Positions 1 to 64,000 of a DNA stretch of 64,000 nt are shown here, piece by piece. The notes beneath the pieces were generated by a model. The model was not told the origin of the DNA. It did not search any database and saw nothing but the letters and a program-made list of their open reading frames with translations. How positions within the stretch are numbered: position 1 is the stretch's first letter; the number at the start of each line of letters is the position of its first letter. Made by a program: the position numbers and the translations under genes. Origin of the DNA: an uncultured virus (IMG/VR IMGVR_UViG_3300007633_000001) (Duplodnaviria; Heunggongvirae; Uroviricota; Caudoviricetes); the IMG/VR virus record IMGVR_UViG_3300007633_000001. One strand, given 5' to 3'.

Positions 1-19
1 ATATATTCATAAAGATCAA

Positions 20-427
20 ATGGCTAGTAATTATACGAAACCAGCTTTAAGAGAAAGATTAAAGAATAAAATAATTAACAGTTCTAAAGGAGGTAAGAAG
101 GGACAATGGTCTGCTAGGAAAGCACAATTATTAAAACGAGAATATGAGAAGGCAGGTGGCGGTTATAAGGGTGGAAAGAATAGTTCACAAAAAGCTCTAT
201 CTAAATGGACCAAAGAAGACTGGGGAACTAAGTCTGGTAAGAGTAGTGTAGTAGGTAAAGATTCTACTGGTGAAAGATATTTACCTAAGAAAGCGAGAGA
301 TGCTTTATCTTCGCAAGAGTATTATAGAACTTCTGCTAAGAAGAGAAAAGCTCTTAAAGAAGGAAAACAATATTCTAAGCAACCTAAGAAAGTCGCTAGT
401 AAGACAGCTAAATATAGAAGGAAATAA
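20..427 (+). CDS. Basic DUF5872-like protein
   Basis: GGKKGQWSARKAQLL-x-EYEKAGGGYKG and W-x-KEDW/RYLPK motifs recalled for this family; very Lys-rich. Confidence 0.7.
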   Translation: MASNYTKPALRERLKNKIINSSKGGKKGQWSARKAQLLKREYEKAGGGYKGGKNSSQKALSKWTKEDWGTKSGKSSVVGKDSTGERYLPKKARDALSSQEYYRTSAKKRKALKEGKQYSKQPKKVASKTAKYRRK

Positions 428-442
428 AAGGAGGAATAAATT

Positions 443-1648
443 GTGTTTGTAATAAGAGCTTTAGAAGGTAACGAGAAATTAAGTTGGACAATTAGGAAAA
501 ACCCTGAAACCAATTTAGAGAAAGGCCCTTTTAAGTTTAAGACTAGAACTGGGGTTTATTATGGCTACTACCCTTTAATTGGAGAAGGAGAAGTAAATGT
601 CAATGAATTCCGTGTTGAGTTTAAACCTGATTTAGGACGTTCTATACAAGGAGAAGAAGAACAGTTTTCTATTAATCATATAGCCCATCCTATAACTATT
701 AAAGGTGGTATAGATAATCTTTTAAGATCAGCTTATAAGAACAGTTATGAAGAAGATGGGCCTGTAGAGATAGAATTCTATGTGTTTTCTTTTAAAGGTA
801 TTGAAAGGATAGTCACAGCCTTTGGTTTAGAAGTAGAAGATAGTCATAACTTTGCTTATAAAATTAAGCAATCCTTTTCTACTCTCTATGAAGCTCTTAA
901 TAAAGTAATTGCTTTTTCTTATATATTTGTTGAAAAGGAGACTAATAAATCTTCCATTAACAAAGCTGTTGGATGCTGTAATGCTGCAGGTATAGATTAT
1001 TATGGACGTTATCTAATAGGAAGAAACTTAGGGCAATCAGTGCTATTTAGTACAGATGAAATTAAATTTAGTGGTGGCCATACACATTATCAAAGAAGGA
1101 GAGCTGTAAGTGATTTATTAAGATCTATTTGTTCAAAGGAGCCAGGTACTACCCTAATTGATCTAGGTGCAGGTTCTTTATTTAATCTAGATAAGATTAA
1201 TAATTTATATAATACAGTTATAGCTGTAGACTATGAATTTAGTCCTAAATCTTATAAGAAAGCAGAGGAATCTAATATTGAATTAGTAGAGAGCTCAATA
1301 AAAGAATTCTTACTTTCTAATAACCCTAACCTTAATAATGCAGATATATTATTAATGGAAGTTTTAGAGCATAATACTAAAGCTCAATCAGTAGAAATAT
1401 TAAAGAGACTAATTAAGAGTAAAGTAAGGAATATTATTATTACTGTTCCTAATAGAGATTTTAATGTCAACTATTCATCACTCAAAGGGTTTAGACATGC
1501 AGATCATTTATGGGAACCTAACATCAAAGAGTTAGAAGAAGTCTTACAATTTACTTTAAGTCTAGGTTATTCTTACGAAGTTAGAGGTATAGGTGATAGA
1601 GTAAAAGCTGAATATGTTTCATTAATGGCTATATTAAATAGGAATTAA
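443..1648 (+). CDS. hen1: Hen1-type 3'-terminal RNA ribose 2'-O-methyltransferase
   Basis: SAM motif DLGAGS, metal-binding EVLEH, TVPNRDFN and FRHADHLWE (cf. FRHxDHxFEW); N-terminal LSWTIRKNP resembles the Hen1 ligase-activating domain; 4 nt upstream of pnkp. Confidence 0.88.
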   Translation: MFVIRALEGNEKLSWTIRKNPETNLEKGPFKFKTRTGVYYGYYPLIGEGEVNVNEFRVEFKPDLGRSIQGEEEQFSINHIAHPITIKGGIDNLLRSAYKNSYEEDGPVEIEFYVFSFKGIERIVTAFGLEVEDSHNFAYKIKQSFSTLYEALNKVIAFSYIFVEKETNKSSINKAVGCCNAAGIDYYGRYLIGRNLGQSVLFSTDEIKFSGGHTHYQRRRAVSDLLRSICSKEPGTTLIDLGAGSLFNLDKINNLYNTVIAVDYEFSPKSYKKAEESNIELVESSIKEFLLSNNPNLNNADILLMEVLEHNTKAQSVEILKRLIKSKVRNIIITVPNRDFNVNYSSLKGFRHADHLWEPNIKELEEVLQFTLSLGYSYEVRGIGDRVKAEYVSLMAILNRN

Positions 1649-1652
1649 AGAG

Positions 1653-3866
1653 ATGAGAGTAGAGAATAAAACAATTACTCCATATACTATTATGTGTATG
1701 GTAGCACCTACAGGTACAGGTAAAAGCTATTGGGCTGGCAGACTAAAAGAGAAATATCCAGATTTAGTAGTTATATCCTCTGATGAAGAAAGGAGACAAC
1801 TCATAGGTGATAGTCCTTATATAAATCAGGAACAAAGTCATTACAGATATTCACCTGAAATGGCTCAAGTATCGGGTCCTGCCTTCCATGTCTTAAAGGC
1901 TAAAGTTGAATCATATTGCCAATGCAGTTCTCAGCATATATTAGTAGACTCTACTGGTAGTCCAGCTACTATTGATTTAATAAAGCCTATAGCTAAAAGA
2001 TTTAATTACTCATTAGTAGCTTTAGTAATGGAATTTGCTGATAGCGGATATTATGAATATGCGATTGATAGAGATATTACTTCTAAGTCTATTAAACAGT
2101 TTAAGAGGAAGTCTCTTAGCAACCTTACTGAATTCATTCGTTTAGAGATAAAGGATAGAGATCTATTTCCTACTTTAATTAGAGAAAGTAAAGTTTATTT
2201 AAATAAGTTTTCTGTAATAGGGGATTTACATCAAGAGATAGATAAAGCTAATGAATTAATTCCTAAATTAGAAGGTACTTTAATATTCCTTGGTGATTAC
2301 TTTGATACCAAAAAGTCTGAAGCTCAAAGTCATAATTCTATACTTAAAACTTTAGACTTTCTAGAAGAACAAATATCAAAAGGGAATTATCTAATTAGGG
2401 GTAACCATGAAAATTATATTTATGGTCGTTTAACTAATAAACATAAGGCTTGTGAGATAGAACCCGAATATTTCAACTCTGTTAATCTATTCTTACAACA
2501 CGAAGATCTTAAAGAAAGGTTTATACAGCTTTATTCGTATATGCCTATTTATATAAAGGTATGTTGTGAAGGACGTGACTATTCTTTAACTCATGCACCT
2601 GTAGGTCCTAAGTATAGATGTAGACCTGGCCAGAAGGCTAATTATAAATGTTATTATCCTTCTACTGGTTTATATGACTTCTTTAGTTTTGTTAATAATG
2701 ACTCTAATGATATTTTTATATGCGGCCATGTAGCCCATAAAGGTACCCTTACACCTTATCCTAATAAATGGTTTATCGATACTGGAGCTGCTTATGGAGG
2801 TATGCTTACAGGGCTTATATGTACTAGAGATTCTCAAAAACCTAGACAAGTTGGAGAGACAGATACAGGCCTACCAACTCTTGATAAGCCTAAAGAGATA
2901 CCTATTGAATATCAATATAGGGCTCAAAGATTATTAAAAGAAGAATGTAGTTTTATCTCAGGAACTATGTCACCAGGTCCTGCTTCAGATACAGAATTAG
3001 AGCCTTTAACAAATGCTCTTAATCTATTTAAGCAGAAGGGCATTAGAGAATTAGTATTAGATACTAAGCACATGGGATCCCGTTGTAATGCTTATGTAAC
3101 TGAGGATAAAGTTATATTGAGAAGTAGAAGCGGAGTGATCCTCAATTCTATAGAAATCCCTGATACTTTGATTTCATCTTTACAGGATATACGTCGTCGT
3201 TTAAGAGCCAAATCTATTATTATAGATGGGGAGCTTATGCCATGGTCGACTTTGGGGCAAGGTTTGATTGAGCAATATTCTTCCAAATTATGGATTTATA
3301 AGAACATTGCTAATTTAGCACTCAATTCTACAGAAGGATTAGAAGAAACAGAGGAAGTGCTTTCTTACTTCTCTTCTCAAGAAGATCCTTACTTCCTACC
3401 TTTTTCTATTCTTAAAGTTGAATATGAAGATAGAATTGAATATCCAGAATGGGAATGGGATATGGTATCTATAAAAGAGAAGTTGCAAGTAGAAAAATAT
3501 ATTACTATTCCTTCTGATGACTTCGATAAAGCTTCCCAATTCTTTAATGAATTGACTGTGAACCAGCATCTTGAAGGTATTGTAATTCGTCCTTTATTAA
3601 GTAAAGATAGACATCTTATTCCTTATTTGAAAGTGAGAGGAAAAGAATATCTTCGTTTAATATATGGACCTGACTATCTTTCACAATCTAACTTGGAAAG
3701 ACTTATTAGGAATAAAAATATTCAGCATAAGTTAAATCTTAGTATTAAAGAATGGAGAGAAGGATTTAATATGATATCTTCCTCTTCTTCCGAAGATCGA
3801 CTAGCCTCTATAGTGGAATTATTAGGACATCTGGATGAGGAAAAAGCATTAGATCCTGGATTATAA
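1653..3866 (+). CDS. pnkp: Bacterial-type polynucleotide kinase-phosphatase-ligase (Pnkp)
   Basis: P-loop APTGTGKS plus DEERR; metallophosphoesterase GDLH/GDYFD/GNHE/GH/IDTG; ligase KHMGSR, IDGELMPWS, EGIVIRP, KVRGKEYLRLIYGPDY, C-terminal LDPGL. Confidence 0.93.
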   Translation: MRVENKTITPYTIMCMVAPTGTGKSYWAGRLKEKYPDLVVISSDEERRQLIGDSPYINQEQSHYRYSPEMAQVSGPAFHVLKAKVESYCQCSSQHILVDSTGSPATIDLIKPIAKRFNYSLVALVMEFADSGYYEYAIDRDITSKSIKQFKRKSLSNLTEFIRLEIKDRDLFPTLIRESKVYLNKFSVIGDLHQEIDKANELIPKLEGTLIFLGDYFDTKKSEAQSHNSILKTLDFLEEQISKGNYLIRGNHENYIYGRLTNKHKACEIEPEYFNSVNLFLQHEDLKERFIQLYSYMPIYIKVCCEGRDYSLTHAPVGPKYRCRPGQKANYKCYYPSTGLYDFFSFVNNDSNDIFICGHVAHKGTLTPYPNKWFIDTGAAYGGMLTGLICTRDSQKPRQVGETDTGLPTLDKPKEIPIEYQYRAQRLLKEECSFISGTMSPGPASDTELEPLTNALNLFKQKGIRELVLDTKHMGSRCNAYVTEDKVILRSRSGVILNSIEIPDTLISSLQDIRRRLRAKSIIIDGELMPWSTLGQGLIEQYSSKLWIYKNIANLALNSTEGLEETEEVLSYFSSQEDPYFLPFSILKVEYEDRIEYPEWEWDMVSIKEKLQVEKYITIPSDDFDKASQFFNELTVNQHLEGIVIRPLLSKDRHLIPYLKVRGKEYLRLIYGPDYLSQSNLERLIRNKNIQHKLNLSIKEWREGFNMISSSSSEDRLASIVELLGHLDEEKALDPGL

Positions 3867-4020
3867 CTTTAGTTTATAAGCCTACTTAAGATATTAAATA
3901 GGGAAGGATATAATTCTTATCCTTGTTTATCTTTATCTATACTTCTTTTATCATTAGTATTAATATACATAATAGATAAAGTAGAATAAAAATAGTAATT
4001 AGGGAGTTAATTAAAACATT

Positions 4021-4296
4021 ATGACTTTGAGAGAAGAATTAGAATCTATTAGCGATCTTTATAATATGAATTCTGAATTTGATGATTTAATTGATCAGAT
4101 AGTAAATATATTTCATAAGTTAGCTTCCAAAGGATATGGTGGGGTTGATATTAATTTAAGTACTATAGACCAAGATATACTCTCAGCTATTCTTATTCGA
4201 ATGAGAGCAGATTATGATTTGCATTATATATATACAGATTCTAGTTATCGATTTGTATGGAATGATAGTAAGCCTATAGCGAAACAAGAGCTTTAG
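4021..4296 (+). CDS. Hypothetical protein
   Basis: 91-aa ORF with upstream GGGAG. Confidence 0.6.
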   Translation: MTLREELESISDLYNMNSEFDDLIDQIVNIFHKLASKGYGGVDINLSTIDQDILSAILIRMRADYDLHYIYTDSSYRFVWNDSKPIAKQEL

Positions 4297-4324
4297 TTTT
4301 AAGCTAAATCCTCCTTTTATTTAG

Positions 4325-4375
4325 ACGCTTTATAGAGTCAACTTAGTTATAATAATTAGTTACTTTATAAAGCGT
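4325..4375 (+). terminator. Long intergenic stem-loop
   Basis: ACGCTTTATAGAGT pairs with ACTTTATAAAGCGT, followed by TTT. Confidence 0.6.
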
Positions 4376-4431
4376 TTTAATAGAAAGAGACGTATGTTCC
4401 TCACTCTCATTACTCTTTAACAATAATCCCT

Positions 4432-4890
4432 ATGTATAGCTCAGAATTAGATTATTATGTATATGAAGATAGATTAGTATTAGGAATACAGATAGGTAAT
4501 ACCTTTTTAATTGGATGTTCTTATTTCCGTATGGAATATGAAGATTCCATTATTACGGGAATGGGAATTACTCGATTGGATATAGATGAATTAAAACATA
4601 TTGCCATTATTCCAACTGAAGAACCTGGGATTTTAGTAGATAAACAGAGTTTAATAGACGCATTTCCTACTCCAATCAAAGAATCTATATTCAGACCTGA
4701 ATTGCAATTATTTATTAAGATTTATTCTTTGTGGTACTTGGAAAAGATACCATTAGAATATTTAAACTTAGCTAAGGATATATCTAAGAAGTCATTGAGA
4801 AGTTATACAACTGAAGAATCTCTCGACTTTCTTAGTAAGACTTTAAATAGTTTAGGGGTGTTGCCTTATAATCAGACAGGACAATCTTAA
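4432..4890 (+). CDS. Hypothetical protein
   Basis: 152-aa ORF; same frame as the downstream orphan DUF6745-like cassette. Confidence 0.6.
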   Translation: MYSSELDYYVYEDRLVLGIQIGNTFLIGCSYFRMEYEDSIITGMGITRLDIDELKHIAIIPTEEPGILVDKQSLIDAFPTPIKESIFRPELQLFIKIYSLWYLEKIPLEYLNLAKDISKKSLRSYTTEESLDFLSKTLNSLGVLPYNQTGQS

Positions 4891-4953
4891 TTTATTAGTT
4901 TATTGATGAAAATGAATATAGAGAGTCATATAGATATCAACCTCGTAGATTAG

Positions 4954-5082
4954 ATGTCCTATGGTGAGTTGTTGAAATGTCCATCAATGAGTAGTTATTA
5001 TATTATCTTTGTCCCTTTTGAGATTAATAATTATCTTGACGGCTTAGCTTGGGTTAATAGGGATTTTATATCTCAGTCCTAA
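4954..5082 (+). pseudogene. Orphan or degenerate DUF6745-like C-terminal cassette (42 aa, not in the ORF track)
   Basis: Translates MSYGELLKCPSMSSYYIIFVPFEINNYLDGLAWVNRDFISQS*, matching the C-termini of 5119..6864 and 7937..9943. Confidence 0.7.
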
Positions 5083-5118
5083 ATACTTTTAAATAATATA
5101 GTGATGTTAGTATGACAA

Positions 5119-6864
5119 ATGTATATTGATAAACAGAAGTTAAATGATCTTTTAGATACAGGGACGTTAGAGGATTACATATATCCTTATATCTCCGATT
5201 GTGCTCTAGGTTCTTCAACAGTTATTTTAGATAGAATTATAGCTTTCCCTTCTTTAGAAACAGAAGGAGAATCTTTAAGTATAGAGTTTATATCCAATTA
5301 CCTTGTTTCTTTAAGCACCATTAGTAAGAGAGTTTGTGAAGAACAAGACAATCTAAATATCAAATGGACCTTGATATTTAAAAATGTGGACTCGTCATTT
5401 ATAAACTTATTTGTAGATGCTTCAAATACAGTTGGATGGGGGAAGTATAATTACGCCATTCATATTAAGAATAGCGTATTACATACTAGTACTTTAAGAC
5501 ATTTTAATTTACTACAAAATCATCGGTCTAATATTTACATACATTCTTGTAAAATAGTTGGTGATTTTAATTATGAGGTTAGTGAGAATGTATATGCCAA
5601 TACTAACAATCCTATTTATCCTAAATATTTAGTAGAGGAAGAATTTGCTGGGGAGTTAGTATTTTATAATTGTTGTCTTGATAATAATCTAAGCCTATTG
5701 ACCCGATTCTCTAGAGTTTATATTAGAGATTGTACAATTAGTGATTCTAATGAGATCTTAACTATAAAAATAAAGAATATAGGTTGTGATAATTATTTCA
5801 AACGTTTTATTGTTAAAAGGGTTCAGGGTCACTGTGACATAAAATTATTCTCATTATTGGAAAGCTTACTTTTAATAGAGACTAATCTTCAACAGTTAGA
5901 CTTTTTATTAAAAGTAGAAGGTTGCTTTTTGTTAGGAGTTGAGATTACAGATACTACCAACTTATTTCAGTCTTCTTTTATAAATAGCTTAGAGGCCAGT
6001 ACTTTATCTCATGTAGATTTAGTAAACTGTAAGTTTAAAGATGACCATACTCATACCCATAGAGTAGTAGAAATTTTATCTCATTCTCTATTAGTTTCTT
6101 TGAGTATTGTTAACTCCGATTTACATAAATTACCTTTTTTACATAATACTGCCAACTTAGAAATTATAGATTTCTCTGGCAACTGTGACTTGGATTATGG
6201 ATCTTTACCAAAGTGTTATACTGCTTTAAGAGGTTGTACCTTATACTTTACCCGGAATTATGAAATAGACTTTAGTTGGACTAAAGAGATACTTTTTACA
6301 GAAGCCCAAGAGCTAACTGGTAACTCCTTATTATTTTTCATAACTTTAAGTAATGGTAATAAGATAACTTTAGCTATTGACCTTAAAGAATATAAAGAGC
6401 ATAATGGAATATTAAAATACTTGCTTTTACCCATAAATAAATGGAAATCTATTTACGATAAGCTTTTGTCAACTGATTTGGAAGTTCTAGAATCAATCTA
6501 TACTATAACTCCCGAGTCTTATTTAGAAGTTTTAATGATTCTATTTGAATTAGGAGGTATGGAACATTATCTTGAACAGTCTATTTCCAGCAATAAAGTA
6601 ACTTTAATAGACTCTGATTCGATAGAGGACAATAGATTATATAAACTTAATGTAGGAGATGATAATAAGAATAATCGCAATGAACTGGTAGAGACTTTTT
6701 CACTAACTAGATATAAGGAAGTTTTAAATGATATAACGTTTTTAACAGTTAGATGTCCTTCTACTCATAACCATCATATTCTAACAGTACCTCCTGATAC
6801 TTCTTCAGTAAAAGAAGCCCTTGAATGGATTAATAGAGAATCCAAATTAATTTCTGAATCTTAA
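5119..6864 (+). CDS. LRR-like protein with C-terminal DUF6745-like domain
   Basis: C-terminus VRCPSTHNHHILTVPPDTSSVKEALEWIN...ISES; LxxLxLxx periodicity mid-protein (LVSLSIVNSDLHKLP, LEIIDFSGN). Confidence 0.7.
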   Translation: MYIDKQKLNDLLDTGTLEDYIYPYISDCALGSSTVILDRIIAFPSLETEGESLSIEFISNYLVSLSTISKRVCEEQDNLNIKWTLIFKNVDSSFINLFVDASNTVGWGKYNYAIHIKNSVLHTSTLRHFNLLQNHRSNIYIHSCKIVGDFNYEVSENVYANTNNPIYPKYLVEEEFAGELVFYNCCLDNNLSLLTRFSRVYIRDCTISDSNEILTIKIKNIGCDNYFKRFIVKRVQGHCDIKLFSLLESLLLIETNLQQLDFLLKVEGCFLLGVEITDTTNLFQSSFINSLEASTLSHVDLVNCKFKDDHTHTHRVVEILSHSLLVSLSIVNSDLHKLPFLHNTANLEIIDFSGNCDLDYGSLPKCYTALRGCTLYFTRNYEIDFSWTKEILFTEAQELTGNSLLFFITLSNGNKITLAIDLKEYKEHNGILKYLLLPINKWKSIYDKLLSTDLEVLESIYTITPESYLEVLMILFELGGMEHYLEQSISSNKVTLIDSDSIEDNRLYKLNVGDDNKNNRNELVETFSLTRYKEVLNDITFLTVRCPSTHNHHILTVPPDTSSVKEALEWINRESKLISES

Positions 6865-6900
6865 TAACTAAGGATTATTTACTTTATTGAGAGAATAAAA

Positions 6901-7182
6901 ATGCTTTGTAAGACTAAATGTCCTAAAAAACTACAATGCGAGCCTATTAGTAATGTTATACCTGAAGATATATCTTCCATAGTTTGTACGGGGTATCCTA
7001 AATATGTAAGTGAAAAGTATCCTCAGGATATTATTAGACACTGTTTCAAAACAGAAGATAGTGATACTATGAACGATTATAGTCTTTACGATATACAGAG
7101 TGTACTATCAGTATTTAGTGAAGCTCTTTTAATACATACATTGACTAAGAGTAAAAACGTAGATCTAGCTATTGATAAGTAG
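6901..7182 (+). CDS. Cys-rich hypothetical protein
   Basis: 93-aa ORF. Confidence 0.6.
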   Translation: MLCKTKCPKKLQCEPISNVIPEDISSIVCTGYPKYVSEKYPQDIIRHCFKTEDSDTMNDYSLYDIQSVLSVFSEALLIHTLTKSKNVDLAIDK

Positions 7183-7325
7183 CTTAATACTAATATCTAT
7201 TAGTACAGAATTAAGGTATTTGTGTATTAATATCTTTGTATATTATCTAAATATCATTTTTCAATCCGTAGACATATCATCTTAAATACTTAATATAAAC
7301 TTACTAGCAGAATTTAGATTTATTT

Positions 7326-7775
7326 ATGGCTATTACAAATTCACAAGAATACACAATTGCTCAAATAATAAAGAATAATTATCCATATACTTTCCGGACT
7401 ATGAGGGATATGGATTATGATGTTCTATTTCAACACGGTACCGAAGTCATTTATTATACTGAGTACCTATTAGAGAATTATTATAATCTCTTTTACGAGT
7501 TGTGTTATAGATATATACATATTAATAATACTCATCATATACTTAGTGCGGCTTATGAAGGTGTGATTTTAGAAAGTATCCAAGAAGATAAGTATTATTT
7601 ACGTGTTACAATACAAGGTTACAATGACAAAGTCTTAATGTTTAATATTAATCCTAATAAATTTAGTGTTTACTTTACAACAAATGAAAAAGAATCTTCT
7701 CAGCAGGTATTCTTTAACTCTAGTAAATTAAAAACCACAATTACAGAATCAATCAAATGGGCTTTTACTCAGTAA
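7326..7775 (+). CDS. Hypothetical protein
   Basis: 149-aa ORF. Confidence 0.6.
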   Translation: MAITNSQEYTIAQIIKNNYPYTFRTMRDMDYDVLFQHGTEVIYYTEYLLENYYNLFYELCYRYIHINNTHHILSAAYEGVILESIQEDKYYLRVTIQGYNDKVLMFNINPNKFSVYFTTNEKESSQQVFFNSSKLKTTITESIKWAFTQ

Positions 7776-7936
7776 TTAACAATTTGATATAATATAAAGA
7801 TAACGCTTTATATTATGAGATTTTGTCTGAATGAAGTAACAAGACCCGTACCAAAACTATTGCATTGGTGCGGGTACTTTAATTAGTCAATTAATTAAAA
7901 TTACAAATAGAAAAGGTAATAAGGAGATATACATAA

Positions 7937-9943
7937 TTGGATATAACTGGAAACATAGTTAATTTTAGTGAAGGTAGTTTTAATATAGACGCTTCTATTT
8001 TACAAGAATATAAAAGAACTAATAATCAGAATTATGAAGAACTATTCTTGCAGAATCTAGCTGACACTATAGATAACGGGTTATTAGATAAGTTGAGAAA
8101 GGATAGGTATTCTTCAGGGCAGTCTAATAAAGATAATCCAATTTTAATACCTTCACCTACATTCGTTTATAGTAATTGTAATTATGTTGATCTTACGGTT
8201 GTGGAGGATGTGGTAAAGTTATTTAAAGAATTATCTGATCTAACAATTAATAGTAATTATAAAGATAATTCTTTTATTGTTGATAAAGATTCTAATAAAT
8301 CTACTTATTATTATGATTTTGTTTCTAAATATCCCATAGTATATACAGAATGGATTTATATAACTAAACCTATAAAACTTGTTTCTATTACAAATTCTGC
8401 TTATATAGATCTGATTAATAATTTAAATGAAACTACTTTGGTCGACTTTACGTTATACCATATTATTGATAGTAATCTGAGTATTGATGTATTAAACCAA
8501 TCTATTGGTCTATTCAATTTACATAATAGAACTTCGGCTAACGTTTATTTAAAACATATTAACTGTTCTTTTTTAGAAGAAGATAGATTATTTACTAATC
8601 AGATTATAGATTACAAAGAATTTGAGGATACTAATTCTTCCCAAGAACTTTTAGACTATTCATTAATTGATACACTGGAATTCACAGAATGTAACTTTTT
8701 ATTTATAAATAGCTATTCTACTTTTTATATAAACACGTACGCGCAGAGGATTCTATTCTGTGATTCTTTTTTTCTTTGTAAGGGAAATTACAATCGGATA
8801 GGTAATAGGTCTAAAAATATACAATTTAATTGTTTATATAGAAATAGATTTAAAGGAATAAGTTTTTCTAAAAAGGAGGGGTTGGATATTGAAGATACAA
8901 CAATTACTCTTACCATAAAATCCAAGTTAAACTTTTTATCTTTATCTGGTATTTATTTAGATAAATTAAATTATAGTTACCAGGTTATAAACTCAATTAC
9001 TCTTATAAATCTAAAACTTTATTCCTATGAAGTTTTTAAAGATATTAAAGAAATAGAAATACTTAGTATTTTTTATAGCCCTCCTCAGGATATATCTTTT
9101 TATGATCTAATGAGAAGATTATTTCCTAATAAGATAGTTATAAATTTCTTTTATATTAGTACTTATAAGAAAGACTTGATTGAGTTACCTTTACTACCTA
9201 ATACCATAAGAGCTAATAATATTTCAATTGAGAACACTAAGAATATCTTATTTAGTAAGTCTATCATTACTTCTTATAAAGCAAGTGTAGAAGAATCTTT
9301 ATCTTTAAGGATTTATAGAGATACTGATTATTCTAATCTTTTTAATTTTATATATGATCATGAAAAACCTAATAGAAGAATAGTTTTTAATATATTGGAT
9401 TATGGTGTTTTTGGTCTTCTTTACTTATATAATAAACAGTTTGAAGATTCTGAATTATGCATAGCTAATAGAGACTTTATTTCAACCTGTCTTAATATAA
9501 AAGATAAATGGAATTCTTTTGATCCTTTTATAAATAGAAATCAAAAGTTTTTAACTAGATACATTAGACTTTCTGTTAATAATTATTTTGTCCTTCTTTT
9601 AAACGAATCGTCTGATGATTGGTTATTTCATAAAGCTCTTGATAAATCAGCTGTAAGATGTCTCTCTAAATGGGATAATAAAGAATCTTTAGAATGGGGA
9701 GTGAATAGAATACATTATTATCAAGGACTTTATACTATTCATCTGAGAAGAGATGAAGGAGTTTTTACCTTCAATAGAGCACTAGATATTGAGAATTTAA
9801 GATTCTTATTGTTAAAATGTGATTCAACTTTCAAGCCACATATCATTCATGTACCACCTTTCAATGATTGTGTAGAAGCAATGGATTGGGTTAACTATAG
9901 TTCATTGAATACTAATGCTGTTGAGTTTATCAGTGAGTCATAA
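7937..9943 (+). CDS. Large protein with C-terminal DUF6745-like domain (paralog of 5119..6864)
   Basis: C-terminus LLKCDSTFKPHIIHVPPFNDCVEAMDWVN...FISES; AAGGAG RBS before the TTG start. Confidence 0.7.
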   Translation: MDITGNIVNFSEGSFNIDASILQEYKRTNNQNYEELFLQNLADTIDNGLLDKLRKDRYSSGQSNKDNPILIPSPTFVYSNCNYVDLTVVEDVVKLFKELSDLTINSNYKDNSFIVDKDSNKSTYYYDFVSKYPIVYTEWIYITKPIKLVSITNSAYIDLINNLNETTLVDFTLYHIIDSNLSIDVLNQSIGLFNLHNRTSANVYLKHINCSFLEEDRLFTNQIIDYKEFEDTNSSQELLDYSLIDTLEFTECNFLFINSYSTFYINTYAQRILFCDSFFLCKGNYNRIGNRSKNIQFNCLYRNRFKGISFSKKEGLDIEDTTITLTIKSKLNFLSLSGIYLDKLNYSYQVINSITLINLKLYSYEVFKDIKEIEILSIFYSPPQDISFYDLMRRLFPNKIVINFFYISTYKKDLIELPLLPNTIRANNISIENTKNILFSKSIITSYKASVEESLSLRIYRDTDYSNLFNFIYDHEKPNRRIVFNILDYGVFGLLYLYNKQFEDSELCIANRDFISTCLNIKDKWNSFDPFINRNQKFLTRYIRLSVNNYFVLLLNESSDDWLFHKALDKSAVRCLSKWDNKESLEWGVNRIHYYQGLYTIHLRRDEGVFTFNRALDIENLRFLLLKCDSTFKPHIIHVPPFNDCVEAMDWVNYSSLNTNAVEFISES

Positions 9944-10074
9944 ATTATCCGACTCTAAGGTAAGGGTATAATAAGGGCCTTCCTGGCGTTGGGTACTTCA
10001 CTACAATACATTTCATTTCAAGTTTGATAGTTTTAGATAAAGGGCTTTAAATTATTTAGTTTAAGCATTTAAGT

Positions 10075-10572
10075 ATGATTATACTACCGGGAAGAGTTAT
10101 AGAGATTATTTTTGATTCTGGTCAATGGTTATTAGAAGAGTGTATAGAGGAAAGGGATGAGGAAATAGAAGGATATAAGGATAGTACATCAAAAACATTA
10201 GGTTCTAACAAACGAGATTTTAATAACACTAATAGGATTAAATATTTCGATAAAGATGGATTTATTGTATATAGTATTATTCAAGAAGTATTTAGATATA
10301 ACAATTATGGATGCCAACTAAGTTTAGCTACATCAAATTCTTTTACACCATATACCTTATATTTATCGGAAGGAACCAAAGAGATTAGTACAAAGGAAAT
10401 ATCTTTCAAAATAGATAGTTTATTTATAAGTGAAGAAGAATGTAGAAAGTATTTTAATAATACATTTAGAAGTTCTTTACCAATAGAGGCAGTTGTAACT
10501 CTATTATTAATTACTGAGGATGCTCTTCCTACAATGGACAGAAAGAAAGTTAATGTGTTAATTAGAGATTAG
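10075..10572 (+). CDS. Hypothetical protein
   Basis: 165-aa ORF. Confidence 0.6.
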   Translation: MIILPGRVIEIIFDSGQWLLEECIEERDEEIEGYKDSTSKTLGSNKRDFNNTNRIKYFDKDGFIVYSIIQEVFRYNNYGCQLSLATSNSFTPYTLYLSEGTKEISTKEISFKIDSLFISEEECRKYFNNTFRSSLPIEAVVTLLLITEDALPTMDRKKVNVLIRD

Positions 10573-10667
10573 TACAAAGATTAAAACTAAAGCTTTAATT
10601 TTCTTTTACTTGTTAAATAAAGTGTCTAACTGTAAAACCATTTATATTTTAGAAGAGGAAATAATTA

Positions 10668-10829
10668 ATGACTATCGTTTATGTATGGCCTGATGGAGAC
10701 TGGGTTTCTGCTGAGGATTATTCTGAGTTAGAATATGCTCATAAGTCTGATGATTACTTTCAACTAGTATTAGATGTTGATTCTGAAGCTGGCATTGATA
10801 AAGCTGTTGTAGATCTATTAAATCTATAG
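10668..10829 (+). CDS. Small acidic phage protein (53 aa, not in the ORF track)
   Basis: MTIVYVWPDGDWVSAEDYSELEYAHKSDDYF...; GAGG RBS; WPDG...SDDY pattern recalled from small phage proteins. Confidence 0.7.
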   Translation: MTIVYVWPDGDWVSAEDYSELEYAHKSDDYFQLVLDVDSEAGIDKAVVDLLNL

Positions 10830-11363
10830 TACTAATTAGTAATGCTTAATATGTTAATTAAATAACTGATTAACTATAAAGTTAAGTATTACTAGTATTA
10901 GAGTAATGAGATTGTATAGATATACTTTTGATAATACATATTAATGATTAATTACTTATGGATTTATTTGCTCCAGTTATCTTTACATAGTGATCCTGAT
11001 TTAACGTTTCTCTATAACAAATTAGAGTTTATTGTTAGCTATGATATAAGATATTCTCTAATGCGAGAGTGTGAAAGTGGTGAAAGGGGGTCTTCTCGAT
11101 GTGGTGCTGAATAATGAATTTTACATATAATTGAGAAGAGTTCCTACTGTTACCAAATTGAAATATATTTTTTACAGATTCCTTACTGCACTATAATTCA
11201 ATCCAGTTAAACATAGGAGTCAGTCCCTTGATTGATGATTTCAGCATGGTATAAAGAGCTATTCATTCTTTATTAAAGAAGTATATATTTGATAAAGATT
11301 ATAATAATAGCTCTTTATCTTTTTTCTGCAGATTAACTATTAGATTTACTATCAATATGATAT

Positions 11364-12119
11364 ATGAAAGATATACTTATTGAAGAAGAGAGTGTCTACA
11401 TTATTGGGGACGTTCATGGGGATTATCAGAAATTAGAAAGATCCTTATCTATTATTAATGTATTCAGAGACGAACATGGGATTTGGTATAATCCTCATGA
11501 TTATAAAATAATATTTCTTGGAGATTTAAATGATTCTAGAATTCCTTTAAGAAAAGGCTATAGTGTCTCTTCTGTAACTTGTTTATTATGGGCTAAAGAA
11601 CTGGTTGATCAACATGAAGCAATTGTATTAAATAGTAATCATCATAATAATCTTTATAGAGCTTATATAGGAAAAAAGTCTAGACTAAATAATGACTTGT
11701 ATAGAACTCTTCTAGAAATATCAGAGTACATAGAAAAAGGTTATGATTATCTTATAGAAGATATAATAAATTGGTTAAAAGGATTACCGTGTTATCATTC
11801 ATTTATCCATAATGCTCAAAGGTATACTTGTGTTCATGCTTTTTATACCCCTAATATGTCAAAGTTTAATCCTAAAAGAAAGGATTTTGACCGTGCGATA
11901 AATGGACTAATAGAAAAAGGTGAGTTAGCTAAATGGTGGATGAACTCAAGAAAATATGTAAGGCAGGGAGAAATAGTAATTGCAGGTCATTATCAAGTAG
12001 TAGGTGAGTATGAAAGAGCTATTATGCTTGACGGAGGCTGTGGCAATGTTAAAGGTAATACCTTAGTCAGTCTTTCTATACATAATCAAAACTTAGATTA
12101 CTTCTATACTTCTGAATGA
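11364..12119 (+). CDS. Calcineurin-like metallophosphoesterase
   Basis: IGDVHG, LGDLND, SNHH, VHA, AGH, LDGGC motifs. Confidence 0.88.
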   Translation: MKDILIEEESVYIIGDVHGDYQKLERSLSIINVFRDEHGIWYNPHDYKIIFLGDLNDSRIPLRKGYSVSSVTCLLWAKELVDQHEAIVLNSNHHNNLYRAYIGKKSRLNNDLYRTLLEISEYIEKGYDYLIEDIINWLKGLPCYHSFIHNAQRYTCVHAFYTPNMSKFNPKRKDFDRAINGLIEKGELAKWWMNSRKYVRQGEIVIAGHYQVVGEYERAIMLDGGCGNVKGNTLVSLSIHNQNLDYFYTSE

Positions 12120-12308
12120 TATTTAATAATTAATATTGTTCCTTTAGTCAGGAATTTGATAGTAAATAATATATATGTATAGAAGAGATGCTATTAAGAG
12201 TGTACGTTGAACAACAATAATCAGGAGGATTGTATTATTTTGATTCTCCTGTTATTCTATTTTTCTTTCAACCTTTTCAGTTATACGGATTAATATAATT
12301 TAATTTCA

Positions 12309-12521
12309 TTGATGAAATATTTACTATGTACTTCTCGGTCAATGTTTTACTATGGATGGATTAAAGGTTTAACTATTTCTTTGAAATGTAAAGAATATGA
12401 TGCCAATATAAACCATTTTCTGCTACATAAAGATCTTAGACTTTTATGTAGATTGTATAATAGATGTGACTTTATTAGAGAATTTTGGAAAGGTTATACC
12501 CAAGCTGTGAGTGGGGATTAA
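12309..12521 (+). CDS. Hypothetical protein
   Basis: 70-aa ORF in a run of small + strand ORFs. Confidence 0.45.
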   Translation: MMKYLLCTSRSMFYYGWIKGLTISLKCKEYDANINHFLLHKDLRLLCRLYNRCDFIREFWKGYTQAVSGD

Positions 12522-12587
12522 TTATATATATATATTTATTTATTTATGAGTTAATGATTAAAGAGATTTTAGTTTGATAATAAATGT

Positions 12588-12791
12588 ATGAATTATTCAG
12601 ACGGATTAATAAGAAAGAAGAATGAAGTAGAATTTAAATGTGCTTCTTTAATTACAAATTCTTTTAAGATAAAGAATTTAGATATGTATGAGATTTATAA
12701 TTTTGACGGTAGTTACTATGCGACTCTTAACCATATAATATGTACACCTTTATTTGAAGACTATCATGATTTAGTCAATTATTTGCTATAG
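12588..12791 (+). CDS. Hypothetical protein
   Basis: 67-aa ORF. Confidence 0.5.
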   Translation: MNYSDGLIRKKNEVEFKCASLITNSFKIKNLDMYEIYNFDGSYYATLNHIICTPLFEDYHDLVNYLL

Positions 12792-12841
12792 ACTAATCCA
12801 ATTTGTTTCATTATTTCTAACGTATAACAAGTATTGAATTT

Positions 12842-13075
12842 ATGTATACATGTAATAATATAATGCCTTTTAGTAGATATCGAGAGAGATTCCATAGTTT
12901 AGATTTAACAAAAGCTGTATTAATAAATACCGTACATGGTGATATAAATATTTACCAATGTAACTCTTCCGCTTTATACTATGGAGTTTATAATGGGGTT
13001 ACTGTAACTCAAGGTTATACTTCTGTTAGAGAAGCTGGAAGAGCGTTAAGGATGTTTACTGAGGGAGAATTTTAA
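12842..13075 (+). CDS. Hypothetical protein
   Basis: 77-aa ORF. Confidence 0.55.
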   Translation: MYTCNNIMPFSRYRERFHSLDLTKAVLINTVHGDINIYQCNSSALYYGVYNGVTVTQGYTSVREAGRALRMFTEGEF

Positions 13076-13125
13076 ATGTGAATGTGAATTGTATAGCTTT
13101 AATATAATTTAATTGAATTAAGAAA

Positions 13126-13563
13126 ATGGGAGATTACGCAGACAGTGAAAATAGTTATGAAGATATCCTTGATTTAAGATTTAAAAAGGTATTAGATAAC
13201 AAGTTATCAACTACTTACCTTCCATACTTTCAACTACCTTCTAACATTGAAGAAGCTTTTATTGTATTAAGCAGTACAGGGCTTTGTCATAGTTGTTTAA
13301 GTCAGGATTGTATATCTTCTAAAACAGAAGTATATGACTTATACAATTCTTTATTGTCTTCTATTATAATGTCTACTCTTATTGAAGTAGAAGTATGTCC
13401 TACTTGCACTGAGAGGGGGATAATATATAACAAAGAACTTAACTATAAAAGTTTAGAAGATGATACAAACACAGGATGTTTAAGTTATTATTCCTGTAGA
13501 TGTATTAGCTGTAATACGGAATACGTACTTAAACCTCAATGTTACATTAGTAATAAAGAGTAG
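13126..13563 (+). CDS. Zn-ribbon protein (paralog of 13615..14073)
   Basis: CPTC...CISC; LPSNIEEAFIVLSSTGLCHS is similar to the next gene. Confidence 0.7.
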   Translation: MGDYADSENSYEDILDLRFKKVLDNKLSTTYLPYFQLPSNIEEAFIVLSSTGLCHSCLSQDCISSKTEVYDLYNSLLSSIIMSTLIEVEVCPTCTERGIIYNKELNYKSLEDDTNTGCLSYYSCRCISCNTEYVLKPQCYISNKE

Positions 13564-13614
13564 AACTTGGGATTTATCAACAACTAACAGATTATTAACT
13601 ATTAAAGGATATTA

Positions 13615-14073
13615 TTGATGAAGTTCTTATTATACAGAATGAAAGATACCTTTTCTGATGTACTAAACGGATCTAAGTTAGAGGATGAGAAAACTAAAGA
13701 TATTGACAGGATTTTTAGGGAAGGTGTTGCTTTTTTATCACCTTCTTATTATTCTTCGTTACCAGTTAATTTAGAAGAAGGTATAGAGATTTTACTTGAA
13801 TATGGCCTATGTTATTCTGAAAGCTTTAATGAAAAGATTACAATAGGCAGAAATACTCAAATAGAAGATAGAGAGTTTTCACTTTATATAGGGAGTATTA
13901 TGCTTGGATTAATATGTGTAGATATATGTCCATATTGTAAAAGTATTGATACGTTATTAGAAGGTCCTTCAGGTGGCTTAGCTGTAAGTATTAAATGTTC
14001 TGAATGTGAAACTAAATATTATGTAGGTCTTTATTGTTGTGTTACTGAAAAGACTTTTGAAGAAAGTGAATAA
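13615..14073 (+). CDS. Zn-ribbon protein
   Basis: CPYC...GPSGG...CSEC; LPVNLEEGIEILLEYGLCYS. Confidence 0.7.
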   Translation: MMKFLLYRMKDTFSDVLNGSKLEDEKTKDIDRIFREGVAFLSPSYYSSLPVNLEEGIEILLEYGLCYSESFNEKITIGRNTQIEDREFSLYIGSIMLGLICVDICPYCKSIDTLLEGPSGGLAVSIKCSECETKYYVGLYCCVTEKTFEESE

Positions 14074-14245
14074 AGTAATAATAGTGTGTGTCTTTTAATT
14101 AAACTTATCTGCAATATTAGATAATGATATTTTATAAGTATCTTCAATAGTTATAGGTTACAAATTGTATAATATATTTTACCTATATCTAACATAATTA
14201 GAGTAATTATTGATTGTAACAAGTATAGACGTAACGACGTAATTA

Positions 14246-14392
14246 ATGTTTATAACTTTAGGTATCGTTTGTATATTTGCTATTGTGTGCGTTTGTACTT
14301 TTTCTATTTATAAAGCATCAGAATGGTTGAAAGAGTATAGAGTAAAGAAATATAGAGACACCCACACAGATACACAAGATAATGAAAAGTAG
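14246..14392 (+). CDS. Small single-TM protein (48 aa, not in the ORF track)
   Basis: MFITLGIVCIFAIVCVCTFSIYKASEWLKEYRVKKY...; TTATTGAT motif about 32 nt upstream. Confidence 0.55.
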   Translation: MFITLGIVCIFAIVCVCTFSIYKASEWLKEYRVKKYRDTHTDTQDNEK

Positions 14393-14484
14393 TTAATTAT
14401 TAAAAGACTTAGACTTTAGTATTATGAATGTCATTAATTATATAGAAGAGAGATACGGGAGAATAGTTAGTTTGTCGGTACCTA

Positions 14485-14751
14485 ATGACTTTCTATAATA
14501 TAAATTTGAGAGGTCGTCATTTTAGACTTCAACCCAACTTTGAATATATAAAATTACAACTTCAAAATTGTTTATCTAACAATTATGATAAGTTATGGAA
14601 GATTTTAATATGGACTGACGAGGAGGTAATTGTTGCTAATACTTTTAAAAAAGGATCTAACACAAGAGTAGAAGACAATATAAAAGCTATGCCACGTAAT
14701 CCTATAGATATAGATTCTATTGATTTTATTGAGACCTATAAGTGTAATTAG
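14485..14751 (+). CDS. Hypothetical protein
   Basis: 88-aa ORF. Confidence 0.55.
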   Translation: MTFYNINLRGRHFRLQPNFEYIKLQLQNCLSNNYDKLWKILIWTDEEVIVANTFKKGSNTRVEDNIKAMPRNPIDIDSIDFIETYKCN

Positions 14752-14919
14752 ATTTCCACTGATCCTATTGTTTATTTTCTTTTATTATTAATGTCTGCTT
14801 TTTTAGTTGTTTTATATATATTATCATTAGGCTATTTAGGTATTGTTTTGATGAGACTTATAGCTAGACATTCTTCAATAGAAAAACCTAATTCCTTTAA
14901 ATATAAATAGCAATAGAGT

Positions 14920-16950
<2,031 letters not shown>

Positions 16951-16995
16951 TTATTATTGATTTTAATAATTGTATTATATTAGTAATTAAATAAA

Positions 16996-17733
16996 TTGAA
17001 AATGAAATCAACTACTAAACCTTTAAAAGATGTACCTGTAGATATAATTCATAGGACTGTATCTTTATTAGGATCTAAAAGGCTATTAATGAGTTATTTA
17101 AAGTATCCTGTAGAAAATCAAGTACAAATAAAACTAGGGTCTTTTAATAGATTTTTAAGACCTATAGAATTCTCTTTTGTATTAAAGGCACAATTTAAAG
17201 AAGAGGGTATAAATGAATTGGATGAAAGACATGTAAGTTATTTAATAGAACTTATTAGCAAGAATTCTATTTTAGTTAAAGATATAAAAACTTTTGTATC
17301 TCGTGTAGGTTATGATTGGACTAAATTGCCTTCATTAAAAGAAATTATAAGATTTCAGCCTTTTAGTGAAGTGGGTCGGATGAGTTATAAATATCCTTTA
17401 GATGTACTTTTATTTAGACCTTATAATCAGCCTTTAATAACTCGTATTAGAAAAGCATTATTTAAGTCTAATATCGAATTATTTATAAGTAAGAAGATAG
17501 ATAAATGTATTAGCCATTTTTTAGATACTAGTTCGTTACAAAATATAGATGATATAAGAGAATTTATAAGGGATAAAATAACTGTTTCCAATTATTGTTA
17601 TATATTTGAACCAATTAAAGCAAAGACTTTAATAAATCATATGGAGCAGAATGATAGTTATCAAGACTTTACTGTTATCAACAATGAAGATTTTTTATTT
17701 GATTTAAGTAAGTCACCTTTATTACAAATCTAG
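16996..17733 (+). CDS. Hypothetical protein
   Basis: 245-aa ORF, divergent from ligA. Confidence 0.65.
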   Translation: MKMKSTTKPLKDVPVDIIHRTVSLLGSKRLLMSYLKYPVENQVQIKLGSFNRFLRPIEFSFVLKAQFKEEGINELDERHVSYLIELISKNSILVKDIKTFVSRVGYDWTKLPSLKEIIRFQPFSEVGRMSYKYPLDVLLFRPYNQPLITRIRKALFKSNIELFISKKIDKCISHFLDTSSLQNIDDIREFIRDKITVSNYCYIFEPIKAKTLINHMEQNDSYQDFTVINNEDFLFDLSKSPLLQI

Positions 17734-17838
17734 ATAGATTCTTTTTATAATCTACTATTTGTCTTAATGATTATACAATTTATTGATTAATTAAAATTTA
17801 ATATTAATATAGGTTATAATAATAGTTATACACATAAT

Positions 17839-17910
17839 GCGACTGTAGCTCAATGGTAGAGCGTCTCCCTTCCAAGGAGAATGTTGCGAGTTCGAATCTC
17901 GTCAGTCGCT
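17839..17910 (+). tRNA. tRNA-Gly(TCC), CCA not encoded
   Basis: GCGACTG/CAGTCGC acceptor stem, GCTC/GAGC D-stem, TCTCC/GGAGA anticodon stem with CT-TCC-AA loop, GCGAG-TTCGAAT-CTCGT T-arm, U discriminator. Confidence 0.96.
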
Positions 17911-17969
17911 CTTGTAATCAGTGTTTAAATTTCACTAAGGATTATAAAATAAGAAGGAATAGATAGGAG

Positions 17970-18710
17970 ATGTATATGAATATTTTTGATTGTGTTAGTG
18001 AAGAATCTTTAGAGAAGGGAATATTAGAACGTAATGGAATAGTGCATACGTTCTATATATATAAACTGAATTTAAATCCTTATTTCATACTGGATAATTC
18101 AATTAAATTAGTATGGATTTTGGTTACTCAATGTACTGTGGAGAATGAGAATCTACTTTTAATTGACGAGTTAAAACCTTATATTCTACAGCATAAATGT
18201 TTGTCAGACTTATTAATAACTATTGGATACGAGAATTCTATAGATGACTGCCATAAGGGAATTAAAGAATATATAGAAATGATTTCTTATAGTCCTAGAG
18301 AGATTTTTAATAGTCCTTACAAAGAATTAGATTATTTAATTGACCCCCATCTACCAGAAGATTTTCCTACTATTAATCATGTAGACCTATCAGAATTGGA
18401 TACACCTTTATCAGTAAGAGAACATTCTTATCTATCTATAGATAGCAGGAGATATATTAGTATAACTTCTTTGTGGTACGAAGATAATCCTTTTTATTTA
18501 TCTTTAAGAGGCGGAAGAGAGGGTAAGGATGAAACTCTAGGTTTATTAACTGATATTAATACTTCTACTCAAGCTTATGTCTGGTTGAACAGATTTCTAT
18601 ATGAAAAGTCTATTTCAACTAGGTCTACAGTAAATCCTGAAGTCGCTAATACTTCTCTTATAGAATTTTATGGTTATCCTATATCTTCATTACTAGAAGC
18701 TTCAATCTAA
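17970..18710 (+). CDS. Hypothetical phage protein
   Basis: 246-aa ORF with AGGAG RBS; WY...PF...RGGREG motif. Confidence 0.65.
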   Translation: MYMNIFDCVSEESLEKGILERNGIVHTFYIYKLNLNPYFILDNSIKLVWILVTQCTVENENLLLIDELKPYILQHKCLSDLLITIGYENSIDDCHKGIKEYIEMISYSPREIFNSPYKELDYLIDPHLPEDFPTINHVDLSELDTPLSVREHSYLSIDSRRYISITSLWYEDNPFYLSLRGGREGKDETLGLLTDINTSTQAYVWLNRFLYEKSISTRSTVNPEVANTSLIEFYGYPISSLLEASI

Positions 18711-18973
18711 ATTAGATAGGTTAAGTTTATCAATACACTTTATAAACTCTATGTTCTGGTAAATAGTTTATTTTAATAAATACTTTGAAGGTATTTCTTT
18801 TGCTTTACTATAAAAGGGCCTACAATATATCTTTTATATTATTTAATATATAGAACAATCTTACTATTATTAATAATAGTTTACCTACTACTACAACTCA
18901 ACATTTATCTATCAACTAAAATTATTGATTTATCGTTATAGATTAATTAGTAGTAAAGGTAGGTTAATAATAG

Positions 18974-19693
18974 ATGGGTTTGTTAACATTAGGAAATCCT
19001 AAAACTTTAAAGAGTAAAGATAAAGGATATTTTCCAGCAATCCTTCATTTACTTCCTTCCAATTTAGGAAGTAGACCGAACAAGAAGATCAATTTATGTC
19101 CTTATGCTTCAGAAGGATGTAAGAAAGCTTGTTTAAATACTGCAGGTAGGGGAGGTGTTTTTAAGAAAGGTCATAATACCAATGTTATTCAGGAAGCTAG
19201 GAGAAGAAGAACTCATCTATTTATTGATAATAGAAATGAGTTCTTCAAACTTTTAATAAAAGATATAAATAGCCATTTGAAACGTTGTCATAAATCTAAT
19301 TTAATTCCTTGCTTTCGATTAAATGGCACATCAGATCTTTTATGGGAGAAACAAGGATTTAACTATTTAAATAAAAGATATAAAAATATCATGGAATTAT
19401 TTCCTGATATTAAGTTTTATGATTATACTAAAAGACCCAATAGATATACTCTTCCTAACAATTACCATTTAACATTTAGTCTTAGCGAAAGTAATGATTA
19501 TTTAGCTAGACAGGCTTTAGATAATGGACAGAATGTAGCTGTAGTATTTAAAGATAAACCCCCTACTTTCATGGACTTTAAAGTTATAGACGGTGATAAA
19601 ACCGATTTAAGGTTTTTAGACCCTTCACCGTGTATAGTAGGTCTTAAGGCTAAAGGTAAAGCTAAGAAAGATATTACAGGATTTGTTAGATAG
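18974..19693 (+). CDS. GP88-family protein
   Basis: NPKTLKS, LCPYASEGCKKACLNTAGRG, RLNGTSD, FYDYTK, YHLTFSLSE, IDGDKTDLRFLD, GLKAKG. Confidence 0.88.
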   Translation: MGLLTLGNPKTLKSKDKGYFPAILHLLPSNLGSRPNKKINLCPYASEGCKKACLNTAGRGGVFKKGHNTNVIQEARRRRTHLFIDNRNEFFKLLIKDINSHLKRCHKSNLIPCFRLNGTSDLLWEKQGFNYLNKRYKNIMELFPDIKFYDYTKRPNRYTLPNNYHLTFSLSESNDYLARQALDNGQNVAVVFKDKPPTFMDFKVIDGDKTDLRFLDPSPCIVGLKAKGKAKKDITGFVR

Positions 19694-19805
19694 TTTTTAT
19701 TTTATAAATATTTATATATATATTTATCCAGATTCGTTTTAGCTGTATTTGTTATTAATAAGATTTAAAAAAGTAGAGACTTAATCAAGTAGTGGGAATA
19801 AATAT

Positions 19806-20093
19806 ATGACGAATTTAAATAATAAAGCTTTAGAGAGAGGTAAAGATCTCATATTAGAGAAAGCTTATGAAGATGCTTATAATAAAAAGAATAGAGAATT
19901 TACTTATGGCGGTAGAGTGAAAAAACTTCCTACACAAATGAGAGAACAAGATATAAAGAATTTGTGTCTTGCTCTAATGGGGCGTAAAGACATCAGTAAA
20001 TATAGTAAAACATTACAAGAAGTTTATATAGATTTACTCAGTATGAACTTAAATCCCACCAATGAGTTGGAGACTGCTACCTCTACTAACTAG
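19806..20093 (+). CDS. Hypothetical protein
   Basis: 95-aa ORF. Confidence 0.6.
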   Translation: MTNLNNKALERGKDLILEKAYEDAYNKKNREFTYGGRVKKLPTQMREQDIKNLCLALMGRKDISKYSKTLQEVYIDLLSMNLNPTNELETATSTN

Positions 20094-20171
20094 TTATTAT
20101 TATCCCCGTATTATAGTAATTATTTAAGTTATACTTATATATATATATTGATTAGAATAAGTTCTTTTCCC

Positions 20172-20300
20172 ATGCAACAAATGTCAAAAAATAAGAAGTA
20201 CAATTCATCAAAAAGTTCAGGGAGTAAGGGTAATAAAAGAAAGTATAATCCTTCAAATAATGGGAGACCCAGTTCATCAAGCGGGGCTGGTACTAGATAA
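20172..20300 (+). CDS. Small basic peptide with C-terminal YNPSNNGRPSSSSGAGTR (42 aa, not in the ORF track)
   Basis: Direct translation; co-oriented with neighbours; motif shared with the next ORF. Confidence 0.6.
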   Translation: MQQMSKNKKYNSSKSSGSKGNKRKYNPSNNGRPSSSSGAGTR

Positions 20301-20334
20301 ATCATTAATGACGTAGTAATTAACAAAGATTTAT

Positions 20335-20481
20335 ATGTCTACTTCTAAAGACTCCAGAATTCAAGATAGTAAGAAGAATAAACAACCAAAACTAGCAAGT
20401 AATAAAACAAACATTCCACTTGATCCTCCCGATAGAGGTAAACCTGACAGAGGGTGGCCTAATGGTACACGTAAAACTTAG
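20335..20481 (+). CDS. Small basic peptide with PPDRGKPDRGWPNGTR motif (48 aa, not in the ORF track)
   Basis: Direct translation MSTSKDSRIQDSKKNKQPKLASNKTNIPLDPPDRGKPDRGWPNGTRKT*. Confidence 0.6.
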   Translation: MSTSKDSRIQDSKKNKQPKLASNKTNIPLDPPDRGKPDRGWPNGTRKT

Positions 20482-20652
20482 ATAATAATCAACTTTTAGT
20501 TAAGTCCAATAAAAAGTATTATGTAACATAGGAGATTAACATCAAATCATTTACTTGAAGGAATATAATTTACTAAGAGAGAGATGTATATAAACATATA
20601 TCTCTTTCTTTTTTTTATTGTTCGATTCTTTGCTATTTATATTAGGAGATTT

Positions 20653-21297
20653 ATGTCTCATAGATATGGTAAATCAAAACCTTATTATTATGCGGATAGA
20701 TTGTTGAGACTAGATTGTTACGAATACTTATATTCTTTATTCAATAAAGCCTCTAGTCCAGTTAAAGAGATGACAGAAGTTTACGGGATATATAATCATC
20801 TCAAAGACAAATTTGATACGAAAGATACGAATGTTTGTGTTTATGAATTAGGAGCAGGAGTCACCCCAAGGCTAAGTGGATTGTTAGTCCATTTAACAAA
20901 GTGGACTTGTTATAGTGTGGATCCTAGATCCTATAATTCAGGTACAATTAGTAATTTTAATAGACTCATTTGTTATAAGGAAAAGGCAGAAGACTTAACA
21001 ATAGAATTAGTGAATGACTCAATATCCTCAGATCTTGTTGATGGTCTAATTGAATCAAAAGTTTTGCCTATTAGTCCTAATAATGAATTGATAATCGTTT
21101 TTCCACATGCCCATTTAGATACTAATTTATTTATCGGTAAAGTTAAGTCTTTACTAGAACATACTTCTATATATGTTATTGTTTTGCCCTGCTGCTTTCC
21201 TAGTATACAATTACTAAGTAATAAAGATTCATTGGAGGATTATGAGGATGAATACATCCTAGGCGACAAAAACCGTATAGTGACTTATATTACATAA
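20653..21297 (+). CDS. Putative class I SAM-dependent methyltransferase
   Basis: VYELGAG motif I, YSVDPR, VLPCC; start moved to ATG 20653 because of the AGGAG RBS. Confidence 0.65.
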   Translation: MSHRYGKSKPYYYADRLLRLDCYEYLYSLFNKASSPVKEMTEVYGIYNHLKDKFDTKDTNVCVYELGAGVTPRLSGLLVHLTKWTCYSVDPRSYNSGTISNFNRLICYKEKAEDLTIELVNDSISSDLVDGLIESKVLPISPNNELIIVFPHAHLDTNLFIGKVKSLLEHTSIYVIVLPCCFPSIQLLSNKDSLEDYEDEYILGDKNRIVTYIT

Positions 21298-21451
21298 GCC
21301 TATACAAAATGAATATCGTTCTTATATTTACCTAGTTTTATCTTTTCAGTAAGATAAAATTTCATTTTATTAGATCGATTATACCCAGACTTTAAAAGCA
21401 TTTAATGTTAATGCTTTTAATTAAAGGACTAGTAGTAAAGGAATTAGAGAA

Positions 21452-22192
21452 ATGATTATTACAGATACCCAAATTTCAACCAACATAAGCAATGATTCTT
21501 TAGGAGTAGAACTTTATAGACAAAATCCTAAAGCATATGCTTTGGATCATGTAGTACCCGCCTTAAAGAAAGGTATGACATTCAGTGATTTAACACAAAA
21601 CTTTAAATCCAAAGATAGTGCTAATTTATCAAAGTTAATTATGGATTTAGGTTATTCAATTCAAGAATTGAAGAAGATACGATCTGGCACTGCTTTCAAT
21701 AAAAAGATCATTATTGAAAGGGCTTTTAGAGCTGGTTGGACTCTAGAGAAATTACTTGAAGAATACCAATTGACTATTAGAGATTTATCTTATGTAGGCG
21801 GTAATCCCAATGTAAGCAAATGGTTCAATCAAAGTATTGAAGCCTATAAAAAGAATAAGACCAATCGTGATAAAGGACAAGTAATGAAGATTATTGATAC
21901 TCAGGGTAAGATATTAGACCCATCTAAGATCGAAGAATTTAATTTTAGTAACAGTAATGACTCCAATACAGCTAAAGCTACTGTTGATTATATTCCCACC
22001 AATAAAGGTCTTGCTAATGGACGAAGTACTAAGCAAGTAGTGGTAAAAAAGACTATAGAAGAGCACTATGAAGTCGAGCTTTCTACAGAAGAGTTAGAAT
22101 CTGCTGATTGTATCGAGTCAGTATCTCAAGTTATCAACGGATTAAACCCCCAACGAAAACAAATAATTAGCTATTCCTTAGATATATCTTAG
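21452..22192 (+). CDS. Hypothetical protein, possibly DNA-binding
   Basis: 246-aa ORF with AAGGA RBS; helical N-terminal half. Confidence 0.6.
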   Translation: MIITDTQISTNISNDSLGVELYRQNPKAYALDHVVPALKKGMTFSDLTQNFKSKDSANLSKLIMDLGYSIQELKKIRSGTAFNKKIIIERAFRAGWTLEKLLEEYQLTIRDLSYVGGNPNVSKWFNQSIEAYKKNKTNRDKGQVMKIIDTQGKILDPSKIEEFNFSNSNDSNTAKATVDYIPTNKGLANGRSTKQVVVKKTIEEHYEVELSTEELESADCIESVSQVINGLNPQRKQIISYSLDIS

Positions 22193-22217
22193 GTAAAATA
22201 ACTTATTTGTTATATAT

Positions 22218-22276
22218 ACTTATTAAATGTATAAGTTTTAATAAAACTCATACTTATACTTATACATTTAATAAGT
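22218..22276. terminator. Perfect 19-bp inverted repeat
   Basis: ACTTATTAAATGTATAAGT / ACTTATACATTTAATAAGT just downstream of a stop codon. Confidence 0.65.
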
Positions 22277-22414
22277 TCTAAATGAACTTTTGAAATTAGA
22301 TAAAGCGTTTAAAATGTAAGCTTTTGAAATAAACATATTCCTTGACTTTATTCCTTTCCAGAGCTTCGAAATTTACATAATAGTACAATTTATTTATTAA
22401 TAACTTATTAAGAT

Positions 22415-22864
22415 ATGATATACAGTGGATTATTATTAGACTTGCCTGTGAATATAATTAAAGCGAATGAAGAAGTAAGCTCTAGTTGTTATTTAAATTA
22501 TGAAGATTTAAATAGACTACCCCTTAATTCACTAGTAATAATTTCTAATAGAGAAAGTAATTCTTTTGTTAACTCAATGAGTACGATAGGCATTGTTAAT
22601 AAAGAATTAATAGGTATAAAAGTAATGACTCCTAAAGGGTTTATTTATATTTATGAAGATAATATAAGTAACTTTTATATCGAATATTTAAACTCATCTT
22701 CATTTTTATTTATAAAGGACTATCAGTTTCCGTATTGTAATAAAGAGGATTTAATATTTAGTCTTTTAAATGATATTAATTTAAGCTTAACTGAAGACTC
22801 TAACTTTATAAAATTATTTAAGCAGTTAATTATTAATAATGAGATGCGACATTACTTCTATTAA
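22415..22864 (+). CDS. Hypothetical protein
   Basis: 149-aa ORF. Confidence 0.55.
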   Translation: MIYSGLLLDLPVNIIKANEEVSSSCYLNYEDLNRLPLNSLVIISNRESNSFVNSMSTIGIVNKELIGIKVMTPKGFIYIYEDNISNFYIEYLNSSSFLFIKDYQFPYCNKEDLIFSLLNDINLSLTEDSNFIKLFKQLIINNEMRHYFY

Positions 22865-22866
22865 AA

Positions 22867-23154
22867 ATGGAATCTTTAGAAGAAGAGATTAGAGAAATTA
22901 TTTGTAAGGCAATTGAATCTTCGTCTCAATATTTATCATTAAGTATTCAGACTGTTAATACAAACCATTTTATTATTCGTTTAAATAGAAATATAGAAGC
23001 TGAGGATTATCAATGCAACTGTGCGAATTTAGTTTTTAGTATTTTAATGTATTTATATGATTATTATGGAAGTTTGTTGAATATAAATATGTTGTTGAAG
23101 TATACCGATCTAGCAATAGTTAATTTTTATATTAATGATATTTATACTCATTAA
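22867..23154 (+). CDS. Hypothetical protein
   Basis: 95-aa ORF coupled to the previous gene. Confidence 0.55.
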   Translation: MESLEEEIREIICKAIESSSQYLSLSIQTVNTNHFIIRLNRNIEAEDYQCNCANLVFSILMYLYDYYGSLLNINMLLKYTDLAIVNFYINDIYTH

Positions 23155-23280
23155 ATTAATTCTTTTGCTTTAAATATTATTCTTATGGAGTTAAGTATAT
23201 ACACTCCAAAGAGACCAATAAATTATTTATTATTTTGTAATGTATATCACCTATTTATGTATTAAAACTTTTAACTAGCA

Positions 23281-23862
23281 GTGCAAACATTTACCAAGAC
23301 TTCTGACGAAAATCCAGATATTGAAGAAGAGGTTTTTATTAAGAATATAGAGGTAATTTGGTTTGAAAAAGAGCAAGATAAATTACCTTTACCCGTATTG
23401 ACTTTAAACAAATACCCTAAACATAAGGAATATTTTAGGAAACAGATACCCAAATATTATTCTACAGTATATTTTTCTATACACAATTCTATAGGTTTAA
23501 TAGATTCTTATATAGACGTAAATAACAACAATAGCGGATTTGGAGGAAAAGAGTTATCAATAAAAGTAAGGGAAGGTACTGACAAAGAATCTCTTAAGGA
23601 ATATGTATTGAAAGGACCTTATAGACCATATAGTTTTAATAAAGGTTATAAGATATTAAGAGAAGTACTAGAATTTAACATAGTAGAATGCGGGTTAATT
23701 AGTGAAGATATAAAGTCAAGAGGATTCATAAGGCTATCAAATGTACAGGAATATTTGAATTTACCTTTCGTGGAAGTAAATGACAGAAAAGGAGTTTTTA
23801 CACCTTCACTATCTGGAGACTTTCTGTTAAAACCTGATTATAAATCCTTATTAGAAGTCTAA
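23281..23862 (+). CDS. Hypothetical protein
   Basis: 193-aa ORF with GFGG...LKGPY motif. Confidence 0.6.
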   Translation: MQTFTKTSDENPDIEEEVFIKNIEVIWFEKEQDKLPLPVLTLNKYPKHKEYFRKQIPKYYSTVYFSIHNSIGLIDSYIDVNNNNSGFGGKELSIKVREGTDKESLKEYVLKGPYRPYSFNKGYKILREVLEFNIVECGLISEDIKSRGFIRLSNVQEYLNLPFVEVNDRKGVFTPSLSGDFLLKPDYKSLLEV

Positions 23863-23939
23863 GTTTAACATTGATATTATATGCTACAAAGCTATTGGTA
23901 TAATCTACAATTACAGCAAGCTAATAAAGAATAAACAAA

Positions 23940-24221
23940 ATGGATAAAACTCAATTCGATTCCCTTATAGACGCAGGAAAGTTTAATTCTGCATTATCAG
24001 CCGTGTCTGATTCTACGTCAGAAGATTTAAAATATTTACAAGCATTGGCGACTCATTTTGGAGATGCAGGTTTTCCAAATGAGGAATATCATAGGATAAT
24101 GATATCAGCGAATGTAGAGAAAATTAAGAATTCAACATCTTTAACTAATAGTCTAAGTACTAATGACACTGGAACGACTGAAACTTCTAGTGATACTGGC
24201 GGTACAGACACTGGGGCTTAA
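23940..24221 (+). CDS. Hypothetical protein with Thr/Ser/Gly-rich tail
   Basis: 93-aa ORF. Confidence 0.6.
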   Translation: MDKTQFDSLIDAGKFNSALSAVSDSTSEDLKYLQALATHFGDAGFPNEEYHRIMISANVEKIKNSTSLTNSLSTNDTGTTETSSDTGGTDTGA

Positions 24222-24346
24222 ACTTTCATTATTTATTGAAAGATAAACTATGAGATTTAGGGATAAACTAGCTTATTTCACTTATTAAAATGAAATGCTA
24301 TTTATCCCTATTTTCATATAATTGATTTATGACATATATTCAATAA

Positions 24347-25237
24347 ATGAAAGAAGGAATTAATATGACTAGAAAGTTATGCGTATACGACACTGAATTC
24401 TCTGAGAAAGGTAAAGATTATCCTATAACTTTAATTTCACTAGGTATGGTTTTATTTGTGGAAGGAGAAGATGAACCTAAAGAATTGTATTTAGTTAATT
24501 CAGACTTTGATGAAGCAGAAGTAAATCCTTGGGTTAGAGATAATGTATTACCTTATTTGCCGCCTATTGAAGAAAGGATATCTTTAGAAGATATGAAGAC
24601 TAGAGTTAAAGAGTTTCTAGGTATAAGTAGTTCTCAAATGAGTAATACTGATGATAATCCATCTAACCAAGAAGAGGATGATGAGGGTGTTAATTCTGAA
24701 GCTAATCCTGAGAATAATGATGAAGAAGATAATAGAATAGATGAGGACGAAATACTCTTATTAGCTAATTTTGCTGACTATGATCATGTAGTGTTTTCTC
24801 AACATATCTTTGGCATAATGGCTAATTATCCTAGAACTGTAAAAATGTTCACTCTTGATTTACAGCAATATTTATATAGCTTTAATGTTTCATTGGAAGT
24901 CTTACCTAAGGAACAGGAAGGTACTGAACATATAGCGATAGACGATGCAAGGTTTAACGTAGCTTCTTTATTAGCTATGTATAAATATATTGAAGCATCC
25001 TATCCAGATGTTTATGAAACTTTGTTCAGAGACAAATATATTCCCGATATGAGTTCATACGAAATCGTTAATGAAGAGTCTAATGAAGAGTCTAATGGAG
25101 AGGTAGAAGAGGATTCTGAAGATGACAAATTAAGTGTAAATAAAAAAAGTAATAGTAAGCCAAGTATATTTAGTTTTAGAAATTCATTAGATCAAGGTCA
25201 TATACCTTCATATTTAGAATTTACTTCAGATCAATAA
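24347..25237 (+). CDS. RNase AS (Rv2179c/DUF5051)-like DEDD 3'-5' exoribonuclease with acidic insertions
   Basis: YDTEF, LISLGMV, NPWVRDNVLPYLP, ADYDHVV, HIAIDDAR; likely start ATG 24365. Confidence 0.82.
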   Translation: MKEGINMTRKLCVYDTEFSEKGKDYPITLISLGMVLFVEGEDEPKELYLVNSDFDEAEVNPWVRDNVLPYLPPIEERISLEDMKTRVKEFLGISSSQMSNTDDNPSNQEEDDEGVNSEANPENNDEEDNRIDEDEILLLANFADYDHVVFSQHIFGIMANYPRTVKMFTLDLQQYLYSFNVSLEVLPKEQEGTEHIAIDDARFNVASLLAMYKYIEASYPDVYETLFRDKYIPDMSSYEIVNEESNEESNGEVEEDSEDDKLSVNKKSNSKPSIFSFRNSLDQGHIPSYLEFTSDQ

Positions 25238-25265
25238 ATCAAATAAATATAAAAACTCAAGTATT

Positions 25266-26003
25266 ATGAAAAAGCTTTGTATATTTGATACTAGTTTCCA
25301 TGAAGAGGGTCGTTATAGTCCTCTAACATTTATATCAGTGAGTCTAGTTCTTTATGAAGAAGATTCCAGAGAACCTAAAGAACTTCATTTAGTCAATAAG
25401 TATTTTGATGAAGATAGAGCTGGAGGGTGGATAGAACAATATGTATTACCTTATTTACCGCCGCCCAATCAAAGAGTTAGTCCTTCTGAAGCTTCTGAAA
25501 TGATGAAAAGTTTTCTAGGTATAGATAGAGTTTTAGCAGGAGAAGATACTTTAGAATTAGCTTCTGATAACGTAAGTTACAATCATTTAGTATTTAGCCA
25601 GCTATTGTTTGGTGACTTAGGAGAATATCCCACAGAAGTTTTAGATATGTATCCTTTACATATCTCTTCTTTTAGTTCTACTTTTAGAACTCCTGATTTA
25701 TATCAAATGGATGAATGGCAAAGCTTTGACATGAAAGATACCAGTTTTTATAGTGTCAGGATGGCAGCTAACAAGTTGGTGTTTACATATAAATTTATAG
25801 AAAGTAATTTCCCTCAAATTTACTCTATGCTTAAAGAAGATAGAATGATACCTCTTATAAGTGGGTATGAGAATTATGATAATAATGCTGTAGAATCTGA
25901 GTCACCTAACGAAAGAGTAATGCCTTATCCGAACAACAACAACATGCACAACTCTGATTCTTCAACTATGATTAATATAGATTCCATAGTTAGTCCTTAC
26001 TAA
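25266..26003 (+). CDS. Degenerate paralog of the RNase AS-like exoribonuclease
   Basis: FDTSF, WIEQYVLPYLPP, VSYNHLVFSQ align to the upstream gene; catalytic E, D and HxAxxD are not present. Confidence 0.75.
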   Translation: MKKLCIFDTSFHEEGRYSPLTFISVSLVLYEEDSREPKELHLVNKYFDEDRAGGWIEQYVLPYLPPPNQRVSPSEASEMMKSFLGIDRVLAGEDTLELASDNVSYNHLVFSQLLFGDLGEYPTEVLDMYPLHISSFSSTFRTPDLYQMDEWQSFDMKDTSFYSVRMAANKLVFTYKFIESNFPQIYSMLKEDRMIPLISGYENYDNNAVESESPNERVMPYPNNNNMHNSDSSTMINIDSIVSPY

Positions 26004-26132
26004 AAAAGAAGTAGATTTTATTATCTGATTTTTTAGTTTATATTCATATTTTATATATTAATTATTCAGGTCGAGATAAAGTCTCTTTAGGGGATAAAGG
26101 GAACTGATAATAAAGTATTAATTAGATGTTAT

Positions 26133-26648
26133 ATGAGAGTTATTAATTTATTAGGTGGTCCTGGTTTAGGTAAATCAACGACAGCGGCGCATCTATTATA
26201 TTTACTGAAGACTAAAGGATATGATGCAGAGTTGGTCCCAGAGCATGCTAAGTTATTATTCTATATGGAAGTATCTAAGTTACAATGGAACAATCAGTTA
26301 GAAATATTAAGCAATCAATATAAATGGCTACATTGTCTAAATGATAAAATTGATTATGCTATTGTAGATTCGCCATTAATTAACTCGGCCATATATGTGG
26401 ACGACCCACATATAAATAAATTGTCATTAAATCTCTTTAATAAGTTTAGTAATACTAACTTTCTTTTGAGTAGAGAAGATAGTTATTATTCTAATAATGG
26501 TAGAGGTCAGACTTTAGAAGAAGCAAGATTAATAGATAGAAAAGTTGAATTATTTTTAAATAGAAACAATATTCCTTATTATGTAGAAGAGGTAAGTAGA
26601 GGTGGTATAGGATATTCTATTCTTAAGAAGATAAGAGCATCACATTAA
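26133..26648 (+). CDS. NadR/Ttd14-like AAA (P-loop) nucleotide kinase
   Basis: INLLGGPGLGKSTTA, ELVPEHAK, IVDSPL, GRGQT. Confidence 0.8.
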   Translation: MRVINLLGGPGLGKSTTAAHLLYLLKTKGYDAELVPEHAKLLFYMEVSKLQWNNQLEILSNQYKWLHCLNDKIDYAIVDSPLINSAIYVDDPHINKLSLNLFNKFSNTNFLLSREDSYYSNNGRGQTLEEARLIDRKVELFLNRNNIPYYVEEVSRGGIGYSILKKIRASH

Positions 26649-26783
26649 GTTTTATAGTTTTTGAACGTTACTAAATATGTAAGAGGTAAAATATGTTATC
26701 CTATTTATTATTAAGACTTATTATTAAGATTTATTAATTTATTGATTTATAAATCTTGAATCTAACATACTCTTACCTTATTT

Positions 26784-27077
26784 ATGAGTAGAACAAAAAG
26801 GAAGTTAACTCCGTTCATGTTCAAACTTGATAATCTTGATCTAGAGAATAGGAAGAGGTTGAGAAGGATTTATAAAAGAGTTCCATCGAAAATCAAGAGA
26901 GATTCAATGAAAGACTATCAAAGCCAACTAGACAGTCTTATAGACATAACAGAGCTGGAAGAGTCTGGAGTTAAGTATGTAGGGAAAGGTCTAAGTAGAC
27001 CTAGGAAAGGAACTTTGTCTATGAAAAACAAGTTCATCAGTGCTATTGAAGAAATCCCTAGAAATATAAATAAATGA
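26784..27077 (+). CDS. Basic hypothetical protein
   Basis: 97-aa ORF, MSRTKRK start. Confidence 0.65.
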   Translation: MSRTKRKLTPFMFKLDNLDLENRKRLRRIYKRVPSKIKRDSMKDYQSQLDSLIDITELEESGVKYVGKGLSRPRKGTLSMKNKFISAIEEIPRNINK

Positions 27078-27214
27078 ATATGGATGATCATATAAATAAT
27101 TAATTAGATTAAAATAATTAAAGACAGCTCTATAAAGTAGGGCTGTTTATTTATTGAACATCAAAAAGGTAGGAATAAGAAGGACAAGAAGATAGAGACA
27201 GAGATAAAATTAAT

Positions 27215-27508
27215 ATGACAAGTAATAATAACAAAGACTTAAATTCTAATATAGTAGAATGCCCTGCATGTTCTGTTAAGATTGATTTAGACACAGATAG
27301 AGTCCTATTCAGTTTTGGTAAGCCTGGTACTCGTAGTAAGTTATATACAAGGGTCTGTCAGTATGCCAAGAATAAACAAGACTGTATAAATAAGGGAGAC
27401 CATTGTATTAGGGATGGAGATAAATATTTAAAAAACGATGAATATATTGAGCAATTCAGTCTATCTAAGTATGATTCTTTAGTCGAAGAAATTAAAGAAG
27501 GAACATAG
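27215..27508 (+). CDS. Small Cys protein of a family recalled from cyanobacteria
   Basis: CPAC...DRVLFSFGKPGTRSKLYTRVCQY...CIN. Confidence 0.65.
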   Translation: MTSNNNKDLNSNIVECPACSVKIDLDTDRVLFSFGKPGTRSKLYTRVCQYAKNKQDCINKGDHCIRDGDKYLKNDEYIEQFSLSKYDSLVEEIKEGT

Positions 27509-27657
27509 TTACTAAGATAAAAAGTAATGTAGGAGTTGTTTTGTATTAAATATACAAACACTCGACACGGGTAAGAGCCCTTCGGTCGTTAAATGCTGTA
27601 TTAATAAATAGTAGATATTATTTCATTTTATTAATAGAGAAAAACTCTTACATTAAA

Positions 27658-27780
27658 GTACCGTAAGACATATGGGAATAATGCTCACTGAGGGTAAAGA
27701 GTTTGGCGTTAACAATTATGTATAAACCAGATTCTCCCTAAGAAGTGAGAATCTCTAACCTTCAAGGAAGAGAGTTGTCA
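27658..27780 (+). mobile_element. IS200/IS605 (tnpB) right-end / omegaRNA-like remnant without transposase or TnpB
   Basis: TACCGTAAGACATATGGGAATAATGCT ... GAAGTGAGAATCTCTAACCTTCAAGGAAGAGAGTTGTCA resembles the conserved 3' end of cyanobacterial tnpB elements (GAATC-hairpin-GAG-TGTCAA). Confidence 0.6.
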
Positions 27781-27824
27781 GTGTACATATAGATCCAACA
27801 CAATCTAAGAGAGGTATATCCTTC

Positions 27825-28328
27825 ATGACCACACATATTATGCAGTTACACCCGTTAGTCGAATACGAAGCCATTCGGGATGCACTAGAGTCTAAGTTTA
27901 ACTTTCGTTTCTCTAATGACGATGGGCGGGATAGCTACATTAAAAGCCGGTTACTACCTGAAAACATTGCTCCTGTAAAGAATGCAAAAGGCAATGCTTT
28001 CCGTCAAGGTGACGTACTTTTAAAGATGCTTGAAGGTTCATTAGAAGAGCAGGGAGTTGATTTAGAAGAGTGGACTTTAGCTGAGGACCATATTTTAGTA
28101 CAAACTACCCATACTCATGAGTTAGTTCGTTTAAACGATAACTCTCAAATTCGTGTGTACAAGAATGCTGAGCAAGAATCCATGTACTTAGTAGTAGAAG
28201 GAGATGGGGTTGCTGTAATTCACCAAGAGCATAAGACTTTGATTATACCTGGTAATATGTCTTATCTTGTTCAGAAACAGCGAACTTTGGATCCATTGAC
28301 TCAAATTGCCAGAAGTGTGGCTGACTAA
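27825..28328 (+). CDS. RQGDV/HxEH-motif protein (family usually encoded next to DUF6745 genes)
   Basis: FRQGDVLL, THTHEL, HQEHKTLIIPG, YLVQKQR, C-terminal RSVAD; GAGG RBS. Confidence 0.75.
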   Translation: MTTHIMQLHPLVEYEAIRDALESKFNFRFSNDDGRDSYIKSRLLPENIAPVKNAKGNAFRQGDVLLKMLEGSLEEQGVDLEEWTLAEDHILVQTTHTHELVRLNDNSQIRVYKNAEQESMYLVVEGDGVAVIHQEHKTLIIPGNMSYLVQKQRTLDPLTQIARSVAD

Positions 28329-28423
28329 TTGAATTAATAAAACTAAGTATAAAATAGGAATTTATAAAGATAAAAGTATTATCTATATTTCTGTTTTATC
28401 TTAGTCTTATTTAATTAAGTCTA

Positions 28424-28463
28424 GAACCTAATGAATCGCTAATAGAATCTTTTCATTAGGTTC
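28424..28463. terminator. Stem-loop
   Basis: GAACCTAATGAA / TTCATTAGGTTC. Confidence 0.55.
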
Positions 28464-28592
28464 CCCTTGTTAACAACAACTAATTTTCTTTATCAAATGT
28501 AATTAAATAAGAATTGAGGATTGTGTAAGAACTTTGTTTCTTTTGTTCTCTTTCCTCTTTTCTCTTTTTATTATTTGGTAACAGAAAATTAG

Positions 28593-29249
28593 TTGTTACC
28601 AATAAACTTAAAGTATGAAAATATTGATATGAAGATTAAAGAGAAGGACATTAAGAAAGGACATATACTATCATTTCAACAATCTTTTCTGAAGAAGGTT
28701 TGGAAATATGTAACAAGTAAGGATAAATCTCATGAAGCGCTTAGTAAAATATTTTCTACCAAATCCAAAAGTCAAAGTGATACTGAATTAGAAGTATTAC
28801 ACACAGTAATTGGTCAACTTATTTATCTATTATTTGATCAAAAGATTGACTTATTAGAATTTGATAATTTAGTTTCAAGTAAAAGTATTAACAGAAACGA
28901 GTTTCTAACTAAAGTCAACAGTCGAGTAAGAATAGAAGTTTTACAAGCCTGTTCATATTATTATCTATTGAGGTTAGAGAGGCTACCTGGTCCACTAACA
29001 ACTATCTACGTTCCACCTACACTCATAGAATCGTTATTCTATAGCTCAGTGAATAAAAAGAATATAAAGAATATAGAGAAAGTCCATTCAGGGGTTATAA
29101 TGGGTGATCAATATTTAGAAGGTGGCAAAGAAATATTAGATAAGGAATTCCCATTAACTGAAGAGTTAATGTTAACAGATATGAAAATAACTAAGCCTCC
29201 TAGAATTGGTAATAAAAGGAGTGGTGGTTACGTGAAGAAGTCAGCTTAA
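28593..29249 (+). CDS. Hypothetical protein
   Basis: 218-aa ORF. Confidence 0.6.
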   Translation: MLPINLKYENIDMKIKEKDIKKGHILSFQQSFLKKVWKYVTSKDKSHEALSKIFSTKSKSQSDTELEVLHTVIGQLIYLLFDQKIDLLEFDNLVSSKSINRNEFLTKVNSRVRIEVLQACSYYYLLRLERLPGPLTTIYVPPTLIESLFYSSVNKKNIKNIEKVHSGVIMGDQYLEGGKEILDKEFPLTEELMLTDMKITKPPRIGNKRSGGYVKKSA

Positions 29250-29359
29250 GCTCTTTATAATTTAATACTTATTTATTGATAGTAAGTAGTCCTATGACTA
29301 TTTACTATCATTATTGATTTATTATTTGTATTAAATTAATAATTAGGAGACGCATTATA

Positions 29360-29953
29360 ATGAATGTTATTTCTTTAGACCTTGAGTTTAACAAGAAAGG
29401 TGAGAAGTTAGAAGAAATAATTCAAATTGGGGTAGCTGTAGGCTGTCTGTATACCAAACAGATAATATCCTCTAAGTCTATATACATAAAACCTATAAGA
29501 CCTATAAATAGTCAAGTAAGAGCATTAACTGCTAGATATTCTAGTTCTGACATAACTGATTTATCATTAGTTGACGGGTATAAAAGTTTAAGAGATTATC
29601 TAGCACCATTTAATCCTTCTAAGAATGCAATAGTATGGGGGAATAGAGACAGTCATTATTTATATACTCAAGTTAGAAGAGCAACTAAAGGCCAAAGAGT
29701 TATGTATCCCTGGCCATTTAGTAAAGATGAAATTGATGTTAGAGTTATATTACAGTTTTTATTATTAACTAAAGGTATATCCTTTTATAAATCTCTTAGT
29801 GATGCTTTAGAAGTATTCAATTTGAGATTTGAAGGTAGAGCGCATGACGCTAAGTATGATGCCATAAATACTTTAAGACTTTATTTTCATTTATTGGATA
29901 TAACCAATTTGAAAGGTAAGGTCAATACTCCTTATGAGTATAATTATTATTAA
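29360..29953 (+). CDS. DEDDh 3'-5' exonuclease (ERI1/KapD-like)
   Basis: LDLEF, EIIQIG, VWGNRD, FEGRAHDAKYDAINT. Confidence 0.88.
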   Translation: MNVISLDLEFNKKGEKLEEIIQIGVAVGCLYTKQIISSKSIYIKPIRPINSQVRALTARYSSSDITDLSLVDGYKSLRDYLAPFNPSKNAIVWGNRDSHYLYTQVRRATKGQRVMYPWPFSKDEIDVRVILQFLLLTKGISFYKSLSDALEVFNLRFEGRAHDAKYDAINTLRLYFHLLDITNLKGKVNTPYEYNYY

Positions 29954-30004
29954 AATTATTAATAGTCAGTAGATATAGATATAAGTATAGACATATATAT
30001 AAAT

Positions 30005-30196
30005 ATGAAAGACATTTCTATAATTATTCTTTTATTAACTTTACTAGGATTTAATCAAGATAGGTTTAAATTGATAAGTAGGAGAGCAGTAAAAGTACTT
30101 AGTTATCTGAATAATAAATTCCTAGATTATATTAACTCACCTACTAAACAAGAAAAAGCTTTAATGGAAGATGAATATAAGAGGAGTAATAAATGA
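30005..30196 (+). CDS. Small protein with N-terminal hydrophobic segment
   Basis: 63-aa ORF. Confidence 0.45.
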   Translation: MKDISIIILLLTLLGFNQDRFKLISRRAVKVLSYLNNKFLDYINSPTKQEKALMEDEYKRSNK

Positions 30197-30235
30197 TTCA
30201 TCCATAATTTATATAAAAAGAAGTTTCCTAGTTCT

Positions 30236-31210
30236 ATGAATAATAATGTGAGCAATAAAAGAGATAAATGTGTGATTTTATCTTTGGATGGTGGTGGAGT
30301 TAGAGGAATTATTTCTTCGCTTATACTTGCTGAAATTAATGCAAAGTTGGACTATCAGTTATTTGATAAAGTAACATTACTGATTGGATGTTCTACGGGG
30401 GCTATCTCTGCTGGCTTATTAACATGTGGCCATGAAGTCAATTTGTTACCTGCGTTATACAAGAATTTAATACCCAAAGTTTTTAATAAAGGATCTTGGA
30501 CTGATCAATTACTTAGAAAGACTAAACTGTTTCCTGCTTATGATAAGAGAAGGTTACTAGAGACTGCTGAAAAGTATATTGGTAGAGACGCCTTCAGTTC
30601 ATTTACTAAAAAGACTCTCATACCTATTTACGATATAACTAATGATAAGCTACAAGTTGCTAAGAATTGGAAAGGACAGTTTAAAGATTGTTTACTTAGT
30701 GATTTAGTTGTAGCTTCATCTTGTTTCCCTAGTCTTTATAGTCCTCATGAAATATTTGACATTCATGGAGTTTCTCATGGTGTTTTTGTCGATGGCGGTA
30801 TAGCTTCTAACAACCCTACTTTATACGCCATTGTAGAGGCTTTAGATCTTGGTTATGAGTTAGATGACATAATCTGTATTTCTGTGGGTACAGGGTGTGA
30901 TGTAATGACGGTAGACGTAAATAAATCAAAGAATTGGGGAGGCTTTAGATGGTTAAGTAAATTACCATTATTATTAGGTAGTGGGAATTCAGAATCTATA
31001 GATTATATTTCAAGACATTTGATTCCTAAATTATATAGATTTCAAGTATCGTTAGATAACAATTTGTGGGGTCTGAATTTAAGTAACGTATTTGCTACTG
31101 ATGATGAAGATACTGTCAAAGATTTAATAAGACTTTCTAAATTATATATAGATAGAGATAAAGTATTTAGAAATTTATTGGAGGATCTTGCTGTAGTTAT
31201 TAAAATATAA
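30236..31210 (+). CDS. Patatin-like phospholipase
   Basis: LSLDGGGVRG oxyanion motif, GCSTG nucleophile elbow, DGG catalytic Asp, SVGTG. Confidence 0.93.
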   Translation: MNNNVSNKRDKCVILSLDGGGVRGIISSLILAEINAKLDYQLFDKVTLLIGCSTGAISAGLLTCGHEVNLLPALYKNLIPKVFNKGSWTDQLLRKTKLFPAYDKRRLLETAEKYIGRDAFSSFTKKTLIPIYDITNDKLQVAKNWKGQFKDCLLSDLVVASSCFPSLYSPHEIFDIHGVSHGVFVDGGIASNNPTLYAIVEALDLGYELDDIICISVGTGCDVMTVDVNKSKNWGGFRWLSKLPLLLGSGNSESIDYISRHLIPKLYRFQVSLDNNLWGLNLSNVFATDDEDTVKDLIRLSKLYIDRDKVFRNLLEDLAVVIKI

Positions 31211-31228
31211 TATTATCTCTATATATTT

Positions 31229-31915
31229 ATGGATATAAATACTTTACCAAATACTTGGTATGAGGCCGTATACGAATTAAATACTAATGAGCTTAGAGAG
31301 TTAAGATTAAAGATAATAAAAAGATATACATCTATAGTAGATAATAAATTAGGAGTAGCAAGATATATATATGAGAGACTTAGAGAGATAAAGCGATATT
31401 GGCATTCTATAGAAGAAATAGAATATACTTCTAAACAGTTTCTATACAGTACAAGATATAAACATCATAAAGACCAAGAAGATATTATTTTGAGTCTAAC
31501 AACTAAAATACCATCTACTTCATTTGGATATCTTAGCCGACCAATAAGATCTTTTTTTATTGGTTTTACAGGAGATGAAGATTTAATAAATTTAAAACCA
31601 TTAAAATCTTTTATTAAGTTTTTATGGGATATAGATGGTAAAAATAATTACAATCTAATTTATTTAATTCATTGGGATGAAAATGATATTTATTCTAACC
31701 CTTTATTTCCAACTATTATCAACTATGTAGATTCTATTAATTGGAATACATTAAGAATTAAATGTAAAGGTGGAGCCTTATACCATAAATATAAAAGTAA
31801 AGCTAATAATCCTTTATTGAAAGATATTAGTCATGTAAAAGGACATTTTAAATTTAGTTATCCTAGAATGAAATTAGCTCAAATAGACATACCTTATACT
31901 ATAGTTGAGTATTAA
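31229..31915 (+). CDS. Hypothetical protein
   Basis: 228-aa ORF. Confidence 0.6.
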   Translation: MDINTLPNTWYEAVYELNTNELRELRLKIIKRYTSIVDNKLGVARYIYERLREIKRYWHSIEEIEYTSKQFLYSTRYKHHKDQEDIILSLTTKIPSTSFGYLSRPIRSFFIGFTGDEDLINLKPLKSFIKFLWDIDGKNNYNLIYLIHWDENDIYSNPLFPTIINYVDSINWNTLRIKCKGGALYHKYKSKANNPLLKDISHVKGHFKFSYPRMKLAQIDIPYTIVEY

Positions 31916-31921
31916 ATAAAT

Positions 31922-32458
31922 ATGAATACTGATAATGCATCGACTAACTTAGATATTAGTAATAAAGATGAATATTTTAAGTCTTTTGTTATTGTTGCCA
32001 ATTGGGTTTATGCTAAATTAGGATATTATTTCCAAGCAAATAATATTAATCCTAGATTGTATTTGGAATCAATAAGTAAAACTTCTAATATTTTAGGAGT
32101 AGAAAATATTAGATTACTAATAGCTGCAGCCACTACGCCTTTACTTGAATTCTGTCAACTGGCACAGGATTTAGAACAACAACAAAACTTTGAATCTTTT
32201 AATGAAAAGGAAGATGAAGATGCTTCACAGAAAATTAAGGAATTGGAATCCTCATTATTAGAATTTTGTCATCACTTCTTTTTACTAATTACCTATCTTT
32301 CTAACATGTCTATCCTTAATCTTAAGTTGCCTAATAATGACTTAGAAGAAGAATTTAAAGACACTAACAATACTATTGATAATAAAAGTATAGATCAGGA
32401 TAGCATCCCCAATCAATATTATAAAGGAACAGATAGCCGTATACCTTCTAATACTTAA
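31922..32458 (+). CDS. Hypothetical protein
   Basis: 178-aa ORF. Confidence 0.6.
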   Translation: MNTDNASTNLDISNKDEYFKSFVIVANWVYAKLGYYFQANNINPRLYLESISKTSNILGVENIRLLIAAATTPLLEFCQLAQDLEQQQNFESFNEKEDEDASQKIKELESSLLEFCHHFFLLITYLSNMSILNLKLPNNDLEEEFKDTNNTIDNKSIDQDSIPNQYYKGTDSRIPSNT

Positions 32459-32493
32459 ATTATTTATATAACTTTTATAACTAGATAGATACT

Positions 32494-33201
32494 ATGACAG
32501 ACGTTATAACTCAACCCCCTGATATATCAGAATTTTTATCTCATGCAGATAGTAACTTTAATTATGTATTAGATAATAATTCCGGTATAACTATAGTTGG
32601 AAATTATCTAAATGAAGATGTTTTTGATATCGATATAAAATATGACAGACAAGATTATGATTATGACTTAAAGAATTTGTTATTATCTTTGTGTTGTGTT
32701 AGAGAATCTACTATATGTAGAGAATATCTAAGAAAATGTTTGACTTTTATTGAGTTAATAACTAGTTCTCTTTATTACTTAAATAGTTTTAGAGATTTTG
32801 TTATACAAGATCAGAAGAACCATATTGGCACATCAAAGTTAGATAGTTTCAATGGATTAACTACCGAGAAGACATTATATAAAAATCTTTTTAGATGGTC
32901 TATTACAGGTTGTGGTAAAGGTAGTATAACTATAGATTCATCCTTATTGGATTTTGATATGCCCACATCGTTTGACATATCAGACGTATGGTACGAAGGC
33001 AAGAAAGTTAAGATAACGGATTCTTTTATGATTAAAGATAATATTCCTGCTGAAGTGGGAGTTATTAAAGTTATAGAAGATGATATTGTGATTGTACCGG
33101 AAGTCGAACCAAAAAATATATTAGAACAATTTAAAGTATCTGTTCCTAAATGCTTTTGGTATAAGTTTTATCCTGTTAATAATATTATTACCTACGGATA
33201 G
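32494..33201 (+). CDS. Hypothetical protein
   Basis: 235-aa ORF. Confidence 0.6.
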   Translation: MTDVITQPPDISEFLSHADSNFNYVLDNNSGITIVGNYLNEDVFDIDIKYDRQDYDYDLKNLLLSLCCVRESTICREYLRKCLTFIELITSSLYYLNSFRDFVIQDQKNHIGTSKLDSFNGLTTEKTLYKNLFRWSITGCGKGSITIDSSLLDFDMPTSFDISDVWYEGKKVKITDSFMIKDNIPAEVGVIKVIEDDIVIVPEVEPKNILEQFKVSVPKCFWYKFYPVNNIITYG

Positions 33202-33277
33202 GTTAGTTTTATAGAAAAATGAAAAGAGTCGATGTTGTCAATTAACCTTAAAAATAAAAGATAAGGAGATAAATGAT

Positions 33278-33856
33278 TTGATAAGAATAAGAAGAACTGA
33301 TGGAGTTCAATTAACTGTTTATAAAATAACTTTAAATAGTGAGATAGAACATTTTCTAACTGCTGTAAATAAATCTAAATTTCAAGATAGCTTTACTTGT
33401 TTGAAAACATTAGCTTTTTTCATTACCGGTAAACTACCACCTGATATAAGTTCTATTTGTATAGAAGAAAATCATCAAAGTAGATATGAACTGTTCTATT
33501 CTTGTTTAAATTATGTGACTTCTAATACCATTGAATTACTTACTATAAACAAGTATTTACATTCTGTAAAAGACCAATATACCAGCAATGAGTATTATTA
33601 TCTTACTTCTTTATCTAGAGACTTAGTATTAAAATACTCTAGCTGTGGGATGTTTACACCTAATTTTGTTGATTCTTTATTTCTATTCTTTAAAGAAACT
33701 AACAAAGATATTGAAGATATATTATGTTCTAGACTAATTAGTTGGACTAGTTTTAATAACCTTCAGTTTGACTGGTCATTATCTTTATTACTAGAGGAGG
33801 AGGGGGAGGTAGGGAAAAGTGAAGAGAATGATATTTATGAAACAATATACTTTTAG
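33278..33856 (+). CDS. Hypothetical protein
   Basis: 192-aa ORF with AAGGAG RBS. Confidence 0.6.
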   Translation: MIRIRRTDGVQLTVYKITLNSEIEHFLTAVNKSKFQDSFTCLKTLAFFITGKLPPDISSICIEENHQSRYELFYSCLNYVTSNTIELLTINKYLHSVKDQYTSNEYYYLTSLSRDLVLKYSSCGMFTPNFVDSLFLFFKETNKDIEDILCSRLISWTSFNNLQFDWSLSLLLEEEGEVGKSEENDIYETIYF

Positions 33857-33932
33857 TATATGCACTGTTTATAAAGCTATACATACATAGTTTACATTCG
33901 TTTAAGTATTTAGTAAAAATAAGGAGAAAGGT

Positions 33933-34406
33933 ATGCAAGACGGCATTTCAATAGCAGAAGTAGTTCACAGTCTAGCCCAAGATAAGTTAAAAGCTGACAA
34001 TATTATTGGTGAGGCTATTACAAAGTTAGTTCTAAAGGAATCTGACTTAGAGATTGTGGCTACCGTTATGGCTAATGTCATTGCTTTAGAGGATAGCAAT
34101 GCTAGCACATCAATAGGTATTTCCATAGATTCTAAGGATACTATAGATATCAACATAACAGCTTTATTTTATATATCTCGAGTTTTCAATAGAGCCTTAG
34201 ATATTCTTGATTATAAAGAGGAACCCTCAGAAAAAGTCTTTAGTTTAAAGGCATCTTTATTGTTCCTTCAAAATGATATAAATAAGAAACGGACATTCAC
34301 AAACAGTACAAAGTTTATTTATCCTGATTATGAACAGGCTCGTGAGTTATTAAGGAAAGTGTTTAAATCTATAATTGTACCTGATTCTGAACTTGATAAT
34401 GAATAG
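33933..34406 (+). CDS. Hypothetical protein
   Basis: 157-aa ORF with AAGGAG RBS. Confidence 0.65.
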   Translation: MQDGISIAEVVHSLAQDKLKADNIIGEAITKLVLKESDLEIVATVMANVIALEDSNASTSIGISIDSKDTIDINITALFYISRVFNRALDILDYKEEPSEKVFSLKASLLFLQNDINKKRTFTNSTKFIYPDYEQARELLRKVFKSIIVPDSELDNE

Positions 34407-34545
34407 TAATTCATGAGTTATCTTATGTATAGTGTTATTAGCTATAACAATACTTTTCTTTTTAAAGATAAATTATTAGTAATAAATAATAAATAGATTA
34501 CAAAGTCATAGCTAATAACATTTACATATGATTAACCTTTATTAA

Positions 34546-35298
34546 ATGGAACTATCTTATCCCAACAAACTTTTAGTAATAGGAGTCACTAATGTTAGTA
34601 TTCTCATACTAAGGCCATTAATACTTTACTTCTCTAATCTATATGATTCCGAATTAGATTATAATGAAGCGATTGAAATATGGGACTATAAAGATTTAAA
34701 TATTCACGATTCTAATTTAGGGAAGAATAGTTTATTAGGATCTTTTTTTCCTGATACTAATAAAAGCGTACATGTTTGTAAGAATTTAGGTGTACTAGAT
34801 GGTAAGTCTCCAATAGCTAAGGATAAAAGATTGAATTCCAGGTTACTAAATAAGTCAATAAGAAATGTCTTCCCTTTAATAATATCTTTTACTAAGGATA
34901 AAGATACTCACAGATCAATATCTGATACTATTACTAAACGATTTAAAGACAAGGACCTGGAAGATTGTATTTATATTGTTATAAGTAAGGATGATATTAA
35001 CTTAGCTAGTTACATAACGAATAGTAAATTAATTTATGATATAGATTTATCAGAGAGTAAATCCAAAGACTTTTATAATTCCAATTCGATTGAAGAAGAT
35101 ATGGAGGATATTAAAAGGGATTATAAAGAAATAGATTTGTTTTCAAACAAAAGGGCTAAAACTAATAGTGTTGTAAATGATATATCATTAGGATCTAGCT
35201 TAATAACTTTATTAGATGAAGTGATACATACAATTAGATTAGAAGATTTACCTATATCTATAAGAAAATCTAATCCACATTTTGAATACCCCTGTTAA
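34546..35298 (+). CDS. Hypothetical protein, possibly a degenerate ThiF/E1-like Rossmann fold
   Basis: KLLVIGV...LLRPL...IEIWD...SNLG spacing resembles the ThiF N-terminus but lacks GxGxxG. Confidence 0.35.
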   Translation: MELSYPNKLLVIGVTNVSILILRPLILYFSNLYDSELDYNEAIEIWDYKDLNIHDSNLGKNSLLGSFFPDTNKSVHVCKNLGVLDGKSPIAKDKRLNSRLLNKSIRNVFPLIISFTKDKDTHRSISDTITKRFKDKDLEDCIYIVISKDDINLASYITNSKLIYDIDLSESKSKDFYNSNSIEEDMEDIKRDYKEIDLFSNKRAKTNSVVNDISLGSSLITLLDEVIHTIRLEDLPISIRKSNPHFEYPC

Positions 35299-35446
35299 TA
35301 AAGGATCTACCAATCACAAATGTTTGCGTTAGAATACTTTCATGATTCTAAATTACTGCTATCGCATATACCCAGGGGAGGAATGCTCAGTAGTGATATT
35401 GGAAAGCTCAGGCCATGTTAGGATGGCAATTAGCGTTAGGAGGATA

Positions 35447-35974
35447 TTACTTAGAAGATATCGGTTCTTTACTATTTATCATTCCTTCAATAATCTTTGA
35501 TTGTTGTTTATTGACTGCTTCTAAATTCTTTATTTTACTTTTTAATTTTCTTGTTTGTTCTTTAGACTTTATATGTTTATCTCTATAATATGTGAGCATT
35601 CTATCGTTATTTTTGATTCTTCTTTGTAATTCATTAACATAAGTCCTTAATCTCAACTTATCATAATCAGCAGTTCTTGGTCCAAATATAGCATAAATTA
35701 ATCTTAATAATTGTATTTCAATAATAGATCTTTCGACCGATCTACTATCAACATCTCTTAATAAAGCCTGAATATAAGGCATTAAAGATTCAGGACATTT
35801 CATCACCTTACCTTCACCGGCTAGAAAAGGTTTATTATAATCAGAGTCTTCTTTTCTAACAGATAAGAAACCTTCATAGCCTAATAGAAAAGAAGTAAGA
35901 TCTATCTCAGATGAACTTAAGAGATAGTTTAATAACTTTTTATTTTCCTCATCTTTGAATATAGGCTTTCTCAT
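35447..35974 (-). CDS. Hypothetical coiled-coil protein
   Basis: 175-aa ORF with C-terminal heptads. Confidence 0.6.
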   Translation of the reverse strand: MRKPIFKDEENKKLLNYLLSSSEIDLTSFLLGYEGFLSVRKEDSDYNKPFLAGEGKVMKCPESLMPYIQALLRDVDSRSVERSIIEIQLLRLIYAIFGPRTADYDKLRLRTYVNELQRRIKNNDRMLTYYRDKHIKSKEQTRKLKSKIKNLEAVNKQQSKIIEGMINSKEPISSK

Positions 35975-36112
35975 AATTTATTAATATATTATTGTTTATG
36001 CTTGACTAACATCAATAATATCGAGTATATCTAATAATAATATTATGCTTACTATATTTTTTATAAAAACCGTATCCTTTACGATTGATTTTAAATAGGA
36101 GTGTTGCTTTAG

Positions 36113-37429
36113 ATGCAATATATATTGGCTGATCTTACTACTATCGAAAGAATTTCTAATAATTACGTATTAGATTTATCTAAAAGTCTTGCAGAGAAAG
36201 ATAATAGTATAATTGTTCCTTTTGTCAGACATACAGAGTATAGAGAAAAGACAAACTATTATGCTTTCGACAGTTCATCTACTTTTAAAAGGAAGTTAAA
36301 GATTACAGGACTCTCTTATCTTCAACAAAAGTTTAAGTCTTTAAATACCAACCTTTACTTATTTCCTAATACTTTAGAAGAATCTTTAGAAGCTTTAATA
36401 AAGTATTTCGGTGTTAATAATCATTATCTTTATATTGGCTGTCTGAGAGAAATAAAGTCAGAGATTGATATGCATCGTTCAATTATTGATAGATTAAAAA
36501 TGAATTTTAATCTAACAGCCTATTTATTTCGCTCGGCCAATATTCTTTATGCTAATGAAGAGTATTTATCTTCAGAAGTAAATAAAGATTATCCCTTCTC
36601 TTACTTTGAGAAAATATTAAAGGATAGTCAATATTTAAATCCTTTAAATACTTATTCTATTGAAAGTCTATCTTTCTTAAGAGATGTCTCTATTATTTCT
36701 CAAGGAGAGGTTAAATCAATTGACTTACAAGGAAGGCGCCAATCTGTTAATTTAAATGAAGAAGCTCATACTAAGTTGAATAACTTTTTAGATGATATGC
36801 TCAGTAAGTATAAATCTAATAGGAATAAATTAGTTAGAACTTCTTCTGAATTATCTAAATACTTTGCGTTAGGTTCATTCAGTTACTCTGAAGTTATTTC
36901 TGTTATTAGAGCTAGATTAAAACGAGGTGAAAATATTGATAAAGAGAATTTAGAAGCTTTCATTAGACAACTTAATTGGACTATTTATTTCAAATCTTTG
37001 ATGTCTAAATATAGCTTCCAAGACTTTAATTTTAGTCCTGAGCACACAGTTGGCAAATATCAAACTGATTCTTCTTTATTAAGGAAATCACTTAATAACA
37101 CTAATCAAGATTTGATTGGTTTTATTAAGATTGAGCTAGAGTCTACTGGATATATCACTAATCGAAGTAGAATGATTCTTGCTTGTTATCTTATTAATCA
37201 GCTGAATTTCTGTCCTATATTAGTAGGTGAATACTTACAGTCTTACTTTGTGGACTATAATCCCCCTGTTCATTGGAGTTCTATTCTTTGGTGTACAGGG
37301 GTTTTAGATACTCAAGTAAGGAGAAATAAGCCGACTTATATTAATCAGCAAACAGAAGGAAGGAGATTTAATATAACAAAACAGAAATCAATGAATCCTG
37401 ATTATTTAAGGCTGTTCGTTCAAGTATAG
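36113..37429 (+). CDS. Divergent photolyase/cryptochrome-family protein
   Basis: TSSELSKYFALGSFS, FIRQLNW, LESTGYITNRSRMILACYL, FVDYN...W match the FAD-binding domain. Confidence 0.8.
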   Translation: MQYILADLTTIERISNNYVLDLSKSLAEKDNSIIVPFVRHTEYREKTNYYAFDSSSTFKRKLKITGLSYLQQKFKSLNTNLYLFPNTLEESLEALIKYFGVNNHYLYIGCLREIKSEIDMHRSIIDRLKMNFNLTAYLFRSANILYANEEYLSSEVNKDYPFSYFEKILKDSQYLNPLNTYSIESLSFLRDVSIISQGEVKSIDLQGRRQSVNLNEEAHTKLNNFLDDMLSKYKSNRNKLVRTSSELSKYFALGSFSYSEVISVIRARLKRGENIDKENLEAFIRQLNWTIYFKSLMSKYSFQDFNFSPEHTVGKYQTDSSLLRKSLNNTNQDLIGFIKIELESTGYITNRSRMILACYLINQLNFCPILVGEYLQSYFVDYNPPVHWSSILWCTGVLDTQVRRNKPTYINQQTEGRRFNITKQKSMNPDYLRLFVQV

Positions 37430-37546
37430 ATGATTCTTAGATATGAATAAATATTTAAACTCTATTTATTCATATCTATGTTCTTTTTATGTATAAATAA
37501 CATAATCTATTTTCCTTTCTTTTCTCTATTTCTGTTAACTAAAGAT

Positions 37547-37903
37547 TTATGGGACGGGTTTATCAGATAAAAGAAACTCTATGAATTCTTTTAGTAATCT
37601 GTATACTTCTTTTTTATTAGCTTTTACAAAGCTGTAAGTTTTACTAATTAACCCTATAAGGCTATCAGCAATTATCATAATGATTAGAGCCAAGAAAAGT
37701 ATATATACTGCATATTGAAAATGTCCAAGCCATATTAGTATTAAAAATAGACCAATAGAAGCTATTAAAGATAAATAGTTTATATCTAAATGGATTTTAC
37801 CCATATAGAATCTAACCTCATATCTTTCAAATTTACAGTGAATCAACTTTTTATTCTTTTTAACAGTGTTATTCTTTTTATTACCTTCTGCTTTATTTTC
37901 CAT
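37547..37903 (-). CDS. Membrane protein (2 TM)
   Basis: Two hydrophobic segments. Confidence 0.6.
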   Translation of the reverse strand: MENKAEGNKKNNTVKKNKKLIHCKFERYEVRFYMGKIHLDINYLSLIASIGLFLILIWLGHFQYAVYILFLALIIMIIADSLIGLISKTYSFVKANKKEVYRLLKEFIEFLLSDKPVP

Positions 37904-37983
37904 TTAAAGAATCGTAACTCTTGGATTAATTTACTTTTTATTGTTTTATTACTATTATTAATTTTGCAGTCAACAAGGTTATA

Positions 37984-38676
37984 TTAGTTAATCCAGGCTC
38001 TGCTGATAGCTTCTATATATTCAAGCACTTCTTCTCTATCCATAATGGTCGTAACTAGTTCATGATAGGGTCTAGTCTGTTGAAATGGCTTAATGCCTAT
38101 AATAGGAATTCCAGATAGTATAGAGCCCGCTATGATTCCTTCATTCTTACTGGAATAATAAAGTATAACATTCATACTAGATATAATACTTAATTCAGAA
38201 GCAGGTTTCACGACAGGTCCATCTAGTCCTATAGTATAATGACCCATATTTGACAAAGAGGGTTGCCAAGTATTTAATAATGTTTGTTTATCATAGCCTT
38301 CACAAGAAACATATATTCTTAACTTCTTTATATTTCTCCATTTCTTTAAGAATTCTTGCTTGTACATAATCCAATCCATACCTATCCAGCTGTTTATATG
38401 CTTAGCTATTTGAACTGGTTCTTCTGAATGACTCATCTCCATTACTGAGAAATAATCAATAGCGTAATAAGCTAATATATCTTCATAAGTTAGTTCTTGA
38501 TGTGGTTCAGGTAAATCTAGTCTTATAGGTTTTTCTGTATTCGGTAAGTTTATATACTTACGGAATACAAGATCAACTTTATCTTTTATATCCTTTTTAG
38601 GAATTATATATTGAATATCTGCTCCATCACTTAATTCAAAAGTAAAATGTTGTGTAATTGAATTAATAGTATTCAT
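37984..38676 (-). CDS. Hypothetical protein
   Basis: 230-aa ORF. Confidence 0.65.
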   Translation of the reverse strand: MNTINSITQHFTFELSDGADIQYIIPKKDIKDKVDLVFRKYINLPNTEKPIRLDLPEPHQELTYEDILAYYAIDYFSVMEMSHSEEPVQIAKHINSWIGMDWIMYKQEFLKKWRNIKKLRIYVSCEGYDKQTLLNTWQPSLSNMGHYTIGLDGPVVKPASELSIISSMNVILYYSSKNEGIIAGSILSGIPIIGIKPFQQTRPYHELVTTIMDREEVLEYIEAISRAWIN

Positions 38677-38890
38677 ACTTTTATTTTGATAAAGAGAAAA
38701 TTATTCATTGCTCTTAAATTATATTAGTCTTTATATTTATGTTATTATTGATACTTATTTGTTTTAGGATATACAGGATATAATAAATAATCTCCCTTTC
38801 ACTTATTCTTATTTAATTAAAGATAAATGAACGGGAGATTAATCTAAATACGTTACTTAGTTAATTTTTTATTTAAAGACATTTATCAAT

Positions 38891-39097
38891 ATGTTTAAAG
38901 GTTATGGAAGGACTTTAAGTAATCCTTTAGAAGAAGAAACTAGTAGACTTTTATCTGAGTCTAAGTTTCATTATTATGGTGTAAATTTGTTTGATATTTT
39001 AAATTATACTATAAGTCTAAAATTAGATCCTTATCTTGTAAAGGGAAAAAGCAATAATAAGGAAAAAGAAAAACTACATATAGGGAGACTTTATTAG
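38891..39097 (+). CDS. Hypothetical protein
   Basis: 68-aa ORF. Confidence 0.5.
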   Translation: MFKGYGRTLSNPLEEETSRLLSESKFHYYGVNLFDILNYTISLKLDPYLVKGKSNNKEKEKLHIGRLY

Positions 39098-39136
39098 ATT
39101 TTTACTACATATATTTTATAAATTATTATAGTCGAT

Positions 39137-39358
39137 ATGATTAATTTGAGTGAAAACCAGCTTAAGATAATAGAATTAGATACACATTATTATTGTGTTG
39201 CTCTAGATAGTAAAACTGATATATATCATGTCTGGAGAAAGTCTAATTCAGGTACTAATTATATAGGTAAACAAAGGAGACAATTAGGTTCTAATACTTT
39301 TATTTCATATGAAAGTGCAATGCAGAAAGTTATTCAATCTGATATTTATTCTGACTAA
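39137..39358 (+). CDS. Hypothetical protein
   Basis: 73-aa ORF. Confidence 0.55.
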   Translation: MINLSENQLKIIELDTHYYCVALDSKTDIYHVWRKSNSGTNYIGKQRRQLGSNTFISYESAMQKVIQSDIYSD

Positions 39359-39400
39359 CTTTATTTGAAGTACATTGATGAATAGTAGATTGGTGAGTGA

Positions 39401-39691
39401 TCATTTACATCCAAAAAATTCTTCACAGTTAACCCACCAAGGTTTATTATTTTGAATATAAGGTTGACTGCCAAGGAAATATATTAGCCATAAGTCTGAA
39501 TCTATTTTTACTCCTATCCTTTCATCTTCATAGAAAAAGACTTCTCCTATTTGGCAGACGTGTCTAGAATTACAGTTTGGACTAACAAGAACTATATTTT
39601 CTAATCCTACATATTTGGCAATAGTAGAAGTAAAAGTTTTATTACTTAATGCTTCTTTTAGCATTAAGTTAGAACCGTTTAAGGTGTCCAT
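39401..39691 (-). CDS. Hypothetical protein
   Basis: 96-aa ORF. Confidence 0.55.
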   Translation of the reverse strand: MDTLNGSNLMLKEALSNKTFTSTIAKYVGLENIVLVSPNCNSRHVCQIGEVFFYEDERIGVKIDSDLWLIYFLGSQPYIQNNKPWWVNCEEFFGCK

Positions 39692-39790
39692 ATTTTAATC
39701 TAATTAATATTGAACAATCAATTTTACATATCTTATGTTATTTATTTATCTACTAGTCTTAGTGCGTACAATTAATTACTCATATAAAAT

Positions 39791-40543
39791 ATGACATTTG
39801 AATATTATCTTAACCAATTAAAAGAAGTAGAAGACGTTATTGTAGAGCATATAGAAGAGGAGTTTGCTAATGCTCTTAATAACTTAGTGTTAAAAGTAGT
39901 TATAGAGCTATTACAGAATAATGATTCTATTGTTAAAGGCTTATTATTTTATGGTCGTTCGCCATCGGTAAGTGAAAGTATTAATAGCTTTTTAGGAGTG
40001 GATTATTTAATAGAAGCTGATTCTGCTTCAAATGTACCAGCCAGTCCTTTATATCAGAACGTCACAGCTAGGTATTCTATTAATAACGAATTATATTTTA
40101 GGGTACCTTTGTTGGATTATGATACTCCAATTTATACTAGTTATATTCTCCCTCTAATTGACGGGAAGAGTGTAAGAGCAAATATAGTAAATCAATGGTT
40201 AGAAACACCTAATACTAACGGAGAAGAAGGACAGAGAGTATTTCTGATTGATCAGTTAGAAGATATAAAGTTATATCTACAGGATCAACAAGAAATTGTT
40301 AAAGATAAAATAGACTTAGAAGTTAAAGAATCTAAAGAATCTAAAGAAGAGGTAAAGTTAAATAACAGTAATCAAGATCGTACACAGATTGGGGATGAAA
40401 TAAAGTCAGCTGCTGATAGTTCTTCAATTAGTAAAGAAAGTAAACCTTTAGATAGTGAGACTAAAGAGAATCCGAATAAAGCTAAAAGTCGTACAAAGAA
40501 AAAAGATAAGAAGTCAGAGGATTTAATGGAGGAGGATAAATAG
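39791..40543 (+). CDS. Hypothetical protein with charged low-complexity C-terminus
   Basis: 250-aa ORF. Confidence 0.65.
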   Translation: MTFEYYLNQLKEVEDVIVEHIEEEFANALNNLVLKVVIELLQNNDSIVKGLLFYGRSPSVSESINSFLGVDYLIEADSASNVPASPLYQNVTARYSINNELYFRVPLLDYDTPIYTSYILPLIDGKSVRANIVNQWLETPNTNGEEGQRVFLIDQLEDIKLYLQDQQEIVKDKIDLEVKESKESKEEVKLNNSNQDRTQIGDEIKSAADSSSISKESKPLDSETKENPNKAKSRTKKKDKKSEDLMEEDK

Positions 40544-41257
40544 ATGTATTTAACTATTATTGATACAGAAACTACTGGTCTTGATACAAGTACTTGTAGT
40601 GTGGTAGAAGTAGGGGCTATATTATATTCTGTAAAGCATCAGAAAATAATTAATCAAATGTCGTTTTTAATGCCTTTAAACAATACAGGTGAAGATGCTT
40701 TTGAAATTCATGGTATTGAAAGTTCTCTTTGTCAATTGTCTATAGGCTTTATGCCTCTTAAGGAGGTATTAGATGAATGGGTTGAAGTATCTTCTTATGT
40801 TGTTTCACATAATGTTGAATTTGATTCAGCTTTAATTGATGGGATACCTGAAGAGAAATGGTTATGTACTTTTAGGGATTTCAGATGGCCTAAATCTAGA
40901 TCCAGAGAGCTTATTAAAATTGCTTTAGCTTATGATATACCGGTTACTACAGTTCATAGAGCTTTGGCAGATTGTTCTTTGATTGCTTCGTTGTTTACAA
41001 AGTTAGGAGATAAACTAACTTATTCTATAGAGGAAGCTATCAAGCCTTTGCACTTTGTAGTAATTGACAGTCCTAAGTATCTAACTAAAGATCAATGTTA
41101 TCCTTATAACTTATCTTTTGGGGATATTCAAATTACGTATGGAGGTACTCCTAGAATTCTGAAGAAATGGCACGGTTGGTTAAGACAAGAAGAGATTGAT
41201 AATCTTCCTGAATATCTTAGTCAACATTTGATTATTGGCAGATCTATAAGACATTAA
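40544..41257 (+). CDS. DnaQ-like DEDDh 3'-5' exonuclease
   Basis: IDTETTGL, HGI, SHNVEFD, HRALADC. Confidence 0.92.
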   Translation: MYLTIIDTETTGLDTSTCSVVEVGAILYSVKHQKIINQMSFLMPLNNTGEDAFEIHGIESSLCQLSIGFMPLKEVLDEWVEVSSYVVSHNVEFDSALIDGIPEEKWLCTFRDFRWPKSRSRELIKIALAYDIPVTTVHRALADCSLIASLFTKLGDKLTYSIEEAIKPLHFVVIDSPKYLTKDQCYPYNLSFGDIQITYGGTPRILKKWHGWLRQEEIDNLPEYLSQHLIIGRSIRH

Positions 41258-41451
41258 TTTGTTAATAGCCTTTTTATGAAATTGTCTTTGTAAAGGGGCT
41301 ATCAGTATTACTATAAAAAGTAATGATACAATTTAGTATTGTTATTTGAGTCCGCGTTGCTATTATTTATTAATTAAATCCAATAAGATTATTGAAAGAT
41401 GATTTTATATTTATTGATTATCAATAATTTCTAATAAGGACGTGTAAGGTA

Positions 41452-42288
41452 ATGACATCGATTGTTAAAAATAATAGTAAGTTAAATAAAAAGGAATTAA
41501 AAAGTAATAAGCAAAAGCATCGAGATAAATCAACCTTTTTAGGTTTGAACTTTTATAAAAACTTAAAACAAGTCCCTGTTACTAGTGGAGTTTATTGTAT
41601 AAGGAATAAATCTAATAACAAGTTGTATATTGGAAGTACTATTAATATGTCAGGAGGAGGGATAAAAGCACGTTTAAGGAATCATATTCGTCAACTAAAT
41701 AAGGGATGTCATAATAATATAGATCTCCAGGAAGATTGGAATAAATATGATAGATCCCACTTTTTGATATATTGTAAAGCTTGTTTAATGAATGAGACGA
41801 GAGATACAGAAGAACAGTTAATAAGACAACAAACTATTAAAACTCTTTATAATAAATCTTTATCAGTATCAAAGAACTATAGGTTTATGGGAGAAACTCA
41901 TAAAATTATAGTTAATAAAAGTCATAGCAATTATACTTTATATTGGCAAGGATATAAGGTAGATACTTATTCTCATATGAGCAAAGCTAAAAATGATGCC
42001 CGTATATTAGGAGCATTGAACTTTAAGGATACTTTTAAATTTATAAGTTCTAAGTCTACTTTCAAAGGAAATTATTTAATAGAACAATCTCCTGACGATA
42101 ATCTGTTTAATCTTTTTATCTCAGGCTTATTTTTAGGTACTTATATTAATTATGAGGATGCAGTTGAACAAGCTGAAAAACTTAAGTCTTATTACTATAA
42201 GAAATTAGTCAGATGGAAAGAGATTAATATTACGCCTATCAATATTAAAGTCGAACCTATTCCTATTCAATCTTCTCATAAAGTTTAA
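41452..42288 (+). CDS. GIY-YIG endonuclease (homing endonuclease-like)
   Basis: SGVYCIRNKSNNKLYIGS, RLRNH, HNNIDLQEDWNKY, E...YN. Confidence 0.85.
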   Translation: MTSIVKNNSKLNKKELKSNKQKHRDKSTFLGLNFYKNLKQVPVTSGVYCIRNKSNNKLYIGSTINMSGGGIKARLRNHIRQLNKGCHNNIDLQEDWNKYDRSHFLIYCKACLMNETRDTEEQLIRQQTIKTLYNKSLSVSKNYRFMGETHKIIVNKSHSNYTLYWQGYKVDTYSHMSKAKNDARILGALNFKDTFKFISSKSTFKGNYLIEQSPDDNLFNLFISGLFLGTYINYEDAVEQAEKLKSYYYKKLVRWKEINITPINIKVEPIPIQSSHKV

Positions 42289-42511
42289 GACTTTTATTTT
42301 TATAGAATCTATTTATAATTATTCAGATTTATACATTCGGTAATTCCTAATTATTAAAGTGTAGAAGGCCGTATATATACTTATTATTAATTCATATATA
42401 TTTATAAATGTAGATAACAAAAGGATTCAATTGGGTAGAATTCAATTCGATTAAAGAATCATTTTGTATCAATAGACTGTCAATTTAATTAGTTAGTAGA
42501 TAAATAAACAA

Positions 42512-42994
42512 ATGTTTAGCCTTTTTAATCCTAATAATACAAACGGTTTTAAAACTCTTGATGATTTCGCAAGAGAAGTTTTGAAAGCTAGTTATCCTGT
42601 TTATTATACAGTCACATCTCGTACAGGTCCTTTACAAACTAATAATAGTAACGCATTAAATAGTAATTTAAATACTTCTAATAAGGTTTATGAACCTCAT
42701 TATGTAGTTAAATATTTAGAAGACAAGTTAGTTGTAGAAGTAGAACTACCAGGATACAAAAAAGAGGACTTTGAAATAAGTATAAGTCCTTCTATACAAG
42801 ACAATAAGAATAGTGAGCTTTCTATACGTGCCGAATCTTCTATCAATGATAAAGTATGTAACCTATCGTTAAGTCTAAAAGTCTTATATGATTGTATTAA
42901 TTTAGAAGCTTTAGCTGCAAATTACAGCAATGGATTATTGGAAGTCACGGTTCCCTTTAGTCCTAGAAATAGTCATAAAATAGAAGTCACATGA
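42512..42994 (+). CDS. Small heat-shock protein (Hsp20/alpha-crystallin)
   Basis: VEVELPGYKKEDFEI ... ANYSNGLLEVTVP. Confidence 0.9.
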   Translation: MFSLFNPNNTNGFKTLDDFAREVLKASYPVYYTVTSRTGPLQTNNSNALNSNLNTSNKVYEPHYVVKYLEDKLVVEVELPGYKKEDFEISISPSIQDNKNSELSIRAESSINDKVCNLSLSLKVLYDCINLEALAANYSNGLLEVTVPFSPRNSHKIEVT

Positions 42995-43033
42995 TGAATC
43001 ATAATTAGTCACTACATTAAGTTATCATAAAAC

Positions 43034-43077
43034 AACGAGGCAGATCTTTATTAAACTGAATAAAGGTCTGCCTTGTT
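43034..43077 (+). terminator. About 19-bp stem-loop after hsp20
   Basis: AACGAGGCAGATCTTTATT / AATAAAGGTCTGCCTTGTT with G-U pairs on the + strand. Confidence 0.65.
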
Positions 43078-43133
43078 ATATATATTGATATTAAGATAGT
43101 CTATCAGAAAAGATGTAAATAAATTATAAATTA

Positions 43134-44891
43134 ATGAGTTCAAAGGATGGCAAAAGTATTAGTTCTAGGAAATGGGTATCAAGTTATAAAAAGCTTTTTC
43201 CCTGGTCTAATTATCAGACATCAGTATTTGACTGGATAGAAAAGTCTAACAAATACACTTTACTAAATTCTGTAAATAACGAAGATTTATTTATAGATTT
43301 AAAAGGACAAAGAGTAAGTAGATCTTTAGTTATCAGTTCAGTAGCTGGTAGTGGTAAAACTACAACTATATTAGGAATAGTAGGAGCTTTAAAAGGTTCA
43401 GCACATATAGTAGCTTTTAATGAACATATTGCAAAGAGACTCAAAACCGATTCTAGAATTCCTAAGTCAAGAGTTAAAGTTAGTACAGCCCATTCATTAG
43501 GGTTTTATTTAATAAGAAGAAGTTATGGTGGGCAAGAGTTTAAAGTCAATAACAGTAAATATCCACATATAATAGACTACGTCTACAAATCTTTAGGGAT
43601 TGACTTTGACTTAATAATTAAAAATAGATACCCATATTTAAATAAAGCCATTAGGAGTAAGAAGAAATATTACTTAAAGAAGTTTCTATTAGACATAGTT
43701 AATAAAAGTAGATTATGTTTGATAGAGCCTGAAGTAAACAATCTAAAAGCATTTATTGAAGACTTTGGAATACACAATCCTTTACCTAATGATGATGGAG
43801 ATATATTACTTTCTTACATATCTCATGTTTTAGAAGTTGGTAAAGATAAATTGATTACTGATCAAGAGATTGATTTTACTGACATGCTATGGATCCCTTA
43901 CATTAATAATATAGATCCAGTTACTATAAAGGATTATTTAATAGTGGATGAAGCACAGGATTTAAATCCATGTATGATTTCATTATTTTATAAGTATTAT
44001 CAAAAAGGTAGTATAACTATATTTACTGGGGATCCAAATCAAGCAATAAATGGTTTTATGGGTTCTGACTATACTTGTTGGAAAAGATTAAAAGAAGAAT
44101 TCAATTCAGATACTAAAGAACTTAATTATTGTTATAGATGTCCTAAGTCTCATTTAGAGATGGCTAGATTGTTAGTACCTAATATTGAATCACCAGAAGG
44201 TACAAAAGAAGGTATTATAAATATCCATTCGGTAGACGATATAAACACCTTAGTTAAACCCAAGGATCTAGTTTTATGTAGATTTAATGCTCCTATTGTA
44301 AGGTTATGTCTGAAGTTAATTGCTAGTAATAGAATAGGTGTTATAAGGGGTAAACAGATTTATAATACTCTAGTCAATCTTATAAACTTAACTACTAAAC
44401 CTAATTATGATTTAGATACTTCTGTAAAAGCTTTAGAGGATTATTACAATAATGAATCAAAGATACTAATTAGGGATGAAGAATATACAGCATTAGAAGA
44501 CTTAACAGACAAGTATAAGGCATTAAGTTATATTTATATCTATATAAACAATGAAGTAGATAAATCTAAAGTTAATTGTAATATAGCTTATATAAAAGAA
44601 TTCTTAAGTAATTTGTTTAATGGGGCACATAAAGAAAATGCAGTTATATTTTCAACCTTCCATTCTTCTAAAGGTGATGAAGCTAATAATACTTTTATTA
44701 TTGCCAATAGAAGTAGTTTTCCTTACCTTAATAAAGCCATTAAGCCTTGGATGGAAGAGCAGGAGTGGAATTTAGTCTATGTAGCACTTACTAGATCAAA
44801 ACACTCTATGACTTTTCTTTATGAGCCTAATGACTTTGGTAAGTCAATACCAAAATTAAATGATTTAATACCTTGGTTAACACTAAGCTAA
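43134..44891 (+). CDS. UvrD/Rep-family SF1 helicase
   Basis: VAGSGKTT, AFN, STAHSLG, IDFTDM, VDEAQD, GDPNQAI, YRCP, STFHSSKGDE, YVALTR. Confidence 0.93.
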   Translation: MSSKDGKSISSRKWVSSYKKLFPWSNYQTSVFDWIEKSNKYTLLNSVNNEDLFIDLKGQRVSRSLVISSVAGSGKTTTILGIVGALKGSAHIVAFNEHIAKRLKTDSRIPKSRVKVSTAHSLGFYLIRRSYGGQEFKVNNSKYPHIIDYVYKSLGIDFDLIIKNRYPYLNKAIRSKKKYYLKKFLLDIVNKSRLCLIEPEVNNLKAFIEDFGIHNPLPNDDGDILLSYISHVLEVGKDKLITDQEIDFTDMLWIPYINNIDPVTIKDYLIVDEAQDLNPCMISLFYKYYQKGSITIFTGDPNQAINGFMGSDYTCWKRLKEEFNSDTKELNYCYRCPKSHLEMARLLVPNIESPEGTKEGIINIHSVDDINTLVKPKDLVLCRFNAPIVRLCLKLIASNRIGVIRGKQIYNTLVNLINLTTKPNYDLDTSVKALEDYYNNESKILIRDEEYTALEDLTDKYKALSYIYIYINNEVDKSKVNCNIAYIKEFLSNLFNGAHKENAVIFSTFHSSKGDEANNTFIIANRSSFPYLNKAIKPWMEEQEWNLVYVALTRSKHSMTFLYEPNDFGKSIPKLNDLIPWLTLS

Positions 44892-45099
44892 ATAAAGTAT
44901 TTATATATATATGTTTATGTATAGAGATAATTTAAATCCTTTAATCAAATTTTATTACTCCTATTTATTTACTTCTTATCTTTGTTAAAGAGATATAATT
45001 AATTAGTAATATTATTAATCAATCTTCTTAATAATGATAAGAAGTAGTTCCCTACATTCTTAATTAACTTACAACAATCATTACCTTTTTTGACACATT

Positions 45100-45810
45100 A
45101 TGATTATTGAATTATTTCAAGATTTAATTAGTTCTTTTATAACTCTTAATAACGGGCAGCCAAATATAACTAATACACCATCGAGAAATGGTGCTCTGGT
45201 TACTCAATATAATGATTCTATAGGTTCTGAATCTTCGCCCTCTCTAGTTAATCCCGATACATCACCTGAGTCCCAAATAGCAGCTTTAACAAAAGAACAA
45301 GCAAATGATATATGGGATGAACAGTCACTTGAATTTTTATATAACTTTCAATCTACAGCCACCACCTGCGATTCTTTAGTGTATCAGCAAAAGATTGAAG
45401 ACGGTAATAGTCCTGAGACATCTTATGTAGTTTTATTTGCTCATGAGACATCATTGATTGGCGGTCCTTTAACCATACCAACCAGGCAGTATGAACTCGA
45501 ACCTAATGAGAAGTCTACTATTGACTATTTTAAAGAGGATGTTAGTAAGGCTAATGCTAAAATGGAAGAACTTAAAGAAGCTTATAGCAATATAAAAGAA
45601 TTTGATAATGCTCAAATATGTATTGATCCTTTCTCTGATCCTAATAATATCCCCAATTCTGACGGACTTATTACTCTTCAAGGTTACGTATTATCGTTAG
45701 AGAATACTGAAAGTAATCGAGCAATGTTAGAAGAGCTGGCTGATTTATTGTATAAACAACGAGAACAAGTCTATTTTATAAGACAAACTAATACTGAGGG
45801 GGTCGGTTAA
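45100..45810 (+). CDS. Hypothetical protein
   Basis: 236-aa ORF. Confidence 0.65.
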   Translation: MIIELFQDLISSFITLNNGQPNITNTPSRNGALVTQYNDSIGSESSPSLVNPDTSPESQIAALTKEQANDIWDEQSLEFLYNFQSTATTCDSLVYQQKIEDGNSPETSYVVLFAHETSLIGGPLTIPTRQYELEPNEKSTIDYFKEDVSKANAKMEELKEAYSNIKEFDNAQICIDPFSDPNNIPNSDGLITLQGYVLSLENTESNRAMLEELADLLYKQREQVYFIRQTNTEGVG

Positions 45811-45942
45811 TTTATGATATAAGAAGAAATTTGTAGTTAAGGGTAGATATGAAAATAATTAAAATATCTACCTTTGGCTTTTTATGAGTTTGTCAGAGAA
45901 GTAGAGAATGATAAAGGTAAAAGAGAGAGAGAGGTAAAAGGA

Positions 45943-46401
45943 ATGGTTGAATACATAAAAGGCAACTTATTTCATCATATACATGAAGATTGTTCTTTAA
46001 TTTTATTCAGTGCGAATTCAGTTATTAATTCTTATAAAAACGAATTAGTGATGGGTGCTGGTATTGCTAAAGCTTTTAAAAATAGATGGCCTTCTCTACC
46101 GGGTAATTTAGCCTATAAAGTAAAACATTTAAGTTTATATGGTTTAGCTATAAGTGACATCACTATCAATGAAGGTAAAACAAAGTTAGGAGCTTTTCAA
46201 AGTAAAATTCACTATCGAGATGATTCTTCAATTGAGATATTGAAATATTCGGTAGATAAACTTAAAGATTATTGTGATTCAAATCCTAGGAATAGAGTTT
46301 TAATGAATATGCCTGCTATAGGATTTGGTAATTTATCTTTTGAAGTAGTCAAGAGAATAACAAATGAGTTGTCTAGCCAGGTAATTATTTACCATTACTA
46401 A
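45943..46401 (+). CDS. Macro-domain protein (Poa1p/DarG-like ADP-ribose-processing)
   Basis: YIKGNLF, SAN, VMGAGIAKAFK, MPAIGFGNL; start moved to ATG 45943. Confidence 0.85.
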   Translation: MVEYIKGNLFHHIHEDCSLILFSANSVINSYKNELVMGAGIAKAFKNRWPSLPGNLAYKVKHLSLYGLAISDITINEGKTKLGAFQSKIHYRDDSSIEILKYSVDKLKDYCDSNPRNRVLMNMPAIGFGNLSFEVVKRITNELSSQVIIYHY

Positions 46402-46402
46402 T

Positions 46403-46618
46403 ATGCCAATGCCTGTGAATAAATCAAAGATTGGTCTTAAAACTCGTTTACTTAAATTCTATAATAAAGTCTTAAGATCTATAGCCTTACTTACTATACT
46501 TGTTTATCTTTTCTATCCTGAGATTTTAGTTATGGTTTTAGATAGAGCTATGCAAATAAGATCTGATGCTTTTAAATATATTGGTAATAGAATACAGCTA
46601 ATTAATCTTCTCTTCTAG
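46403..46618 (+). CDS. Small membrane protein
   Basis: 71 aa, one hydrophobic segment. Confidence 0.5.
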   Translation: MPMPVNKSKIGLKTRLLKFYNKVLRSIALLTILVYLFYPEILVMVLDRAMQIRSDAFKYIGNRIQLINLLF

Positions 46619-46680
46619 ATTATTTATTTTATATATCTACATTGAACTAAACATAAGTATAGTAAGGGTATTGACAGTAT

Positions 46681-47451
46681 ATGAGTATTGAACGTTTAGG
46701 AAATAGGATGAAAGTATATGAGAGTACAGATAAATTTATACCTTTCCTGCCTATAATAGTACGATTAGACGGACGTTGTTTTCATAGGTTTACTAAAGGT
46801 CTTGAGAAGCCTTATAGTAAAGCGTTTATAAAAAGTATGGCTGAAGTCACTAAGGCTTTAGTTAATGAGACTAATGCAAAACTTGGCTATACACAGTCCG
46901 ATGAGATTAGTCTGTTAATACAAGAACAGGAAGTTAATAAACAAGTTTACTTTGATGGTAAAAAACAGAAGATAATTAGTGTATTAGCTTCTTTATGTAC
47001 CGATAAGTTTAGACAAGCTAGATTAAATAATTTGCCAGGATTTAAAACAGAATGTAGTGCTTTATTTGATTGTAGAGCTTTTAATCTTCCTAATACCAAT
47101 GAAGTTATTAATTACTTTACTTGGAGAGAACTTGATGCGACTAAGAATGCTCTATCTTCAGCAGCTCGTCAGGTAGCTAATTATATAGAACTTCACGGTA
47201 AAGATAAAACATTCCAGCATGAATTACTAATGAGGAATGGAATAAACTTTAACAATTATCCAGCTTATTTTAAAAGAGGAATATATATCAAACGTATTAC
47301 TGAGTATAGGGAATTGACTGAAAATGAGATGGAAAATATTCCTTATGAGTACCAACCTCAAGGTCCAGTTGAGAGGCGTTCTATTAAATACTTAAGAGTA
47401 CCTCCTATAAATAAATTAACTTTAAGGCAACAAAAGAGACTTATTAGTTAA
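46681..47451 (+). CDS. tRNA(His) guanylyltransferase Thg1-like 3'-5' polymerase
   Basis: RMKVYE, VRLDGRCFHRFT, YTQSDEISL, FDGKKQK, FDCR, YFTWRELDA, FKRG. Confidence 0.95.
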   Translation: MSIERLGNRMKVYESTDKFIPFLPIIVRLDGRCFHRFTKGLEKPYSKAFIKSMAEVTKALVNETNAKLGYTQSDEISLLIQEQEVNKQVYFDGKKQKIISVLASLCTDKFRQARLNNLPGFKTECSALFDCRAFNLPNTNEVINYFTWRELDATKNALSSAARQVANYIELHGKDKTFQHELLMRNGINFNNYPAYFKRGIYIKRITEYRELTENEMENIPYEYQPQGPVERRSIKYLRVPPINKLTLRQQKRLIS

Positions 47452-47520
47452 TTACATAATTACTCTTAGATATACAAAACCATAACTAATATAAAAAGAA
47501 GTTTATAAATAAAGAGAGGA

Positions 47521-48201
47521 ATGATGGCTAATATAGAAGATTTAATGGGTTCAGAATGGTATGACTTACTTAGCCCTTTCTTTAAGGAAAATACAGATTT
47601 ATTAGAGAGAGTATCTAAAGAATATAGGGATAATAAAGGAATTATTTATCCCCCTTTCAATTTAATATTCAATGCATATAGATTAACTCCTTTTTCTAAA
47701 GTAAAAGTTATTATTTTAGGACAAGATCCTTATCATACTCCTAATGCGGCAATGGGTTTAGCTTTTAGTACTTCTAATAAATTTGTTCCTCCTTCTTTAA
47801 AGAATATTTATAAAGAATTACATAATGAAGGAATAACTCCTATGAAGGAAGATGGAGACTTAGTTTATTGGGCAGAGCAAGGAGTATTTTTAATCAATGC
47901 TTGCCTAACAGTAAGGAGAGGAATTGCTAATTCTCATAAAGATATAGGATGGGATAAATTAATTAAAAAGACTTTAGAGTTATTATTCAATAGAGGAGAG
48001 CTAGTATGTTTATGCTGGGGAAACTTCAGTAAGAACTTAGTTAATGAAATATCAGAACCACGTACTACTAATAACATGTTAATACTACAATCATCGCATC
48101 CTTCCCCCTATAGTGCTGATAAAGGTTTCTTTGGTAATAATCATTTTATACAAACCAATGATTATCTTAAGAGTATAGATAAAGAACCTATACAATGGTA
48201 G
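47521..48201 (+). CDS. ung: Uracil-DNA glycosylase family 1
   Basis: KVIILGQDPYH, AMGLAFS, PPSLKNIYKEL, WAEQGV, HPSP, PIQW. Confidence 0.97.
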   Translation: MMANIEDLMGSEWYDLLSPFFKENTDLLERVSKEYRDNKGIIYPPFNLIFNAYRLTPFSKVKVIILGQDPYHTPNAAMGLAFSTSNKFVPPSLKNIYKELHNEGITPMKEDGDLVYWAEQGVFLINACLTVRRGIANSHKDIGWDKLIKKTLELLFNRGELVCLCWGNFSKNLVNEISEPRTTNNMLILQSSHPSPYSADKGFFGNNHFIQTNDYLKSIDKEPIQW

Positions 48202-48447
48202 TTGTTATTTATTTCTTTAGGTATTATGCTAGCTTTAATATATGATTTAGTTGACAATGAAGAATGGTGTTTCTTAGAAATATCGGAATGCAATGAATCG
48301 ACTAAAACAAATGCCTCTAAATTCTTTTATAACTTAGCCAAGGCTAAAATAGGTGAAGGTTATGTATTACTACAAGATTCCCAACTATTCATAAAGAAAG
48401 AGGCGGTAGGTATTTTTATGACTTTAATAAAAGACTCTTGCAATTAG
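48202..48447 (+). CDS. Hypothetical protein
   Basis: Up to 81 aa; start uncertain. Confidence 0.45.
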   Translation: MLFISLGIMLALIYDLVDNEEWCFLEISECNESTKTNASKFFYNLAKAKIGEGYVLLQDSQLFIKKEAVGIFMTLIKDSCN

Positions 48448-48459
48448 AGACATATTAAA

Positions 48460-51243
48460 TTAGGTGACTGTAATATTATTAGGAATTAAATATTTAGAAG
48501 ATAGGTATCTAGTGTAAATAGGATCTGTAGATATTCCTTCTAATAATATGAAGTCGCCTAATAAGAACTCTGCATTACTTAAAGCTAAAGGTAACTTACC
48601 AAACTTTATACTATTAATTTCATTAATTGGATAATCCAACAAATTATTTGTATGATTCCCTATAAGATTATGATTAGCATACACTTCTGTTCCATTAGCT
48701 GTATCAGCTTTTATTTCTATTAGATAATCTGTATTAGGTGTCATTACTAGGGAAGTAGTAAGTCTTTTGTTTTCTTGGTCTATACAGAGATTATAGTTTT
48801 GATCTATAGCTAAATCTGCTAAATTATTTATTCCTAATATATGTCCTTGACCACTAAGATATTTTATTACCAGAAATAAATGTCTTTCTCTATTAGGGAT
48901 ATTAGATTTTAGTATTAGAGTATTACCAGGATCGATTCTTAAAGTACTCAAATTATTAATTCTATCTCCGGTACTATAAGTACTATTTCCCTTTAAAGGA
49001 TGAGAGCTTTGGCTATGATCATTAACATTGTCTACCACTTGTGAGTTTGATAAAACACCTTTATATCTATTAGGACTTACATGAATAGAGGTACTAGTTG
49101 GTAATATATTATTCAAAGGATTAATTCCAGTAGCACTACCATAACTTACATTTATGCTATATGTACCAGTAACTGGAGTAGTATCTTTAATAATTATTAA
49201 AGTTTCAGTAGAAGGGAAAGGATTTTCTATAAAGTAATCTAAAACAGCCCCTCCCTTTTCAAAAAATACTAAAGGATTATTTTGATTTAATATACCGTTA
49301 TCGACCATAGTTTGTGTATCTATAGTTAAAGGTATAAGTAGTTCTGTATCACTACCTGTATAATCTACTGTAATAGTTGAAGTGGGACCTGCTGCAATAA
49401 CTTCTCCTTCTATATCAAATGTAAAAGGATTTTCATCTATGTCATTACTTGATATTGATATTGTGCTACTGTAGACTCCAACAGTACTAGTATCAAAAGT
49501 TACTGTTAATATAGTTTCATCAAGAGGAGTTATTGATAGATTAGTTGTATTTATACTAAAGGCAGTAGAGGATATACTAATGTTTGATATACCTAAAGTA
49601 GCTGTTCCTACATTTTTTATTACTATTTCTGCAGTAGTATTAATGCCTTGAACTATAGTTCCAAAATCAAGAGAATAGTTAGTACCACTAACAATATTGA
49701 TTCTATTACTAGGATCTCTATTATCTAATACTTCTATCTCAGGATGAACAGTTTCGTATTCATAGGCGCCTACATCCGGAGCATTTTGTATATTAACATT
49801 TCTACTATCAGTAGTTCTTCCACTTACAGGATTACCATAGTCAATAGCTGGACTAGTAGGTAATAGGGCATGAGTTAATATATCCCCACCATTAGAGGCT
49901 AATGTGTCTAATTCTGGATCGACTACATAAGCTGTAGCTGTAACATAAACATCTTGAGGATCGAAGGGATGTTTGTCGGGATATTGAATATTCTTACCTC
50001 CATCCGCTAATTGGCTTGTGTTATTATGTTTTACATTCCAAGTATTACCACCATTATTAGCTTCATTAAAAGCAACTATAGAATTAGTAAGAGTAGTACT
50101 GCTATTACCTTCGTATATACCTCCGCCTTGCCAGCCCACTTTATTATAAGCAATAGTACAATTTGTTATATTTTTACTAGTAGTATTATTATCTAGAAAT
50201 ATACCTCCACCTAAACCATTAGTATTTGCAGTATCTCTTCTAGCGATATTATTGGAGATAGTACAGTAGATTAAGTCCATAGTACTATTCCCTCCTTTAA
50301 AAATACCACCACCACTTTCATAGGCTCTATTGTTAGTAAATGAAGAATCTTTAATTAGATAGTGGGCTCCATCTCCACCTATTCTCAATCCACCACCTAA
50401 ACCTTGATTTAAAGTATCATTCTCAGCAATATTATTTCTGACATCACATCTATCAAATACTGCTGTTTCTCCAGAGTATAAAAATATAAATATTCCTGCA
50501 CCCTGACCAGCACATATATTCCCTTCAAAATAAGAATTGTTTACTGAGATTTGACCTCCATTAGCACCATCAAAGTAAAGACCTGCTCCATAACCTTTTG
50601 TAGGTCCTGTAAATGTACCACCTAAAGTTGTATCGTTATTTATAAATTTACAATTTTCTATAGTAGTATTAGCTAATACACTATGAATACCACCTCCATT
50701 AATTCCTCTATTATTAGTGAATATAGAGTTAGTTACAGTGGGATTAGTCGTACTTTCTCTTATATATAAACCACCACTAGACTGTTCCTTAGAGCCGTCT
50801 TCAGAAACATTATTGTCGAATAAACATTGATCAATCAGTAATTTATTTCTCCAAGAAGAACAAACACCACCCCCTCCTTGATAAGCATAGTTATTTCTAA
50901 ACTCACAATTTGAGATAGTAATATCACTGTCTTCATCAGCATGATAAGCACCACCGGCAGTGGGAGTATAACCATTATTAAATATAAGTCCTTCTAAACT
51001 AATAGTTAAATTAGGATTACTATAAAGTATTCTACTATTATTCATGCCATCCAAAGTAATATCCTTATTAGCACGTATAGTTAAATGTTTATCTATAACT
51101 ACTTCACCACTTGTTAGATAAACTGTAGAATTACTTATAGAAGAATCAAATTCTATAATATCTCCACTTGTTGCTGCACTTACTCTTTCTCTAAAAGAAT
51201 TCGCTCCTGAATCGTTTATGTTAGTTACCGTTAATATAGCCAT
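48460..51243 (-). CDS. Beta-helix (choice-of-anchor Q-like) plus Ig-like protein; probable virion fibre/spike
   Basis: VTNINDSG start, repeated F-x-N-N...GGG (Pmp-like), THALLPTSPAID...DVGAYE, one DFG...N-x-G...SND Ig repeat, C-terminal beta-rich domain. Confidence 0.7.
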   Translation of the reverse strand: MAILTVTNINDSGANSFRERVSAATSGDIIEFDSSISNSTVYLTSGEVVIDKHLTIRANKDITLDGMNNSRILYSNPNLTISLEGLIFNNGYTPTAGGAYHADEDSDITISNCEFRNNYAYQGGGGVCSSWRNKLLIDQCLFDNNVSEDGSKEQSSGGLYIRESTTNPTVTNSIFTNNRGINGGGIHSVLANTTIENCKFINNDTTLGGTFTGPTKGYGAGLYFDGANGGQISVNNSYFEGNICAGQGAGIFIFLYSGETAVFDRCDVRNNIAENDTLNQGLGGGLRIGGDGAHYLIKDSSFTNNRAYESGGGIFKGGNSTMDLIYCTISNNIARRDTANTNGLGGGIFLDNNTTSKNITNCTIAYNKVGWQGGGIYEGNSSTTLTNSIVAFNEANNGGNTWNVKHNNTSQLADGGKNIQYPDKHPFDPQDVYVTATAYVVDPELDTLASNGGDILTHALLPTSPAIDYGNPVSGRTTDSRNVNIQNAPDVGAYEYETVHPEIEVLDNRDPSNRINIVSGTNYSLDFGTIVQGINTTAEIVIKNVGTATLGISNISISSTAFSINTTNLSITPLDETILTVTFDTSTVGVYSSTISISSNDIDENPFTFDIEGEVIAAGPTSTITVDYTGSDTELLIPLTIDTQTMVDNGILNQNNPLVFFEKGGAVLDYFIENPFPSTETLIIIKDTTPVTGTYSINVSYGSATGINPLNNILPTSTSIHVSPNRYKGVLSNSQVVDNVNDHSQSSHPLKGNSTYSTGDRINNLSTLRIDPGNTLILKSNIPNRERHLFLVIKYLSGQGHILGINNLADLAIDQNYNLCIDQENKRLTTSLVMTPNTDYLIEIKADTANGTEVYANHNLIGNHTNNLLDYPINEINSIKFGKLPLALSNAEFLLGDFILLEGISTDPIYTRYLSSKYLIPNNITVT

Positions 51244-51303
51244 ATAATATTTGTCTTTCTAAATAGGTATATATTATTTAAATAAATTATTTAAATAAAT
51301 TAA

Positions 51304-52071
51304 TTAATAATTCCAAATAGCTTTCGATTGACCAAACTCATTTCTACAATCGCTATGTACAAAGCCTCTTCTACTTCCTTTTCCTAGTCCTCCAGGCCAC
51401 CAATTAAGCATATCTCTTTGTACTTTAAAAAGGTTTTCTCCTATTACATAAAAGTCAAAAGCATGGCCTTCTAAATGTTTACTTCTAGAAGCACCACCAA
51501 CCGCACGATTAACTGCAGGTGGTCTGTACCATGAGGTTATAAAGATAGGTTTATCACCGTATCGGGTTCTAATCGTTTCTAATTTATTAGCAGCTAATAT
51601 TATATTTTTAGTAATATTAGAGCTAATAGGAACTCTACTACAATTTTTAGTAGCTTCAGCCCAAGTAAAATGTCCGTTGGCGACTATTAACTCATTAGCA
51701 TATACTAGTCCTTTTCCAGGTACCTGCATAGTTTTACCAGATTTAGTGCCCCAATTAGCCTGAATCTTTTTGACTTCTTCCGCTAATACAACTTCATCAA
51801 CCTTTACTTGTTGTTCTTCAATAAGCGGATGATGACTGATATCTATTTCTATACCAGGTATTTTTATATGATCTCCGAATAACCACCATTCTTTTAAATT
51901 GTCTTTTAATGGAGTTTCAAAAGACACTTTCAAATGTCTATTATCTATATCTTCTATAGACTCGATTCTGTATTTGTTTACTTTTAAAGCTATCTTGTCT
52001 TTCTCTTCTAACTGTGTGGAGTCTTTTGTACTCTGCTTTGCTACTGTATTTCTAATTACTTGTAATTCCAT
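51304..52071 (-). CDS. Peptidase M15A endolysin
   Basis: HFTWAEAT, ITSWYRPPAVNRAVGGASRSKHLEGHAFDF, FVHSD. Confidence 0.9.
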   Translation of the reverse strand: MELQVIRNTVAKQSTKDSTQLEEKDKIALKVNKYRIESIEDIDNRHLKVSFETPLKDNLKEWWLFGDHIKIPGIEIDISHHPLIEEQQVKVDEVVLAEEVKKIQANWGTKSGKTMQVPGKGLVYANELIVANGHFTWAEATKNCSRVPISSNITKNIILAANKLETIRTRYGDKPIFITSWYRPPAVNRAVGGASRSKHLEGHAFDFYVIGENLFKVQRDMLNWWPGGLGKGSRRGFVHSDCRNEFGQSKAIWNY

Positions 52072-52178
52072 GGATCTAATACTTATTAGAATAGACTGTT
52101 ATATATGAATGCCTACTGCTTATAAAATATAAAAGTTTAATAATTTATATAGGTAAGCATAATATTAAATAAATTATA

Positions 52179-52664
52179 ATGGCTCAAAGAAAGCACATAC
52201 TTAGTTCAACAACAATTCTATCGGCCTTGATAAGTCTTCTTATACAAGTAAGTGAATCTGTTTTTCCTGTATTGTTAGGTGAAAAGGAACTGACGTCAGA
52301 AGAGTTAGTCTCTTTAGTTAGTGCTGTCGGTACTTCGACAATAGTAATTGTAGGAAGGTTTAATGCTAAACAACCTTTATATACTAATAAATTTTTACCT
52401 GGTCCTAATAAAGAGGATTTATCAGAAGCTATTGAATTATTACCATCTTTTGAACCCAATCAAACTCATTCAGAGAATATAGACTCTATAAAGGAAGAAG
52501 TAGATAGTATAAAAAATACAGCTAATAACGTCAGTCAAGAATTCACTCAATTGATAGAGGCAAATAAGAAACCTGATTTACATGTTGTTTCTTCTACTGA
52601 TTCTAGTGAAGAACTTGGATATACGGATAGGCAAGAGAATAAGAAAGGTATTATAAATGTGTAA
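52179..52664 (+). CDS. Holin-like membrane protein
   Basis: Two N-terminal hydrophobic segments ending GRFNA, hydrophilic tail; lies between two endolysins. Confidence 0.6.
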   Translation: MAQRKHILSSTTILSALISLLIQVSESVFPVLLGEKELTSEELVSLVSAVGTSTIVIVGRFNAKQPLYTNKFLPGPNKEDLSEAIELLPSFEPNQTHSENIDSIKEEVDSIKNTANNVSQEFTQLIEANKKPDLHVVSSTDSSEELGYTDRQENKKGIINV

Positions 52665-52752
52665 CCAGGCTTTATCTAGATTAGTGATTTTATAAAAGAC
52701 TAAAGATTTATTGATTATTAACAACTTTTCATTCAAAGGAATTAAATAGATA

Positions 52753-53151
52753 ATGCAAGATAATAACAAAGTTACGGTACTTACTTCTAAGGAAGTTCAA
52801 ATTGAAGGTTCTCCTAAAGAAGTAGTTAAGGTATTAAAAGATATTGGTGAATCGCAATTAGCCAAGACTTTAGAACCACTTTATTACAGTGAGTCAACTG
52901 GAGAATATTTGCTGATATCTGAAATGGCTACTCCACACATTAAGAATGCTGCTAGAAAGAAACTATATAGCCTGGTTCAAAGTTTCGATGGTTGGAATAA
53001 GTTAATTAATTCTAAAGAGTTTTTAAACACTTTATTATCGTTTTTATATACATATAAAAAGGAAGATAAAGAGTTTAATAACACCGTAATATCTGAATCT
53101 TTGATTTCATTGATTGACTTACTAGATGAGTTAAAGTATAGAATGCTATAA
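52753..53151 (+). CDS. Hypothetical protein
   Basis: 132-aa ORF; YYSES-x-G...ISEMATPHIKNA motif. Confidence 0.65.
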   Translation: MQDNNKVTVLTSKEVQIEGSPKEVVKVLKDIGESQLAKTLEPLYYSESTGEYLLISEMATPHIKNAARKKLYSLVQSFDGWNKLINSKEFLNTLLSFLYTYKKEDKEFNNTVISESLISLIDLLDELKYRML

Positions 53152-53180
53152 TATTAATTGATGTTGTACAATAATTAGTA

Positions 53181-53212
53181 CTATTTATCTATTTATCTAT
53201 TTATCTATTTAT
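53181..53212 (+). repeat. (CTATTTAT)x4 tandem repeat
   Basis: Read directly; intergenic upstream of the amidase. Confidence 0.8.
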
Positions 53213-53246
53213 TTATATACTAATTTCTTTACTCTATTTAACATAT

Positions 53247-54188
53247 ATGAAAATTGCTATAGATATAGGGCATAACGCTCCACCAGATACAGGGGCCTCA
53301 AGTCAATTTGGTATAGAGGACAAATTAACTTATGAGGTAGGGAATCTAGTAATAAGAGAATTAGAAGAGTTGGGCCATGAAGTTATAAATGTAACTCCTA
53401 AATCAGCTTCTTCAGTAGTAGCCTCTTTACAACAAAGAGTCACAATTGCTAATCAAAGTAGTGCGGCTATTTTAGTCAGTATTCATTTTAATGCTTTTAA
53501 CTGTAAAGCTAATGGCACTGAAGTTTTTGCTATTAGTAATAGGGGTAAGATAATAGCAGATAGGATAGTAAGTAATATAGCGGAGTTAGGTTATAGGAAT
53601 AGAGGAGTAAAGGAAGGGAATCATCTCTATTTAATAAGACACACTAAACCTGTAGCCGTATTAGTCGAATGCTGTTTTATTGACAATGAAAGAGATATGA
53701 GACTATTAGATACTGTAACCATGGCCAAAGCAATAGCTAAAGGTATTGTTGGTAAAGACTTTAAAAGTAATGCTACTATTGAGTTCAAGAAGAGCTCTAT
53801 AGAAGACACAAAGAGATTACAGAAATTACTAAATCTATTATTTTCAGTAGAGTTAGTGGAAGATGGTATATTTGGTCCTAATACATTAAGGGCTGTGAAT
53901 CATGCTCAGAACGTATTGGGTTTAAGAGTAGAAGAAGATATTACTTCTGAACTTTTAAATAGTCTTAAATATATAATAGACCAACCTATAGTTAGACCTA
54001 ATCATGCAGAAGGTTTAATAGTGAGATACATAAGGCATAAGCTAGGTTTAAGTACCAGTAAAAGTCTTGAATTATCTTATGAGGGAAAGATTGTTGAAAT
54101 GATTAAGTCTTTCCAGGCTGATAAGAACCTATCAGTTGATGGTATAATTGGTCCTCAAACCTGGAGTACTTTATTCTTAATGAAGTAG
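53247..54188 (+). CDS. N-acetylmuramoyl-L-alanine amidase (Amidase_3) with peptidoglycan-binding domains
   Basis: IDIGH, E, SIHFNA, GTEV, VLVECCFIDN; DGIFGPNT and DGIIGPQTW PG-binding motifs. Confidence 0.93.
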   Translation: MKIAIDIGHNAPPDTGASSQFGIEDKLTYEVGNLVIRELEELGHEVINVTPKSASSVVASLQQRVTIANQSSAAILVSIHFNAFNCKANGTEVFAISNRGKIIADRIVSNIAELGYRNRGVKEGNHLYLIRHTKPVAVLVECCFIDNERDMRLLDTVTMAKAIAKGIVGKDFKSNATIEFKKSSIEDTKRLQKLLNLLFSVELVEDGIFGPNTLRAVNHAQNVLGLRVEEDITSELLNSLKYIIDQPIVRPNHAEGLIVRYIRHKLGLSTSKSLELSYEGKIVEMIKSFQADKNLSVDGIIGPQTWSTLFLMK

Positions 54189-54242
54189 GATTAAGTTAAT
54201 TATTGATACGAGACCATTTTATTCCTATACATATATATATGT

Positions 54243-54908
54243 GTGTATCGATTAAGTATGAACATTAATAAAGATGATTATAACGATAGAGGAGAGAAAG
54301 AAAGAAAAGGGAAAAGAAAGGAAGAATATTTTTTATTAAAAGAGAATAGTCGTAGTTGGACTAGACCTTATAGATTCATTCAAGATGAGTATGATTTAGA
54401 ACTAGAATTATTTGGAGATAGTATATTAGACGATGATGATAGAAACTATTTGTTAGAAGGTATAATTACAACAATAGGATGTTTCTTATCAGAGTATTAT
54501 GAAACCAACGGTATATTGCCTTTATATGAAAACGGAGTATTGAATAAGGTTAGGTCTTTCATAGAGACAGTTGGGGAAGACTATAGTCCTACTGAAGAAG
54601 ATTTTATAGAATTATTAAATCGTGGAATGTCTAGATTACATTTTATGATTTGGTATAAACAGGAACCCAAACCATATAGTTCTAAGAGAGAGGTACTATA
54701 CGAGATAAGCAATATCTCTAATACTTATAAAAGAAGATTCGAAGAAGACTTAACATCCCTTGATTTGCTAGGAGAATACGATAAGATAAAAGAATTCCTC
54801 ACTGAGAAAATATCTTATTGTATTTTCATCAGATCGGGTCAATATATATCTTATTGGCAAGAAGAGTATAGTATTTCAATGAATGAGATAAGGAAAGCTT
54901 TAGATTAA
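54243..54908 (+). CDS. Hypothetical protein
   Basis: About 220-aa ORF. Confidence 0.6.
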   Translation: MYRLSMNINKDDYNDRGEKERKGKRKEEYFLLKENSRSWTRPYRFIQDEYDLELELFGDSILDDDDRNYLLEGIITTIGCFLSEYYETNGILPLYENGVLNKVRSFIETVGEDYSPTEEDFIELLNRGMSRLHFMIWYKQEPKPYSSKREVLYEISNISNTYKRRFEEDLTSLDLLGEYDKIKEFLTEKISYCIFIRSGQYISYWQEEYSISMNEIRKALD

Positions 54909-54943
54909 TCAATAAGTACATAATATAAATCCACCAATTTACT

Positions 54944-57900
54944 TTACTCTTCAATATCAACTGCTTTTATCTTCCAAGTTAGTTCTACCTCGAAGTCAGG
55001 TCTCATTTCAGGAGTTCCACCGTAATATCCTACCATTTTGTTATTGAGTTTATAAACAAGTTTAGGTAAGTCAGCTAGCTCAAAATGGGTTTTAGAAGTT
55101 CCATATTTACTACCGACTTGTAGATATAGGTCTGAGTAACTTAGTTTATTTACCATTTGACCTTCCAATTCAAACCATTCATTTTCTGAATGACTGGTTG
55201 GCAATAATAGTTCTTCTCCTATTTGACTATCATCAACAACATTCCTAATTTTAGTATTGTTGTTTAAGTTAAAGTAGGCCTGCCAGTTATCATCCTTATA
55301 GACGTACATAATATTAGTTGATATATCTACAAAGACAGTTCTTTCTTCTGGATCATCTGGTATAGTATTCCCTGATTTTAGCTTAGGCATTTCATCAAAG
55401 TTTATTAGACTCTCACCTACTAAGTTGAATTTGAATGGGGATAAGTAAATATTGTCGGTATATATTTCTATAGGATGCTCAAAATATCCTGTATAACCTA
55501 AGTATTTACTTATATCTATATCTAATGAAGAGTTGGCTGGTATGACTACAGGTGTTTGTATACTAAATACTAATGCATTATCTTCATTTATAATATGTTC
55601 TATAGTTAAAGGATGATTGAAAGGATTGTTAACAGTTAAAGTGGTAGATGTAGTTTCTTTCTTATATTTACTAGGTACTAAGATACTACTATCATCTTCT
55701 ATAACAGTATTATTCCATATAAACTCTGGTATTAGCTCAGTTACATCTGCACTAAGATTAATAGTAAATGATGGACGATTTATATCGTTAGAGTTTATTG
55801 TGAAGCTACTATTGACCACACCATTAGCTTTATAAGCATTTATAGTAAACCTTGCTCTTACAGTCTCTCCTGGCTTTAACATATTAGGAACCTCTTCTAT
55901 TAATTCAAAGGGAGGTGCTAAATGTATACCTTGGACTTCTAATATATCAGTTCCTTCATTCGTAATTAATATATAATCCTCTTTGAAGGAGTAAGGAGGT
56001 ACTACACCTAAATCTATATTTAGACTATTAGTAGTAACAGTATTATTGTTATATTTTATTGTGAATATAGAACCAACAATCTCGACTTCATATGGAATGA
56101 CTATATCCGGTAAACCATAATAATGATCAACAATAATAAAATTGCCACTTATAAGACCTACACTGGTATTAGAAAAGTCTATATGTAAATCTTCTTTAGC
56201 ACCTGGTTCAACTTCTATAGGATCTCTAATATCTGCAATCACATTTATATCATCTGCATAGATCTTAAATCTATAAAGATCATCCCCTTCATTGATCAAG
56301 GATATTTCGTCTTCTAATGTTTTTGTGATTGATTGTGATTTCATCTTTAAAGTCTTAGAAGTATCAATTAATTTATCTTGATAATAGACGAAGGGCCTAG
56401 GAACTTTTACATAAGACTGTAAACTAAAACTAAATTTACTATTGAAAGGATCATTAGTAGTAATGAATAGAGTTTCGTTATGATAACCTCCAATGTCAGA
56501 ATTGAAACTTATATTTATACCCTTTTGTTGGGAGGGAAGAACTGGGTCATTATAGACTATATTGAAAGTATTGGTAGAAGATAAGGTTAGATTTAGTTCA
56601 TCTTTACCTTTGTTGTAGACTCTTATTAATTGAGTACCTTGTTCACCTCTACTTAATTCGCCTAAGTCTATTAGAGAATTGTCTGATAGAATACCACTAT
56701 CTTTATCTCTCAATTCAGCTACAGGCACTATGACTTCCAATCTAATGTCAGTATTTAAATCGGGAGTTATAGGATCGGAAGACAGTATTTGGATAGTACC
56801 GTAATTCATACCTACTAGACTACTATCTACTCTTACTGTAAACTCGCTACTCTGTGAAGGTGCTATGGTCATACTAGGATAATTATGTATAAAGAAAGTA
56901 TCAGATTTTATGAAGATACTCTTAATATTCAAATCATAATCACCTAAGTTTCTTATGTTAAGTTTAAGATCAGTTAAGGTTTTATATTTAACTATACCTA
57001 GATCTATTGGTCTATAAATTATACTATTACCTTTATATAGAGCTAGAACAGGACTTACAGTTTTACTCAATAAATTCAGTTCATATTGAGGTTGATAGTA
57101 ATCATTACTTTCAAAAGAAATAGATCCAATATTTATACCTCTAACATTACTTAGAGCAGTAATTTGTATACCTATCATTCCACCTGCTACAACTCTTGAG
57201 GGGAATATACTGCTCAATACAAAATCACCTTTAATATTAAAGTTATTTATATTAAGATCTATATTACCATTATTATAAATTTTAAGAATTAGAACTTTAG
57301 TTTCTTCAAGAAAGAGTTCTCCAAAGTCATGAGTATCATTGTTGTTTAACTCTTGATTACCTCTATATACTTTTAAATAAGGACCATATACTTTGCCAAT
57401 TACTGCAAAGTTAAAAGGACTTTTATCATAATCATTGCTTATTATTCCTATATCTGTAACGTAATCACCAGGTATAGTGGCGTCAAGAGAGATATCAAAT
57501 TCTTTTATATTTACTGGGGCTATAGTAAAAGGAGTAGTAGCACTCGTTATAGTAAAACTACTTCCAGAAGCATGTAAACTTTCATATACGTCAGAGACAT
57601 CTAAATCAGCAGTTCCAATATTATGTATCTCAAATCTTTTAACTATTTGTACGCCTACTGAAGTGGCTCCTAAATCAATCGGATTATATAAGATGTCATC
57701 AGTTAATATCTTGTTATTAGTTCTGACTTGAATTCTTGGTTTAATAACAAGACCTCTTAATAGAATATTATATTTGGGTGTTTGGGGATCATTAGATTTT
57801 ATTACTAACTCTCCCAATATTAATCCTTCTTTATTAGCTATTAATCTAATAGTTAACTTTTCACTGCCTTGGGGTAGAACAGCATTAGGTATAACTCCCA

Positions 57901-60550
57901 ATATTCTATAATCCATAGCCGGAGTGATAACCATATTTAAGAATAAGGTTTCAGTACCAGTATTTCTTATCTCTAATTCTATATCTATATATTGATTTAT
58001 ATCGGTATCTCCAAAATCTAATATCTCTTCGTCAAGGATTTCTACATTATTGGTTATATCCCAAACTTCTATAGCTGGTTCTACTACTAGTCCAGTTATA
58101 AAGAAATTGAAGGGATTTTTACTACTATCGTTATTACCTAATATTACCTCTCCCTCATACTTACCTAAATCCTCAGCTTCAAATATAAGTTCAAAAGTAT
58201 TACCTTGACCTTTTAGTAAACTATTATCGACTAAGTTCTTTTGGAAGTTATTCCATAAATATCCTAATGGATAATTGATAGAGTCTATATAAATGACACC
58301 ACTACCTACATTCTTAGTTCTAAATAATTTAGTAACAGGGACGTCTTTTTTAGTCTTTCCATATTCAACAATTGATATATTATCAATGATTTCATTGTTA
58401 CCTTCCCATACTTCTATAAGAGCGGATAAGGCTCTTGTTATCCCTAATACATTTAGTACAAAAGGACTATTGTTGGTGTCGTTACTTATGATTGTAACTA
58501 AACCTTGATGATAACCTGACTGACTTCTTGAATAAGTAAGAGAATATCTATCGGTCTGACCAGGATTAATGCTTATTGGGAATGTTATATTTCCTAAAGA
58601 GAATTGATTAGGTAAAGATATAGAATCAATTATTAGATCAGTAGTTCCTTTATTAGATATAAATATATCTACACTGGATGGACTGTCTTTTATAGATGTA
58701 CCAAAGTCATAAACTTTACCTTTACTATAGACATTAGATAAATCATTAACTGACAATTCTAATACACTAGAACCTTGACCTACTACTCCATATAAGCTAT
58801 AGTTTAATTTACTGTTTGGATATGAATCCGACTCAATACTTATAGTTCCTCTAGCAATACTAGCCAAAGAAGCTTGTAGAGTAATAATTAAATCAGTACT
58901 TTGACTGGGGTCAATCTTGTAACTAGTTAATTGATAAGTATAAACACTATTGTCAATGTTTATATTTGTTACTTCTAAAGGTACAATACCTATATTTTCT
59001 ACTTTTAAGGTTTTAGTAATTGATTGATTTATTGGAGTAACTCCTAAGTCTATTTCATCATTAGGACTTAGAATAGTATTAGATTCTGATATTTTTATTA
59101 CAGGGGCTAATTCTATACTTCCTATATCTACTCCTCTACTTGCATTTCTCGGTACTCCCCTTTTATCAACAGGAGGTATATTATTAACAGTATTACCGTT
59201 TTTAATACAAGGACTATTAGGTCTTAGACTTAAGTAAGGAATCCAATAATCTGAAGTTACTAGAGCCGTTAGTAAAGGATCTTTTATAGTAATATTATTA
59301 GTTACGTATAAGTCTTGAGGACTATTAGTTTTATCAGGGTATTGTAAGTTACCTCCTTTATCTTGGAACATAGTTGAAGAGGTACTATTTACTCCATCAG
59401 TATTATCGACTGTATTGAAAGCGTATATAGTATTTAATGAAGAACATAATCCTCCGCCGCCATGAACAGCACCACCCTTATATCCAGCATGATTATAAGC
59501 TATGGTGCAATGAGTAATATCTCTAGAAGAAATATTACCTTCAAGGAACATAGCACCACCTAGACCTCTATTAGAAGAAGTAACTGGTTCATTAGTAGAG
59601 ATACAGTCGTTATTAACGAAAGTATTATTTACACTACTCAATCCACTGATATAAGACAACCATAAAGCGCCACCTTGAGTCCTTGAAGTGTTGTTATTAA
59701 AAGTGGAGCCTTTAATAAAAGAAGAACCTGAATTATTTATATATAAAGCACCACCGTAACTCTTTAAGTTATTAATGTTTTCCAAAGCTATATTTCCTTG
59801 GAAGTGACTATTATCTATATTTAATGAAGAGCTTTGAGAAGATATAAATATAGCGCCACCTTTACTATGACTTTTATTATCTTTAAAGATCGATTTAATA
59901 ATATCTAAATGTTGAATATCATTACCTGTATATTTCAGCACACCTCCCTCGCCTCTTAAAGATTCATTATCTATAAAATTAGATTCTTCAATTACTAGAT
60001 CAGCATTTATTAGGTTTATTGGGCTATTAACTTGGGTAGTGTTATTACTAAACTCACACTTTAACATCCTTAGGGTACTTTGGTTTCCCAATGAAATTAT
60101 AGAATGTCCAGAGTTAGAATTAGTTATCTCATTATCAGAGACAATACAATTTGTTAGTTCTACATTGTTATTATGAGTTCCATGTATAACAGAGCTTACT
60201 GAACTAGAAGAATTAAGTTTAAAGTTACAATTCTCAAAAGTAACTGAAGAACCAGTATTAAGATAACATGCTGGGAGTCCATAGGTAAAAGTAATGTCTT
60301 TAACTAACAGATTTATGTTAGAACCTACTTTAAAAATAATAAACTTACTGTCTCCATTTAAGAAAAGATTTTCACTTCCTGTAATAGTAAGATCTTTATC
60401 AATTTCTAAGGGGGCACTAGTTAAATTAAGTGTAGTATTATTTGTATTAGATGAAAAACTTATTTGGTCCCCAGGAGATGCTGATTTAATGATGGCTCTT
60501 AAAGAACCATCTCCACTATCTTTAGTATTAAGTACAGTAAAGCTTGACAT
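54944..60550 (-). CDS. Long tail-fibre-like protein: N-terminal beta-helix, about 11 choice-of-anchor D/Ig repeats, C-terminal tail-collar domain
   Basis: VLNTKDSGDGSLR start, GGA/FxxN repeats, repeated D(L/F)G...N-x-G...I-x-SND units, WFELEGQMVNKLSYSDLYLQVGSKYG...FELADL collar motif. Confidence 0.8.
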   Translation of the reverse strand: MSSFTVLNTKDSGDGSLRAIIKSASPGDQISFSSNTNNTTLNLTSAPLEIDKDLTITGSENLFLNGDSKFIIFKVGSNINLLVKDITFTYGLPACYLNTGSSVTFENCNFKLNSSSSVSSVIHGTHNNNVELTNCIVSDNEITNSNSGHSIISLGNQSTLRMLKCEFSNNTTQVNSPINLINADLVIEESNFIDNESLRGEGGVLKYTGNDIQHLDIIKSIFKDNKSHSKGGAIFISSQSSSLNIDNSHFQGNIALENINNLKSYGGALYINNSGSSFIKGSTFNNNTSRTQGGALWLSYISGLSSVNNTFVNNDCISTNEPVTSSNRGLGGAMFLEGNISSRDITHCTIAYNHAGYKGGAVHGGGGLCSSLNTIYAFNTVDNTDGVNSTSSTMFQDKGGNLQYPDKTNSPQDLYVTNNITIKDPLLTALVTSDYWIPYLSLRPNSPCIKNGNTVNNIPPVDKRGVPRNASRGVDIGSIELAPVIKISESNTILSPNDEIDLGVTPINQSITKTLKVENIGIVPLEVTNINIDNSVYTYQLTSYKIDPSQSTDLIITLQASLASIARGTISIESDSYPNSKLNYSLYGVVGQGSSVLELSVNDLSNVYSKGKVYDFGTSIKDSPSSVDIFISNKGTTDLIIDSISLPNQFSLGNITFPISINPGQTDRYSLTYSRSQSGYHQGLVTIISNDTNNSPFVLNVLGITRALSALIEVWEGNNEIIDNISIVEYGKTKKDVPVTKLFRTKNVGSGVIYIDSINYPLGYLWNNFQKNLVDNSLLKGQGNTFELIFEAEDLGKYEGEVILGNNDSSKNPFNFFITGLVVEPAIEVWDITNNVEILDEEILDFGDTDINQYIDIELEIRNTGTETLFLNMVITPAMDYRILGVIPNAVLPQGSEKLTIRLIANKEGLILGELVIKSNDPQTPKYNILLRGLVIKPRIQVRTNNKILTDDILYNPIDLGATSVGVQIVKRFEIHNIGTADLDVSDVYESLHASGSSFTITSATTPFTIAPVNIKEFDISLDATIPGDYVTDIGIISNDYDKSPFNFAVIGKVYGPYLKVYRGNQELNNNDTHDFGELFLEETKVLILKIYNNGNIDLNINNFNIKGDFVLSSIFPSRVVAGGMIGIQITALSNVRGINIGSISFESNDYYQPQYELNLLSKTVSPVLALYKGNSIIYRPIDLGIVKYKTLTDLKLNIRNLGDYDLNIKSIFIKSDTFFIHNYPSMTIAPSQSSEFTVRVDSSLVGMNYGTIQILSSDPITPDLNTDIRLEVIVPVAELRDKDSGILSDNSLIDLGELSRGEQGTQLIRVYNKGKDELNLTLSSTNTFNIVYNDPVLPSQQKGINISFNSDIGGYHNETLFITTNDPFNSKFSFSLQSYVKVPRPFVYYQDKLIDTSKTLKMKSQSITKTLEDEISLINEGDDLYRFKIYADDINVIADIRDPIEVEPGAKEDLHIDFSNTSVGLISGNFIIVDHYYGLPDIVIPYEVEIVGSIFTIKYNNNTVTTNSLNIDLGVVPPYSFKEDYILITNEGTDILEVQGIHLAPPFELIEEVPNMLKPGETVRARFTINAYKANGVVNSSFTINSNDINRPSFTINLSADVTELIPEFIWNNTVIEDDSSILVPSKYKKETTSTTLTVNNPFNHPLTIEHIINEDNALVFSIQTPVVIPANSSLDIDISKYLGYTGYFEHPIEIYTDNIYLSPFKFNLVGESLINFDEMPKLKSGNTIPDDPEERTVFVDISTNIMYVYKDDNWQAYFNLNNNTKIRNVVDDSQIGEELLLPTSHSENEWFELEGQMVNKLSYSDLYLQVGSKYGTSKTHFELADLPKLVYKLNNKMVGYYGGTPEMRPDFEVELTWKIKAVDIEE

Positions 60551-60740
60551 AGAAATTAGATTATGGATTGCTATTATAGATTATCTTTTATGAATATGGA
60601 ACTTAATAGTTAAGTCAATACTTATAACTGAAGAAACTATGAGAAGACATTAGTAGTCTATTTATTTAATAAAATAATATAGAGATTCAATAATATAGAA
60701 GGCATTAATTCAGTTACTGTAAGATTTAACTATTAAACCA

Positions 60741-61298
60741 ATGATAGAAATTAACGATATAACAAGTAAGGTATTAAATGATTATTATGAATTAATAAAT
60801 AAATTGAAAACAGTTAGTGGTCATTCTTTTACTGTTATAGATAATAGTCCAGGGGAACCCACTTTAAGCGATATTGAAAAATTAACTTCTTATTCTATTT
60901 ATAAATTATGGTCCATAAATTTTAGTCCTCAATTCTCTAAGAGTAGTCATATTGATCTGATACAAGGGACCTACTGTTATTGTATGATGTTATATCTAGA
61001 CATAGAAGTGTTGGTTAAACCTGGTTATCGTGAACCCAGTAAAGCTAAAGCAAGTCTCTTTTTAGCAGGGGCTAATCCAGCTTTAGGATTTAATCTTGGT
61101 GATTATAACGGTGCTTTTAGAAAAGGTATTATAGCTGTTGATTATGTACAGGCTATGTCACCACCTGCCCTTTGTGAGGATAAAGATAATACTAAAGTTA
61201 ATTATCTCAAATTACATGACGAACAATTGGTAGAGTTACACCAAGATATAAGTCTAATACTACAAAGAGCTAATAATTTACGTATTTTGAAACAATGA
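60741..61298 (+). CDS. Hypothetical protein
   Basis: 185-aa ORF. Confidence 0.6.
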   Translation: MIEINDITSKVLNDYYELINKLKTVSGHSFTVIDNSPGEPTLSDIEKLTSYSIYKLWSINFSPQFSKSSHIDLIQGTYCYCMMLYLDIEVLVKPGYREPSKAKASLFLAGANPALGFNLGDYNGAFRKGIIAVDYVQAMSPPALCEDKDNTKVNYLKLHDEQLVELHQDISLILQRANNLRILKQ

Positions 61299-61468
61299 CG
61301 TTTCATCCTTTTTTTATTCATTAATTCTTATCAATTATTTATCTTCTATAATTCAAAAGTTTATATTGATATTACAGTATAAATGTATGATCTATTTTAG
61401 ACGATAAGAATTTATACTCTCTATTTATATTGATTCTTTAACATATTAAGATATTGAGGTTAGTTTAC

Positions 61469-62389
61469 ATGTTTCCATACGCCAAAAGACAAGATAGTGT
61501 ATCTGTATTTATTGAGGACAGAATATTTACTGTTAAGAGCACTGAGAGTCATTTTGAAGAAGTACTTCAAGCTATAAAGGATGAAGATAGTGAGAAGGTT
61601 AAACACTTAGTAGATAGAGTTTCTTTATACGAAGAGTTCTGTAAAGATTCTCCAATCACTATTAAGGGTGGATTCATTATAGATGATGAGTATATACCTA
61701 CAGCTTTATCTAATAAAATAATAGATTTAAAAGATAATGGTTTTTCTATAGATCCGTTTGTTAACTTCTGGAGACTTTTAAAGAAAAATCTTTACCCACA
61801 TTGCGTTAATCAACTTTATAATTTTATAGAATCAGGAGATTGGTGTATTTTTCCTAATGGACGTATACTTGCTTATAAAGCTGTTTATCTAAATCCATAT
61901 AAAGGACAGGATTTAACTGATGATAAGATTAAAAGTTTAAAGAACTCTCAGACAGCTAGGATGGATATTAGTTTTGAGGATTATAAGAAAGCATTAAAAG
62001 AAAAGACTTATATTGATATTCATAGTGGCTCTGTACCTCAAGATATAGGAGATACAGTAGAAGTCTTCAGATATCAAGTGGATGATAATCCTGATGCTTT
62101 TTGCTCAAAAGGACTTCATGTTTGCTTATGGGATTATGCTATGAGCTTTGGAGGTTCTAGATCTACAATCCTTAATGTTTCTGTAAGTCCTGAGGATTGG
62201 GTATCTGTTCCAAGTGATAATACTCAAAAGGCTAGAGTTAGTAAATATACAATACAAAGTGTTAATACTAACTCTAGGGCTTATAACTCTGCCGTAGCTC
62301 CCGAAGAAACTAGTTATTCCTATAAAGATTATTGGGGATATGAAGATGATGAAGATGATGATGAGGATACAGAATTTGAAAGTTGGTAG
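61469..62389 (+). CDS. rIIB: rIIB-like protein
   Basis: PFVNFW, QLYNFI, GRILAYKAV, DIHSG, R..VDDNP...CSKGLHVC, VSPEDWVSVP, KARV; acidic tail. Confidence 0.85.
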   Translation: MFPYAKRQDSVSVFIEDRIFTVKSTESHFEEVLQAIKDEDSEKVKHLVDRVSLYEEFCKDSPITIKGGFIIDDEYIPTALSNKIIDLKDNGFSIDPFVNFWRLLKKNLYPHCVNQLYNFIESGDWCIFPNGRILAYKAVYLNPYKGQDLTDDKIKSLKNSQTARMDISFEDYKKALKEKTYIDIHSGSVPQDIGDTVEVFRYQVDDNPDAFCSKGLHVCLWDYAMSFGGSRSTILNVSVSPEDWVSVPSDNTQKARVSKYTIQSVNTNSRAYNSAVAPEETSYSYKDYWGYEDDEDDDEDTEFESW

Positions 62390-62511
62390 ATAATATCAAT
62401 CTTTATAGTTACATTATTTTGGAATAGCTTTAATATCCATTTGTTAATATTTATTTATCATTTATTACTAAGTTCATATCTTTGTTAATTATTTCAGGAG
62501 ATAATAATAAG

Positions 62512-64000
62512 ATGGCTAAAGTACATATTCCATATTCTGGAGTTGCTACTAACTTTGGTGAAAAGACGGCTTTAAGAATTGATCCTAAGAACATTGAGAA
62601 GATGTTCTACATGATAACGGAAGCACCTTATAGAGATCCACTAGGTACTGTAATAAGAGAATATCTTTCTAATGCAGTAGATGAGCATGTTAATTTAGAT
62701 ATAGATAAGCCTATAGAAGTTAACTTACCTAATAACTTTGAACCTAATCTAACAATAAGAGATTACGGTAGAGGTATGACTCGAGAGTTTGTAGAAGAAG
62801 TTTTTTGTTCATTCGGCTCTACCACTAAAAATGAAAGTAATAAAGCCATTGGGGGATGGGGTGTAGGTGGTAAGTCTTTTGCTGCTTTAACTGATGAAAT
62901 ATTGATATCTACTATTAAAGACGGATACAAGACTATCTTCGTAATGTATAAAGATGACAAGATAGCTCTTGGGTATAACATTCTTTCTCATTCTAAAACT
63001 GATGAGGCTAACGGCACCTTAGTTAATATAAGCATAAGTGATTCTTTAATAAAAAAATGTGAAAAGAAAGTAGCTTATTGGACTAGATACTTAACTATTC
63101 CAATAAAAATATCACCACCTTTAACTAGAGATTTCTATCCTAAATTAAAGGATGAAGATATGTTATATAATCAAGACTCCTGGAAATTATATAATTCAAA
63201 AGGTTCTAATTATGAAGAATCACTTTTAATTTTGATTGGAGGATTGCCTTACCCTGTTGATGATCCTTCAAGTACTTTAAATATTGAGACATATTTATCA
63301 TCAGAGAAATATCATAAAACCTTTAGGAGCTTATTAGGTTCGTACTTTTCTAGATATAAGTTATTGTTAAACTTTGAACCTGGCGTACTTGATTTAACAG
63401 TAGGTAGAGAAGATTTAAGATATTCTGATAGAACTATTAAAGCTATTGTTGGTAAGATAGAAGAAGTTATAGACTATGTAAGAGGAGATTTATTAAAGCT
63501 TATAGAAGGATGTGATAATATATGGGAGGCTTCGCTACAGTCTACAGATATAATTAAGTTATTTAGAGTTGAATATAAAGGATCCGAATTACTAGATCAT
63601 TCTCCTAAATTTAAATTTATATATCGGATTTATTTATCTACCTCTGATAGTGTATTAAAGAGAAATAGATCTTATATTCCTTGCAGTCGTGAAAATATTA
63701 TTGTTTACGATGATTTATTAGAGAGTAATCCTGATCTATCCCGATCAAAATATAAGAAGAGTTTATCCTCCAGACTAAAAAGAGTCTATAAGGAAACCAA
63801 TGATAAATCTCATCCTTATTGTGATAAGAATCTTTATTTTATAGATTCAGATTCTGATATTACTGATGAATGGTTAGAATACCTAAACCCTCTAAAAGCT
63901 TCTGCTTTGCCCGAATATCAAGTTACTGTTTCAAGTAGTACCACTAAATCTCATACTAATAAGAGTACTAAAGTCACCCCTTTGTCTAATGTGTTGTCTG
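62512..64000 (+). CDS. rIIA: rIIA-like protein with N-terminal GHKL ATPase (partial, runs off the window; not in the ORF track)
   Basis: Translates MAKVHIP...YRDPLGTVIREYLSNAVDEH...LTIRDYGRGM...FGSTTKNESNKAIGGWGVGGKSF; AGGAG RBS. Confidence 0.85.
   Translation, partial: MAKVHIPYSGVATNFGEKTALRIDPKNIEKMFYMITEAPYRDPLGTVIREYLSNAVDEHVNLDIDKPIEVNLPNNFEPNLTIRDYGRGMTREFVEEVFCSFGSTTKNESNKAIGGWGVGGKSFAALTDEILISTIKDGYKTIFVMYKDDKIALGYNILSHSKTDEANGTLVNISISDSLIKKCEKKVAYWTRYLTIPIKISPPLTRDFYPKLKDEDMLYNQDSWKLYNSKGSNYEESLLILIGGLPYPVDDPSSTLNIETYLSSEKYHKTFRSLLGSYFSRYKLLLNFEPGVLDLTVGREDLRYSDRTIKAIVGKIEEVIDYVRGDLLKLIEGCDNIWEASLQSTDIIKLFRVEYKGSELLDHSPKFKFIYRIYLSTSDSVLKRNRSYIPCSRENIIVYDDLLESNPDLSRSKYKKSLSSRLKRVYKETNDKSHPYCDKNLYFIDSDSDITDEWLEYLNPLKASALPEYQVTVSSSTTKSHTNKSTKVTPLSNVLS

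What the first reader, a model, noticed from the sequence alone, without database searches (positions are those of the whole stretch)
20172..20481. Two unannotated tandem peptides ending in a P-x-x-x-G-x-P...GTR motif: possible mimics of cyanobacterial signalling peptides
Seen: two short Lys/Ser-rich ORFs below the track cutoff, otherwise dissimilar, converge on YNPSNNGRPSSSSGAGTR* and LDPPDRGKPDRGWPNGTRKT*. From recollection, PP-xx-G-x-P-xxx-G-x-G-(T/S)-R is the signature of cyanobacterial DUF928 N-termini and of small cyanobacterial proteins ending in it, often near CHASE2/CHAT genes. It is loosely reminiscent of, but distinct from, the RGSGR of PatS/HetN/PatX. Inference: phage-encoded peptide mimics that manipulate a host peptide-sensing pathway, or serve in phage-phage communication. 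No signal peptide is visible, so action may be intracellular or on lysis. I know of no description of such a system in phages.
Basis: partly seen in the sequence, partly recalled or inferred. Interest (0 to 1): 0.75.

Follow-up and report, generated by a model that had tools for sequence, protein, structure and literature searches.

The report
Phage copies of cyanobacterial signal peptides
A large virus of filamentous cyanobacteria carries two tiny genes that imitate a widespread but undescribed host signal peptide predicted to bind CHASE2 sensors, which suggests that viruses manipulate host signalling and names a testable ligand for a sensor whose input has been unknown.

Summary
Both ORFs are in the sequence (42 and 48 aa), between a (TA)6 tract and a strong terminator hairpin, in a large AT-rich phage whose ligase is 92% identical in DNA to that of cyanobacterium ESFC-1. 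Their C-termini match a large family of secreted cyanobacterial peptides and the DUF928 N-terminal motif (G-x-P-x6-G-[ST]-R). A host-only profile ranks them 1st and 2nd of 37,202 window 18-mers (31 and 22 bits; next -5). In ESFC-1 the peptide gene follows a CHASE2-PAS-GGDEF cyclase. ORF1 co-folds with that CHASE2 domain (0.76, best control 0.00; mark reached by 116 of 157 solved and 2 of 215 mismatched pairs). Four IMG/VR contigs carry the motif; a CRISPR-targeted element of ESFC-1 carries three units, each copying a different host paralogue. The phage peptides have a basic leader instead of the signal peptide, so delivery is inferred (release at lysis into the filament's shared periplasm). 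Expression, conservation in related phages, ORF2's receptor and the sign of the effect are untested. They are not PatS/PatX. The scan noted the host side earlier on other DNA; its index returned no note on the viral side.

The parts
20136..20147 (+). (TA)6 tract 24 nt upstream of the ORF1 ATG; possible phage promoter element (inferred)
   Evidence: similar tracts occur in several other intergenic gaps (12523, 14813, 19713, 44902, 54231) and also inside some ORFs; no sigma-70 match directly upstream
20172..20300 (+). ORF1, 42 aa: basic Lys/Ser/Asn leader (+8 in 24 aa), then the CHASE2-ligand-like motif at the very C-terminus
   Evidence: 31.4 bits; 11/18 identical to the ESFC-1 peptide, 12/18 to others; co-fold 0.76 vs best control 0.00; charge
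20244..20297 (+). ORF1 motif, residues 25-42, P-x-N-N-G class (like the small partner of CHASE2-PAS-GGDEF)
   Evidence: residues 22-42 form the predicted interface
20335..20481 (+). ORF2, 48 aa: basic leader (+5 in 28 aa), motif, then two further residues
   Evidence: called gene; 22.4 bits
20419..20472 (+). ORF2 motif, P-P-D-R-G class (like the DUF928 in the DUF928-TPS/CHAT-CHASE2 kinase operon and some small peptides)
   Evidence: 10/18 identical to ESFC-1 DUF928 L025, 11/18 to peptide L140; host units ending hydrophobic-P-x-G-T-R exist (L154-L157); P0098 shares IPLDPPDRG
20575..20610 (+). 15-bp hairpin followed by a T run: intrinsic-terminator-like, closes the two-gene unit
   Evidence: 1 found, 0.2 expected; -17.7 kcal/mol, z -5.1, 0 of 200 shuffles as stable
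14920..16935 (-). NAD-dependent DNA ligase recently taken from the host; host marker, not part of the module
   Evidence: 91% aa to ESFC-1; 92% nt; 89% and 86% to the next two genomes

Best explanation
ORF1 and ORF2 are phage-encoded mimics of a cyanobacterial secreted peptide signal whose ~18-residue motif binds the periplasmic CHASE2 domain of host membrane cyclases and kinases. ORF1 resembles the partner of the CHASE2-PAS-GGDEF diguanylate cyclase (Dgc2 type); ORF2 resembles the PPDRG class found on the DUF928 of a DUF928-CHAT-CHASE2 kinase operon, so the phage probably addresses two receptors. SHOWN: sequence, motif significance, host lineage, host gene pairing, recurrence in other viral elements. 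MODELLED: ORF1-CHASE2 binding. INFERRED: the two genes are transcribed as one unit; lacking a signal peptide, the peptides build up in the cytoplasm and reach receptors when the inner membrane opens at lysis, entering the periplasm shared along the filament or the surrounding mat; the basic leader holds them on the anionic envelope or helps them cross the outer membrane. I favour reproduction of the native signal over competitive blocking (about 65:35), and raising c-di-GMP so that neighbours stop gliding and stay near progeny phage (about 55%).
For: Host-only profile ranks the two motifs 1st and 2nd of 37,202. 60 viral matches chosen for P-D-R-G-x-P-x6-G-T-R score at most 15.8 bits against 30.4 and 25.5. 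Ligase 92% nt to ESFC-1. Peptide gene directly after CHASE2-PAS-GGDEF in 3 of 3 nearest genomes. Co-fold of ORF1 residues 11-42 with ESFC-1 CHASE2 residues 38-330: score 0.76, best of 3 controls 0.00; mark reached by 116 of 157 solved complexes and 2 of 215 mismatched pairs; runs agree in at least 93% of contacts; partner pLDDT at least 71. No PDB chain matches this CHASE2 by sequence, so a pass from memory is less likely. 20 of 49 interface residues are at least 90% conserved versus 63 of 244 others (p 0.047, weak). Amino acids are kept while codons differ (ORF1 vs host: 9 of 11 identical residues use other codons). Recurrence: element L126, hit by two ESFC-1 CRISPR spacers (42/45 and 34/40), encodes one secreted protein with three units 16/16, 16/19 and 14/18 identical to three different ESFC-1 paralogues. 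A complete 87.8 kb phage and a related fragment carry a leaderless two-unit ORF among head genes. Loss of Dgc2 releases gliding in Leptolyngbya and its CHASE2 ligand is unknown (PMC10581220, passages). Periplasm is continuous along Anabaena filaments (PMC12288457, passages).
Against: No signal peptide, whereas 124 of 130 short family members have a hydrophobic N-terminus; the route to a periplasmic receptor is inferred. No related phage was found, so conservation is untested. ORF1 was not found as a called protein. Codon usage fits coding only weakly (0.047 and 0.055 per codon; sense 0.087 +/- 0.093, antisense -0.034 +/- 0.12), and there is no clear ribosome-binding site. The phage motifs score below most host members (leave-one-out 21-61 bits). 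The co-fold used an alignment of ORF1 with 29 host peptides, so it tests the family as much as this copy; close cousins also pass, and ORF2 was not folded. Many host peptides are not next to a CHASE2 gene: 0 of 23 class-wide loci had a CHASE2 or GGDEF hit within about 1.5 kb, against 8 of 16 small-peptide loci in the ESFC-1 family with a GGDEF hit. Shared periplasm is documented for Anabaena, not for ESFC-1.
Confidence: 0.57

Rival explanations
1. Decayed relic: host or phage secreted-peptide genes that lost their signal peptides and no longer work.
For: No signal peptide; weak codon signal; ORF1 not called; motif scores lower than most host copies; the phage holds other host-derived remnants (IS scars).
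Against: Two separate ORFs each keep the motif in frame at the C-terminus while synonymous sites have diverged; both have a basic leader beyond the range of 116 family members (mean -1.0, max +3); own terminator; leaderless versions recur in another phage lineage.
Confidence: 0.12
2. Intracellular decoy: the peptides act in the infected cell's cytoplasm, on nascent CHASE2 proteins, on a CHAT protease or peptidase that handles the native precursor, or on an unknown cytoplasmic reader, for example to damp a caspase-like death pathway.
For: No export signal; ESFC-1 has a cytoplasmic-CHAT/CHASE2 fusion and a DUF928-CHAT-CHASE2 operon.
Against: The CHASE2 domain is followed by membrane segments in all 7 ESFC-1 proteins checked and preceded by one in 6 of 7, so it is extracytoplasmic; other viral copies (L099, L105, L126, L127) keep signal peptides, which points outside the cell.
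Confidence: 0.13
3. Virion cargo: the basic leader binds DNA, the peptides are packaged and are delivered to the periplasm at injection, where they set the receptor state of the newly infected cell.
For: Strongly basic leaders; in G155/G156 the leaderless ORF lies between head genes.
Against: In this window the ORFs lie among non-structural genes and no head gene was found in the window; the G155/G156 leader is not basic (by inspection).
Confidence: 0.11
4. Phage-phage communication (arbitrium-like) through a phage-encoded receptor.
For: Short diffusible-looking peptides; only part of the ~186 kb contig is in the window.
Against: No sensor hit in the window ORFs scanned; the motif fits a host receptor; viral copies track host paralogues residue by residue.
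Confidence: 0.04
5. PatS/PatX-like inhibitor of HetR, or a chance low-complexity resemblance.
For: Ends in G-x-G-T-R; HetR is present in 24 of 25 genomes of the ESFC-1 family.
Against: No RG[S/T]GR in any window frame of 12 aa or more; that pentapeptide is essential for activity (PMC7761841, passages). Chance is excluded.
Confidence: 0.03

Closest known systems
Small secreted cyanobacterial peptides ending Y-x-P-P-[DN]-N-G-x-P-x6-G-T-R
   Same: Same 18-residue motif, same register, at the C-terminus; 11-12 of 18 identical for ORF1.
   Different: Host members have a signal peptide and a neutral or acidic linker; the phage ones have none and are basic.
DUF928 (PF06051) proteins beside CHASE2 receptors
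   Same: N-terminal motif after the signal peptide; ORF2 is 10/18 identical to ESFC-1 DUF928 L025.
   Different: The phage peptides lack the ~184-residue domain and give no Pfam hit; the motif lies mostly upstream of the Pfam model.
YIP peptides of PB1-like Pseudomonas phages (PMC8085984; abstract and Discussion read)
   Same: Small phage peptides that target a membrane diguanylate cyclase and alter c-di-GMP, motility and biofilm.
   Different: YIP acts from inside on YfiN's membrane helices and is not described as a copy of a host ligand; here the peptide copies a host extracytoplasmic signal, a second receptor class is probably addressed, and the receptor is CHASE2.
PatS / HetN / PatX (PMC7761841, PMC12756182; passages)
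   Same: Short cyanobacterial peptides with a Gly/Arg C-terminal motif; PatX is exported; 6 of 130 family members also carry RG[S/T]GR.
   Different: No RG[S/T]GR in the phage peptides; target is cytoplasmic HetR there, periplasmic CHASE2 here.
Phage-encoded peptide signals: arbitrium AimP; agr genes of a Clostridioides phage (both recalled; the arbitrium review PMC12472986 seen only as a search listing)
   Same: A phage encodes a peptide signal.
   Different: Those carry export signals or processing genes and their own receptor; here no receptor is seen in the window and the ligand copies the host's.
Sinorhizobium CHASE2 cyclases CyaD1/D2/K (PMC13001267, passages)
   Same: CHASE2 enzymes respond to a signal of protein nature from another organism.
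   Different: There the signal is sensed through the outer-membrane protein NsrA and no direct CHASE2 ligand is named.

Membership tests
Cyanobacterial CHASE2-partner small peptides | C-terminal motif P-x3-G-x-P-x6-G-[ST]-R | tested here: met
Cyanobacterial CHASE2-partner small peptides | N-terminal signal peptide | tested here: not met
   hydropathy -0.87 and -0.01 versus at least 1.5 in 124 of 130; crude hydropathy test, no SignalP
Cyanobacterial CHASE2-partner small peptides | Encoded next to a CHASE2 receptor gene | tested here: not met
   neighbours are GP88-like and unknown genes; no CHASE2 hit in 30 ORFs scanned by Pfam
Cyanobacterial CHASE2-partner small peptides | Binds a CHASE2 domain | tested here: inconclusive
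   model supports binding for ORF1: 0.76 vs best control 0.00, 116/157 solved and 2/215 mismatched reach the mark; a model, not a measurement; ORF2 not folded
DUF928 (PF06051) | Pfam domain above cut-off | tested here: not met
   0 families at E 0.1
DUF928 (PF06051) | N-terminal G-x-P-x6-G-[ST]-R motif | tested here: met
   8 of 20 host DUF928 strict, 14 of 20 loose; both phage ORFs strict
PatS/HetN/PatX | RG(S/T)GR pentapeptide | tested here: not met
   requirement from PMC7761841
PatS/HetN/PatX | Inhibits HetR | not testable with these tools
   needs a binding or differentiation assay
Arbitrium-type phage communication | Exported pro-peptide plus phage-encoded receptor in the same locus (recalled) | tested here: not met
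   no signal peptide; no receptor hit among neighbours; the rest of the genome is not held
YIP (phage peptides acting on a diguanylate cyclase) | Changes host c-di-GMP through a membrane cyclase | not testable with these tools
   inferred from the co-fold with a CHASE2-PAS-GGDEF protein; no sequence comparison with YIP was run

The most novel reading that the evidence does not exclude
Filamentous cyanobacteria use an undescribed paralogue-specific peptide code (a ~18-residue motif on small secreted proteins and DUF928, read by periplasmic CHASE2 receptors), and several unrelated viruses have independently evolved cocktails of counterfeit ligands for it. This phage's leaderless versions act as a lysis-released signal that reprograms c-di-GMP, motility or defence in the uninfected cells of the same filament.
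Probability: 0.4. Interest if true: 0.93.

Novelty: new variant of a known kind. Interest (0 to 1): 0.82.

Why it matters
CHASE2 is a widespread sensor domain whose ligand is stated to be unknown (PMC10581220). The viral copies strip the candidate ligand down to 18 residues and show which residues and which paralogue classes matter, so the question can be tested with synthetic peptides. If correct, it is a bacterial counterpart of viral cytokine mimicry: a phage steering the behaviour of the cells next to the one it kills, in mat- and crust-forming cyanobacteria. The peptides would also be ready-made tools to switch gliding or biofilm formation in filamentous cyanobacteria.

Tried and rejected
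No whole genome is held for the window. Related phage with these ORFs: none in isolated phages by DNA (4 short hits, all in the GP88 gene region), none in IMG/VR for ORF2 or the downstream gene; ORF2 found only itself among 1 candidate; 7 of 8 window proteins found in the collection are single-member clusters. Pfam, PHROG, NCBIfam: no hit for either ORF. ESM Atlas: best 0.78 for ORF2 and nothing usable for ORF1, leads only. PDB: nothing significant for the motif profile. Plasmid tblastn: chance hits only. No RNA holder listed, no evidence either way. Laid contigs show no variants, so no selection test; gaps in cover prove nothing. Recoded stop: ORF1's frame is open for 26 codons back to the TAG of the upstream 95-aa gene and holds a mildly hydrophobic stretch (1.72), but opening TAG raises coverage no more than opening TGA (0.81, 0.80 vs 0.77); table 11 kept, read-through not excluded. 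No CRISPR spacer against the window seen in the genomes searched (40001-44000 not searched). L126 has no virion hallmark in 22 ORFs scanned and no relative in isolated phages: called phage-like only. Literature: DUF928 gave 1 paper, without the motif; searches showed no listing that describes the motif or a phage mimic; most subscription papers are not in the library and supplements were not read.

Full report
OBSERVATION. Both ORFs are present as described: ORF1 20172-20300 (42 aa) and ORF2 20335-20481 (48 aa), on the + strand, 34 nt apart. Their ends align without gaps as P-x3-G-[RK]-P-x6-G-T-R. A (TA)6 tract lies 24 nt before ORF1 and a 15-bp hairpin with a T run follows ORF2 (z -5.1), so the pair looks like its own transcription unit (inference). 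A public contig spans 19814-20553 with no difference. ORF2 is a called gene on 5 contigs, the longest 185,952 b; ORF1 is not in the collection from either ATG. Codon usage is compatible with coding but weak, and the window has 40 other intergenic ORFs of 35-99 aa, so ORF length alone is no evidence.

CONTEXT AND HOST. The window is 26-35% GC with endolysins, RIIB, helicase, DNA polymerase exonuclease, homing endonuclease and Pnkp/Hen1-like genes: a large phage; no terminase or capsid hit lies in the window. Its NAD ligase is 91% identical in protein and 92% in DNA to that of filamentous cyanobacterium ESFC-1, 89% to a Spirulinaceae MAG and 86% to Jaaginema in DNA, against 66% protein identity for the nearest isolated phages, of Microcystis. 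Two stretches match ends of IS elements of ESFC-1. The host is therefore very likely of that lineage (inference; no spacer match was found).

THE HOST MOTIF. These three genomes hold 6, 7 and 7 DUF928 genes (0 of 14 control genomes) and 11, 12 and 12 CHASE2 genes; 16 of the 20 DUF928 genes lie within about 5 kb of a CHASE2 gene (my count from those coordinates). The strict motif G-x-P-x6-G-[ST]-R follows the signal peptide in 8 of 20 DUF928 proteins, a looser form in 14 of 20 (the script retrieved 17 of the 20), and is absent from 120 CHASE2 proteins used as control. In 3 of 3 genomes a 70-76 aa gene with a signal peptide directly follows a CHASE2-PAS-GGDEF gene and ends in the motif (YQPRDNGSPDSSQGSGTR in ESFC-1). 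With one such peptide as query, 20 of 151 genomes of the class matched, and 19 of the 24 loci held a small motif-ending ORF; 21 of 25 genomes of the ESFC-1 family matched the profile. An HMM of 20 host C-termini found 141 representatives among 1.84 billion proteins; 130 are short, 124 of these have a hydrophobic N-terminus. Against the simple picture: none of the 23 class-wide loci had a CHASE2 or GGDEF hit within about 1.5 kb, while 8 of 16 small-peptide loci in the ESFC-1 family had a GGDEF hit, so ligand and receptor genes are often unlinked, or some members serve something else.

MORE THAN CHANCE. A profile made from host peptides only scores ORF1 31.4 and ORF2 22.4 bits, first and second of 37,202 stop-free 18-mers; the third scores -5.1; expected counts in the window are 8e-9 and 2e-6; 0 of 20,000 shuffles of each peptide reach the score. 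The family was chosen because it resembles the phage peptides, but two adjacent hits of this size outlast that correction, and 60 viral stretches selected for eight of the motif's residues reached at most 15.8 bits. ORF1 is nearest the cyclase-partner class (11/18 with ESFC-1, up to 12/18), ORF2 the PPDRG class (10/18 with the DUF928 of the DUF928-TPS/CHAT-CHASE2 kinase operon). Codons differ at most shared residues (9 of 11 and 7 of 10): the likeness is at the protein level.

RECEPTOR MODEL. ORF1 residues 11-42 were co-folded with the ESFC-1 CHASE2 domain: score 0.76, best of 3 controls 0.00; the mark was reached by 116 of 157 solved complexes and 2 of 215 mismatched pairs; runs agree in at least 93% of contacts; partner pLDDT at least 71. 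The interface is the motif (residues 22-42). No PDB chain matches this CHASE2 by sequence. Interface residues are slightly more conserved than the rest (20 of 49 vs 63 of 244 at 90% or more, p 0.047). Caveats: the peptide alignment held 29 host peptides, so the pass speaks for the family as much as for this copy; it is a model and gives no affinity or sign; ORF2 was not tested.

OTHER VIRAL COPIES. Four IMG/VR contigs carry the motif. G156 (87.8 kb, terminal repeats, 100% complete; major head protein and terminase; a structural protein 36% like Synechococcus phage S-EIVl) and the fragment G155 have a 92-95 aa ORF with two motif units and, by inspection, no signal peptide, among head genes. G154 and G157 have signal-peptide versions. 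Metagenome contigs L125-L127 encode one secreted protein with three units; those of L126 are 16/16, 16/19 and 14/18 identical to two different ESFC-1 DUF928 motifs and to the ESFC-1 cyclase partner, with 9-11 of the shared codons changed in each. ESFC-1's CRISPR array has spacers matching L126 at 42/45 (260 nt upstream of that gene) and 34/40. L126 has 10 tRNA-like genes and a tmRNA but no virion hallmark in 22 ORFs scanned: phage-like, not shown viral. L126 and L127 differ almost only in the signal peptide and unit 1, as if that unit were swapped. No protein similarity was found between the window and the fetched parts of these elements, so the copies look independent. The scans were narrow and these counts are lower bounds.

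MECHANISM. Shown: motif, host, gene pairing, recurrence. Modelled: binding to CHASE2. Inferred: the rest. CHASE2 is extracytoplasmic by hydropathy. The phage peptides have a basic leader in place of the signal peptide (+8 and +5; 116 family members average -1.0, max +3). The simplest route is release when the inner membrane opens at lysis, into the periplasm that runs along the filament (PMC12288457, for Anabaena) or into the mat, with the basic leader holding the peptide on the envelope. The cyclase has the same architecture as Leptolyngbya Dgc2, whose loss releases gliding and whose ligand is unknown (PMC10581220). I favour a mimic that reproduces the native signal and keeps neighbours sessile, as YIP raises c-di-GMP in Pseudomonas (PMC8085984), but the sign is open. 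Rivals: relic (0.12), intracellular decoy (0.13), virion cargo (0.11), phage-phage signal (0.04), PatS-like or chance (0.03).

COMPARISON AND NOVELTY. It works like a ligand of the small-peptide/DUF928-CHASE2 system but is not a canonical member: no signal peptide, no linked receptor, no DUF928 domain. It is not PatS/PatX: no RG[S/T]GR (PMC7761841, PMC12756182, passages). Phage peptides that act on c-di-GMP or serve as signals are a known kind; counterfeit, paralogue-matched ligands for CHASE2 receptors were not found in the ten paper searches, which cover open-access text only. Earlier notes of this scan describe the host side on other DNA; look-ups for the viral side returned nothing. Papers were seen as passages (PMC10581220, PMC12756182, PMC7761841, PMC12288457, PMC5587647, PMC13001267) or abstract plus Discussion (PMC8085984); no supplements were read.

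VERDICT. Open: expression, conservation in relatives, ORF2's receptor, delivery and sign.

Noticed in passing
L126:9944-10312 (+), L125:4247-4615 (+), L127:2879-3220 (+): Phage-like element targeted by ESFC-1 CRISPR spacers encodes a secreted protein with three motif units, each copying a different host paralogue; signal peptide and unit 1 differ between L126 and L127 while the flanks are nearly identical. It also has many tRNA-like genes and a tmRNA.
   Followed up: partly
L104:1347-1640 (-), L101:1381-1668 (+): Leaderless two-unit motif ORF between head genes of an 87.8 kb complete phage and a related fragment; candidate virion cargo.
   Followed up: partly
L099:4872-5147 (+); proteins P0068, P0092, P0100, P0112, P0134, P0138: Secreted precursors that combine the CHASE2-type motif with a PatX-like element: 6 of 130 carry RG[S/T]GR, and the viral L099 protein has a degenerate form. 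The two peptide systems may share precursors.
   Followed up: no
L080, L081, L084, L090, L093, L094, L098 (around 1500): Many host peptides sit in a recurring locus between genes that look like nadB and ictB (labels recalled from the translations, not run against a family library), without a CHASE2 gene nearby.
   Followed up: no
window 14920-16935 (-): NAD-dependent ligase 92% identical in DNA to ESFC-1: a very recent host capture, on the strand opposite its neighbours.
   Followed up: yes
window 27642-27780 and 35296-35445: Remnants of host IS elements; the second matches both flanks of a TnpB-like gene in ESFC-1 joined together, like an excision or deletion scar (TnpB label recalled).
   Followed up: partly
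window 443-3866 (+): Hen1 N-terminal-like gene followed by a Pnkp-like kinase/phosphatase/ligase: a phage RNA repair pair; a tRNA-His guanylyltransferase is at 46681-47451 and tRNA-Gly(TCC) at 17839-17911.
   Followed up: no
window 12523, 14813, 19713, 20136, 44902, 54231: (TA)n tracts in intergenic gaps ahead of ORFs; possible phage promoter element.
   Followed up: no
window 19806-20297 (+): The 95-aa gene and ORF1 are in one frame separated by a single TAG; read-through would add a mildly hydrophobic stretch ahead of ORF1.
   Followed up: partly
L152:637-1713 (-): A 359-aa open frame with at least five tandem copies of the motif.
   Followed up: no
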